Counted from the whole stretch's first letter, positions 1 through 63,306 are shown. The stretch is DNA of 63,306 nt, filler included, from Aduncisulcus paluster (GCA_024181965.1; 11 parts of 11 records of this genome joined end to end with filler, not necessarily neighbours in it); one strand, 5' to 3'. Numbers and translations are program-made. Notes: generated by a model from the letters alone, not told the origin.

Positions 1-2748
1 ACGACCGTATTTTGAGTCTTCTTCGGTAAACAGCTCGGTGGAACAACGGCGAGAAGAACGGCGGATCTTTCGGCCCTTACCGGTCAGAATCCATTGTTGC
101 AGCATTTCTTGTTCTGCAAGCAATCGTTGCTGTTCCCGAAGGATCTCCTCTTCTTTCTCTCTTTCTTTCCTCTTGATGGCTTCAATCTTAACCTCGGCTT
201 TTCTCTGTTTTCTTCTCTCCTCTCTCCTCTTCTTCTCTTCTGCCTTGCGTTTTAATCTCTCCTCTTCTTTTTGGAGTTTTTCTTCTCGTTTCTTCCTATT
301 TTCTTCTCGCTTTATCCGTTCAGTCATTCGTTTCATCTCTGCTTCTTCTTTTTGGATCACTCTTTGTGTTGAACTCTTTGAAATCTCATCCTCGATGGAG
401 GCACAGAGGCGCGTCATGACTGGCTTGTGACACCGTAGGAACATTGTAATGTCAGATATAGGTCGTGGTGAGAAAGAGAATATGTTAGGATCGACCATGA
501 CGACCTCATCATCAACAAAGGCTGCGGATACAAGGCTTCTATCTGGATCACTTGATGTCAGGGAACTCCAGAGGCACTGCCAACCACGCCTTTTGCCACA
601 CACGGCAAGGATAAGCTCAATGTCCTCAATAAGCATGTCTAAGGGATGTGGGAGAGCGGGGAGGGAGGAGGAAGAGGATGGAGAGACGGACACATGGAAT
701 GGGGGGGTATATTTTCGTTTGATGTTGGTTCTAGATTGTTTCTTTTTACCACTACCACTGTCGACAGATGATGATTCGCCACCTTTCTTTGATGCTCCCA
801 CAGATGGATTAGATCCTGAATCTTTTCCCTTGTCCTTTGATGGCGATTCTTGATAGTTGCACCACGATCGCATTGTGTACTCCTCCCTCTCTCCTTTCTT
901 CTCCAGTCCCCTCTTCGACCACATCCATAGGACCTCACGCGTGCACAGAACATCCTCCCATACTCGAACACCCATAATACGCCTTATACGTGATATAAGG
1001 GAGTCTGAAAAGAGATATGGGTGGGAGAAGAAGGAATAGAAGATGGGAAGAGAAGGGAATGAAGTGGAGGGGGCGAAGGAAGGCGGTGGGAGAGAGAGAG
1101 AGGACACAAAGGGGTGCAGAGAGGATGGTAGAGGGAGAGGATGACCATGGGGGATCACAGAAGGAATGGGTTCAGAGTCAGAGATACCACAAGGCACGGC
1201 ATCAGAGGCATTGTCAGATGGAATAGAGGATGATTCGCCACCTTTCTTTGATGCTCCCACAGATGGATTAGATCCTGAATCTTTTCCCTTGTCCTTTGAT
1301 GGCGATTCTTGATAGTTGCACCACGATCGCATTGTGTACTCCTCCCTCTCTCCTTTCTTCTCCAGTCCCCTCTTCGACCACATCCATAGGACCTCACGCG
1401 TGCACAGAACATCCTCCCATACTCGAACACCCATAATACGCCTTATACGTGATATAAGGGAGTCTGAAAAGAGATATGGGTGGGAGAAGAAGGAATAGAA
1501 GATGGGAAGAGAAGGGAATGAAGTGGAGGGGGCGAAGGAAGGCGGTGGGAGAGAGAGAGAGGACACAAAGGGGTGCAGAGAGGATGGTAGAGGGAGAGGA
1601 TGACCATGGGGGATCACAGAAGGAATGGGTTCAGAGTCAGAGATACCACAAGGCACGGCATCAGAGGCATTGTCAGATGGAATAGAGGACTCCTTATGGG
1701 GAGTTGAATCAATTGTTGTTGAAGGAATGGTGGAATCTGAAGAATTTTGCTTTGGAAACTGTTTAAAGGCGCAGAAATCATTATTAAAATCATGCGATAT
1801 TATACAACCTTGAGCTTCAGAATTTCGAACAACGTTAACTAGTGGTTCCAATGCATTAATAACAGTGGGAATTGTTTTATAGCTATGTTTTGTTGGAGAA
1901 AACTCAAATATGATACTTTCGGCGAGGGCTTGAAGAGGAATGTTGAATTGAATGGCATTCCGAATACACTCAAGGATTTTTTTACATCTACCCAAAACTT
2001 TCCAAAGTCGGAGAAAGAATGGACGATAGGCTTGAAGATTATTGTCGAAAAAATAGAAACAAATTAAAAATAGGAGTTGTTCCGCAAAAGTCCAATTCCA
2101 CCCAACACAACAATTTCTAGAATATATTATTTGTTCGATATGAGGTAATTTTGAGAAAGGAAGCGTTGTAGCAAGATGTGGAGTGAACTCAATTGTTGGA
2201 AAAGGTTTGATACTGGTAATGTTCAATGAATGCTTAAAAAAAGATGATTTCATCGAAGATGAAAATATTCTTCGTTTTCCATGCGTAAGGGCCGGAATAT
2301 TTTTAAATATATTTGTCAAAAGCCAAGATTGAAGAAGATCTTGATTTAATTTTTCGTTAAATGAATCAATATCAGATTTCATGGATCTCCATTGATCATC
2401 CAGAAGACGAAGAATGAGAGAAATGGATTTTTGTGGATTTTTATGCAATGTTAACAACTCAATTGCGAATTGAGTTTTACAGAATTGACGATCAGTAAAT
2501 GGTAATAGAGCAGAAATAATATCGCTCATTGATGTCAAGGATTCACTTTTAATGAATTTTGATGCTCTCTTACGCATTTTGTTCATAGTAATAATTTGGG
2601 AAGGACGCATTCTTGAAAAATGCTTTGATCGACCAGACACAGGCATTTGGATTTCCAAATCTGAGGTTCCATCTGACTCTTGGGTGATCACAAGGGAAAA
2701 CTTCTTCTTCCTTTGCATCATATGAGCAAAACAATCAAAATCCATCAT
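1..2748 (-). CDS. Large hypothetical protein (>=916 aa, runs off the window start) with an in-frame 153-aa tandem duplication and a K/E/R-rich coiled coil
   Basis: Manual minus-strand translation from ATG 2748 (MMDFDCFAHMMQRKKKF...) is open through the repeat, and the frame reaches position 1; it is absent from the ORF track because it has no stop. A short upstream exon (MLFK.., GTTTAT...TTAATAG) is possible but unproven. Confidence 0.75.
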   Translation of the reverse strand, partial: MMDFDCFAHMMQRKKKFSLVITQESDGTSDLEIQMPVSGRSKHFSRMRPSQIITMNKMRKRASKFIKSESLTSMSDIISALLPFTDRQFCKTQFAIELLTLHKNPQKSISLILRLLDDQWRSMKSDIDSFNEKLNQDLLQSWLLTNIFKNIPALTHGKRRIFSSSMKSSFFKHSLNITSIKPFPTIEFTPHLATTLPFSKLPHIEQIIYSRNCCVGWNWTFAEQLLFLICFYFFDNNLQAYRPFFLRLWKVLGRCKKILECIRNAIQFNIPLQALAESIIFEFSPTKHSYKTIPTVINALEPLVNVVRNSEAQGCIISHDFNNDFCAFKQFPKQNSSDSTIPSTTIDSTPHKESSIPSDNASDAVPCGISDSEPIPSVIPHGHPLPLPSSLHPFVSSLSLPPPSFAPSTSFPSLPIFYSFFSHPYLFSDSLISRIRRIMGVRVWEDVLCTREVLWMWSKRGLEKKGEREEYTMRSWCNYQESPSKDKGKDSGSNPSVGASKKGGESSSIPSDNASDAVPCGISDSEPIPSVIPHGHPLPLPSSLHPFVSSLSLPPPSFAPSTSFPSLPIFYSFFSHPYLFSDSLISRIRRIMGVRVWEDVLCTREVLWMWSKRGLEKKGEREEYTMRSWCNYQESPSKDKGKDSGSNPSVGASKKGGESSSVDSGSGKKKQSRTNIKRKYTPPFHVSVSPSSSSSLPALPHPLDMLIEDIELILAVCGKRRGWQCLWSSLTSSDPDRSLVSAAFVDDEVVMVDPNIFSFSPRPISDITMFLRCHKPVMTRLCASIEDEISKSSTQRVIQKEEAEMKRMTERIKREENRKKREEKLQKEEERLKRKAEEKKRREERRKQRKAEVKIEAIKRKEREKEEEILREQQRLLAEQEMLQQWILTGKGRKIRRSSRRCSTELFTEEDSKYGR
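770..1689. repeat. Apparently perfect 459-bp tandem duplication (2 copies) inside the minus-strand CDS
   Basis: 770-1228 matches 1229-1687; the ORF track shows identical ORFs offset by 459 (857/1316, 1017/1476); 459 nt = 153 codons. Confidence 0.95.
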
Positions 2749-3157
2749 CTCGCAAATCCTATTAAGATCAATCAGAAAGAATAATATGAAAGTCGAAAAA
2801 ATATTCTTAATTTATCAAAGAAGAAAAATCAAAACCAAAATATAAACATTTTGAAGAGCATAGGGGCAGAAATCGCAACTGGCGAAGATTGAATCTTCCT
2901 TAATCTAGATAAATTAGCACAGAATTCAAGCAAAAAAGTTAATAAATTAAAAAAACACTTGGCATTTTATAAAACAAATTCTCTTGATTCAACAAAAAGA
3001 GAGATAATGAAAATTGGAAATTCCGAGCTATCAATAGAGAAAAGTATAAAAGAAGCAGAGACTTTTGGAATAAATAAAAGAGATTTGTTCAAAAATCTAT
3101 CTTTTACTTTATTATTTAGATTTTCAAGGCAGGAAGCCCGAAAAACCAAAATATCTT

Positions 3158-5224
3158 ATGATTGTTTGCATCATCCAAATGTCGACACCCGACATTTCGC
3201 AGATTCAACTGTTATACAGTCGAGGAGTTGCATATGAGCGGCAAGGTAAGACTGAAGAGGCTTTGACTACTTTTTCTCGAGTGTTGGAGCTAGATCCCTC
3301 TTTTTCACAGGCAGCTTTTGCGAGAGCAAAGCTTTTAAATACTCAAGGACATATAGCTCAAGCAATAGAAGAATATAGAAAAGCATTATCGACAGATGAC
3401 TCAAGAGATCCACAATTACATACCCCAAGGATTGGTGGGGCATCACCTTCAATAGCAAGATCCTATTCATCTTTATCTCTATCTCGGCCTGTGACTCCAA
3501 TGTCTGCCCGGATGGGGAGAGGTCTTCGTCGAAGTTTACGACAATCCACAAGATCTGCCAGTGCTATCAGATCTCCCTCATACACAAGGAGGATTGATCC
3601 TACATCTGATGCTAAGTCTATGCGCAAAAAGGTTTCTCGTGAAATCGATCAATTTGTACCCAATTTTGGGAAAACTCTTCTCGAGCATTTTCGTAAAGCC
3701 AAACAGACCTGGTCTTCGACTCCAACTCCATCCAGACCTCCAGGAATGCAAATGAGAGCTAAATCTGCGGCTCCTACGACAGGATCTTCCGCTGCTTCGT
3801 CCCCCACCACCGGCAATGGTTCAGGTCTTGTAGGTGCTGCCTCTTCCATTGGTACTACCAGTGGAATGGTTGGAGGTGCTACTAGTGCGTCTCATAGCCT
3901 TGCTGATCGTTACCATGCCCTTGGATTCAGTGCCAGACGTCGTGGTGACTTTGAAGAGGCTGTAAAATACTATACAAAAGCCATTGAAGCATGCCCTGAT
4001 CACTTTAAAGCCTTTTTCAATCGTGGATTTAGCTATGATAAGATGGGAAGGTATCCGGAGGCCATTGAGAACTATAACAAGGTGATTGAACTCAAACCTG
4101 ATAACGCCTATGCTTATTACAACAGAGGAATATCTTATGACAGAGCTGGTGACTTTAAACGAGCTATTGAATCGTTTTCTGAGGCTATCAAGCTTAACCC
4201 CACCAACGCAGACTTTTTCCATAATAGAGGATTCTCCTATCGTAAAATGGGGGAATTTAAGAAAGCAATTGAAGATTATACGCGTTGTTTGGAGCTCTGT
4301 CCTAATCACTTCAAAGCCTTCTATAACAGAGCCTTCGCTTTTGACAAACTTGCCCAATATGACAAAGCAATTGAAAATTATTCGTATGCTCTGGATATTG
4401 ACCCCAAGAATTCAAATGCTTTGCACAATAGAGGGAGTGCCTATGATCGGATTGGAAAATATGACGAAGCCATTGCTGACTTTCGGAAATCTTTATCCAT
4501 TGATCCCCGTGCCCCAGGGACACATAACTCATGTGGTCTGGCCTTTGATCACCGTGGAGACCATAAAGATGCCGTCGAGGAATTTACAAAAGCCATATCT
4601 CTCGATTCTACGAACCCTATTTTCTACCACAATCGGGGGTTCTCTCGGCGTTGTGTTGGAGAGTATAAACTTGCCATCGCTGATTACTCCAAAGCTATCG
4701 AACTGAACCCAAGCAACGTGGCTGCATATAACAATCGTGGGTTTGCCTATCGAAAGCTTGAGCTCTATGATGAAGCCATTAGTGATTACGGGATGTCCCT
4801 TCGCCTCTGTCCGGACAGTATCAAGACATTCAACAACCGTGGGTATGCCTATGCGAAGAAAGGAGATTACAAACGGGCCATTCTTGACTATGACAATGTG
4901 ATACGTCTCGATCCCATCAACGTACATGCCTTCCACAACAGGGGTATTAGTTATGATAAACAAAATATGTTCAGCGAGGCCATTCGTGATTTTACAAGAG
5001 TGATTGAACTCGATCCAACCAATGCCAATGCTTATTTCAATCGTGGAAGCTCGTATGACAGTGCTGGATACTTCGATAAAGCTATTTCTGATTACACGAA
5101 GGCCCTGGAACTAGAAACTCAACAAAGGGCTGGAAAGAAGAGTGTTGGAGGAGTTAGTGTATCTGCAGCCCTTGAAAATGTTCAAAAGAAAAAGGAAGAA
5201 GAGGAAAAGGAAGAAAGGAAATGA
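3158..5224 (+). CDS. Tetratricopeptide repeat protein (2 N-terminal TPRs, Ser/Arg-rich linker, about 12 tandem TPRs)
   Basis: Regular 34-aa repeats of the type AYYNRGISYDRAGDFKRAIESFSEAIKLNP; the start may be the ATG at 3179 (MSTPDI). Confidence 0.92.
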   Translation: MIVCIIQMSTPDISQIQLLYSRGVAYERQGKTEEALTTFSRVLELDPSFSQAAFARAKLLNTQGHIAQAIEEYRKALSTDDSRDPQLHTPRIGGASPSIARSYSSLSLSRPVTPMSARMGRGLRRSLRQSTRSASAIRSPSYTRRIDPTSDAKSMRKKVSREIDQFVPNFGKTLLEHFRKAKQTWSSTPTPSRPPGMQMRAKSAAPTTGSSAASSPTTGNGSGLVGAASSIGTTSGMVGGATSASHSLADRYHALGFSARRRGDFEEAVKYYTKAIEACPDHFKAFFNRGFSYDKMGRYPEAIENYNKVIELKPDNAYAYYNRGISYDRAGDFKRAIESFSEAIKLNPTNADFFHNRGFSYRKMGEFKKAIEDYTRCLELCPNHFKAFYNRAFAFDKLAQYDKAIENYSYALDIDPKNSNALHNRGSAYDRIGKYDEAIADFRKSLSIDPRAPGTHNSCGLAFDHRGDHKDAVEEFTKAISLDSTNPIFYHNRGFSRRCVGEYKLAIADYSKAIELNPSNVAAYNNRGFAYRKLELYDEAISDYGMSLRLCPDSIKTFNNRGYAYAKKGDYKRAILDYDNVIRLDPINVHAFHNRGISYDKQNMFSEAIRDFTRVIELDPTNANAYFNRGSSYDSAGYFDKAISDYTKALELETQQRAGKKSVGGVSVSAALENVQKKKEEEEKEERK

Positions 5225-5823
5225 AAGGAAAATAATCTGGATTATCATCATATCATGAGATTTCATTGATTCTTTTTATTCTTTCTCACTCCTTTATGAA
5301 AGGTTTTTATATTTCAGTTAAATTAATTCTTATTCGCTTCTTTTTAATAGCTCTTCTTGTAAAAGGTCAGGCTACTAAAAAATTATTCCTTTTTTTTCTT
5401 TTGAATCAAAAGTTTTGATTTTGTCACACAATTGTTGCAAATTGTATAACTTTGTTCCATGGTACAAAAATTAATTTTTTATATTTTATATGAAAAAGTC
5501 CATTTTGAGCTTTTCTATTATCACTTAGTACTGATGTATTTCATTTTACTACTTAGTAGTAGTTCCAAATTCTATTTTTATTCTCTGAGAAAGAGCCTAT
5601 ATTTATTCTGAGGGTGATTCTTGTTGTCATCATCCTGCCTGCAAGATGGAACTCCCGTGTGAAGTTTCAAAGTAAACTTTGACCTGTATTGATGGTGATT
5701 AATATTATTAAAATCATTATTGTTTCAGTTTAGAATATACTATACTATCTACACTGTATTATCCATGGAATTCGATAAACCGAAAGATCTGATTAAGAAC
5801 TATCAACAAGACCCAGAAAAAGG

Positions 5824-6234
5824 CTAATAGCCTTCAGATAGGCCCTTAATCTCGTCAACAATGTGCCTTGGAAGGTGTGCAACAACTGAAGATAGAGGTT
5901 GGCATGCAAATGGAAGATGCTCGTGAGGATGAATATATTTGGCAGGAAGGTGGGAAATACAACATAATTGGGGTAGAGTAGATTCTTTTGAATAAGCTAT
6001 TTCCGAAGAAAACAATGGTTTCTCAATAGTTTGGATGGATATATCCTGGCCTTCCTTCTCAGTGGCATCAAGAAGTATCTCAACTTTGGAGGATTCTGCG
6101 ATGGATCCAAATTTAGATTTACCTCTTCTAATTCTATTTGCTTTCATTGAAGATATAAATTCAAAGTCTCTAAAGCTATATCGAGTGGATATGTTTTCAA
6201 TAGCTTGTCGGGTATCTTTTCTGTCTTTGGCCAT
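5824..6234 (-). CDS. YL1 C-terminal domain protein, Ies6/INO80C-like chromatin remodeller subunit
   Basis: C-terminal PQLCCISHLPAKYIHPHEHLPFA..VVAHLPRHIVDEIKGL resembles the YL1_C consensus (C.ITGLPAKY.DP.T.LPY); small size fits Ies6. Confidence 0.65.
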   Translation of the reverse strand: MAKDRKDTRQAIENISTRYSFRDFEFISSMKANRIRRGKSKFGSIAESSKVEILLDATEKEGQDISIQTIEKPLFSSEIAYSKESTLPQLCCISHLPAKYIHPHEHLPFACQPLSSVVAHLPRHIVDEIKGLSEGY

Positions 6235-7651
6235 TAGAAAATTTGTTAATAAATGATAAAATAGTATTTATACATATAGAATATCGTAATATTTGAACCT
6301 TATAGAGTTGAAAATATTGCTATGATGGCCAAAGATTAAATTTACTTCCCGCAAGTCCCCTCACTGGATATAGAAGCTTTATGGAGAGAATTTATCTGAG
6401 TTCTTCCTTTATTGATCATTTTAAAATTATTAAACTATCATTTCTTGATTGATTGTACCTATAAAAAAATTTTTACACAGCTGATGAACATCTAGAAACA
6501 AATTTACTTTAATATGATTATTGAATATAATAATGGAATTTCCGTACGTTTTGGAGGATAATAAATGAAAGAGGCGATTAATACGATGAAAGTCGCCAAA
6601 TGAATCAATTATCAATCAAAACTAAAAAAAAAAAAACATTTTCTTTGGCAGAAAACAATTGATAAAAGAACCATTATTATTGTATCAGTAATGCATGAGC
6701 ATGAATATTACTACATCTTGCAAGAGTCAAGAAAACAATATTTATATATATAAAAGAATCAGAATAAAATAAGAGAATTTAAAAAAAAGTAAAGGGAAAA
6801 GAGTTATTTACGACGGTTATTACAAAAAGCTACACAAACCGATCGAACTCTTCACTCAAAACCATCAGTATTTCTTTAAAAGTAGACAACTTATTATGCA
6901 ACAAAATATAGGATGTAATTAATCACTATCTTTCAAAAGATTATTATAAAACCAGACAGAATATTATAGTTGACAAACTATCATTGAAAACTGATGTGAT
7001 ATGTAATAAAACAGAAAGGAAGGGAGAAAAAAGAAAGAAAAAAAAAAAAAAAAGAATAGATAGATATCAAAATATATAATGTTAATATGTATAAATATAA
7101 ATATTGGAAGAAATACGACACAATATAGAGAAAAAATGACACAAAGATGCCAAAATAAACTCTCATAATATGTTTGTAAAGTATTGAATACTTAGCAATA
7201 GGATAGTGGGGAGAAGAAGGCAATATTTTCAATATATATGTGACATCAATAAGGTCATTGAGCTGGGAAAAGTAATTAAAATTCAAGGGAAAAGTACAAG
7301 AAAAAAATAAAATAAAAAAATAAAAAAAAAAATAAATAAATAAATAAAAAACAGTGAAATCTCAGATGTAAATAATATATATTTATAGATTTAAAAAGAG
7401 AATAAATTACTCACGCAGATAGATTATGAAACAACTTCTGAGATCTCAGACCTGAGTGAGAGAAGAAAAAGAAGAGAACTTGAAAAAGAAAGATAAAAAT
7501 TAATTATTATAATTAAAGGCCATGAAAAGTTTCCGAAAAGAAATGTCACATTTCAATTGTAAAAATAAATTAAGAGAGGATAATGCAGGAAAAGCGGAGG
7601 ATATATAATCAAGACATAAAACAACAAAATAAAGTATACTAAACTATACTC

Positions 7652-10522
7652 TTAGTCAATAATCCACCCATCCGCTGAATATTTAACAGCCGTAATACAG
7701 CACATTGATACACACAGGAATCCTCGAGAGGAAGAAACGTCGCAGTTACGACAAGAAGCACGACGTTTTGTTTCTCTCGAGTTGTGTGGAGAGAGCAACA
7801 TTGGCGACGGCAATCCATCCGCATACCTGGCAGAACATGGAGTTGGTGTCACAACCCTTGAGGAATTAGCTGATACTGGGAGAGAAGCACTTGTTCGGAA
7901 TAAGGAAGAAAGTCCATCACTTTCGAGCAACATTGCCTCACCACTGCCTCGTCTTTTCCTTGTCTTCTTGAAAGAATCACAAATCTCTCTGAAAACATCA
8001 CCTTCTACTATCCTTTCCTTGCGATCATCACCCATACTGCTTGGACTCTTCTTATTCATATCGCAGGACACCGGATCCTCTTCTTCCTCTTCTTTCGCAG
8101 GAAAGCATGACAATATGTCTGGTACATCCTCGTTGTGCTGATCGTCCAAGTCATCACCAAGGATAATTGTGGATGAGAGAGAAGACGAGGAGACAGATGA
8201 TGATGTACTGGAAGGAACAGAGATATGAGGTTTCTTTCGAGTATTACCAGTACTTGACAGTCCCTCGCACAGAGAATTCTGATTAGAACTTCCCTGAAGC
8301 TTATCTCCATTTCTACTAAGCAATAACGAGCAGATCTCTTTTCCATGCTCAGCACAAACATCATGATAAGTGTCTCCAAAGTCATGTCGTAGGAAACCAG
8401 GATTAACCCTTCCACTCGGCCTACGAGACAATTCATGGTCTTCGACTTCGCTGCTCTCTTCATCAGGACTCTCACTTCCAGACGCTTCTGAATTAGAGTC
8501 GATAACTCTCGTGGAGTGTTGTTGGGAAGACGCATGATAGTCATCCCCTCCAGGTGTATAATCCCCAATGATCTCCTCAAACTCATCAACAGGGAAACTA
8601 TTGGCTGTTTTCTTAGTCATTCCGGGACAATGATCAGCCCCTTTGTGTAATCCGAGACCATCAGTGCCACCAGAGGAGTCGATCTCAACGTTGATTGCAC
8701 TGGGACTCCCTGTGGATGTAGCCGAAACACTCATACTGGTTATACAAGAACTAATTATACAAGAACTAATGTTATTGCGAAGAGCAGAAGTAGGGGATAA
8801 GGGTCTGACTGGTGCACTAATGGAATCTTTCGGATTAAAGCCAGGAGGGGCACTAACTTCAGTGTCAAGAGAAAGGAATGAATGAGACTCAGGTTTGGCA
8901 TATGATACGTGGTCTGAATCATCCGTCATACGATCACTGGTATCCTCCTGACAAGGGGATGTTGAATCACACAGCATACTCTTCTTCCTCTCGATCACAA
9001 GGGGGTTGGAAAGGAAGAAATGGTTCAGATTGTTCTCACTGGCACATGTCAACAGGGGAGGTGAAGGGATGAGAGACTGTCTCTTGAAATCACTGAAATC
9101 AGTAGGTTGGGAACAGACTTCTTCCTCTTCACACTCATTGCTATCTTCCCTACCTCCACAATCACTATAATCGGTTGTTTTGGGCTCCACTTTGTAGGAA
9201 AACACCGACAATGAAGGATGATCTTCTTCAATAACGTCAGGAAAGCAGGGTTGACTCAATGAATTGTTAAGAGAACGATGAAGGGTAGTATCTTCATACT
9301 TCGAGGTGGAAGATGAAGCGGATTTCATCTTGGCTTTTCGCTGGGTCCGATGTTTTCTCCTTATCCGTGAGGAACCAATCAACAAAGGCCTGCGATCTTC
9401 CTCATCATCGCATAGAATACATCGTTTCCCACTCGCTCTAGACTTGTGCTGCTCGAGCTGGGCAGAAAGTGGAGTGAAGGACGATACCCGATGGATAAAA
9501 CTATCCTTGTTGTTAAAGCAAATGTCAACGTTGCCGTGAAGGAACATCCCAAAGCCGAATCGAGATGCGTTGAGCTCGGATGCAATGGTGGTCACAAGGG
9601 AATGGACGGTATGCGGAAGAAGTGGGTGACCACAGGGAGGATCGATAGAAAGTTGCACAGCAGCCTCTATGGAAAGTGTAAGGACAAGAGGAATACTTTT
9701 AAGGAATTGCTGGGGAGAATAGAGGGTGTGCAAGTGGGAATGAGGTATAAGAGAATCGTTGACAAACCGAGTTATGGCTTCTTTTCCGCGAATGATAAAG
9801 CCATTGGATATCGAAGGGAAAAGCTGTTCTGGAGATGATTGATGGCTTTTAGAAGAAGAAAACCGGTAAAACGAATTGGAATGAGTGGGTTGGCCTGGGG
9901 TTTTAGGAGAGTGAGTTGATGAAGCTATCCGGCTCGTAATAATGGGGTCAGCATCAGAAACACCCGTGTCAATTGAAGAAAATCGCTTAATATCTGCAGA
10001 GTCTAACTCAGCTACAACACAAACATGAGTGTGTTGCTTCGATAATGCAACCCGATAGTTTGGGGGACTTATTCGAAACATGAGGATATATTTAGAACTT
10101 ATGAGATAAAAAAATGGGAGATTATCGGAGTAAAACTTCGAAAATAGTGAGTTGAGAGGAGCTAAAAATTCACTGTTCGTCTCACTTGGTGGGGGGTCCG
10201 GAAAAGAGAAATAATATGAACTATTATTCAATAAACTTTGTATTTTAGGTATTTTTGTAGGGGAAATGGATGGAGGTACAAATAACCTCGAAACTAACTT
10301 TGACTTTAATCGACAATCCATCGGCAATGATTCTTGAAGACCTCTAGGGGAATGTTTAAGGATATTAGCACGACTTAATGCCGGTGGCAATGAAAAAGGA
10401 GAGTATAATGGCTCTATATCATGCTTATGAGGAAGAACTTGTGGAGATTGACCAATTCCAACCGGTCGAAAGAAAGTCTCCCTTCCTTTATCAGAAGATA
10501 ATTCAAACTGCCCCTTTCTCAT
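7652..10522 (-). CDS. DONSON: Divergent DONSON-family replication protein with a long disordered insertion
   Basis: Collinear DONSON-like blocks: LPMDCRLKSKL, SSYYFSFP, LNSLFSKFYSDNLPFFYLISSKYILMFR, FIIRG, TLYSPQQFLKS, PLLPHTVHSL, ICFN, then about 600 aa of Ser/acidic low complexity. Confidence 0.75.
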   Translation of the reverse strand: MRKGQFELSSDKGRETFFRPVGIGQSPQVLPHKHDIEPLYSPFSLPPALSRANILKHSPRGLQESLPMDCRLKSKLVSRLFVPPSISPTKIPKIQSLLNNSSYYFSFPDPPPSETNSEFLAPLNSLFSKFYSDNLPFFYLISSKYILMFRISPPNYRVALSKQHTHVCVVAELDSADIKRFSSIDTGVSDADPIITSRIASSTHSPKTPGQPTHSNSFYRFSSSKSHQSSPEQLFPSISNGFIIRGKEAITRFVNDSLIPHSHLHTLYSPQQFLKSIPLVLTLSIEAAVQLSIDPPCGHPLLPHTVHSLVTTIASELNASRFGFGMFLHGNVDICFNNKDSFIHRVSSFTPLSAQLEQHKSRASGKRCILCDDEEDRRPLLIGSSRIRRKHRTQRKAKMKSASSSTSKYEDTTLHRSLNNSLSQPCFPDVIEEDHPSLSVFSYKVEPKTTDYSDCGGREDSNECEEEEVCSQPTDFSDFKRQSLIPSPPLLTCASENNLNHFFLSNPLVIERKKSMLCDSTSPCQEDTSDRMTDDSDHVSYAKPESHSFLSLDTEVSAPPGFNPKDSISAPVRPLSPTSALRNNISSCIISSCITSMSVSATSTGSPSAINVEIDSSGGTDGLGLHKGADHCPGMTKKTANSFPVDEFEEIIGDYTPGGDDYHASSQQHSTRVIDSNSEASGSESPDEESSEVEDHELSRRPSGRVNPGFLRHDFGDTYHDVCAEHGKEICSLLLSRNGDKLQGSSNQNSLCEGLSSTGNTRKKPHISVPSSTSSSVSSSSLSSTIILGDDLDDQHNEDVPDILSCFPAKEEEEEDPVSCDMNKKSPSSMGDDRKERIVEGDVFREICDSFKKTRKRRGSGEAMLLESDGLSSLFRTSASLPVSANSSRVVTPTPCSARYADGLPSPMLLSPHNSRETKRRASCRNCDVSSSRGFLCVSMCCITAVKYSADGWIID

Positions 10523-11405
10523 ATATTCTCTTGATAATATAATAAAGGGACTCGTCGAAAACAGAGAAATAGGAAGAAAAATAGCCTGGGCCCATTACAA
10601 ACTAAACATGAGATCAAATTAATAATATTCTATTGTTGTTTGAAGTTTTATTCCATTCTATTTCTCTCAGAATCCGATGGATAATCCATGAATGAAGTTC
10701 GCCGGTTTAAGAACGGTTCAACCGGAAGATTTATATTGGTCATTTTGACAGATATAAATTGTTTATTGGCAATATTATATAAATTATGTACATTAGATCA
10801 ATGTTTTGTGCTTTGAGGAAAGTGAAACAACTTGTTTGAAACATTTCAAAACGCGTTAGCTTGTTTGATATCATACTTTGAATATAGAAATCTTGCCTTG
10901 AAATGTTTTTTGATTATTCTATTCCATTATTGATCTTTATTGTATAACTGTTGGATTGACGAACTAATTGCACTTCTGTGGGTTCAACTCACTGAGTTGT
11001 TGATGTTTGTCCTCTTCGAACTCTTCCATTGTAAATATTTTACAATCAAAGTTAATGATCTTGTTTTGCGAAATAAGGCCAATGTTTCCATTGTAATAGC
11101 AATGATTAGGAATGGAGATTTTCATCATGAGATTGGGACATCCCCCTAAATAATACTTTTAATTCGAGGTTATATTACAACAATTCTTACAATATTGTGT
11201 TTTTTTTTCTACCATTTAATGTTCTCTTTGGATTTATTATCGCCATTAACGGTATCTTTCTTTGATGCGATCCTTTTGACGAACTCTCTCAGAGCACGTT
11301 ATTTTTTAGAAAATAATTGATTTCTCGTTGGTCAATAACCATTTCTATTCCGTTTTTCATCCTTTAATTATATTTATATATTTTATTTCAAAGGCATCAA
11401 AATAT

Positions 11406-12514
11406 ATGTCAACGGATTTAAAATTCCCCTTCCCAATCTCAACAGAGGGACAATCAACAAAGTTAGTTCTCAATAATTCTTCAAAGAAAAGTATTGTGAT
11501 CCACATTACAAGTAATTTTCCTGCGTTTTTCTCTGCGACTCCATCTACTTGCTTAATTACTCCCAAATCTGCTTCTTCTATTGACATCAAGAAGCTTTCA
11601 GGTGGGACTTTTGTGAAAGGGGCTGCCTTTAGGGTTATTTTATCTCAATATGATCCTAAAACTGACAATTTAACAGAAGAACTCCCAACAGAACTTGAAT
11701 CCTTAGCCTTTCCCGGTGAAGAAAATGAAACTTCTCTACGAAAATATATTGCAGATCCAAAACATCCTCATTCTTCTTTCATTATTCCCGTTAAATTCCC
11801 TAGAGCAAACCCATCTATGGAGAAAAAACTCAAACACCTTTTCGAGACTCGAGTCGACCTTTTGCAGTCTCTTCAGACTGTTCAAGGCAAATTGCATGCC
11901 GAAAAGAAAGAAATTGATAAAATAGCTCACGACAAAGATCAAGAAGAAATGAAATTGGAGGATATTCGGGATTCTATCCGGCGGTTTGATGAGGATGGAT
12001 TGACAGAAGAGGTTGTTCAAATGATAAAATCAAGGAAATTGCAAAAGAAAAAGGCTGAAAAGACCCTTCAAGTTATTGAGAAAAGACACAAAGTCAAGCA
12101 AGAACTATTGGAGATGCAGAACAATTCTGCGATCTTATGCTATGCTTTATCGGCTTTGTTCATTGTATTGGTTTTATTTATTCATTTTAAANNNNNNNNN
12201 NNNNNNNNNNNGAAAAGAAAGAAATTGATAAAATAGCTCACGACAAAGATCAAGAAGAAATGAAATTGGAGGATATTCGGGATTCTATCCGGCGGTTTGA
12301 TGAGGATGGATTGACAGAAGAGGTTGTTCAAATGATAAAATCAAGGAAATTGCAAAAGAAAAAGGCTGAAAAGACCCTTCAAGTTATTGAGAAAAGACAC
12401 AAAGTCAAGCAAGAACTATTGGAGATGCAGAACAATTCTGCGATCTTATGCTATGCTTTATCGGCTTTGTTCATTGTATTGGTTTTATTTATTCATTTTA
12501 AATTGCAAGATTGA
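11406..12514 (+). CDS. VAP-like tail-anchored protein (MSP domain, coiled coil, C-terminal TM), about 265 aa after removing an assembly duplication
   Basis: LKFPFP..TKLVLNNSSKKSIVIHITSNFPAFFSATPSTCLITPKSASSIDI fits the MSP pattern; TM AILCYALSALFIVLVLFIHF; 11901-12191 is repeated at 12212-12502 around a 20-N gap. Confidence 0.75.
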
Positions 12515-12702
12515 AAATCTTCAAGTAAATTCTTTTTCAGTGGTGAAATAAGGTTAAGAATATAATCAAAACAAATTAAAATGATTGAAAGCTTCTTATT
12601 TACCCTAAATCTGATCGAGGAAGGAAAAATCAAATTTTGAATGATTCTGCGAAAAAATAAAACAAACCCCCTTTCGCGGTGAAAAGCATATAAAGAAAAA
12701 TA

Positions 12703-13268
12703 ATGGCAAAAAGAATAGAACATGTATGTATTTTTACAAATATTTCCCGCATTTGGATTGCTAATTCTGTCTATCTAATCCTTCTACTCTAAATTATTAA
12801 CTTCCACTCTTATTCTGCTCCTTTTATCATTTATACCAATAGGAATTAAAAAAGCTGAAAACTGAGTTACCTCCAGGTTATGAAGCTCATGTTGTTGATG
12901 ATGATTTATTCAAATGGCAGGCTACAATCATTGGGGCTGCAGGAACACCCTATGAAGGTGGTAGATTTAAGCTTTTGATTGATCTTCCAACTGATTATCC
13001 GTTTAGACCACCTAAAGTTGTATTTGAAACTCGTGTTTTCCACCCTAATATTCGTGAGTCCGGTGAAATATGTTTGGACATTCTTAGACCAAAGGAATGG
13101 GCACCTTGTCTTAACATCAGCAAAGTTTTGATTTCTATTTGTTCACTTTTGACCGATCCAAACCCTGCTGATCCTTTAAATACGGAAGCCGCTGAACTCA
13201 TGCAGAAGGACAAGAAGAAATACGAAGAAAAAGTGAGAGAATATGTTGAATCGTATGCTACAAAATAA
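12703..13268 (+). CDS. Ubiquitin-conjugating enzyme E2, UBC4/5-like, 148 aa; exons 12703-12723 and 12843-13268
   Basis: MAKRIEH|ELKKL...GTPYEGG.F...YPFRPPKV...FHPNI..GEICLDIL (HPN motif and catalytic Cys); splicing restores the conserved KRI..EL helix. Confidence 0.95.
12724..12842 (+). other. Spliceosomal intron (119 nt, phase 0) in the E2 gene
   Basis: GTATGT donor, pyrimidine-rich body, ...CAATAG acceptor; removal gives an in-frame E2. Confidence 0.9.
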
Positions 13269-13457
13269 GATCCTTATATCCATAAATAAACATTATTTCT
13301 GTGCTTTTGGTTTTATTCAGTGATCCAATCATTTCCAATAAATTTATTAAATTAAAATGGGTTATGTATTTAAATTTAAAACAAAAAGACCAGATATTTA
13401 TGCAATATTCAAGCATTATTAGTGGCCAGAATAAAAAATCGGTTTTGACACAGAAAT

Positions 13458-14591
13458 ATGAGCAAAACATATGGGATTGAACTCAAAGAAATATTTGAAC
13501 GTTGTGATAACTCTATTCCTCCATTTTTTATCGAAGGATGCCAATGGTTAATGAAAAATGGAATGAAAACCGAAGGTTTGTTCAGAATTCCTGCTAGAAA
13601 TAAGGATCTGCAAACGTGGCGTGAAAAATTAGATGAAAATCCTGCTACTTCGATCAATTCCGTGACTTCTCCACATCTTGTTGCTGGAATATTGTCTTAT
13701 TTCTTAAGAGAGCTTCCTACCCCTTTATTTCCTTCTTGGATGTTTTATAGATTACATTCTGCTGTAGAAATGGACAATCCCCGACGCTTTGCGGAGGTAT
13801 TGTGTACTCTTCCAGGGCCCCATTTGGCTCTTGTTCGTACTTTTTTCCCAATATTATTTGAACTGTCAATCCATCAAAAAGATACACTGATGGCTCCAGT
13901 TGCTATATCCGCATGTTTTTTACCCATACTCCTCACCCATCCACAAGGACAGGTGGTTTTGATAATGCAAGCCGAGTATCGTGAGCAAGGGCGAGCTATC
14001 CTTGAAAACTTAGTTTCCAAGTGGAAAGAGATTGAAGAACATATCGTTGAATTGATCAAGAGCTTCGAAGTGAAGATAACTATGAAAGTACGTAAACCTA
14101 GACGTCCTGGACAGACCGAGGAGGAAGATGTCCGGGACGACTTTAAAAAGAAAAAAGAGGATGATATTAGGACTATTGAACGAACAAGGAAAGCTATGGA
14201 AGAAGCTTTGACAAAGGAAGAGGAGGAGAGCAAATTGAAGAAAGCTCATGATGAAAAAGAAAGTGAGAGAAGAACACAGTTGGAAAGAGAAAGAAGTGCA
14301 GTTAAGCGCGAACAGGAAAAGACCCGAGCATTAGTGGTACCAGCCCATTCCACCCAATCTTCGTCTTCTGTGTGCAAGACAACTTCTTCTACTCCAAAAC
14401 TTAACAAGACAACTCACATAATGAAATATCCATTTGTAGCGGAAGGAAAGGGTGAAATATCTGTTAAAAAGGACGAGAAGATATGTGTTAGGAAAAAATT
14501 GGAAAGTGGATGGTGGTTGGTGAAGAAGAAGAATGGGAAAAAAGGATACGTACCCGGCTCACATTGCGAAAAGATAATTAAACATTTCTAG
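13458..14591 (+). CDS. RhoGAP domain protein with coiled coil and C-terminal SH3 domain
   Basis: YGIELKE..IPPFF..EGLFRIP (Arg finger), LSYFLRELPTPLF; SH3 YPFVAEGKGEISVKKDE..SGWW..GYVPGSH. Confidence 0.92.
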   Translation: MSKTYGIELKEIFERCDNSIPPFFIEGCQWLMKNGMKTEGLFRIPARNKDLQTWREKLDENPATSINSVTSPHLVAGILSYFLRELPTPLFPSWMFYRLHSAVEMDNPRRFAEVLCTLPGPHLALVRTFFPILFELSIHQKDTLMAPVAISACFLPILLTHPQGQVVLIMQAEYREQGRAILENLVSKWKEIEEHIVELIKSFEVKITMKVRKPRRPGQTEEEDVRDDFKKKKEDDIRTIERTRKAMEEALTKEEEESKLKKAHDEKESERRTQLERERSAVKREQEKTRALVVPAHSTQSSSSVCKTTSSTPKLNKTTHIMKYPFVAEGKGEISVKKDEKICVRKKLESGWWLVKKKNGKKGYVPGSHCEKIIKHF

Positions 14592-14846
14592 GAATTCCCT
14601 ATCATATCATTAATTATATTATATTACATCAATTTATTTACTTGATCAATCATATTTCAAGGTTTTTTGGCTCATTTCTCCTATTTTCAATAAATAAAGG
14701 ATTTACATGACAAATCAAAGCGCAAATTCATTAACTGATCATAAATAATTATTTCGATGTAATAATTATAATATCTCCAAATGTTCACTCCATATAATAC
14801 TCATTTCGTTATTTTCTTGTGACTCTAAATATTTTATTGTTTTAAA

Positions 14847-17800
14847 ATGAAACGGATAAAATATTCTGGAGGTATTTTACTTCGTGACAGTCTTAAAATG
14901 TTTGATAATTATGCATTTTCAGCGGAACCCACCGATTCGAGCTCATTACCTCCATTATCAACATCAAAGAGTTCTATCCCTTTAAGAAGAGCTTTAAATC
15001 CAACTAGAAATATGTTAAAACCACCTAAAACGTCAACAATAGAAAGGTTTATGAAGAAACCAAAACGAAGGAAAGATGGATTTATAGAAAAGTCAGATAT
15101 TGATTCTATGTCTCTTATTATAACACCAAATACCTCTAAAATATCTCCAAGGGCTATTTCTCATATTCCACAAGGTATTCAATCCTGTTCAATCGAAGAC
15201 AAAGTATCCCGACCTCCGATCTCTGCTCCTGCTGTTTCACACGAACGGATGGGGAAAACATCAACATTTTCGCGATCTAGATCCTCTGGAGCCTTTGGTA
15301 TTCGACCTTTTGGAAGAGGAGTTGAAGATGAAGAAAGGCAACAACATAAATTGCTTGAAAGCCAGCTTTTGGCCGAAGAAGATGCTGTTAGAAGACAAGC
15401 CTTGCATGATGCAATACGTGCTAAGACCGCTCAAGTTCTTGTCACAGGCTTCGGTCAGCGTACTCAATATATCCCCGGATCGGTCCCTCAATTCGATTAT
15501 TCCAGTTCCAAGAATAGGACATTTCCATCCTCTGTTATTCAACAGGCTCAAATTGAGACCACTCCCCAAAATAGTGATCGTCCTTACTCAACAACCAGTG
15601 CCATTGTTAATCCTCCAAGTGCGTATATTCCTCAAGTTATGAATCGAAATATGTCCAAATCTTCTCAAAAACTATATCAAAAATCTCCTATTGCCAGACC
15701 TCCGACTGTTTCGCGTGGAGGTTCGCGGCAATCTCGGTCAACTGGTGTGGGCTTCGTACCATCGTCCAGCATGGATAGTCTTCGTAGTAATTTGACCAGT
15801 GCAGAACTATCCAGACCTTTATTTCACGGCACTAAACAGATTCCACAACCACAGATTATCACAGCCCATGCCAGTGTTCCATCCATATCTGATGCCCTCC
15901 CACCAACGCAAGCTCAGAGCATCACTCATACTTCTGCTTCTGGATCTAGCACTATTCATAGCTCTCATGGCAGGCAGAGAAGACACTCACAGCCCTCGAG
16001 ACTTCCTTCGTCTCATCCCTCTGGGACTCAATTGGACATTGCTAACCCCTCAGGTGATGTGGACACTGGTGCAACTTTATCTGCTATATTGCAGGCACTC
16101 AGGGATGGAGAGCGGGCTAGTGTTGGGAGACTAGGGCTTAAACATGATGGAACTGGTATGGCTGTGCAGGGTATGGCTTCTACCACAATGTCATGGACAG
16201 ATCTCACAGATGAGAGTGTCCGGCGTGCTGTTGCTCTCGCTGCGGCTGAACGATTAGGTCTTGACTTGAATCTTGTTGACTTGTTGGTGCAGAGCGATGA
16301 AGTGATATTTGTTACTGGTTTGCTGGAAGAAATGCGGAAAAGAGAGGAGAAAAAAGTTGTCTCATCCTCACAGAGTCATGGACGATTGATGCGACACAGC
16401 GAAAGTATGATCGGTAAAGGATTAAGGGGCGATGGTGAAGAAGATAGGAATATTGATGAAGAGCTTGCAGAGAGAACCAGGATTTTGACGAGTGCTTTCG
16501 AAAAAAAACTCCGGAGCCATCTTCACACGTTGCATAGGCATGTTGAGCGTCTGCAAAGAGATCATTCAACGCAAATGCGCAAGGAAAGAGAGCAGAAGGA
16601 GAAGAAAATGCAAGTATTGAGCAATCAATATGTAAGTGTTCTTCGTGAGAATAAGGAGCTATTTCGGGAATCTGGTGACCTTGAGCGTGAGTTGGATGTG
16701 ATGAAGAAGAGGACTAAACGACTGGAGGAAGAGATCGTAGCAAAGAATGATGCTATAGAGACTCTCCAAGATGAAGTACAACAAACAAGGGAAGAAATGT
16801 ATCTTCAAATGGAGGAACAGCAACATGGGCTTATGTATAATGGTTCTGGAATGGGGACAGGCATCCACGGTGGTCATGACGGAGATGGACGTCGAATGAT
16901 GGAATCTGAGCATTCTGTGGACCATCCGCCGACAGTTGGAAGGGACTCGTATGGCATGGGAGAAAGTCAGATCTCTTCCGGATCATCTGGCTCTGGTGTT
17001 GGCAGGATACATCATCCGATTGGCACTCCCACACCCGCCCTTGTTGACGCTGTGTTCATGGCACAAGGCGGTGGAACTCCTGGAGGGAGAACAAGCGGAC
17101 ATATACGTGGGTCTGTCCAAGTGAAAGTGCCCACAGGTATCTCTCCTCATCTCTCCGAAACGAAAAGACCCCACACTGCACAGGGATTTATTCATAAAAG
17201 TTCTAAAAATAGAATCGGTGTTCCTACAGGAAGGAATGGGAGAAGAAGTGCTTCCCCATATCCTGGTGGAAGAGGAGCTCTTGTGTGTCCTTCTCCAAAC
17301 CTTATGATCGTTCACTCCTTGCGGGAACAAATCGATCATCTTGAGAAGAGTAACAAAGAAATGAGAAAAGAAAAGAACCGTATCTCTGAGAAAGTTGGTC
17401 TTCTTCGTGAGCTCTGTGGGAAAGAGATGCGTGAAATTGGTGTGGGGAATGAAACTCAAACCAATGGTCCTTCCTCTTCCTCTTCCTCTTCCTCTTCTTC
17501 AGATGGTATGTCTCTCAGTCAACAGTTATCAGGGACGTCTCCAACTTACATCGATAGCACTCAATATCTGATTGAGCAGCTATCATTGGTCGTTTCCTGC
17601 GAAGAAGTCGAACTTAGCTGTCCTGTGTGTGCCCGAATGTTCGAAGGAATTGCCCATTCATCCGAGAAGGAAGAAGAAGGAAAAGGGGCGAAAGGAAAAG
17701 CAAGCACAGTACAATCATCAAATGTGGAATCAAGCACCCCAATGATAGAACATCATCCTTCAAAGAGTGTTCACTGGGATAAGGAAGAAGTTGAGGATGA

Positions 17801-18347
17801 AACTTCAAGTTCAAGTGGATTGGATGGAGATCATGGTGCTCCAAAGATACCCAAGTCAGACCCCTCAAAAGTACGTGAAAAGATGAAGATCCTGTACTCT
17901 CCTTTAACTCGAACTTCAGTCCACTCTCTCTTGACAGAGCCTCAAATATCCAAGAAACCAAGTATTGTGGATCGAATGCATAGGATGGCCGAGGATAAAC
18001 TGAAACGGCTTCTCAAGGGAATTCCTCACACAGAAAAAGGTCTGTTTCACATAGATTCCATTCCACATCCAATATCTCTATTCCCGTGTGGCCATACTGT
18101 GTGTCAGTGCTGTGTTATTGAGGCTATAGCTGAGTCTGGAGATGAGGAAGGAAGAGGTATGAAATGTCCGATATGTGGAGAAAAGGTATTCAGCAAATGC
18201 TTGAATGTCACTCTATCAGCACTTGTTGTACGTTCTGCGCTGAAAAAGGAGATGTTATCGGCTTTGCACTCAAATCTTGGAGTCTTGGCCTCTCTTGTGA
18301 GTCGATTGACTATGTTTATGGATCAATTGAAAGAAATAGAATTCTAA
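14847..18347 (+). CDS. Coiled-coil protein with a C-terminal C3HC4 RING finger interrupted by a long insertion (putative E3 ligase)
   Basis: ELSCPVC ...~150 aa... PISLFPCGHTVCQCC...KCPICGEK..LNVTLSALV; central coiled coil. Confidence 0.75.
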   Translation: MKRIKYSGGILLRDSLKMFDNYAFSAEPTDSSSLPPLSTSKSSIPLRRALNPTRNMLKPPKTSTIERFMKKPKRRKDGFIEKSDIDSMSLIITPNTSKISPRAISHIPQGIQSCSIEDKVSRPPISAPAVSHERMGKTSTFSRSRSSGAFGIRPFGRGVEDEERQQHKLLESQLLAEEDAVRRQALHDAIRAKTAQVLVTGFGQRTQYIPGSVPQFDYSSSKNRTFPSSVIQQAQIETTPQNSDRPYSTTSAIVNPPSAYIPQVMNRNMSKSSQKLYQKSPIARPPTVSRGGSRQSRSTGVGFVPSSSMDSLRSNLTSAELSRPLFHGTKQIPQPQIITAHASVPSISDALPPTQAQSITHTSASGSSTIHSSHGRQRRHSQPSRLPSSHPSGTQLDIANPSGDVDTGATLSAILQALRDGERASVGRLGLKHDGTGMAVQGMASTTMSWTDLTDESVRRAVALAAAERLGLDLNLVDLLVQSDEVIFVTGLLEEMRKREEKKVVSSSQSHGRLMRHSESMIGKGLRGDGEEDRNIDEELAERTRILTSAFEKKLRSHLHTLHRHVERLQRDHSTQMRKEREQKEKKMQVLSNQYVSVLRENKELFRESGDLERELDVMKKRTKRLEEEIVAKNDAIETLQDEVQQTREEMYLQMEEQQHGLMYNGSGMGTGIHGGHDGDGRRMMESEHSVDHPPTVGRDSYGMGESQISSGSSGSGVGRIHHPIGTPTPALVDAVFMAQGGGTPGGRTSGHIRGSVQVKVPTGISPHLSETKRPHTAQGFIHKSSKNRIGVPTGRNGRRSASPYPGGRGALVCPSPNLMIVHSLREQIDHLEKSNKEMRKEKNRISEKVGLLRELCGKEMREIGVGNETQTNGPSSSSSSSSSSDGMSLSQQLSGTSPTYIDSTQYLIEQLSLVVSCEEVELSCPVCARMFEGIAHSSEKEEEGKGAKGKASTVQSSNVESSTPMIEHHPSKSVHWDKEEVEDETSSSSGLDGDHGAPKIPKSDPSKVREKMKILYSPLTRTSVHSLLTEPQISKKPSIVDRMHRMAEDKLKRLLKGIPHTEKGLFHIDSIPHPISLFPCGHTVCQCCVIEAIAESGDEEGRGMKCPICGEKVFSKCLNVTLSALVVRSALKKEMLSALHSNLGVLASLVSRLTMFMDQLKEIEF

Positions 18348-19275
18348 TTGAAATTACAACATATTGAGAGGAGAAGAGATTGGTTTATTCTCATTTTGAA
18401 ATATATTAAATATTAATTTGTTTAACTAATGATGATATCGTCTTATTTTCTTGTATAAAATAGTTACTTCAGATTATGTGCCTTGATGTGTAAATTTACA
18501 TGATATAAAAATAGGTCAGGGATATTTTGTGCAGTAAATGAAACTATCAATCATGGATTGCATCGGCTTTCATTTTTCTACCATAAGAAAGAGAAAAAAC
18601 GGGCAGATCGTTGACTTATTGAGTTATATTAAGCTAAAAAGGTCCGAAAACATTTGTTAACTTTCGATAAATGCAGTAAATGTTTGAATTACGCCCGGTG
18701 AGCGAATCGCTCAGAGCGATCCTGAGTAAGCCATTGAATTTTCACCTTCAATTTTGAATAAATTCAATTTTTCCAATAAATTAAAATTCAAATAATCAAT
18801 AAAATAATCCTTTTCATTTGTAATCGTGAAATAATTGAAAAAGGAGCCAATCATACCAATTCTATGATTTTTCGTAAAAAGAAGGTATTGATTCGGTAAT
18901 TTTACAAGCACAAATCATTTAAGTGTTGTATTATGGTCAAATAGATTGTCAAAAAAAATTCGGCTTGCTTGGCTGTACCGGACGGTTTCTGACAACTTAC
19001 TCGTTCTAAAAATAACTCAACAATTATTCCATGTACACTTACTGAAGATGAAGAGATAATAATAAAATTCATTTCTATCTTGAGGATATGCAAAATTTTT
19101 GAAGTGCAACAGCCGAATAAAGGAAATGGGAGTTTTTTTTTTAGAGGACAATTTTTGATTTTGATAGAGATGAAATTGAGGTTTTGATTACAATTTTTGG
19201 TGTGAAATTACAATCATATCTTGATTTTGTGTGTTATATTATTGTATATTATTCAATATTTGGATGTGTATTAAA

Positions 19276-19584
19276 ATGAAGAGTGTTGGGAAAATTATTG
19301 TGGATTCAGCGGATGATTTTATTAAGATTTTTTCGGGTCCCTATCCTGTTGGACATTCTGATCTATCTGAAATTGATGGATCTAAAGCTCATGGAGATTT
19401 TTATCATGGTGATAAGCATTCTGACTTTTTGAAGTTCTTAAAAAGTGAAAGAAACATCTTCTTCTTTCCCAACTTACATCTTCCATTCATCTCACCACTT
19501 TGTCTCAGCAAGTTTGTTGTTAGTCATCACATTTGGCTGAATGGAATCAAAGATTTCGATGCCACATTCACCACTTCAGATGGA
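19276..19584 (+). CDS. Lineage-specific beta-rich family protein, partial (contig end); paralog of 54458-55039
   Basis: PYPVGHSDLSEIDGSKAHGD...FFPNLHLPF...LSKFVVSH...NGIKDFDATFTTSDG is nearly identical to the 54.5-kb copy. Confidence 0.8.
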
Positions 19585-19684
19585 NNNNNNNNNNNNNNNN
19601 NNNNNNNNNNNNNNNNNNNNNNNNNNNNTTAATTAATTAANNNNNNNNNNNNNNNNNNNNNNNNNNNNNNNNNNNNNNNNNNNN
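19585..19684. other. Artificial contig spacer 44N-TTAATTAATTAA-44N (also at 43466-43565, 46907-47006, 48385-48484, 49809-49908, 52158-52257, 53859-53958, 55865-55964, 57288-57387, 58714-58813)
   Basis: Identical 100-nt structure occurring ten times, with stops in all six frames; genes are truncated on either side. Confidence 0.98.
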
Positions 19685-22600
19685 AAGTTGATCAAAAATA
19701 GGAATCCTCATGTTTTGAAGTGTGAGTTTCTCTCGAGGCGGAACAATAAATCCCTTCTTCTTCTTTTTCTTATCCTTTTTCTCTTGCTTCTTCTTCTCCT
19801 TATCTGCCTTTTTCTGTCTTTTCTTCTCATCCTTGTTGGCTTCTTTCCCGAGTTTCTCTTCTTCAGATCTTTCCTTATCTCTTTGTTTCATTTCCAACTT
19901 GTCTTCCTTCTCCCTGGCTTTCATTAGTGCCTTTTCCTCCTTCTTTTGCTGTTTTGCTGCATTTCCACCCTTTTTCTCCTCCTTTTCCTCTTCATCTTCC
20001 TCTTCTTCCTCCTCCTCTTCTTCACCTTCAGCAGCTTCCTCCCAATCATCAACTTCTTCTGCTTTCTCTTTCCATTGATTTGTGCACATCAAGAAGACAA
20101 GCATGGGAACTGGTAATGAATTACGGATAACCATAGAACGATGAACATCAACAACTGTCATATTACTCTCAGTATGAGCAGAAACAACAAGGTTTTTAAC
20201 ATCTGAGGCAAGAGTTTGCTCCTTTCGAATCTTATTTGCCAAATCTTCTTTCAATTTAAATTTGTTGGCCCGTTCTTTTAATATTTTCTTCTTTTTGTGA
20301 GGTAAAGTTAAAGTAGAAATCTTATCTTCATTAATAATGCAATCTTCCTCTGACAAAGGAGGATAATCAATTAATTGAGCATCAAACATTGAATCCAATG
20401 AAGAACATGGAACAGAGAGTGTTGCAGATCCCGATATTTTTGAAAACAACGGGAAACAAGATGGATTCAAACGATCGGGAAATAATATGGATTGCATGGA
20501 ATTCTGGAACAAATCTTGAGCAAGAATACAATTTGAGGAATCATTAATATATATTCCAACCTGAGAATCCCTTGGAAACAAAGGAATACCAACTATCGTT
20601 TCCATCTGAATTTCTCTATCAATAATCTGCCTTGCTGAGCTTTCTCCTCTTCTGCGGATATCAGGTGACTCCCCTTTCATCTCAATCTGATTGAGAATTG
20701 AAATATAGCTTTTTATCTCCTCCTTGACAATATTATCCTCTTCTTTCTTCCTTTTTTCTTCCTCTTTGAATTTCTTTCGGAGCAATTTTTCTTTCTTTTT
20801 CTCTTCTCGTTTAGCTTCATGTTTTTCATGTTTTTGAATAGATTTTGTCCGATGACGTTCTTTTCTGGTTCTCTTTTCTTCCTCTTTCTCTCGAAGAACT
20901 CTCTCTTCCATTTCCATTCCAAGTGTACGGATTCTTTGTTTCTCTTCCTCCACACTTAACTTTGTAACATCATCTTTCAAGAGCAACTTATGCAAGCGGT
21001 CATCTTCCTCATCAGAAAGTATAACATATTCCATTGAATATTCTTCTTCTGTGTTCTCTTGATCAATATCAATTGAAGGTGATTTTTTCTCTCCGTCCTC
21101 AAGTTCCTCTTCTTCTTCTATGATAGCATCAGCGTGATATGGTGCCTTTCCATGTTTGATACGTTTCAAATTGTTATGAAGATCCTTCTCATGTTCTTCT
21201 CTTGCCTCTTTTCTGATTGTCTCCTCGCCTTTAAAAGTTTTTAGGAATTCTTTCTCTTTTTTATCTTGTTTTTGAGCCCTTTTCTCCATTTTAATCCCGG
21301 ATTTATGCTCTTTCTTCTGTTTTTTCAATTGTTTTCCTTCTTGCTTGCGTTCTTCCTTCCGTTCACTTTCCTTTTTCTTTTCCTTTTGCTTTTTCTTCTT
21401 CTCCTTTTTCTTTTTCTTGGCTTCTTGTGCTTGTTGTTGAACTTCAGAAGTTTGATTTGAAGAAGGTGAAGTCGGTGGAGGTTCATATATTTTTGTACTT
21501 TGAATCGCAGGTATTTGATCTCTTGTCGCAATTGCTTGTTTAGACATTTTCCTTCTTACTTCTGATTGGTCATGTTGCGCATCTTCTGAGATGGAGCTTT
21601 GAATTCCAATGCCTGCTCCGATGGACAATTCATCTTTACACATTGTTGCTTCCTGACAACGTTTTGGGAGTCCCTTAGGAGGACACCAGGCCACAGAAAC
21701 ACTTTCTTCAAGCCAATTACGGATACATATAGTTCCGCTCAAGAAACAACACATCGTTCTTCCGATGGGAAAGATTGATATAAACAAAGAGGAGGGAGAA
21801 GAGGAAGAATCTGAACTGAAAACAGGAATATTGGCAATAGTTTGGAATGGTTTATGAATACGGATACTTACACAAACTCCTCCAATAATAAGGAACAAAG
21901 ATTGCTCAATCTCTTGTTCCTTTTGTGCAGAACGAGAGCCAAGAGTAAATGAATGAGCATTGAGATATGGAATTGTGTTAAATAACGAAGAAGAATAAGA
22001 GAATCTTGGTGGATCAATGATAATTTGAGAGATGGATGAAGACTCAGGAAGAACACTAGTTTCTGGATAAATTACCACAGGTAACGGTTCTTTGTCTTCT
22101 TGATGTTTTGAGTCCTTTTCCTTTTGAGATTGGGAAGCATCGGGGTTTTCATCAAGAAGGTTAGGAGAATCTTCAACAATCTCTGCAGTTGTTGTTTCAA
22201 GGAAGCCCAAGATCTCCAACCCCGTGTGATTCACCACATTAAGAGTTGACGTAGAAAACAGATCGTCATCAAGTTCATTTTCTGCTTCTGGCTCCCTTTC
22301 GTCACTCTCTTTTTTTGTTAAATCTCTTTCATCAAACCCCAATTCTTCTTTTTTCTCAATCTCAGGAATATGGGGTTTACAAACATGAATAATGTTTTCA
22401 AGAACAACAATAGATGAGGAGCTTAACTGATTAACGAACCTCTTTCGAACTCGACCTACAATCTTTTGAGTCTCAGCATCTTCTTTGTTCTTTTGTTTTT
22501 TCTCCTCTTTCTCTTCATTCTCTTGAATGTTCTCAGATGTTTCACTTAAAACAACTTCCTCAGATTCAATATTTTCCTGAACCGATTGAGGTTTCTCTTC

Positions 22601-25600
22601 TGGATGCCGATTCTTTAGGAACATATCCGAATCAATACAGAATTCATCAATAATAATCTTTTCTTCTTCATCATCTCCCAAAACTTTCTTTGTTAAAGCC
22701 TTGAAAATCTTTGACTCTAAATCAGTTTGAGCATTTGATTCAGCAATATGTAATTCTTCCTCCACAACAGAGGACAAAGCAGATAAAACAGTCTCGACAA
22801 TTCGAGGACTGATATTTATGAACACGGGACTGACTTTGATTTTAACCTTCCATCTCCAACAAGAGGTAATATCAAGAGCAGAATTATCCATGCCTCCTTC
22901 TTCTTCATCTTCACCAAGCTTAACGGGATCCTTGGACATACCAACCCGCTTCCCATGAACACCGTATCCAGCAACAAAACTTGGGTATCCACCTCGAATG
23001 ATAATATCAATTGGCTCAATCAAAGGTTCCCACACACCCAAAGAAGGTAAAAATACATTGAATGAACAATAACCATGTCCAGATATTTTCCCTTGAGATT
23101 TTGCCAGAAATATTTCAATCGGAGTGAATGAAATTGTGGTATTTATGAAAGGAACTGGAACAGAACGTGAATCATCATACAAAATCAGCTTTATATAAAA
23201 TGGGAGAAAGGCTCCATACATCGTGATGATATCTCCAGCTTTTTCCCCAGATACAAGCTGTGAAGCCTCGAGCACAACCTTCCTTGTTTTTGCTTCTTCT
23301 TTCTGCTTCTCTCTTTCAACAAGGTGGAAAGGATCTTCTTGTTTCAATTTTCGTTGCTGAATTTGAGTTTTCTTGTCAACAGTGAGTTTTGGCAAATTGC
23401 TAAATATTGATAACAAAAGTATCATTTCTCGGTAAGAAAATTCGAAAACAATGTCATCGAGTCCACCACTACATTCGATTTCTGCCTTTTCTCCTTTGGA
23501 CTTGAATTGAACATATTTTGCTTTCATTCGAACGGGAGCAAACATATAAGAATGTTTGGTTTGTATTGAATGAGTTCTAAAAGTCAATTCTTTCGATTTT
23601 TGGTGCTCAGAATGTGACAAATACATTGCAATTGAACCAATTCCTCCACATAGACCAGTTGCTTGTCGATAAGCTCGAACAAATCCACTTATGGAACCCA
23701 ACCGGATATCAGATAGAACCAAAGATAATACAGGAGGATGGGGAGTGGTGAGAGAAGAAGCACAAACATTTCCATCCATTTTGAGATATATGCCTTTGAT
23801 AGATCCAGTTATTCTGTGTTGAGCAACAAGTTTCCAAGGAAGAGCAACTTTGGGAGCTGCGGTATCATATGCAGAAATCTGATTTTCATATTCAGCGTCG
23901 GTAGAATCAACTTCTTTTCCCCCTCTTTCTTTCAAAGATTCATTTGTTTCAGACGAATCCTTTTCAAAATCAACCAGATTGCCACGATTTTCCATTGATC
24001 CTTCAAAATTATCGAATGAGGGGCTTTGGAAGAAATTCCCAACATCGCTCAAAATATCAGCGATTAATAAGAATTCAATATCATTGACAGAAATATCTAT
24101 TTCTTGATCTACAAATGAATTCATTAAGATTCGTATCGTAATAGCATCTCGTTGTGGCTTTGTGAGAAATTCCTTGTGTTGGGAAGGAATCAATAAGTTT
24201 GGAAAAAAAGAGAAATATGAGGAGTCATGTTTAAAAAGATTTTTGTTTTCTTCAAGTAAAGGATCATTCCATGTGGAGAAATGATTCTCCTTTTCACTCT
24301 TCTTTCCATTTCCAAGAGTAATTNNNNNNNNNNNNNNNNNNNNATTGACAGAAATATCTATTTCTTGATCTACAAATGAATTCATTAAGATTCGTATCGT
24401 AATAGCATCTCGTTGTGGCTTTGTGAGAAATTCCTTGTGTTGGGAAGGAATCAATAAGTTTGGAAAAAAAGAGAAATATGAGGAGTCATGTTTAAAAAGA
24501 TTTTTGTTTTCTTCAAGTAAAGGATCATTCCATGTGGAGAAATGATTCTCCTTTTCACTCTTCTTTCCATTTCCAAGAGTAATTAACGTTCGAGGGAGAG
24601 AATATTGAGAATGAGGAATAATTCTAACAAATTCCTTATGTTCTGGCGACACGTTACTACCAGGTCGAGCATCAACCATCCTCAAATCTTTCAGTTGGCA
24701 ATTTACCATAATGTTTCCTCGTCGTTTTGTTTCAATTTCGATTGCTAATCCATCGGATTTAATAGATAAAAATGGGATTGGGACATATGTGTATCGATTC
24801 CCCATAAGATCAATGTCAATATTCCCAAAACGGAGAGATCCCTTAAACAACATACGCTCTTTATCAGCATACTGGAAGAATGAAAAATCTGAGTGACCAT
24901 GAAGAATTGAATCCAAATATGAGTTAACACACAATATTGCAGCATGTTCACCATTATCACTTGAACTTCGATGTTGTTGTTCGAGCTCATAACGTTGTAA
25001 CAATTCTGTTTTCTCCTTGTTTCTCATTTCATACATATATTCTGCTTCAGGGCTCATTTTTATCAAATTGTTCAGGACAACTTTCATAATTTCATCGAAA
25101 GAGTGAGGAGTTAAATTAATTTTCAACTCAGGAATTTGCATATCAATTCCAGTAAAAGGAGAAAGGAATGGAAAAGCTGCATACAATCTAGTGTTATGCG
25201 AAAATTGAAGGACTGGGGGAGTATCAGGAAATATTTTTCCTAAAGCAGAACAAGAAGCCTCAAGATGTGGAATCGTTGTTGTTATTCTAAACATAGGATT
25301 GTCATCTTCACATACATATTCTGAAGATAGGCAAAATGGTTGTAAAGATGATAAAATAATCCCTTCTTCAATTTTATCACCTATATGAGAAGTTGTAGAT
25401 GAAAATGCTGGAACAAATATGCGAGGGAAATTAATTTTACCATCAACTTTCAGTGTTGTGAGTGAACTTTGCAATACACGAGCTAAACAAACATTTGTTC
25501 CCTCCGAATCGGCATTTCTGGGGAATCCTCCAGCAGAAAATGCATAATCACGTTGCATATCGGCATCAAGATTCTGATTATCAATTATATTCTGTTGGCT

Positions 25601-28600
25601 ATAAATAATTTTCATCCATTCTTCAGAAGAAGAAGGGAAATACTCGAGGAAGAAATCATCAATAGAAGCCAATAATAAATCAAAGAAAGCAGCTGTAACT
25701 GTCAATTGAATTCCTCGGTGTAATACAAATGACATTTCAGCATTATAGCCACGATAAGCTGTGGATTGATTTGATACAAGGAGGAAATTAGAGGAAAGAA
25801 CTGGATAAATGTGTCTTGTATGACCATAATCATCAATAAACTCCGACATTTGTTGAGCAGAATCTTCTTGCGATACTTCATGAAATACACCAGATTTTTC
25901 ATTCAAGGAGCTTGAGTCAAGTTTTGAAGATGCTGTTAAATGATCTGATACTGGATTTTCAGAAATGTCCATATTGGCTAGAATATCGCGATCAACCTTC
26001 AAAACATAATTTCCACCTTTCTTCTTTTTTCGATCTGTTACTTCAATTTCCCCAACCTCAAAATCACCATCAACACAAGTTGTATGTACAACAATATTGA
26101 TATTAACACCTTTACAAATGACATTAGAATGCGGTTTTGAACTGGCACCTTGTTCGATATTACGCCGTACAACACTGATGGGAGAAAACAAATCTATTCT
26201 CAATGAAGACAATGATAATGAAAGTCGCAAAAGAGGAGTTGGCAAGGCCACTCTCTCCACTTCTGATAAAGTCTTTGTCAATTCTATCATTTTTTTGAAG
26301 ATTAAGGATATTTTTTTCACTAATATCTNNNNNNNNNNNNNNNNNNNNCAATTTCCCCAACCTCAAAATCACCATCAACACAAGTTGTATGTACAACAAT
26401 ATTGATATTAACACCTTTACAAATGACATTAGAATGCGGTTTTGAACTGGCACCTTGTTCGATATTACGCCGTACAACACTGATGGGAGAAAACAAATCT
26501 ATTCTCAATGAAGACAATGATAATGAAAGTCGCAAAAGAGGAGTTGGCAAGGCCACTCTCTCCACTTCTGATAAAGTCTTTGTCAATTCTATCATTTTTT
26601 TGAAGATTAAGGATATTTTTTTCACTAATATCTCTCCTTCAGTTAAATTTTCCTCCACATCCTCAAGCCCACTACTTGAGACAATTTGAGATGAAGAAGA
26701 AGATTCTGATTCATCAATAATTTCAACCTCAATGGGGCTCTTTGAAGAGCTTTCTTGGATTGAAATATCAGGACTCTCAGATGATTCAACTGGTGATGCT
26801 GGAGATACGCCTTCAAGAGAAGTTGATTTAATGAATTCATTTTGCTGACCACTAATGTTCTTGGAGAGCTGTCGGGAATGTTCGATTGCTCTTTCCATCC
26901 TTTCATTTCCTTTCGTTACCAACCTTTGTCGAAGGTCCTCTTCATTTTCATCAGTAATTGTTCCTAACCCTAATTTGATCATAATTTCACTCTCACACAA
27001 AATACCGTAAAGAAGTTGCAGACGTTGTACTGTGGAGTTGAGAACAAGAGTATCAAGATACAATGCCAATCCAGGTTGAGAAACAGACAAAGATGCGGGA
27101 GCCATTGCAAATATCCTTTCTTGAATTTCAGCATCTTCTTTCATTTTCTTCTGCCTCTTATCTTCACTTCTAGATGTTTCATTTGACTCCAACGAATTTT
27201 CATCTATTGATGATTCACCTTCCTGAAGTTGCTTTGCTGAATCGACCTTTTCATTGATTCCAGAAGCTAATCTTTCCCATAGAAGAGGATTATTGGGACT
27301 TAGAATTTCGATATGCATGTTACAAAGCCCCAAACCTTTGCTTTCAACAATTACTCTCCCACCACAGAGCACCATTAATTTACCAACATCAATATGGCCA
27401 TAAACAGAAAGATTCTTTGCATGAATATTACTTGAAAGGTGATGTAGTGATAATGAGACAATTTCTCCACTATTATCTGAAATAATAAGACGAATGGTAT
27501 CAATGAATGAGGTAAAGGAAGCAACAGGACAAGAGGCAGTTGAAGAAGGTGCTAGAGAAGTTGCTGGAAGTCGTTTGCTCCTGTTTCTGGCAATAATTGT
27601 TTTAATGATTTGGAGAAAATCAATTCTACCCTTTTCATCTCTTCCTGGAGCATGGGAAAGAGGTGTAACATTTTCAATTGAATCTAAGGAAGAGAAGAAA
27701 CGATGTTTTTTGAGATGTTTTGATGCACCTCTCGGGGTGTCAGAATATGGTTGCTCACTACGTTCATCACTTGTCTCTCTTTCTCCAGAAAGTTGCTCAG
27801 TTGATTCATTCTCCAAAAATTCTTCAATTCCAATCTTGGCCTTCACTCTTCCTTGTATGATCGCATCGGCAAAACGTGTTAAATAGACTTCAAAAAGAGG
27901 AATGGCAGTAATTAAAATATTTAAAAGGGACGCCGCAGCATTAAGAAGTGAATTCAAAAGATCAACATGAAGAGAAAGGGATATCGGAGAAGCATGAATA
28001 TAGGAAAACAAGGATGTAGAGTGCTTTGCAGAAACAAACTCTCGAGCAATTGAGAAGGAAAGTGATAAAGGATGGAGAAGAAGAGTATTTGACTTGTTGA
28101 CACTCTTCAAGATCTTACAATATGATGGAACATATTGAGGATCTTTCAACAATCGTTCGATAATATCTTGTTCAACAATGACTCCAAGAAACATATTACT
28201 CTCAAAGATGCCGTATATATCATAAAATGGAAGTAATTTGCCCAAAGGTTGAACTGTATGATGAATAGCAGAATTTGCCAAAACTTCTTCAATTGGAGCA
28301 CTTGTCATCAACCGAGACATATCACACACTTCATCATCTTCAGACGATTCTTCCTTTCCTCGTCTTTTCTTTTTGGCTGCCTTTTTCTTTTGTTCTTCTT
28401 CTATCTTTTTCTGTTTTTCAGCCTTTTCATCAACTCCCCGAATTTCCTTCCTTTTCAATCGGTGTTCTTCTAATTCTCGATCTTTAAGACTCTGTTTCCA
28501 TCTTGAAAAGAATGTAAGTGTCATTTCTTTTATATTCTTCAAATTGAGTTCTTTTTTCTTGACCTTTTCCTTTTCTCTTTGCTTTTTCACCAAAGCTTTC

Positions 28601-31600
28601 TCCTCTCCCTCTTTCTGAGCTCTTTGAACTTCCTCTTCAATGGAAAAGAAAGATAATTCATCAAGATCATTACTTTCACTCCCTTCGATTTTCTGTAATG
28701 AACTCAATAAAGTTGGAGACGGTGGAATAAAATATCCAGAACCAGATGAACGCAGATGGTTTAACAAAGATAATGGAGTTGGGTATTTCGCTCCAAGATG
28801 CTGGGCAAACTGCTTCCCTTCAGTTGTAAGAATTCGGATTTCTCCACTACTGAAAAACAAACAATGCAAGGAAGAAGAACAAGGGCTTTCTTCCTTTTCA
28901 GCCATTATTTCACCCAATTCATCTTCATTCAACTCCTTTTCGTTCGTTTTAATGGGAATGATGAGATATATTGGGTGAATTCTAACATCATAAAAATCTC
29001 GTTCAATGGATGAATTCGATGGAACCTTTAGATCAGCTTCATCCAATAGAGACATTGAAAGAGATGTATCCTCAATGGCTTCAGTCTGAGCACTGCCTTC
29101 TTTATCCGTCTCCACAAGCATTGCTGGTTCAAAATCTTCCATACTTGGAGCAGAATCGGCCATTTTAGACTCGAACATGCTGAATACATCCTTATACAAT
29201 CCCATAATCTTACTAACAAGTGCATTCACATCGAATTCATTAGAATCGCCAGATGAATCACCTCCATCAGATGACAATATACCAGATATAATTGTGTTAG
29301 TGTAATCTCCGGCTCCAAATTGTTTCGATAGCTCTGAGAGCATGTATGGATCTGCACATAACTTCAAGGGGGAAACGTGAACTTTAAACACGGATTCATA
29401 ATTGCCCCAAGGAGGAGTGGATTCGTATACAAAGAAAAACACTGGATGTGAGGAAACGGCGTGGGACAAAATATGTGAATATAGACAAGGTTCTGGTTGA
29501 TGTTCTTGTTTGACATTTTTCTTTTTCTTCTTGGGTTTTGTGTCAATTTTTCCTTCAAGAGGCTGTAAATTAGATTCGTCTGCCATAAGATTCTGAATAT
29601 TCAACTCTTTGGCCAAAACTCTCACTTTCATCCCTTCTTTTCGTTGTGATAGTAGGAATTCAACGTGTAAAATATTCAATTTTAGTAAAGGAACTCGAGA
29701 TATGATATCAACTTCTTTCTCTTCTTCCATCCCAATAATCATCTCAGTGGCTTTCTTGGCAACACATAATCTCATGGTTATCGCAGGAACATCGATAGTG
29801 AGTCGAAAATCCTCATAAAATGGGGGCAAACAAAAAGATATATCGGATAATTGTTCACTTTTTTCTTTCTCCTTGTTTTTCTTCGCTTCTGATATTTCTC
29901 GATCCACATTATTGAATATCGTATTGGTAGAATCTTGTTTATCCAATTCTTTCATTATTCTATCCTTTATACCACTTGCAAACGACATTAATCTTGATGA
30001 ATCAAATGAAAGTACAGATTTGTCCACCTCAATCTGACCAATGACGGTATCTTTTAATTCAGGCTTCTCAGATGGTTTGGTATCATTTTCGGAAAGTTCC
30101 GACATACTTTCATCTGATTTTTCCTCGCCTAATAGATCATCTTCAAATTTCGACTCTTTTCCTTGATCTCGAGTTTCTTCCTCTTCAAGAAGTGCAAGTT
30201 GTTTTTCACGTTCAACTTCAAATTTAATCTTCTCTTCTGACGTATCTTTCGTGAATTTAAACACTTGTTCGCGGAGTTGAGCGATGACTTTTCGCTTCTT
30301 TTTGAGGGTTTTCCACTTCTTTTTGCCAAATTTGGAATTATATACCCAATCCTCTCCCTTTTTCTTTATCAACTTCCTATCTTCCTCTTCTTGGATGAGA
30401 ATAATTGTTTCCATGGATAGGTCTTCCATCAATTCTTGCATAGAATCACGAAAACCTTCTCGTAATTTCTTATTTCTAGTCGTTAACCATTGTTTGTAAC
30501 AATTCTTATATCTTGTTCTCACTCCACACATATAATCACCAACTCCACCAAGTTTTCTGTGTTTATCGGCCTCTTTGATCACTCTATTGAGAGTATACAT
30601 GAGCGATGAATGTCTGGAGGACAAAGAAGTCAACAAAGAATGAAGATCTCCCGGTGACAAGGATGAAACATCAGGAATGGCTTCGTGTGCTTCTGGACTG
30701 AGATCATCTATTTCTTCATCGTCAAGAACCTGAATAGAACTCTCCTGTTGCTGATCGACATCAGAAGTCACAGAGGATGTGGAGGATGTGGAGGATGTGG
30801 AGGGTCCATGCAAGGATGAATCAAGAGTGGATTGCATTTGTCCAGCATTTAATAATGGATTTTTCTTTCTTCTGTCAATTTCAGTCTTCACTTGTTCAAT
30901 TTCTTTTTCAACCATGGCCTTCTCTTTGCTCAAAAGGATTCCCTGTTCATAATTTAGACGTCGGGTGGTCTTTTCCTTAAGTAAATGATACAAAGCACTC
31001 TTCTTTCCCTTCGTTTCCCAAGCAATCGACACGACAGCGTACATCCACCATTGACGGGCAGTTCGCTTATATTTTGGTCTATTCGTCGGACGAATCAGGA
31101 GTAAATCAAGGGGACGCTCACCATATGCATCCCAAAAGAAAATGCTGTTTAAAATCACATGGAGCTGAGTATCACTAACTTGAAAATCAAGAGAGGATGG
31201 GAAATCGAGATCTAGAGAAACTCTTGGAATGAAGCTCTTTGTTTCGATATCTGCATGCGTTGGAGCGGGGGCAACAGTAAGATGACCTGTAATCGACAAA
31301 GGACCGAGAATGGTTTGATGATCAGGAGAATGGGTTCTCATAATTTCTTGAATGAACAATCTTGATTTACGAACATATTCAGAAGTATTAAAGAAGGTTC
31401 TTTCATCGACATAGATATAAAGACCCTGAATCTCGGCAATTCTAAAAATAGATTTCTCAGTTTTCTCTTCCATTCCTGATAAAAATGTCTTATTCCAATT
31501 ATGATCCGTCGTATGAGCCAAAATATTTGAAATGCCGACTCCAACAGCAAAAGGAATTGGGGCAGACGAATCTTCAACCCGAATATGGATATTCTTTATA

Positions 31601-32429
31601 GATAATTCAACATTGTTGATGATAACATCAAGTAAAGAATCATTCTGCGAGGAAGAAGTTAGAAAAGATTCAATAGATCCTTTTTTCTTAAGCATTGCAA
31701 CAGCATTCGGTCCACCAAGAATGTTTACCTCCTGTCTATCACTAATATCTTTTTCCTTATCCAAGTTTCTATTCCTAATCATCTTCCTAACCATTTTCTT
31801 TGAGAAAGAAGCTGAAGCTATCGGCGTAACAACAACAAAGATATCTTTAATTTCGACTTTTACAGATTTCTTCTTCAGAGAAGCCCATGGAACTTCGATA
31901 TGAATTTCGCCAATGTGAGAATATGTTATTGACAAGAAGGGAGCAATAGCTTTGAAAGCATTTGGCTTTAATTCAAGGNNNNNNNNNNNNNNNNNNNNAA
32001 AGATTCAATAGATCCTTTTTTCTTAAGCATTGCAACAGCATTCGGTCCACCAAGAATGTTTACCTCCTGTCTATCACTAATATCTTTTTCCTTATCCAAG
32101 TTTCTATTCCTAATCATCTTCCTAACCATTTTCTTTGAGAAAGAAGCTGAAGCTATCGGCGTAACAACAACAAAGATATCTTTAATTTCGACTTTTACAG
32201 ATTTCTTCTTCAGAGAAGCCCATGGAACTTCGATATGAATTTCGCCAATGTGAGAATATGTTATTGACAAGAAGGGAGCAATAGCTTTGAAAGCATTTGG
32301 CTTTAATTCAAGGTTATCCAACTTAATTTTTCCAGATAATAAACTCACTTTAAAGTCCTTTGGGGAGATACCATAACAATATTTTCCAAAGATCCTAGAT
32401 ACGAAAGAAGTGATTATTGATTCTATCAT
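19685..32429 (-). CDS. VPS13: VPS13-family bridge-like lipid transfer protein, single gene (>=~3,950 aa, C-terminus beyond the contig end)
   Basis: Chorein-N start MIESIITSFVSRIFGKY..VSLLSGKIKLDNLELK..IGEIHIEVPW; NNVELSIKNIHIRVED; ARQWWMYA; WEPLIEP followed by VAB-type Asn motifs (NHTG, IRNWL, IRNSLP). The three ORF-track pieces join once duplications at gaps 31979-31998, 26329-26348 and 24324-24343 are removed. Confidence 0.93.
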
Positions 32430-32685
32430 TCTCGCACCAACAAATGAATAGGATATGCAAATTGTCCTGCATTCATCTTGGAATTTGTTTGGGATGACAA
32501 GAAAAATGACAAGATTCAAAATTGATGCAATCAAGAAAGAAAAAAGGGTCATGAGCTATTAAAATACTTTTAAATCTCATTTATAGCATCACAGATCGTA
32601 TTTATTTTCGAATTTCATATTAAATTACAAGTGGACAAACAATAACTCAATGATTGAAAAAAATAGGGGAACTATGGAAATATAA

Positions 32686-34446
32686 TTAAGGAGCAACAGA
32701 ACCACCCAAAGCTTGAACTTTAGCCTGGGCAGCAGCAGCTTCAACCCGAGCAATTGCAGCTTTAGCCTCAAGTTTGGCAGTGATTTCAGCGCGAGATATT
32801 GGCTGCATCTGAACACTCTTGGCGTACTCGAGAACCTGTTTGGGAAGCTCAGCCAATGTTTCCTGGGCAAGAAGATGGGGATTTCCGGCAAACTTATTGA
32901 AAGGAACAAATTGCACCATATCTCTTGTGGCACTATTTCCACGAGAATCTGTTAGTAAGGTTCCATCAGAATCAAGGATTTCCATTGCGGTAAAGTTGGC
33001 TCTACCAACACCAACGATTATAATGGAGAGAGGAAGCCCAGAAGCGGCCACAATAGTTGACTTTGTTTGTTCCATATCATTGGCTTGACCATCAGTAAGG
33101 ATCAGCAGGACCTGGTAACCTTGAGCAACACCAGTTTGGTGGTAAACAGATGCGACTTGTTCGGCATGAGAACGAGTGTTCAAAGTATGGAAATACTGAG
33201 CTTGTTTCATCGATTTTTCAATCACAGAGTGGAGAACAGTGGGTCCGGAGAGACTGACTCCGCTAGCCAAGGTGCTTCTATAGGCTTGAAGCATTCCAGC
33301 GACACCCTTAACAGCGCCACCTCCAAGAGGAAAACAATGGGAGACACAACCTCCGACGACGGCTCCAAATCCATCAATATCCACGATAGAATCACTGTCA
33401 TAAGGGCACAAAACAGATCCAACGGCAGCCATAGCCTTTTCATATTCAGATTGTCCACGTCCGATGTAGTGGAGGGAAGAAGGAGATGAATAATGACCAT
33501 TGGAACCAGTGAAATCAACAGCCACAGAGAGACTCAGCTGCATTGTTCCACTATACACATAATCGAGGAAGGTGGGTATCTTTGTGATAGAAAAGCTCAG
33601 CATGTACAGCATACCACTGTTAACATAACCTTTTCCTTTCTTCTTCAATTTCTCTCTCTTATGCTCAGAAATAAGAGGAACTCCATCGCCAGCTTCACGA
33701 AGACGCTCAAGTTCACTAATGCTGGTATCAGTTTGTCCAACAAAATCATGGGAACTTGCCCTATCCCAATCCCAACATTGAATACGAATAGGCCTCTCAA
33801 TATCATTGTTACAGAGTCTCTGCATACTCAATTTCATAGGTTTCCACACGGGATTCAACGATTTCTTGATAATTTCAGTCCTATGAACTTCATGCCATTC
33901 TGGAACGCCACTGGCTGTTTCTTTGGCCCTCTGGAAAATCAAATAACCATCTGTCTTTCCAAACACATCCTTTTTATCAATGTTCTTTGCGCAGAAAGAC
34001 ATATCGGCAATAATATTATCACTACTAGCTGGTTCGCCTGAAATATGAACCTTGGGATTCTTTTTCCCTCTGTAGGGACCACCATCAGGACCTGTCAAGG
34101 GAAGGGAGAGTTCTCCAGTTGTAGACACCACTAAATCAGCAATTTGGAATTCAACACTTCCAATATAATCATGTTTTCTCAAATCTCTGAGATCAGAAGA
34201 GTCACAATCAAAAAGTCTGATACGAACACGATCAGGAGTTTCAAACATGTAAGGTAATAAGAAACTTTCGGGAAAAACTGGATTGTTATCATTTTTAATT
34301 GGTGCAGTCATTCCAACCGTCACAGATTGCTCTTCAGCATTAACAATCTCAACAACACAAAAAGGATCTGAAGCTGACAGAATATCCTTGGATTCTAAAT
34401 CCTCTGCTTTGATAGTAATTTCATATTTTGACACGGTTGATGTCAT
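32686..34446 (-). CDS. Copine (C2-C2-vWA)
   Basis: SKDILSASDPF, KKDVFGKTDGY, CWDWD..HDFVG, VAVDFTGSNG, YDSD, LSGPT, LLILTDG, LPLSIIIVGVG, RDMVQFVPF, LAELPKQV; likely start MTSTVSK at 34446 (alternative ATG at 34494). Confidence 0.96.
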   Translation of the reverse strand: MTSTVSKYEITIKAEDLESKDILSASDPFCVVEIVNAEEQSVTVGMTAPIKNDNNPVFPESFLLPYMFETPDRVRIRLFDCDSSDLRDLRKHDYIGSVEFQIADLVVSTTGELSLPLTGPDGGPYRGKKNPKVHISGEPASSDNIIADMSFCAKNIDKKDVFGKTDGYLIFQRAKETASGVPEWHEVHRTEIIKKSLNPVWKPMKLSMQRLCNNDIERPIRIQCWDWDRASSHDFVGQTDTSISELERLREAGDGVPLISEHKREKLKKKGKGYVNSGMLYMLSFSITKIPTFLDYVYSGTMQLSLSVAVDFTGSNGHYSSPSSLHYIGRGQSEYEKAMAAVGSVLCPYDSDSIVDIDGFGAVVGGCVSHCFPLGGGAVKGVAGMLQAYRSTLASGVSLSGPTVLHSVIEKSMKQAQYFHTLNTRSHAEQVASVYHQTGVAQGYQVLLILTDGQANDMEQTKSTIVAASGLPLSIIIVGVGRANFTAMEILDSDGTLLTDSRGNSATRDMVQFVPFNKFAGNPHLLAQETLAELPKQVLEYAKSVQMQPISRAEITAKLEAKAAIARVEAAAAQAKVQALGGSVAP

Positions 34447-34979
34447 GTTGTAGCCAAAACACGATTTGAGAGTCAATTGCTTGATAATTGCCATTCACTA
34501 TCCAAGAGACTCCAAAATAATAATTATGAAAAGAATACAATATAAAATAAATAAATAAATTATAATTATATCCTTTATCCAGCGCTATCCAAGAATTTTA
34601 GTTTTTTCAGCGATTTATTTTGAATTTTTCGGTGAGAATAGAAATAAAGAACCAGAAAATATCAAATCAATAAAGAGAGTAATTTAAGGTTGTAATATCG
34701 ATTACAATTATCACAGAGAACTTCTTATGCTGCCAGTGAAAAAAATAGTCTGTCACTATTTTGGCATAAGATAAGAGACATGAGAAAAAAAAATATTAAC
34801 CAAATATTTTAATGGGATATTAATCAAAATAAGGGATTTTAGAATGTAAAATGATTCACTGAGTTCATGAGAAGCAAATTCAAAATTTTTGAATCAAAAA
34901 GTAGGAAAACGGCATTATTAAATTAACTATTAACAATACGATCAGACGGTTAACAGTGGAGATAAAAAATACCCTGGAA

Positions 34980-35962
34980 TTAATTAACCCTTGGATCAAA
35001 TCCAACGCAGCCTAGCGATTCGATTCCACATTCATCGATTCCACGAATTATCCGAAAGAATCCATTCTCTCCCCAGTTAACACCCCATGAATTGGCAACA
35101 ATCCAATAGGGTGTGCCCCCATCTTCGCCCCAACCGATAATCTTGACGGCATGACCGCCTCCGTATGAACCAGAGACATGATGATAGATTCCAGATTGGT
35201 AGACAGAAAAATCACTATAAACTTGATAAGCGACTTCAATGGGGCCCCGAGCCATTATTTCAGTTTTCATCTCATCCTCTCCAATCACATGATAAGTATA
35301 ATTAGAAAAATAACGCTGCATCCGATTTCCATCCAGGCATTTTGAAGGACAAGAAGGGGTAGAGACACCATCACCTGAAACATATGGGAAACATGACTCC
35401 GAAACAATACCCTCTCTATTTAAAAAGACGCCTGTAAGAATGGGATTTCCACCATAGCATCCGTGATCCAATTTGTCACATGAACACAACCATTGAGGAC
35501 TTAAAAGAGTATTTGTAAGTTCAGTTTGACCACTAGCTATACAGTAACGATCCCCAAAACTTTCAGAAGCTGCATGGGCCCAGCATGACTAGAAAAGAAA
35601 AAAATGAAACGTGAGCAATATAGATAAAAAAAAAAGTTGATAATAAAAGTACATACACCACAAGAACCCTGATCCCTGATCATTTTAATTGTTCCACAAT
35701 CGGGCCATTCAGATCTGGAATCGAAAGAAACTGGGAAATCTTCGAAGACCTTCACTTGTTCTCGTGGATGGATGTTCCGAAATGGTGGTATATTTGTCAT
35801 TAAAGAGTGAAAAAAAGATTCTTCAGTCGGAAAAATACCAGAATCACCCGGAATCCACAAAGTTTCTTTTTCGCTTACTTCTTGAATTATATCTGAAGTC
35901 CATGACCAGCAACAGTTGAAAAACAGTACTAAAATAATAAATACAAAATGATAAAAAAACAT
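34980..35962 (-). CDS. Cathepsin B-like cysteine protease (C1A), about 304 aa; exons 35962-35657 and 35588-34980
   Basis: Signal peptide, [54 protein letters not shown]; the catalytic C/H/N are intact after splicing. Confidence 0.95.
35589..35656 (-). other. Spliceosomal intron (68 nt, phase 0) within the QGSCG|SCW motif
   Basis: GTATGT donor, T-rich tract, CTAG acceptor; removal rebuilds the active-site motif. Confidence 0.93.
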
Positions 35963-37155
35963 TTCTGTGTTGGGCTGCCCAAGCCACAATTTTTTGAAAT
36001 TCCTGTGAATTCTGCTACCTACTCCACAAATTCCAATTAATATGTCTTAAATCTGCATGAAACCGTATGAATTTGAATTTTTAGATCATAAAAGGAAAAT
36101 TAAGCATTTATTACAAGAAAAAATAGTGACAAATTGTCACCAGTGTCACGGCGTGACAAATCGATTCATCCAAAAGATTCGTATAATGGCATCCTATAAT
36201 TGAGAGTTGTTTGAAAGTGAAATGGATGTTAATGTATCATTCAGAAAGGAAAAAGAAACGAAAATCTAGAATATTTGGGTGTGTTAAATCCGTATCGGTA
36301 TACCCAAAATCATTTCGATTAGGTTCAAAAATGAGCAAATTGATATTATTAAAACAAAAAACGGATTCAATTCGACAAGAAAAAAACGCCAAGATAAGAA
36401 AAGGAGGTATGGTTGGATTGCTCATCCTATGTTGGTATTTTTGTCTGTGGATATCACATGAATCTGGAACATTTCCAAAATATTGGGCGAGAAGATAATG
36501 TGATTCATTATGGCAATAATAATAAGAATCATTCTTTCTCATCCTTTTCTTCAACAACTTCCTTCACGCTTGGCAAACGCGCTCACACTACCTCCAACAC
36601 AAAATTCCATCGGGAAGCCAATATCAGAATCAAGGAGATTAAGAATATCCAGAGGACGTGGGATACGGTTGAAACATCTGGGATTAAATATTAAATAACT
36701 TGAGTTGCACTTTAAACTCTTTGCTAACTCCTTCCAATGTAATGTTAATGGATAGTTCTGACCGGCCTCTTGACTTTTCAAAAAAAATTCTGTGAAACGA
36801 GCTTTCTATGTTTCTAATTTGCTAAATTATAAATAAAAGTTGATATTTAGTTTATATTGATTATATTTGGTCATCAACTATGAGTATATTGGGAAATAAA
36901 ATAAAAATGTGAGTATGTATGATTCCAGCAATAATAGCTCACAATTGAAATTTTTTTCTTTTAAAACTCATCTTTTCCTCTTTAATTTGTCCAAATAGAA
37001 AATGAGGATACACAAAATATTTATGAATGTGCGGGGAATATGTCTTGGACCGAACAGCAATTATTATTTGGTGATTTCGGAGACTATTTTTTTAAGATTT
37101 TTAATAATCAATTAATATATCCCTTCATAACGGAAAATATATTTAGTCTCTTCCG

Positions 37156-40100
37156 ATGCCGAGATTCATACGTTACCTAAAATCCATTAAAGATTTTTCT
37201 GAATTTAAGCAGGAAATCGATAAAAACCCACGCAACATTGAATTTTATGACATTGAAACCACGATTAAAGAGATTAATCGGGATCTAATCACACCAAGAG
37301 ATGTGGACCTATTCTCTCAGTGCATTGACCAAAATTTCGATAAAAAGGGTTTTCCTCAATTGAAAATCTTGAAAATTATTATTTGGAATTATAAATTTGG
37401 TGTTTCTCCCCAAGTGTTTCTCAAGTTATACTCAAGGATCGCTGAAAAAGGGAAAAAAGAAATCAAAAAGGACCTATCAGAGATGTTAAGGAGAGAATAT
37501 GGATCAATTGAGCCTTTATTTTCGAAATATCCTTCTGATTTCATCCCTATTCTCAATTATCTCTGCTTGGATAATTTGTCAACTAGAAAATGGATTATTG
37601 AGGCTAATTTTTCCATGGCTCGTCATTTTATGCCATCCGTTGATCAATTGTCAAGTGAAATTCTCTCCTTACTTCTTGATTTGTTCAGATTCCTTTCATT
37701 CGATGAACCATCAGCAAGCAAAATGTATGAAAATTTGATCTTCAAAAAAAGCACTTCCACTGGGTCTTTTGTGAAAATATTGCATAAATGCGTGATCAGA
37801 AGATCTGCAGAACAAGCTGGCAAAATCCTTCCGAAATATTTCGCTCTTCTCTATCATTTGTCCAATTTTAGAGAATTAAGAGGAGAATTAGAAGCAAATC
37901 GTGATATTTCGGAGTCAATCAAGGACATAGGTCAAAAAGATGATCAACTTCTTATCTTGAAATATAAAGGCAACATTTGTATTCATTCCAAACTTCCCAA
38001 AATTATTTCGGATTTGTCTGGGGTTTCGAAAGAATCCAGACTCGAATGCTACAAAAAAAATAGAATATTATTATTCGATTTGTTTAATTCGCAGTATTTT
38101 TGTAGATCTGCCCGGAACGAATTACCAATATATTCTTATTCCATTCATCTTGAGGATTACACCGAATGCTTGTTATTATTGAGGAAGTTAATTGTATTTA
38201 GTCCACCTTTGTCGTCCCCCAAAGGTGTGAAAGGTTGTTCTTATGCATTTTCTGCCTCTCAAATCAAAGAGATTTTCCTTGATGATTTCATTAAACCCTT
38301 GACTTCGATTGTGAAGGCCATTTGCGAGGAGAAAGAACCAAATCTTTTGGCCTATTCGGAGTCCTTTTTTCGTGAATTCTGCGAGTTTTGTAAGATTTTT
38401 GCTAGATGCGATCAATTTGTTCTCCCTGAACACGTAAAACTCATATTTACTCCATTAGAGTTAATTATGAAGAAAATCAATCTCCGAGAGGTTGGTTCCC
38501 GTGGAAAAAAGGAGAAAGATTCTGACCGGGACCTTATAAAGGTCATTACTGAACTTCTAAATATAATTGTTCGCAAAAGTCAAACACTCAGAAAGCCCCC
38601 AGCTAAAATAATTTCTACAACAAAGGTTTTCCCCTCTTCTTCTTCTTCTTCCACTCTACCTGTGCAGCCTGATGTATCAAAGGAGTATCCACAAGAAGTA
38701 ATAGACTTGATGAAATTATTCTGTTGTAAAGGCAAAATGCACTATGAAACATGGTTGGTGACTAACGATTCGTATAAATTTCTCATGGTATCTCTTGGCA
38801 TTGTTTTGAACCCTATTAATGAGGATTCGAATGAATTGCGAATATTACCGGATGTTTCTTCTTTCCGGGATATTTTCCATCATATCATGAAGTCAGCATT
38901 CATTAAGTCTTTGGAACGGGAGATCAAGTTGAACATGAAAACTGAAATAACCACTTTATCAAAATTATCCATTCTGTTAAAATTTATCCTCTGTTTTGTT
39001 CTTCACTTCCCCACTCAGATTAATGATAGATTTGGTGAACTGTTGGTAAATTTTGTTGTTGAAATTTGTAAAATGGATCCTCATATTTGTTCTGAAAAAA
39101 TGAAAAATGTCAAATTCTTGCTTGATATTTGGTTGCGAATTGCCATCCATCTGACCAAAAAAGAAAAAGATAAATTTCCTTTCTTTTCCTCCTCAAACCT
39201 TTTCCCTTCCAAAAGAATGTTTTTCTTGAGTCGGTGTCATCAGTTTGGTATTTGTAGCGATAGAATTGCAGCATTTATTGGACTTTTTGCTACACACCAA
39301 TTTGAAGGAATCATCAACAAAATCCTGAGTTGCGAATCACAGGAGGAATCCATTTCAATTTTTGAAGGCCACGATGGATTCTTCAAAAAGGATCTCTTGA
39401 AACATGCGTGTGAAGTTTTTTCTTCTTCAGAAGAAGAAGATATTATTATTTCTAGAGAACCAAAACGACATCTTTCTGAATTATCTCAACTGTTTTTGCC
39501 GAATGCTCCAGCTCCTGATCCGTGTTCTCACACACCAATTATCATCTGTTCTCCTGAAGATTCCAAACTTCTTGCCATACAATGCTTATCTTGGCTCATG
39601 GAACACAAACTACCTGATGGAACTGTAGTTAATTTGGGAAGGAAAACTTCTGATTTGATTTATAAATATAATTTCAGATCCATTGAGGAATTTTTAAGAT
39701 CCAAAACAATCAATGCCATGGATTCTATTTTTAGATATGCTATTTTTAGTGAATTTATGAGAAAGTTGGGCTTGAGTCATGATCTTCGATATAACCTTAT
39801 CAAATTGTTATTTCAAAGGCCTTCTCCCCTATTTTACACAAACACAAAAAATCGCGATTTGATTTATTTTGTGGGTATTTTCGATAATTGTGTGCAAACT
39901 TGTAGAAATATCTTCCCCTTTGCTACAAGAGATCACCAATCTGATTTTAATATCTTTAAAAGTTTGGTAAAGCATTTCGATAAATTTCCGATTGAAAGGA
40001 TTTCAAATTCTTTGATAGCGATCATATCATTATATTTGAATGACAGTATCATTCGTGATAGAATTTTTAAGGATGAAAAGATTATCATCAAAATTTGGTC

Positions 40101-43100
40101 AATGTTCGAAAACTTGTCAGAATATCACAAGAAGAGTATATTATCTTTCGAAGCAAAGAAATCTGGAGTGCAATTTATTCCACTTTTCAGCCTGTTAAGC
40201 GATTGTTATTGCGGAAAAACTCCTAATATCGAAAAATCTGAGGAGAAAATGAAAATACTTTATGATGAATCTAATCTGTTCATCAGGGGGTGGTTTGAAG
40301 AACTGAATAAGACTAGAAAAATCCAAAGACGTAAAAAGGAAGAAGAAGAAGAAGAAGAAGAAGAAGAAGAAGAAGAAGAAGAAGAAGAAGAAGAATACAA
40401 GGGGAGAAGAGATGTTGAATTAAATGTTGATAAAATCCTATTATCATTGGGAAAGTTTATTATCAATTTAACATCCATTGTCTCCCCCAAATTTAAGCCT
40501 CCTTTGAAGGAATATGACTCTTTTATGAAACAAATTGCGACAAAGTTCCCTTCTTTTGACTATCTGAAGTTCGCCCAGAATTGTGGATTTTTAGATTGGC
40601 CTGAAATCCTTTTTATGTTTAACCAAATGTCTGTGGAGGAAAGGAATGAATATTTCACAAATCATCGATCTATTTTTGAACAACTTCTAAAAAAAATGCA
40701 CCCGAAGAAAGAACTCTTGGATTGTGTTGAACTGCTTCTCAATGATACTATAATTATGAATAGTCCTGAAAAACAAAGGGTATCTGCTCAAAGAGATAAT
40801 CCTTCTCAAAAAACTAAAAATAGTTTGATAAAACAAATCCTCAAATTATTTTCCGGGAAAATAGTCAAAGTGTTCAAATCATGTGCACTAGAGTATTTTG
40901 AATATTCGCTTAAATTTCTCAATTTCTTGGTTACCGAAATCCCAAGGAAATATTTGAACAAATATTGCTCCAATCTGCTTGTAAAATCCTGGTTAGTTCC
41001 CGATTTTCTAAATCACATTTTCCCTCAACTATTCTCTGGGATTTCAGCTCATAAGAGCTCAACACAACCAACAAAAACCGACATTCCGGCAGCTGAAGTT
41101 TTATTTAATGAGTTCCTTGCTCTATCTTTCTCATTGTCTAAAAATAGCCAAGATATGAAGATGAAAATGTGTTTTGTAGATGTTATCCTAAACAACTGTG
41201 AATGCTTTCCACAGTTAGCAAAAACAATTTCATTATCGATGGAATCATCATCAATATGGATAGATATTCTTGTGAACATTGTTTCTGACACATCAAATTC
41301 CGATATAGTCGAACATTTTATTCCCTTGTGGCGTATTGTTATCTTATTATCTTCATATTTTAACACACACACCTTGTCTAAATCAAAAAAAGAAAGCCCA
41401 TTGAACCAGCAATCAGTCAATCATTGGGTTTCACTCCTTAGTTCCTTATTTTTCTGGGTAAATAACAATTCTGTTGGAGATTCTCCAAATCCGATTGCTA
41501 TTATTTCTTTTCTCAAGGAAAAATCAACCAAAAGAAGATCTGAAATTCTTGGATTTCGAAAATTTGTTGAAGTTTTGAGAAAATATGTTCTTGAAATGGA
41601 TTTCAAGTTTAAGGATGAAGAAGAAGAGGAAAAGGAAGCGAATATCCTCGTTACACAATTCTATACGAGTATTTTGCGAAATATCTTGACTTATCTTGAC
41701 TCTTTTGAGAAGATAGTAGACTCTAAATCAGGATCTGTTTCGGATATTCGATCCATTACACTTGAAGAAAAGTCCCAATTCAAATCTCCATCTGTTTCAA
41801 ATTTTTCATCTTCTCTAATTCCTCCTTCACCTTCCTCATCCCCAAGTTTATCTCTTCCAGAGGCTAAAAAAGAACCTATTATTCCCATTAGACAAACTGA
41901 ATCTAATCCTACGATTAAAACACGAACCAAGAAAACAAGTCGATTACGAGTACTTGAATTAAAAAGGGAAAAATTTAGGATATCTCGAGAAATAACAACA
42001 TCAAAAGCTCTTGAAGAAAGAGTTCTAGTGGAACCTTTGAACCCACAATTCTCTCAAATCGAAGAAAAAGAGGAGGAGGAGAAAGAACAAGAAATCAATT
42101 TCAAATTAAAGAAAGAAGAAGAAGAAGAAGAAGAAGAAGAAGAAGAAGAAGAGAAAGGACAAGAAAAGATTCAAAAAGAAGAAGTGAAACAAGTCAAGGA
42201 TACATCAGACAATCTTTTTGCTCAGTTTGTTGGAATACTTAGAAAATTGATTTCGCTGTTTCCAAGACAATCTTTTCCTCTATTTTGTAAAATGTATCGA
42301 AAATACATTGAAGATTACCAGGAAGCATCGGAGACAACGTCTATTTCTTTTCCGTTTATTGATCAATTGCATCCAGCCTCACCTGTTTGCCATGCTCTGC
42401 ATTGCATCTTCTCCGAAGGTCTTTCTAAGTCCTCTCTTTCAGAGTCCCCTTTGAGCCAGGACACCCGCCATGATGTGAGTGTTATCTGCCGTGACATCTC
42501 TGATGTGATCCTGCGTGATGGTGATAAAACTGGCCAAGTCCCCACCTTGTTCTTTGAGCTGATCCGTCCATATGGTATCGAGTGGATGCAGACATATGGA
42601 GACGATTTGCATGTGTTTAATGCATTTGTCACTGTGTTCTTCTCTCTTGTGTCATGCACAAACATTGATCGTCCTTCGTGTTATTCATATTGCTCTCAAG
42701 CCATTCCCTGCATCATCAAGCATCTGAATAAGGTTCATTTCCCCACCGATTCACTTCGGATGAACTGTGATCCAGACTTCCAACAATGCATGATCGAGGT
42801 CATTGAGTTCTTTAGCAAGCTCTGTCTGCATAATACTTCCAACTCACTCGTCATATACGATGGTCTTGGAAATATCCTCAACGAGTGGATCAAAGCCATT
42901 GTCCACCGGACATTGAAACAGTACAGCAGTATGAAGAGTGCCCGTGATGGGTCTGTGAGCAGTACTTCCACTTTCACCTGTGATCCCTCGATCGTTGTGC
43001 GTTGTGTCTGTGTATGGATGAATCTTGTGATCAACATGTCTCATTGTGACGATATACGTAATAGATTTGAGAAGTCTCTCTCCAAAAATGCCACGATCCC

Positions 43101-43465
43101 CCAAGATACATATGGTTATGACATGTTTTGTTCATCCAAGGCTGAGGAACAAACACAGTATGTTCTTGAGAAAGTCCCTGCTGAATGCAAGAATGGGTAT
43201 TTCCGTGTCTTCCATTCCTCTAGTCGCTATGCTACTAATAGTTGGTCAGAGGACATCAAATTGATTCAATCCATCCAGAGTCTAACAGACCTCAACGAGT
43301 TCTATTCTAAGCGTATAGCTGTTCATTGTAAAGATCTTTTTGCAATCCCGTCATCTTCTTGCTCCTCAAGTTCAGGCCCAGTTTCTTCTATTCCTCGAGC
43401 GGATGATGCAAAAAGAGATACTGATCTCAAGACATTCTGTCAGGTCATCACATGTGTCATTGACA
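37156..43465 (+). CDS. Large hypothetical alpha-helical (HEAT/ARM-like) protein, partial at the 3' end, with poly-Glu tracts
   Basis: >2,100-codon open frame with amphipathic helical pattern; no recognisable catalytic motif. Confidence 0.7.
40339..40395 (+). repeat. (GAA)19 coding microsatellite (poly-Glu); a second (GAA)12 lies at 42115-42150
   Basis: Direct reading. Confidence 0.95.
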
Positions 43466-43565
43466 NNNNNNNNNNNNNNNNNNNNNNNNNNNNNNNNNNN
43501 NNNNNNNNNTTAATTAATTAANNNNNNNNNNNNNNNNNNNNNNNNNNNNNNNNNNNNNNNNNNNN

Positions 43566-46391
43566 GAATGAAGGACAATTGTTCGCACAAGATACGTCTG
43601 TTCCCATATCAGAAGAAGAAGATACATCCTTACTCACACGAACTTCCTTCTCGGTTTCTTCTTCCTCTTCTTTCTCAACAAGAGCGGATTCTTCCTCCTT
43701 GGCATGTTCAACCTCCTTCACTGACATCACACCACTCTTTAATGATTCGACATCTCTAAGCATCTGCTGCTTACACTCATCCTCACTGACATAACTCAGC
43801 ATCTCTTCACGGGATACACACTCATGAATAGCAACAGACTGATCATAACGAATCCCATAACAGACACATTCAAGGATCATGCCACCAACACACACCCAGA
43901 GTGGGATGCCACCCATCTTGTTCAGGTCAGACAGAGAAATAGGTGAGAACGATGTGGAACGTAGGCTGTCTGGACACTGTGATGTTCCATACACAAGTTT
44001 GTAATGCTTACGATGATATTTTCTGACATAGGTGATGTGGGTGGGTTGGACAGAAGATTCGGAAAGCAAGGTTGTCTTAAGAGTAACCTTTTCATATCCA
44101 TTTTGCCACGTTTCAGTGGAAAGCAGTGGAAATAAGACAGGAGGAAGTGTATATATAGCGACATTGAAGTCCTCTTGGTTATATACAAGTGGGGTGGAAG
44201 AGGTCTTGAGAAGTGATGATCGATCGATTAATGTGGCTCTAAGGATGTTGGTCGTTTGATTGAGACCAATGGAGAAGAATGTATCCTTGGGAAGAAGTGG
44301 ATGGAAACCTCCAGACCTACTCGTGGATCGCAGTGCTCGATTGATGGCACATATCTGCTTCATCTCAACAAGGGATACATGCTTGCACCCAGCGTGTCCA
44401 TGGACCAGATCCACTTCACCGTCATCAGAGACACCTCCTTCCTTCGAACAGCCACGATCAATAGCATATGAGTGAGGAAGGGCTCCATGGACAAGATATC
44501 CTTCCTTCCCAACAGATCCGATAGGAAGGAAGTGATCCTGTAAGAGCATCCAGTTCGACAAGTCAAAGGTTGTGTTTATACGTTTATCATCTTTAGCACT
44601 GGAAAATAAGCCATCAGACGGACGTTGGCAGCCAGCTTTCCAGACTATCTCACGTAACACAAGGGGAACAAACTGAATACTCATATCCCATCCATCAGAT
44701 GGAACAATGTCTCCAATACGGAGTTTCTCAACTTCAATGGGTGTCTTATGGAGGGAATCTTTAGCAATGACATCTTTCATGTCATCTTCAGGGAGCAACA
44801 CTCGACATTTGGGGGATTCAATTGAATGTGAAAACATATACAAACGGTCTCGATATCCATATCCAATATCAACATGACACGAGGGAACATGGGCAAGGGG
44901 TTCTCCACTGATCGATATGAGGGAGGTTCCATGAAATTGTTTGATACTTGGAAGCGCCTTAAAAGCACTAAAAGCATTTCCAAGAGATCTTCCAGATGTT
45001 GATCCAGTTGAATCTTGGGGTATGCTAACATCTTTCACACGACATTCAAGCTCAAAGAGTTCCTTCCACTGGGGATTCTTCATTAGATCGGCAACATACA
45101 CTTTGCTATCTGATGATCCAAAAGATCCAAAAGATCCAAAACCAGGACCAGAAATTTTGTGTGAAGCAGGATCAATAGTTCCATCTTTGACTCCAATGAG
45201 AATTTTCATCATATTAGCATATTGGTTATGTTGCACACCATGTTTGGTCAAAACAGCATTTGTATCAACTTTCCACGAAACACATATGATTGGACCTTGG
45301 GCAAGATCCCATCCACGAACAATACAACATTTTGAGATGGAGATATCAGATTTGTCAGCTTTTGTGGAGAAGGAAGAAGATGAAGAAGATCCAAAGGTAG
45401 ATCTGGATTGATTGAACGCACTTCCTCCTCCAAACCCAGATCTAGGTTGAGCGAATGGTTTTGGTGCAACAATCCCAGGAAATCCAATTGCTGTTCCCAA
45501 TTCTAATCGTTTCTTTACACATGCCTCATATTCACTCAACAGATCATCCTTGAAGGACTCAAGCCCTTGGATCCATGGGGGAAGCTTTTTGGGGGAGATA
45601 GGAACAAGTTCATAACATTTCCGAACAATATTAAAGTTCACTTCAAGACACTTGCCTGAGCTTGTCAACAAGAAATCCCTGTGCTTTGAGGACACGACAT
45701 ATGGGATTGTCGTCAACAATGAACCGAAAGTGTTCCCATACATGGACATGACAGGAAGACGGATGGAAGGAGCAGAGGATACACTCGAGGAATCCATCTT
45801 CTCACCTGTCTCCTCCTCTTCATCTTTCTTTGATACTCCCTTCAATCCACTCACATGGGGTGACATATGAGCAGACGGTTTTACATCTTCCCATAAAGGT
45901 TGGAATGGTTCACAAGATCCATACTTTCGAGCACAGATAAGCACATTATTCCCATCTTTCACCATGGATGGAGGGAAAAGTGACACAACGTATTCCTTCT
46001 TGCCACAATGGAGATAGAAACTGTCAATATTAGACTCATTTCCGAGAAAAAACTTTCTTGCTCCAGTAAAAATATCTAAGTTTTTACCAAAGGAAAAGAT
46101 ATGCTGCGTATAATCAAGTCTAATACCTCTTGTAGCTCCAAAGGGTCCATCTCGTCTAAGAAGCGGCTCTCCTTTGGAAGAAATCGTAAAGTGCGAAAAT
46201 AGGATGGAATAAGCTTGTTCATCGATTAAAGGACAAATATCAAAATCTTGTTTCCCATCCAAATCATGTTTTAACTTGAAATGCAAGATTCCACTCACAA
46301 ATCCATCGTTTGTTCTTGCGAGTTTTCCACATAATTTCATGTGATCTAGATCACCATGATAACATTTTATATCTGGAATATTAATATCCAT
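43566..46391 (-). CDS. Hypothetical protein (>940 aa, partial at the 3' end) with short F/G/S-rich low-complexity inserts
   Basis: Long ORF from ATG 46391 to the contig end; no family recognised. Confidence 0.7.
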
Positions 46392-47006
46392 CGCTTGGTC
46401 AGGACAAAAATTTCGTGGGATGCTGCAAAATAATCACTTTTCACATTTCGTGGCAATATTCGACGTTTTGGTTGATCTGAATCAGATTTCAATATTTCCC
46501 TTGAACCAACATAATTATTCATAAAGATTTATCACTATCCACATGTAGTATATTGGTTGTTTAATGCTCTATTATGTTTATTTTGCAAGCGATTCATTCG
46601 ACGATCGTTTTCAAGTGCTTGGGGTGCATGGAACATACAAATACCTCCTTTCTCTCTCTCTTCATGTTCATTTTCTCTATTACAAACAAACATCGTTGTC
46701 ATGTGTATGAAGTGTCCAATAATCACAAGCTTGACATTTGCAAGCTCTCGATATAACAGATGGATTGTTTGTGTAAAGATGGATATTAAATGATTTATTT
46801 AAGTCCTTGCTCCCCACAAAACTCCCACATACCCATAAATTCCTGGAAATACTGAGATCAAATTCTTCGATATCTCCAAAAAATGCTTCTCGAGTACGAT
46901 TCATTGNNNNNNNNNNNNNNNNNNNNNNNNNNNNNNNNNNNNNNNNNNNNTTAATTAATTAANNNNNNNNNNNNNNNNNNNNNNNNNNNNNNNNNNNNNN
47001 NNNNNN

Positions 47007-48384
47007 CACCGATATTCTCACCAAGACAAAGTTTCTCAAGACAAAGTCAAACGCAAGACTCAAAAGAGAGATGAAAAGGGAGCATATTCAAAACACAAAC
47101 AACATAGCAGAGGTCATGATCATGAATATTACAGATCGGAATATATCTTTCCAACGCCAAAAGATGAAGAGAGAGAGGAGAGATCAGAAAAAACAGATTT
47201 AAGGTCGAGTTTATCTAAAAATAGAACAATTGAGAAGAAACCTGAACAAATTATTGCCAGTTATGACGATGTGTATGATGTTCTCGGACAAGGAATCTAT
47301 CGTGAAGATGCAATAAGTCAGCTTTTATCCTCTCGCCAAACCTCTTCAAAGATTCGATTTCCCCCTGCTCCAACTTCTTCTTCTTCTTCTTCAAATAATT
47401 ATAATAATTCTCATTTAAATTCTAAAAATAGCAAAAATATTTCATCAAAACAATCGACTCATATTCCCTCCAGCTCAATCAGTTCCGCTAAGCTTCGTTC
47501 AAAGTACTATAAAAGCAAGAAAAAAGATGACAGGGAGTTTATGACTGGGCCAGACTGTTCACACAACCCTGGAGACACGATTTACTCTCGTTATATACCT
47601 AATCTTGTGGATAGAAAGGAATATTCTCAGCCATCAAAACAATATCACTTAAAATACCCTCCAATCAGGCATTCTGACACTCCTGATACTTCAGAGACTA
47701 CATCTATTTTTAGTGACAAGGAAGAAATTGAGAAAGAAGAAGAATCGCTACTCGATCAAGAATATGACCAGATTACCGGAATAACAGCCTTACATCCACA
47801 AAATACAGGATTATCAGGTAATCAAACAGCACTTTCTCAAGATCAAACAACACTTTCTCAAGATCAAACTTCTACATCTTCTTCTTCTTCTTCTTCTGTT
47901 ATTCCACCAAACAAAGGACAACAAGATGATACAGCAACTTTCTCAGATCCTGTTGATATCGATTCTATTTTTAGACATCAATCCCTTCATCAACAGAAAA
48001 TTGATGATATTCAAACCCTTTATCGAATTGTCAAAAAAATTATGCAAAAAGAACAAAAGAAAGATGATGAAAAAAGGAGATTAGCCTCTTCCAGAAATCA
48101 TCACCATAAAAGAAAACATTCATCTTCGCGGTCAACAAAAGTCAAAAAAGAACAGAAACTACTTGATCCAGAAGTGCGCGAAAGAAAGCGATTGGAACAA
48201 TCTATTTTTAGAGAATCAACCTGTCCCGATCCTTCTCAAGTGATGAAATCCACCATGATATTTAATCCTAAGGCAACTAAGCAGATTGCCGGAAAACGAT
48301 CTTCCTCAAGAGGCCCTGTAGGCAATGGAAATAGTTGTAGAGATTCTCAAGATCTATTTTTAGCGCAATCTGTATTTGAGAAAG
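47007..48384 (+). CDS. Internal fragment of a Ser/Lys-rich low-complexity protein (open across the whole contig)
   Basis: Frame is open from 47007 (HRYSHQDK...) through the ORF-track ORF at 47271 to the spacer. Confidence 0.7.
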
Positions 48385-49908
48385 NNNNNNNNNNNNNNNN
48401 NNNNNNNNNNNNNNNNNNNNNNNNNNNNTTAATTAATTAANNNNNNNNNNNNNNNNNNNNNNNNNNNNNNNNNNNNNNNNNNNNAGACGACATTCATGCA
48501 ACATCGGAGATCATTCGTGTTCTTTAATCGCATGCCCCTTGGATGGTGGTATATATGCACCACAAAGAACGAGGAGGTGTACTACATGCTTGCTCATGAC
48601 GACATTGACGATTGTATCATTGTCACAGGGGACTTTGATGAGTGTCCATGTGTCCCAACTTGTTATGATGATGCTTCAAGGCTTGATGATGGCACAGTGT
48701 ATTGTATCTCACAGGTATAAACGGTTTAATGTCGCTATTTAAAGTGCCAATTTAAGTTTAGGTTATATTTGGATGTAATTTGCTATTTTTTTGCTTGTTT
48801 ATTTCGAAATTTCTCCATACTTTTTTTTTATCTTTCCTCCCCTCTACTCTCTTGTGAATCTTCAATTAAAATGTGTTATTGTACCAGTCGAAAAGATTGA
48901 ATATTTTCCCAATCCTGATCCTGATCCTGCCTTCTTGTTTGATAAAGACCAGCTTGATTCTGTCCAAATTATGTGTGAAAATCGAGCGATAACTAATTAA
49001 CATTATTTTTATCCATTTTATTACACTTTTTTTCTCATTAAATCCACTTTATCCGTCTTTTTGAGAAGAAATATTTTTGTGAATTCTAAAAATAGAATTT
49101 CTAAAAATAGAAACAACATGTTTTATTTCGTGTCTATATTGACGGAATGACAATTTATTTCCCTGAATTATCCTCTTTTTATTCATTTTTGTTTGTTAGT
49201 TTGTGTTAGTGTATTAATTTTCGATTATCTTCCTGTTTATTTCTGTACCATTGTCGGAATATGCTATGTTTCATGGCAACAACATTGATTCTAACACCTC
49301 ACGTGATATTCTTCTCTTATATAGCAGCCTAAATAAATGAGTTCTCTGAATCCGTTACAGATGTCTGGTAATGTTCTGAGATGAATTGGTTGGTCTCAAA
49401 CTTAATTAGATCTACGCAAATTGTTTGATTTCAAATTTGTAAAATTCTTGTTTATTATAGATTCTAAATTGTTAGCAGGACTGATATTACAATGGTTTAT
49501 TTTATTATTTTATTTTAGGATTATAATTATATTAATTTTTATATTAATATAATTCGAATTAATTATTGTCGCCACCTTGCAGAGATTAATACTTTTTTGA
49601 CTTCCATTTCTGGGAGATCCAAAAATTATTGTAAAGAGATTTTGCGCTTTTATTTTAATAAATTTGTTCACGGACATAAATCCCAGATAAACTAACAATA
49701 ACGTTATTGCTAAAATACAATGCCAGCAACTACTAGTAGTACTACGTCTTCTTCGGAAAGCACTGTGGCGCATGTTGATATTCCTTGTTTGAAAAGTTAT
49801 TCTATGGANNNNNNNNNNNNNNNNNNNNNNNNNNNNNNNNNNNNNNNNNNNNTTAATTAATTAANNNNNNNNNNNNNNNNNNNNNNNNNNNNNNNNNNNN
49901 NNNNNNNN

Positions 49909-50692
49909 CCAACTCTTCAGGGGGGGGCGCTGATGAATGACAGAATAATTCAAGGCAAATATATTCAATGTCAAAGGGATGGGAAAAGGGAATTGATAAA
50001 GAACAAAAATTAAAATATAAATTTTTCCTAAATATGTCTCTTATCGCCGCTTTATCCCAAACATGAACCTCAGGAAATACTCCAGATATCTCTGATAATT
50101 TGAATTCAGAAATGGGAATAATGCGGGAATCGGCTGGAAGTAAACATCTTGAAGCACCAATAACACTTTGCAAACGGCGTTTTTGTCTAATTTTTTCAGC
50201 CTTTTGAAAAGGTAAGGCCTCGGTATCACTTCGAAAAACTCTAATAGAATGAAAAGCAGTCCAATCATCAGAAGATGACCATGATTCCTTGGCAATAAAG
50301 CCTATAGCAATGATATTGTCCTTTTCAATCGGAATTTGGAACCAACCCATTTTATACTGGAGTTGAGAAAAAGAAATAAGCATTTGTATTGTATCGGAAT
50401 CAGATAATTTAAGAACAAGCTCAATAACTTTCGGTTGGGATATTTCATTGGATAAGCATACCTGGATCCCTTTTAACGAATGTGGAACGGGAAACTTGAA
50501 CGAAAGTTTTTGGAAAGACACAGGAGCTGAATCAAGGAGGAAAAAGTCAATATTTTCAGAGGATATTTCTCCAAATTTATCAGTCATTTTAACAGAAGAA
50601 TCGGCTATATCAATTATTTTTGGGTCTTTTCTCCGTATACCATGTCCAAGAGGTCCTGCTCGATATAAATATTTAGATTCAATATTATCCAT
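49909..50692 (-). CDS. Hypothetical protein with tandem beta-sandwich-like modules, partial
   Basis: Repeated pattern LSFKFPVPHSLKGIQVCL / LSIPFSHPFDIEYICLEL, with GWFQIPIEKDNII..FHSIRVF resembling FWQEFPIDLDNVI..LYGIRFV of the 54.5-kb family. Confidence 0.6.
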
Positions 50693-51067
50693 GTTAATTG
50701 CTTTTTAATAATTTATCTAACAAAAATATGGATAAGGAAACCATCGGATTATGTTGTATTATCAGGAAAATTAAAGTTTCTTCTCTACATCCACAAATAT
50801 ACAGTATCATATCTAATTAACGTTAAAGTTCGGATCATTGTCGACTTTTACCAATATTAAATATTATAATTCTTTGATTAAACGCTTAAATTAACCACAA
50901 TGAAAAAATAATACTTGGAGGTTCGACATTTCCAGGATCGAAGTTATATAATTTTCAAAATAAGTTTTCATTAGGATTTATTTAATATCACTGGGTATAT
51001 ATCTCGAATAACCTACATTGTATCCCTCAAGAAATGTGCTCGTCGTTTTGATTAAATAACTAATTTT

Positions 51068-52157
51068 ATGTCAACAGAAATTTCTCAATATGAATTGATA
51101 CTTGGAGCTAGGAATCTTCCAAGCAAAGATTTGTTAAGTAAGAGTGACCCTTTTGCTGTAGTCGAAATGGTGTGTACTGGGGCTGCCCCGGTTCGAATTA
51201 TGAATACTAATGTGATAATGAATAATGAAAATCCAGATTGGAGAGAAATGGCATTGGTAACATATCGACTTGAATCTGCTGATATGGTGAAGATTTCTAT
51301 CTATGATGCCGATTCTAAAGATTTGACGAAATTATCAAAACACGATTTCATTGGATATGTTCAGTTTCAACTCGCTTCTTTGATTGTTTCCAGAGAAGGT
51401 GTTTTGGAACTCCCTATTTTAGGCAAAGATGGTAAGAAACTTCCCCTCGTCCACAAAAAGCCACCAATTTTTATTGTAAGTGGTGAAATTGCAAAAGCCT
51501 CGAATGCATTTGCCGATATGGAATTTAAAGCTCTTCGTGTTGACAAGAAAGATGTTTTTGGTAAAAGCGATCCTTATTTGTTGTTTTACAAGTCAAAAGA
51601 GACAAGAACCACAGTTCCCGATGCCATTGAAGCCAGTTCTCCAAGTTGTAGTACTTCTTGGTACCTTTCCCACAAGACTGAAGTCATCAGGAAGACTCTT
51701 GATCCATGCTGGAAACCTTTCACTGTGAACCTCCAATCACTTTGCAACGGTGATCTTGGCAGGCCTATCAAGATTGAATGTTGGGATTGGGATCGAGTTT
51801 CATCCGATGATTTTATTGGGAGTGTTATCACTGATGTTAACGAACTCCATAAACTGTCACAATCAAAAGACGGTCTTCCTCTCTTATCTGAGCACAAACG
51901 CCAGAAGTTGCTCAAAAAGAAGAAGTCTTATATTAACTCGGGAATGCTCTATCCCATGAAGATGCACATATACAAGAAACCGCAGTTTATTGACTATGTT
52001 AATTCTGGAACATGTCAGATCTCGTTATCCGTGGCTGTCGATTTTACTGGATCTAATGGATACCCTTCAAATCCCTCGTCTCTCCATTACATTGGTGCTG
52101 GTGTATCTGCCTATGAAAAAGCTATTTACGCGGTTGGAAGCGTTCTTAGTATCTACG
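51068..52157 (+). CDS. Copine paralog 2, partial (C2-C2 and start of vWA)
   Basis: SKDLLSKSDPF, KKDVFGKSDPY, CWDWD..DDFIG, VAVDFTGSNG; truncated by the spacer. Confidence 0.95.
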
Positions 52158-52257
52158 NNNNNNNNNNNNNNNNNNNNNNNNNNNNNNNNNNNNNNNNNNN
52201 NTTAATTAATTAANNNNNNNNNNNNNNNNNNNNNNNNNNNNNNNNNNNNNNNNNNNN

Positions 52258-52887
52258 TTATTCCCTTTCTTAGGGACGACGAGTATTGGCGAAGCAAATC
52301 TGCTTTTCGCACGTACTATAATCCCTTTTTCCATTAATCTGTCGATTTCCTCTCTGACAAATTCGGCATGCCTAGCCGGAAGTCTCCGATTCCGTAAACC
52401 TCCCAAAAATAAACGTCCGACTGTATCATCATTTCCAAAGTCAGGGTTCGAAGCGATTACTTCTTGATACGCGGCTACGTATTGTACTAGTTCCGGTTCT
52501 TTCATCTTTTTCAGCTTAATTCGTCTTAATTGGTCGTAAAAGCCCTGGGTAGATCCAGCTCCAAAAAACTTCTTAATAGCGGCAAGAAATTCCTCTGGGT
52601 TTGTGTCCCCATCACATTTTGTTGCAAGACGTAACGCTGATAACACGTGGACATCAATCAACGTGTGCCAAGGTTCCTTTCCACCTCGAGCAGAATAGAT
52701 CTTGTGATCATTCATAAATTTAGACCAGTCCTCTTTCGAAAACCTTGTTAGAAAAGGTGGTTTTAATAATTCGGCCATAATACTAAAGTATTAATACTGT
52801 AAGCTAAGCCAAATTTATTTAAATAAACGGTTCTATAAATAGGACATCCCTGAGAATGTCTGTAGATAAGGATCAATGTCCGTAACA
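52258..52887 (-). mobile_element. 5' end of a Ty3/gypsy-like LTR retrotransposon: ~90-bp LTR (52887-52798), palindrome (52797-52788), gag fused to the RT N-terminus (52778-52258)
   Basis: RRLPARHAEFVREEIDRLMEKGIIVRAKSRFASPILVVPKKG is the classic gypsy RT start; LFLGGL gag-like motif; LTR TGTTACG...GCTTACA contains TATTTATA and AATAAA. Confidence 0.85.
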
Positions 52888-53958
52888 GTATGTTGACCAA
52901 ATATATTTGGATTTATATTTTCCTTCTAACAATTCTTTTATATTTTTGAATAATTCCATTTCAATACTCCTTGTTTCTTAAGTTAGCTTTTCCTTTGTTT
53001 TGAATGGTACGGATCTTCTCTCGAACCAATTTCATGAGATTGTTTGACTATTTTTGTATTATTAAATCAAATATGAATATGCATGGATTATTTTCTTCTA
53101 TTTTTATTCATCTGAAAAAAGACCGGAACCCTCTGAACCTCTTTCAAGGAGATAAAATAGAAGAAATATTTTCTCCATAATCAGGTTGAAATTTTATGCA
53201 CTCATCATGATGAATTAGTTCTGTCTGGTCATGATAAAGATCAATTTTGGACAAGGCACCAAAAATGCATTCAATCATATAATGCCATAAAATTATTATC
53301 AAATGATCGGGATAGTGCAGCAAAATGGAAGATTTCTTGGGGACATCCTATATATCTTGTCAATGGAGAAAAAATTTATCAATTGTGTGGTAGCGCTTTA
53401 TAATATAACAAATAAAAGTATTAATGCGGATCTTTTTTTTGAATTGTCGAAAACTTTTTTAAAGCAATCAAATTTATTGAAAATAAAACAGATGTAGACT
53501 GATCTAAAAATAGATCATGAGAATCTTACACTTCCCCCAGATCAGAGTCAAGACAAAGACACAATACTTCATTATACTGGTATTCCCAGAGAGGGAAAAA
53601 TGGGGCTGATCAACCGATCATTCGGAAACTAAATTTCGGCAATAACATTTTCAGATGTCCCACACATACACAAATTATTTTCACAAACTTTCTCAAGAAA
53701 TCTATTTTTAGATTTCTGCCCAAACACAAACCATTCTACTTTGTGCTTATTTAAATTCGTTTATCGCCAGCAGAGACGCTTAATTATGCCAGATGAATCA
53801 ACTGAACAAAGTTCTTCACAAGAGGAATTGCCTCGCCAGGCAGTTCAACCCTCCGAACNNNNNNNNNNNNNNNNNNNNNNNNNNNNNNNNNNNNNNNNNN
53901 NNTTAATTAATTAANNNNNNNNNNNNNNNNNNNNNNNNNNNNNNNNNNNNNNNNNNNN

Positions 53959-54066
53959 TTGATAAAGAACAAGAAAAGAAGAAGGCTATGGAATATGACC
54001 TAACAAGAGAAAACGAAAGCTGAACTTGCAACCATTGAACGATTATCGATGTTGCCGTGGTTATAG
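53959..54066 (+). pseudogene. 3' remnant of an upstream tandem copy of the 54458-55039 gene
   Basis: TGAACTTGCAACCATTGAACGATTATCGATGTTGCCGTGGTTATAG (ELATIERLSMLPWL*) matches the end of the downstream gene; appears frameshifted against the preceding DKEQEK segment. Confidence 0.6.
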
Positions 54067-54457
54067 CTGATCCTTCATATCATCGTTTCCACAAGGATTG
54101 AATACAACTTCTTTCCTGATAACAATCACATTGTATGAACCATTACTTCCTGTCATGTCTTGAGATATGATGGATACCATGTGTATATTGTCACTTTCAT
54201 GTTTATATCGCTGTATTGTCAATAATGTCAACAATGTCTGAGTACGCCTTATTTGGAGAACAAATGTGTTTACAAAATAAATGATTTATTATCATGTATG
54301 CATATTAATAATGATAAGAAACATCGATTTTGGATATTATTGTTCTGTTCCAAGACAATTGTAAAATTGTGCTTTTCCTTGCAATTGGAAGGTTATTTGT
54401 GTTTATTATTCTACTTAATTTGATATTAGATAATCCGTAGTTGTGTTATTGTTTGTG

Positions 54458-55039
54458 ATGAGAATTATTGGCAAATGTATTCTAGATATTCTAGATATTA
54501 CAAATACGACTGACGAAATGTTGAAAGCGGCTTTGGAAAGCCCCTTTCCTGTTGGCCATCCAGATCTATCTGAAATTGATGGATCCAAAGCATATGGGGA
54601 TTATCACAGTGGTCATAATCATTCTAATTTATTGCAATTCGTAAGAGGTGAAAGTTTCATCTTTTTCTATCCCAATTTACATCTCCCATTTGTTACACGA
54701 CATTATCTCAGTAAGTTTGTTGTAAGTCATGATAGTTTTCGGAATGGAATCAAAGATTTCGATGCTACATTCACAACATCAGATGGCAAGAAGATTACAA
54801 AAGAATATCAAATGGGAGAGATGCCTCCAAGGCATTATTTCTGGCAAGAGTTTCCTATAGATCTTGATAATGTTATTTCTTGTGATATTCATGTTATATC
54901 AACGCTGGATGGAAAACAAGATTTTATTTATTTGTATGGCATTCGATTCGTGATTGACAATAAGCAAGAGAAAATGAAAGCCGCCAAAGAGCATGAACTT
55001 GCAACAATTGAACGATTAGCGATGCTTCCATGGTTATAG
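54458..55039 (+). CDS. Lineage-specific beta-rich (possibly galactose-binding/DOC-like jelly-roll) family protein
   Basis: Complete ORF MRIIGK...LPWL*; close paralog at 19276; the fold is inferred from strand pattern only. Confidence 0.75.
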   Translation: MRIIGKCILDILDITNTTDEMLKAALESPFPVGHPDLSEIDGSKAYGDYHSGHNHSNLLQFVRGESFIFFYPNLHLPFVTRHYLSKFVVSHDSFRNGIKDFDATFTTSDGKKITKEYQMGEMPPRHYFWQEFPIDLDNVISCDIHVISTLDGKQDFIYLYGIRFVIDNKQEKMKAAKEHELATIERLAMLPWL

Positions 55040-55054
55040 AATATCTTTCTTTCG

Positions 55055-55488
55055 TTATTTATTTGTATGGCATTCGATTCGTGATTGACAAGAAGCAAGA
55101 GAAAGCTCAAGAAGCAAAGAAAGAAATAGAACCCAAAGAATGTCTTAAAAAAGAAGGAAAGGAGAAAGAACTATCCGATTTTATGTTTTCGACAACACAA
55201 TCTCTCAAAGATCTTCAGTCTGCGTTATCTGATGAAAAGAAACAGAGAGTACATGATAAAGAAGAATTTAAGAAACACTCGCTTGAAGTTCAACAACATT
55301 CAGGGACCGGAAAGCGTAGATTCCATGACGATGAAGAAAGATGTACTCGTCATCTCTTGTCGAAACGAGCTGTTGTTGCCTCTCTCCAATCCATCCTTTC
55401 CCAGGTTGAACAAAGACCAGAGTCCGAACAATTCCACTTTTCTGTCGAGCTTGAGGCCGTGCACCGAATTGTTCCATCTCTGAAATAG
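55055..55488 (+). pseudogene. Partial duplicate of the family's last strand (IYLYGIRFVID) fused to a different coiled-coil tail
   Basis: 55055-55104 matches 54924-54973 with one mismatch, then an open frame continues to 55488. Confidence 0.55.
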
Positions 55489-55964
55489 TTTGTGTGAAAT
55501 CGTGCTTCCTTGCCATGTTCCTTTTTGAGCATTGTAATATGTCGATATTTGTGGGACTTCATTGCTGCACTCATTTTATTGCCAGTATGAAATTTTGTCT
55601 TCAACCTGAACTATCTACAAACTGCAGCGCTCTGTCAAAGTATAGAGTTGGACGGTCCAAAGTCTGTATTTCGTATTGTGTCCGTTTTATTGTTTAAATT
55701 TGCATTGTCCTCAGTCCTCGATTCAAAATACATACCAACTGTCGAGATTTTGTGCGATTTCTTATCTGGTGTTGGTAAGTTTTCCTGTGGACTGTGTTCT
55801 TGAAGAACAATGGAAGTTCCATTCTGTGTGGATAGAAAGAAAGAGAATAAAGGAAAAATATAATNNNNNNNNNNNNNNNNNNNNNNNNNNNNNNNNNNNN
55901 NNNNNNNNTTAATTAATTAANNNNNNNNNNNNNNNNNNNNNNNNNNNNNNNNNNNNNNNNNNNN

Positions 55965-56450
55965 CTGCGAGAGTGTTAGTTCTTTCCATCCATCAATTTC
56001 AGAAATAATCTTTTTGTATTCGAGGTATCTGTCATTTGCATCTGCTTCCAATGAGTCAATGAAGGCAGCTGCATTGTCAGAGAACCAGCGAGGGGAGTCA
56101 TTGAGCAGGCGAATAAGACCTCTCATCAAGGCATCCTCATGATCATAATCAGCAAGTCTAAGACCTAATCCTCCTTCAGATCTGGCCAGAGCCAACACTT
56201 CAGGGGACACGCCTTTTAAAGTGAACTTGTTCATTATTTCATCAATGATTTTGTCTTGATATTCACGAGATACAGCCCTAGCCACCTGCGAGACCTCTCG
56301 TAGATAGCTGTTCCTGCCAAGGACAGACACTTCGACATATTTGTAATATTCGTGCATGGGGAGAATATTGGCTTCTTGAACACATTTGAGTTCGTATTCA
56401 CACCTCTCCCTATACTTCTTAACCACTTCTTCAGACTTCCCAAAAGGACA
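55965..56450 (-). mobile_element. 5'-truncated non-LTR retrotransposon fragment (end of RT / thumb region)
   Basis: PFGKSEE... then LALARSEGGLGLR..EDALMRGLIRLLN, the L.L....GGLG motif that follows RT in non-LTR ORFs; begins abruptly next to (AC)6. Confidence 0.7.
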
Positions 56451-56497
56451 ACACACACACACAATTCAATTGATTTTGGCACTAAGCGAGATTAAAA

Positions 56498-57287
56498 ATG
56501 GGATTAAAGGCGTTGTTATGTGGTTTTTTAGCCTATTATGGAACATATTATGTTGGATTCAAGGAAGGAAGGAAAACGCTGCAAGATTTGTATTCAGTTC
56601 GAAAATCATTTATCCCTAAATCATGCATTTCGAAGATTGATAAACCAAGAGACATCAACCACATTTTAACCATTATTTTAGATGTTGATTCAACAATTTT
56701 TGCGACAAAGAAATTACCGAATGGTGCTTCACAGGTAATCACCCGTCCTGGCGCGGAAGATTTTATAAAACGGATATCTCGCTATTGTGAAATAGTTCTT
56801 GCCACTGCTAGACCTCATATTGTTGGAACCAGAACTCTCGCCTCTCTCGATCCTGAGAAAATATGTGTTAAACATGCCCTTCGAAGCAGTCGTATTCTTG
56901 TGCCCCGTTATGGTTTATTTGGGGGAATTCCAGGAAATAACAGGGGCTGTGCTGTGATTGCTGCGAATGCTGGAACTAAATTGGGTCGGAAAGCAGAAGC
57001 TTCGGCTGGCACTGTGATTGGTGTCACAACAACCGGTTTTTACGATAATATGAAAGAATCTTCCATTGGACGATTATGGGGATTCATGGGTAAAAATATA
57101 GTCGGTCTTGGAAGTGTTTTGTCCAAAGTCACTGGAAATCTGCTTGGAAAATGTGGATTTAAATCATTTTCAAACGAAGCCCAATTTATGAAAAAAATAC
57201 AACGTCAGAAAAAGCAATTGTTGAATCGGATTACGCCCACTTCATTGTTTTCTGATGGCACTAAAGTTATTTCGATAAATCAATGGG
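56498..57287 (+). CDS. FCP1/NIF-type HAD phosphatase-domain protein with an N-terminal hydrophobic segment, partial
   Basis: LTIILDVDSTI (DxDxT), RPGAEDFIKRISRYCEIVLATA, LASLDP; N-terminal ALLCGFLAYYGTYYVGF. Confidence 0.8.
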
Positions 57288-57553
57288 NNNNNNNNNNNNN
57301 NNNNNNNNNNNNNNNNNNNNNNNNNNNNNNNTTAATTAATTAANNNNNNNNNNNNNNNNNNNNNNNNNNNNNNNNNNNNNNNNNNNNAGGCTACCGAACC
57401 AACACCCCGGGAGGACACCGATAAAGGAAACCTAGGATCTAAAAATAGATCGTCGAAACCCTTGAGAAACTCCAGAAGATTCTGGAACCATAGATTGATC
57501 ATCTACTACGTTCGCGTCATAGTATCTGGATAGCTGCGATCACAAAGTGATCT

Positions 57554-57673
57554 GGGAAAGTGAGAGGAGGATGTGGTATCCTTGCAGGTTCTCAGAGGAT
57601 CTATTTATAGAACCGACTATGATGTGTTCGTTTATTAATAAATTGTACGTAAGCTTTATCGCAGTCTACCATA
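57554..57673 (+). mobile_element. 3' end of a related LTR element: polypurine tract (57554-57571) and ~102-bp 3' LTR (57572-57673)
   Basis: GGGAAAGTGAGAGGAGGA is followed directly by TGTGGTA...TACCATA (6/7 inverted termini); shares CTATTTATAGAACCG exactly with the LTR at 52828-52842. Confidence 0.75.
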
Positions 57674-58173
57674 AAATGATACAAAATTTATATGTTTATT
57701 TTTTCTCAATACTTACAAGAGATAGCCAAAATTTTATGAAATTATCTATTATTAATTTACTTTTCTATTTTATTTTAACCGTCAAATTTTATCAATTTAC
57801 AAATCAAAAAATCGGAAGCCCAGAATTGTAACCAGTCAACAGGAGAGTGAGTATGGGTTAATATGATGTTGGCAAACCACTGTTGTCGAACTTTCATTTA
57901 TAGTATAAAATGGATCCTGAAAAAAAGTTTCTAAGTTATATTCGGTAATTCAGTCCATTTGAAGCACTAATAAGGCACATTTCCTTTGTTTTTTGGCTCA
58001 TCCTCATCCTTTTCTTATCCAACACATCATTATAAGTTGAAAAAACTCAAAAATAAAAAGAAAAAAATGTTAGTCATTTTGATGAGATTTCTTGAGGTCG
58101 AAACATAAAATTGAAAAAATGAATACTATTCATGATAGTATCATATAACATGAATATAATATAAATGAAATGT

Positions 58174-58713
58174 TGTTATGAATTAGTAAATTTTGGCGTA
58201 GTATAACAGAAAAATTTTTCCGTTACGGTAAATTCCGTCAATTACAACCCGATAGTGATATTATTTATTGATTTGATAAGTGATTTTTTTTGATATTATT
58301 GATTACAAATGGATCCAACGAGTCGTTACGATTTCCGCGATACTGATGCCAGACGATTCAATCCAAGTTATTTGACTACAAGTTCTTTAACGATGGACAC
58401 TTATATTACCCAACCAAGCAAGTTATTAGAAGAGGAACATGAAACCTTTGGGAAGGTCGAAACATCGATTCTCAGAGCCCCAAGATGGACAGAATTCACG
58501 AAAGAATCTTATTTCGCTTTTAAAAGACAATTTGAATCGTATCAAGCCGATGGAGGAAAGGCTTTAGCATTTTCTCGCATTTCTGAAGCTGTTAAGCTCA
58601 ATATTGATACCGAAGTGGACGATTTTGATAAAGATAATTGTTTCGAATCGTTAAACAAGTTTTTTAGACTCGAAGCAGTCGATGAGTTGTACAGAGAACT
58701 AAAAGCCTTGAGT
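58174..58713 (+). mobile_element. 5' end of a third family member: ~35-bp LTR-like unit (58174-58208), palindrome (58209-58220), gag-like ORF (58309-58713, truncated)
   Basis: ILRAPRWTEFTKESYFAFKRQFESYQADGGK..LNKFF..LYRELKAL aligns with LLKPPFLTRFSKEDWSKFMNDHKIYSARGGK..IKKFF..FYDQLRRI; TGTTAT...ATAACA termini. Confidence 0.7.
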
Positions 58714-58814
58714 NNNNNNNNNNNNNNNNNNNNNNNNNNNNNNNNNNNNNNNNNNNNTTAATTAATTAANNNNNNNNNNNNNNNNNNNNNNNNNNNNNNN
58801 NNNNNNNNNNNNNA

Positions 58815-61800
58815 CCCAACTCCAAAGAGAAATCTCTTTCCAGTCCTTCGAGTGAATCATCAGGGATTATCGTGGATGAAGATGAAGATCAACAAGATGA
58901 AGATCATCAAGATGAAGAAAGTGAGGGAATTGTTGAAGGAGAGGAAGAGGAAAGAAGAGAAGGAGAAAAGGATGAGATGATAACTGTTAATTATTATGAT
59001 TCAACTAAACTATTCTCAAAATCTTCCCCAACAAAGACACTCCATACTCCAACTCCTCTGAGTCGACCCATTGTATTTGGGCCTTCTCAAACAGCTTCTA
59101 AAGTTTTCGCAGCAGCTTCAACCATTGGGTTTAACGATAATAATAATATTCCATCTCAGATAACCCAATCATCTTCTGTTTCATCTCCTTCCCCTTCTTC
59201 TCCCTTATTGACTCAGAATAGTATAGTTTCTCAGAGAAAATATGGGCCAAAAATAGATGTTTCCTCAGATGCAATATTTTCTCGCCAAGATCATCATCCA
59301 GAAGAAGAAAGAGAAGGAAAGAAGACAATGGATATTTCCTCTGATGAACAGACGATCAAAGGAGACAAACGACAATCGTCAGCTGATATGCCTGTACCAG
59401 CAGTACCAGCCCCTATAGTTGGAACTATGACTCCATCAAATCATTCAGTTGATCCTTCTTTACCTCCATCTTTTCCCTTCCTTCTCATGGGACCCACCAC
59501 AGGAATCTTTCCTCATCCACCTGGCCTTAATGCTAATCCTAGTGCCAATCCTAGTGCTAATCCTAGTCATAACCCAATCAACCCAACCTTCCAACATTCC
59601 CCTACTGCCCATGTTCATGTTCCTCATCGTGGAACACTAAGTATCTCCCTATGTGATAACATTGGAGGAAGTGCAGATATTGGAGCTATCTGGAACAGTG
59701 AAGGAACAGAGAGTATTCCTCCTTTCTTCAAACCAGACTCAGAGTCATTGCATCTGAAGCTGAAGAAAGAACGTAAGTCAATTCCTCTTGGATCTATTGT
59801 GAATAATAACGGTGGTAAACTTCCAAAAAGTATTGTACATTCACACTCACATTCTCAATCACTCAAAGTTCATGAAGTTTCCTCAAAAATAGGATTACCA
59901 GGTTCTGTTGTTTGTCAGGATAGTCTCATAGCTCATAAAGAGGAAAAAGAAGAGGGAAAAGAAGAGGGAAAAGAAGAGGAAGAAAAGATAATGGGAAAGA
60001 GAAAGATTAATTTTAGTGACTATTCTTNNNNNNNNNNNNNNNNNNNNAATCACTCAAAGTTCATGAAGTTTCCTCAAAAATAGGATTACCAGGTTCTGTT
60101 GTTTGTCAGGATAGTCTCATAGCTCATAAAGAGGAAAAAGAAGAGGGAAAAGAAGAGGGAAAAGAAGAGGAAGAAAAGATAATGGGAAAGAGAAAGATTA
60201 ATTTTAGTGACTATTCTTCATTTGATGGAGCGAAAGAAAGAGAGAAAGAAAGGGAGAAAGAAAGAGATGACTCAAAAGAAATATGCATAAAAAATAACAA
60301 AGAATTGATTTCTAAAGCATTTCGAAAACCTGTTATATTTAGTCAAGATATATTTACTTTATCCCAGGGTGCAGAAGCAAGCGGGGTTAGTCCTCTGATA
60401 GGTCCTTTTCCACCCACTCAGACTCAGCCTCAAGAGGGAGAAGAAGGAGAAGAAGAAGGAGAAGAAGAGAAGGAAGAGCAGGAAGAGAAGGAAGAGGATG
60501 AAACAAAGGGTGAAACAAAATATGTAAGGGATAATATAAATCCTCATTCCAAATCAAAGAACATTGATAAACTTCAATCTAACAAAGCAGAATGGAATCC
60601 ATATACACAGTCCAATTACCTTGAACGAACACAATCTCAAGCATATAAAACATCTAAAGCATCTAAAACATCAAAGCATATAGACCAACAATCACCCTCA
60701 AAACTTACTTCTTCTTCCTTCTCCTCTAAACAGAAAGATGTGCATAAAAAAGAAGATAACGAAACAATGTTATCTTTATCTTCATCACATCCTAAGCTCC
60801 CTGATAATCTGCTTGATTCTCAACCTTCGAGTGGAATGTTCAATACCTCAAAAATACACCCATCCGATCTATTTTCGGATTCATCCACAAATGAGAAAGT
60901 TAAGGGTGGGAAGAAACAACCAGACTCAGGCGTATCTTCATTGTCTCTTCCAAAACATCCCTCCTCTTCATCCACAGGCTCAAGCTCTGATGGCACTACT
61001 AACAGTGCCAACAACAACAAAGATCTTTCTGATCACTCTCCAGAAACAGGAACAGGAACAGGAACAGGGACAGGAACAGGAACATCTAGACATTCAGGAG
61101 GACAAGGATCTCCGTTATTGTTATCGAAATCTGTATCATTATCGCTTAATTCCTTCGATCTCCCACCACATACATTAAGAGAGATTTATAGGAGAGGTGT
61201 GAGGGAGTTATATGAATGGCAGGCCGAAGCTTTGGCAATAGCCATGAAAGATGAAAGGAAAAACTTCTTATTCACGGCACCGACAAGTGGTGGGAAGAGT
61301 CTGGTTGCTGACATTCTGTTATGTCGGTGTGTAGCTAAAAATAGATCAATACATTGCGCAAATCCATTAGACAGTCCCACGAGTAGTCTTCGTACTCGTC
61401 CTTCCCGCAAAGACCGTCATCATTCGTCAGATGTCTTGGATGGCGATGAAGATGAAGATGGATCCTCACGGAAAGATGAGGAAGAAGAGGAAGATGTTGA
61501 TGAGTACGCTGATGGAGGTTTTGACGATGAGACTCTCATGGGTTCTGGTGGGGATAGTGGAGGTGCTGGTGACAGTGGAGGAACGTATGAAGGCCAGCAA
61601 TTGGGAGGAAAAGTTATTGTATTACAACCATTGATAGCAACCTGTCAAGAAAGGACAAGGTATCTCCAGGGAATCCTTGAGGTTATTGGTGTGTCCGTTG
61701 TTGGAATTTATAGCAATAATAATGCATATTACAATGATAGTTGCTCCGTATGTGTATGCACCTATGAAAAGGGGTATGGTCTTCTTCAGAAGCTTGATAG

Positions 61801-63306
61801 TGAAGGTCGAATAGAAGAGATTAATATGATAATCATTGATGAACTTCACTATATGGGTGAATCAAAACGTGGAGGTATTCTTGAGTTGCTTCTCACAAAT
61901 ATTGTCAGTGGTGTATGGGGTCATATAAGAATCGTTGGAATGACGGCCACTTTGCCCAATATTGCACAATTAGCCGATTGGATGAATGCTTTTTTCTATG
62001 TTGCACACCATAGACCTATTCCTTTGGTAAAAAGTGCGATTGTCGCCGGTGGGAAAGTCAGAAGAATTCTTGAAGAAGAAGCCAAATATCAGAGTCGGGG
62101 ACAATCAAATAATACTCAACTGATTCAAAGGAATTCAATGACACCTGGACGTAATACGAGCTTTATGAGACCATCTAACCCCTTCAACATGACATTCCAT
62201 CCCAAATATGGGAGTGCATTTCACAATCCTCATGAAACCCAAGCAGAACAAGCAGAACCTTACTCACACATTGATAAAGAGAAAGGGAAAGTTGAGCGAG
62301 ACCGTCTTGTTCAAGCCCACCCGCATTTAAGGTATCTCTACCCAGTGGAAGAGAATCAGCTCCTACGATGTGCTCTGAGGTATGATTCAGTCCAGTCGAT
62401 GAGGGTTAGAATCTGCATCGATCGTAGTCAAGAAGAGCTGTTCACTTGTTCTCCTCTTCACACGTTATCCCTGCAATCATCCCATGATAAACTTGAGGCA
62501 ACCCCTACAGCATTATCACGCTCACAGTTACTGGGAGATGATAGTAAGCATAAACAAGAGAGGGAAGCGAAAACATTAGCAAGGAGAGGATTCTTAACCC
62601 CTTCAATTCTACCTCAACCAAGTTCAACTATCATGCGACCTTGTATAAAGACAACACCAAACCCCAAGACACATTCAGTAGCCTCAGCTCTCTCAACAAA
62701 CGGTGCCTCCAAGACCCCCTGCTCCTCTTCTTCTTCGCTCGGTGCAGAGAGCTCCTCGTGTTTCACCAGATGGACACAAGGAATGTATGTCGGTGAGATA
62801 GTAGAGGTTGCCAAATCCTACAAATACTGCCAAGACATGCAGATCCTTGATAGACCCTTAATGAAACGTCGATCTGCATGTCCCACTGACATCGTTAACA
62901 TTGTAACCTCCCTTGTAATGGAAAGAGCTTGGAATCATGCGATGATGCTTGGAGCCAAGCGTGAACAAGCATGGACCAAGTGGCAATGGAAACGTGATAA
63001 CTGGGAACTCCAGTGGAAGAAATGGAAAGAAAGGGAAGATGAGAGGAAGAGGAGGAAAGATCAATGGATCGAACGTGAAAATAGGTGGAAACGTGAACTC
63101 CAAGCGAGAAAAAAGGAAGAAAAGCTACGAATCCAAGAAGAGACGGCTATCAAACAAGAGTATGAAGCATGGAAGAAAGAAATGGAAGGGTGGATGATAG
63201 AAAAGAAACTATGGCAAGAAGAGCTTGATTACCAAGAAGAAGAAGCAGATGATGGATTCGCTAACCTTGAATCTCCTCCAAGTTATCCTCCAGAATCTAA
63301 ACTCTA
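58815..63306 (+). CDS. HELQ/Pol theta-type (Ski2-like SF2) DNA helicase, partial at both ends
   Basis: Manual translation, open to the window end: LPPHTLREIYRRGVRELYEWQAEAL, APTSGGKS (61277-61300), VCTYEK, IIIDELH (DELH at 61838-61849), RGGILELLL, IVGMTATLPN, RPIPL. The frame change at the 60028-60047 gap is due to a 191-nt-offset assembly duplication. Confidence 0.9.

Follow-up and report, generated by a model that had tools for sequence, protein, structure and literature searches.

Palindromes at the LTR boundary of Ty3/gypsy-type retrotransposon ends in Aduncisulcus paluster: candidates for a self-complementary primer-binding site

In Aduncisulcus paluster, a 90-bp LTR of a Ty3/gypsy-family retrotransposon runs directly into a palindrome at the place where the minus-strand primer must bind, and a diverged relative carries a palindrome of different sequence at its candidate LTR end. 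Based on these two junctions (n = 2), the second of which is a candidate, we tentatively consider it plausible that the elements prime their own reverse transcription through the palindrome. The wider proposal, that a protist Ty3/gypsy group has swapped the tRNA site for a self-complementary site which pairs two genomic RNAs and is opened by an RNase H-type cut, is possible but somewhat doubtful. The mode of priming is a defining trait of retroelement lineages. To our knowledge, just two routes are established for LTR elements, in which either a tRNA serves as primer, through its 3' end or internally, or the element primes itself as Tf1 does, and for a sizeable minority of LTR elements the primer site is unexplained.

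The window, i.e. the whole stretch of DNA that was analysed (63,306 nucleotides, filler included), consists of 16 short contigs of A. paluster with artificial spacers between them. Two of these contigs, here called A and B, hold the elements described below (Table 1). For the boundaries, public contigs of runs X1 and X2 were placed on contig A only; X2 is guessed to be an RNA run, and no expression reading was drawn from it. ARAGORN and Rfam returned no tRNA and no RNA family in the window. Seven database proteins, compared with the 16 pieces by tblastn, matched contigs A and B only, and blastn of both contigs against all window pieces gave short matches only. A metagenome scan with one of the relatives (P0002) yielded 50 stretches fitting a pattern, none of which was confirmed, and a homologue search for ORF B in the longer-protein class gave none among 415 candidates.

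Table 1. Features of the two element ends, in positions of the window
Feature	Coordinates	Strand	Evidence
ORF A: N-terminal part of gag joined in frame to the beginning of RT; open at the contig end	52258..52778	-	ORF and protein comparison
Junction of the internal deletion in element A, with 9 nt in common; ~308 aa lost (gag C-part plus protease)	52381..52389	-	X1 loose ends
A palindrome at the LTR/internal junction, 20-nt form TTACAGTATTAATACTTTAG, 8/10 arm pairs	52783..52802	.	Palindrome scan
5' LTR of element A, TGTTACGG...GCTTACA, 90 bp	52798..52887	-	Depth step, loose ends, matching 5-bp TSD
AATAAA, poly(A)-signal-like, 16 nt ahead of the LTR A end; putative function	52814..52819	-	Sequence
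Promoter-like motif GTCCTATTTATAGAACC within LTR A, preceded by TTCTCAG	52829..52845	-	Motif family found 14 times in the window (1.55 expected)
Target-site duplication copy GTATG (CATAC in element orientation)	52888..52892	.	X2 loose end and sequence
Purine tract GGGAAAGTGAGAGGAGGA, PPT-like, directly before the TG at 57572	57554..57571	+	Sequence
Second LTR-like stretch in contig B, TG..CA	57572..57663	+	Local similarity to LTR A
Candidate 3' end of the 5' LTR of element B (..AAATTTTGGCGTAGTATAACA)	58184..58208	+	Anchored similarity to the LTR A end
B palindrome, 22-nt form TAACAGAAAAATTTTTCCGTTA, 10/11 arm pairs	58204..58225	.	Palindrome scan
ORF B: N-terminal part of gag; runs off the contig end	58309..58713	+	ORF and gag comparison

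Copy A is a genuine insertion, with a 90-bp LTR, TG..CA termini (minus strand) and a 5-bp target-site duplication (TSD). The summed X1 depth is 48k-119k across 52258-52797, 249k from 52798, 140k across 52852-52905 and only ~2-3k from 52906. Contig breaks in X2 lie at 52797, 52798, 52884 and 52888, and one X2 contig closes with GTATG directly left of 52798; the same five bases stand at the other side of the 90-bp unit, the 3' LTR of A being seen only as an X2 contig junction and its 3' internal end lying outside the window. The depth step at 52798, the loose ends at 52797/52798 and 52884/52888 and the GTATG duplication together put the LTR boundary where the preliminary description had drawn it. 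Immediately after the LTR stands GTATTAATAC, and the leader is 19 nt long.

Copy A belongs to a Ty3/gypsy family, and in its coding part an internal deletion has joined gag to RT in frame. X1 shows loose ends before 52381 and behind 52389, which, translated by hand, read ..KDRIKSEAD and PSIAYRA.. and match P0006 and P0002. P0002, 94% identical to residues 127-173 of ORF A, comprises the C-part of gag, a DTG protease and the start of RT, while P0006 holds the middle part of gag together with Integrase_H2C2, rve and Integrase_p58_C (Pfam), with no chromodomain match at E <=0.01. The order gag-PR-RT..IN was pieced together from partial A. paluster proteins, with no single full-length copy among them. 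The best matches among solved structures are PFV integrase and, in line with the reading of P0002, Ty3 Gag-Pol (7q5b) and Ty3 RT (4ol8). Pfam assigned no family to ORF A, ORF B, P0001, P0002 or P0004. Other copies run across the A junction in X2 record 11 (8 differences) and X1 record 3 (6 differences, 2 gaps), with no difference itemised within the palindrome for either.

Element B is related to A through its gag ORF (27% identity over 84 aa, E 2e-6), and relatives of ORF B come from A. paluster without exception (P0003, at 82%, P0004 and P0005). Together with the DTG protease, RT and integrase carried by relatives, this bears out the earlier suggestion of two diverged members of one LTR group. 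We read A and B as 5' ends of such members of a Ty3/gypsy-type group, with the boundary of B as a candidate; the preliminary interpretation as a whole is partly supported. In an anchored test, the score of the last 25 nt of LTR A against the 25 nt before 58209 was reached by 286 of 123,642 windows (0.23%), compared to 10% for an end at 57663.

That latter position belongs to an alternative which we judge to be possible but not probable, namely that the true LTR end in contig B is elsewhere than 58208 and that A is the only real LTR-palindrome junction (n = 1). The stretch ending at 57663 would then be either the homologue of LTR A, with the palindrome in mid-leader ~545 nt in, or part of a different element. 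It has TG..CA ends, a promoter-like motif (57598-57614), an AATAAA (57637-57642) and a purine tract just upstream, tracts of this kind occurring at 1.0% of positions and being only suggestive as a PPT. The best local alignment of LTR A to contig B also falls here (57589-57615; score 38, whereas the best of 200 shuffles reached 29), with a collinear second block at 57629-57644. The match at 58187-58201, taken on its own, has a score of 18, and half of the shuffles reach 21 or more. However, the LTR A-like sequence in this stretch is largely a genome-wide promoter-like motif that is present ahead of host ORFs too, and 70% identity of LTR A to B's own LTR would be unlikely because the gag proteins are only 27% identical. 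A single LTR of 637 bp (57572-58208) would moreover fit both similarities and still end at 58208, the boundary that we keep for B in what follows.

Both palindromes are present at the sites first proposed, with perfect 12-nt cores AGTATTAATACT at 52787-52798 (A) and GAAAAATTTTTC at 58209-58220 (B). In their extended forms they open with the last five nucleotides of the LTR, TTACA in A and TAACA in B, so that the junction is in register between the two arms. Three of five arm positions differ between the cores, both arms having changed together; in the B core, an A5 tract meets a T5 tract. The AT-rich A. paluster DNA of this window is rich in perfect palindromes of this size: of 39 with a length of at least 12 nt, ten are the spacer sequence TTAATTAATTAA, leaving 29 real ones in 62,326 bases, four in contig A and two in contig B. 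In the class of the extended B form (22 nt, 10/11) it is the sole member in the window (1 of 61,869 centres), and the class of the extended A form (8/10) has 42 among 61,901 centres. The self-duplex energies are unremarkable (-15.6 kcal/mol for A and -16.8 kcal/mol for B), being equalled by 12% and 9%, respectively, of 17,641 30-nt windows and by 34 and 20 of 500 shuffles. The leaders fold no better than shuffled sequences (z -0.71 to +0.61).

The first base copied sets the U5 end, and therefore the primer of A must anneal within a few bases of 52797. A tRNA 3'-end site (TGG...) next to the LTR, the usual Ty3/gypsy trait, is absent from both elements, in agreement with the junctions without TGG of the preliminary description. 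Past 52798 on the minus strand the first TGG comes 17 nt on, inside the gag ATGG, and in B there is none within 58209-58308. As the stretch by 52797 is AU-rich and without TGG, its sequence, as we read it, excludes the tRNA 3' CCA end as primer of A. A comparison of the junction sites with the LTR sequence, proposed earlier, revealed no Tf1-type complementarity. RNAduplex pairing of the LTR with the 20 nt that follow amounts to -1.9 kcal/mol in A and -4.0 kcal/mol in B (end at 58208), weaker in both than all 300 shuffles; a Tf1 arrangement is therefore absent, and a Tf1-type complement in the LTR was rejected. Two other candidates were discarded. The sequence GGCCGAATT at the start of gag pairs with AAATTTGGC in the LTR, but lies 20 nt off the LTR end, and its fold is matched by shuffled sequences. 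The other, a poly(A) tail that primes on the U-run of B, would place the LTR end elsewhere.

Since the U5 end marks the start of minus-strand synthesis, the palindrome itself would be the primer-binding site, and the element's own RNA would be the most likely source of the primer, in a modified form of the self-priming known from Tf1. In the model that we propose, two co-packaged genomic RNAs would pair with each other through the palindrome and 4-5 flanking bases, forming a duplex of 14-16 bp that includes one mismatch. Cleavage at the core's 3' edge, behind 52788 in A and behind 58220 in B, would leave a 3'-OH paired opposite the first base past the LTR. In the wider proposal the cut would be of RNase H type, would mirror the LTR end and would let one RNA prime the other. 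Because the progeny site would be copied from the primer, the palindrome would maintain itself, its sequence being free to drift between families. The extended palindromes are combinatorially rare and, at the candidate end of B as in A, would share their register with the LTR end, which speaks for this model, as do the joint changes in both arms and the likeness of the 25 nt ahead of the two palindromes. Against it speak the ordinary energies and folds, the abundance of 12-nt palindromes and the other LTR-like end in B (57663), which is followed by the non-palindromic GTCTACCATAAAATG. Furthermore, if the duplex is symmetric, neither RNA would escape cleavage and each template would lose its primer-binding site for the second strand transfer, so that the model needs an asymmetry.

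Alternatively, the palindromes could be chance products of an AT-rich, low-complexity leader, each family being primed by a host RNA such as an internally cut tRNA fragment or a small RNA of another kind, with a 3' end that fits the bases after the LTR. The frequency of such palindromes (six of the 29 lie in contigs A and B), the simple tract junction forming the B core and the unexceptional energies and folds all agree with this, as does the fact that the B boundary was originally picked via the palindrome itself. In contrast, the A boundary was fixed independently and the palindrome begins there, a coincidence of roughly <=1% at ~1-3 palindromes (arms >=5) per kb. The B 22-mer, unique in the window, lies <=105 nt from the start of gag, and the register shared with the LTR end also argues against chance. 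The host primers would have to end in ..GUAUUAAUAC and ..GAAAAAUUUUUC, which are almost pure A/U, unlike tRNA segments. Half-tRNA primers are known from copia lineages (PMC6317226), and on balance we hold chance combined with a host primer to be possible but not probable. Least likely, and in our view improbable, is that the palindrome acts as a signal by which the genomic RNA dimerises or is packaged, while something else primes at the same stretch: the 20-22-nt imperfect palindromes could form extended duplexes, and self-complementary leaders including the HIV-2 PBS palindrome dimerise retroviral RNA (PMC5874298), a function for which the PAL sequences of Ty1 are candidates too (PMC3592414), but the duplex energies are ordinary, the known signals sit in hairpin loops downstream of a tRNA site that is missing here, and a primer, left unexplained, must still pair with the AU-only arm by the LTR.

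If palindrome-mediated self-priming is true, it would represent a third priming route for LTR elements beside tRNA and Tf1-type cis self-priming, tie genome dimerisation directly to priming and account for primer sites whose evolution is not constrained by the host's tRNAs. With its 90-bp LTR, 19-nt leader and precisely mapped LTR end, element A is a compact test system for a palindromic primer site. Even if it is false, these are, within the literature searched, the first LTR retrotransposons described for this fornicate, and the LTR of element A is unusually short.

Compared to known systems, copy A resembles non-autonomous, internally deleted LTR elements in keeping its LTR, leader and part of gag and in being multi-copy despite lacking the gag C-part and protease; it differs in that its deletion is in frame at a 9-nt direct repeat and joins gag to RT, so that the coding sequence is not all removed. 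Cryptococcus Tcn2-5 and the 6% of plant elements without a detectable PBS likewise combine intact LTRs with no recognisable tRNA or Tf1-type site, the accessible parts of the sources reporting no palindrome for them (PMC7175516; PMC6317226); self-priming is predicted there for 12% of plant elements (PMC6317226). The elements of the Tf1/Sushi group (Tf1, Tf2, Tj1, Tcn1) are also of Ty3/gypsy type, with the order gag-PR-RT..IN that the partial A. paluster proteins suggest, and lack a tRNA 3'-end PBS, their site of 10-12 nt abutting the LTR as the putative one of A. paluster does. In Tf1, RNase H cuts an RNA duplex behind base 11, which yields the self-primer (PMC7175516; PMC4600332), and the proposed model would similarly use the element's own RNA, cut at the edge of a short duplex. 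In contrast to that group, the A. paluster LTRs have no complement to the post-LTR bases; the site is self-complementary and would find its partner in its own counterpart on another RNA. With the HIV-1 DIS, the HIV-2 PBS palindrome and Ty1 PAL1-3, elements A and B share a self-complementary sequence in the 5' leader that, by predicted pairing, could join two RNAs. Those known sequences are 6-10 nt long, lie within or downstream of the tRNA PBS and are often found in hairpin loops (PMC5874298; PMC3592414). A stable hairpin loop downstream of a PBS is not seen in A or B, where folds are comparable to shuffles; instead, the A. paluster palindrome takes the place of the tRNA site and straddles the LTR end.

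Two palindromes that the preliminary description of this Aduncisulcus paluster DNA had reported directly behind the LTRs of two diverged retrotransposon 5' ends, here called elements A and B, are both present at their reported places, and the LTR end proposed for A proved to be exactly right. We tested the LTR of A by placing Logan contigs from two sequencing runs (X1 and X2) on contig A. Summed X1 depth, which is not a copy number and of which only the steps were used, was 48k-119k at 52258-52797, 249k at 52798-52851 and 140k at 52852-52905, falling to about 2-3k from 52906 on (2,470 at the contig's unique right end). On one side, breaks in X2 contigs lie at 52797, 52798 and 52810; the opposite side has breaks at 52884 and 52888. 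One of these contigs has ..CCCTGTATG directly left of 52798, and GTATG stands in the window at 52888-52892. The depth steps, the X2 breaks and the presence of GTATG on both sides thus delimit 52798-52887 as the repeat unit. The junction of A is spanned by X2 record 11 (337 nt, 8 differences) and X1 record 3 (105 nt, 6 differences, 2 gaps), with no difference in the palindrome itemised for either in a table covering positions at least 30 nt from contig ends. Elsewhere in contig A, the stretch 53284-53577 is also multi-copy (X1 depth 15k-39k, the baseline being about 2.5k). Loose ends occur in it at 53309, 53386, 53443 and 53577, and on the minus strand it shows the same layout of promoter-like motif followed by AATAAA as in the LTR of A; this stretch is possibly a solo LTR from a different family.

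Features of the two elements (positions in the window; a slash marks the LTR end)
Feature	Position	Strand	Details
Contig A	52258-53858	minus (element)	
LTR of A	52798-52887	minus	90 bp, TGTTACGG...GCTTACA, 5-bp target-site duplication; from depth steps and contig breaks
Promoter-like motif in LTR of A	52829-52845		
AATAAA in LTR of A	52814-52819		
Palindrome A	52787-52798		AGTATTAATACT; element strand ..GCTTACA/GTATTAATAC
ORF A	from 52778 down to contig A end	minus	
Contig B	57388-58713	plus (element)	
Palindrome B	58209-58220		GAAAAATTTTTC; element strand ..TATAACA/GAAAAATTTTTC
ORF B	from 58309 (gag ATG) to contig B end	plus	

The window, 63,306 bases long, consists of 16 pieces, the joins being N runs around the artificial word TTAATTAATTAA. 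The draft genome of A. paluster, a free-living fornicate, is fragmented into 25,863 contigs, the N50 being 4.6 kb (PMC9933649). ORF A matches two partial A. paluster proteins, over 75 residues at 100% and over 47 residues at 94% identity, and is a distant homologue of ORF B (27% identity over 84 aa, E 2e-6). For ORF B, three relatives were found among 1.84 billion representatives, all from A. paluster (82%, 54% and 44% identity). Among related proteins, P0002 runs from gag through a DTG protease to the start of reverse transcriptase (RT) and matches Ty3 RT (4ol8) and Ty3 Gag-Pol (7q5b), and P0006 contains Integrase_H2C2, rve and Integrase_p58_C followed by the middle part of gag, its closest solved relatives being PFV integrase and Ty3 Gag-Pol. 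A and B are genuine retrotransposons of Ty3/gypsy type, with a domain order assembled from partial proteins. Copy A has lost internal sequence: ORF A passes from ..GGLRN straight to RRLPARHAEF.. at the RT start, and exactly at this jump X1 contigs part from contig A, their loose ends lying before 52381 and after 52389. Translated by hand, the diverging contigs read ..LKDRIKSEAD and PSIAYRA.., the undeleted gag and pre-RT sequence of P0006 and P0002. The deletion, in frame and at a 9-nt repeat, removed about 308 residues comprising the C-terminal part of gag and the protease.

In the A. paluster gene model P0006 the integrase leads directly into the gag middle part and about 54 residues are exactly duplicated, which suggests either tandem elements with one common LTR, as described for Tf1/Tf2 (PMC11042837), or a chimeric prediction. 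P0001, a 756-aa A. paluster model, consists of 681 residues that match no Pfam family, joined at a splice-acceptor-like site (..ctaacaag/G, 52742/52743) to the gag sequence of ORF A (residues 13-87, 100% identity), and is probably a gene prediction spliced across an LTR. The ENA protein P0007, only distant kin of the A/B family, is a 1,634-aa RT-RNase H-integrase polyprotein with an unusual C-terminal fusion to an MT-A70 methyltransferase domain (Pfam E 1.2e-16). Identical 12-nt palindromes flank 20-N gaps (AATGAATTCATT three times, at 24114, 24375 and 26830; AAAGATATCTTT twice, at 31837 and 32172), which points to sequence duplicated at the edges of scaffold gaps. At 53959-55100 two adjacent ORFs have near-identical ends (..ELATIERLSMLPWL and ..ELATIERLAMLPWL) and are followed by a repeated block tatttgtatggcattcgattcgtgattgaca, apparently because the end of a gene was duplicated locally in tandem.

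For element B we consider 58208 to be probably an LTR end. The 25 nt preceding both palindromes are similar, only 286 of 123,642 windows (0.23%) reaching such a score against the LTR end of A, and, taking 58208 as the LTR end of B, the extended palindrome begins in both elements with the last five LTR bases. Against this position stands an LTR-like TG..CA stretch at 57572-57663, with a purine tract upstream and non-palindromic sequence behind it. This stretch, and not the vicinity of 58208, contains the part of contig B most similar to LTR A (57589-57615, score 38; the best of 200 shuffles reached 29) as well as a second block of similarity (57629-57644). However, this similarity is mostly the window-wide motif TTCTCA-N-GATCTATTTWTAGAWCC, 1.0% of positions have a purine tract, and a single 637-bp LTR at 57572-58208 would fit both similarities and still end at 58208. 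The motif, TTCTCA with a GATCTATTTTTAGATC-like TATA-type sequence 1-12 nt further on, has 14 matches in the window compared to 1.55 expected (17199, 31438, 47211, 48351, 53500, 53699, 57435, 61331 and others) and lies 3-70 nt upstream of host ORF ATGs; one example is 53699-53715, upstream of the ATG at 53786. The motif probably represents the A. paluster core promoter, of which the LTRs have a copy.

The claimed absence of a TGG close behind both junctions was borne out: the nearest in A lies 17 nt on, in the gag-start ATGG, and in B the stretch up to the gag ATG at 58309 contains none. In the established retroviral scheme the first base copied from the primer sets the U5 end of the LTR, so the primer of A has to anneal to GUAUUAAUAC.., at most a few bases from 52797, where a tRNA CCA end cannot pair. 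The primer 3' ends required by A and B consist almost entirely of A/U, a composition atypical of tRNA, and the perfect complement of the priming site within the element's own RNA is the palindrome itself. Two element RNAs could pair via the palindrome over 10-12 perfect bp, with 3-4 more past one mismatch, and cleavage at the core's 3' edge would leave a 3'-OH facing the first post-LTR base. For both copies the geometry of this previously proposed model holds up; symmetry is where the model is weak, since a cut in both RNAs would deprive each template of the site for second strand transfer. Such palindrome-mediated self-priming is a tentative reading, plausible from two junctions, of which that of B is a candidate.

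That the palindromes arose by chance and a host primer of some kind is used is only slightly less likely. Taken alone, perfect palindromes of at least 12 nt are common: 39 occur in the window, 10 being spacer and 29 real in 62,326 bases; contig A has four of the real ones and contig B two. The homoduplex energies (-15.6 kcal/mol for A, -16.8 for B) are ordinary, being equalled by 12% and 9% of 17,641 windows and by 34/500 and 20/500 shuffles, respectively, and leader folds gave z-scores between -0.71 and +0.61 relative to shuffles. For a palindrome starting at the independently fixed boundary of A, the chance is roughly 1% at most; the 22-nt form of the B palindrome (10/11 arm pairs) is the sole one among 61,869 centres, and the 20-nt form in A (8/10 arm pairs) belongs to a class of 42 among 61,901. 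The observation is real, and for A stronger than previously known. A role in dimerisation or packaging only, for which PMC5874298 and PMC3592414 offer retroviral and Ty1 palindromes as precedent, appears improbable.

Tf1-type self-priming, which according to PMC7175516 and PMC4600332 requires an LTR segment complementary to the primer-binding site, was rejected, as we found no complementary LTR segment and the duplexes were weaker than in 300/300 shuffles. Unlike Tf1, whose primer-binding site in those accounts pairs with an LTR segment, A and B are without such an LTR complement. In a literature search on palindromic primer-binding sites we found only work on retroviral dimerisation, and in one on LTR retrotransposons of Fornicata nothing on fornicates. 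Elements without a tRNA or Tf1-type primer site are already known: in plants, 6% of elements have no detectable primer-binding site according to PMC6317226, and for Tcn2-5 of Cryptococcus novel priming mechanisms have been proposed (PMC7175516).
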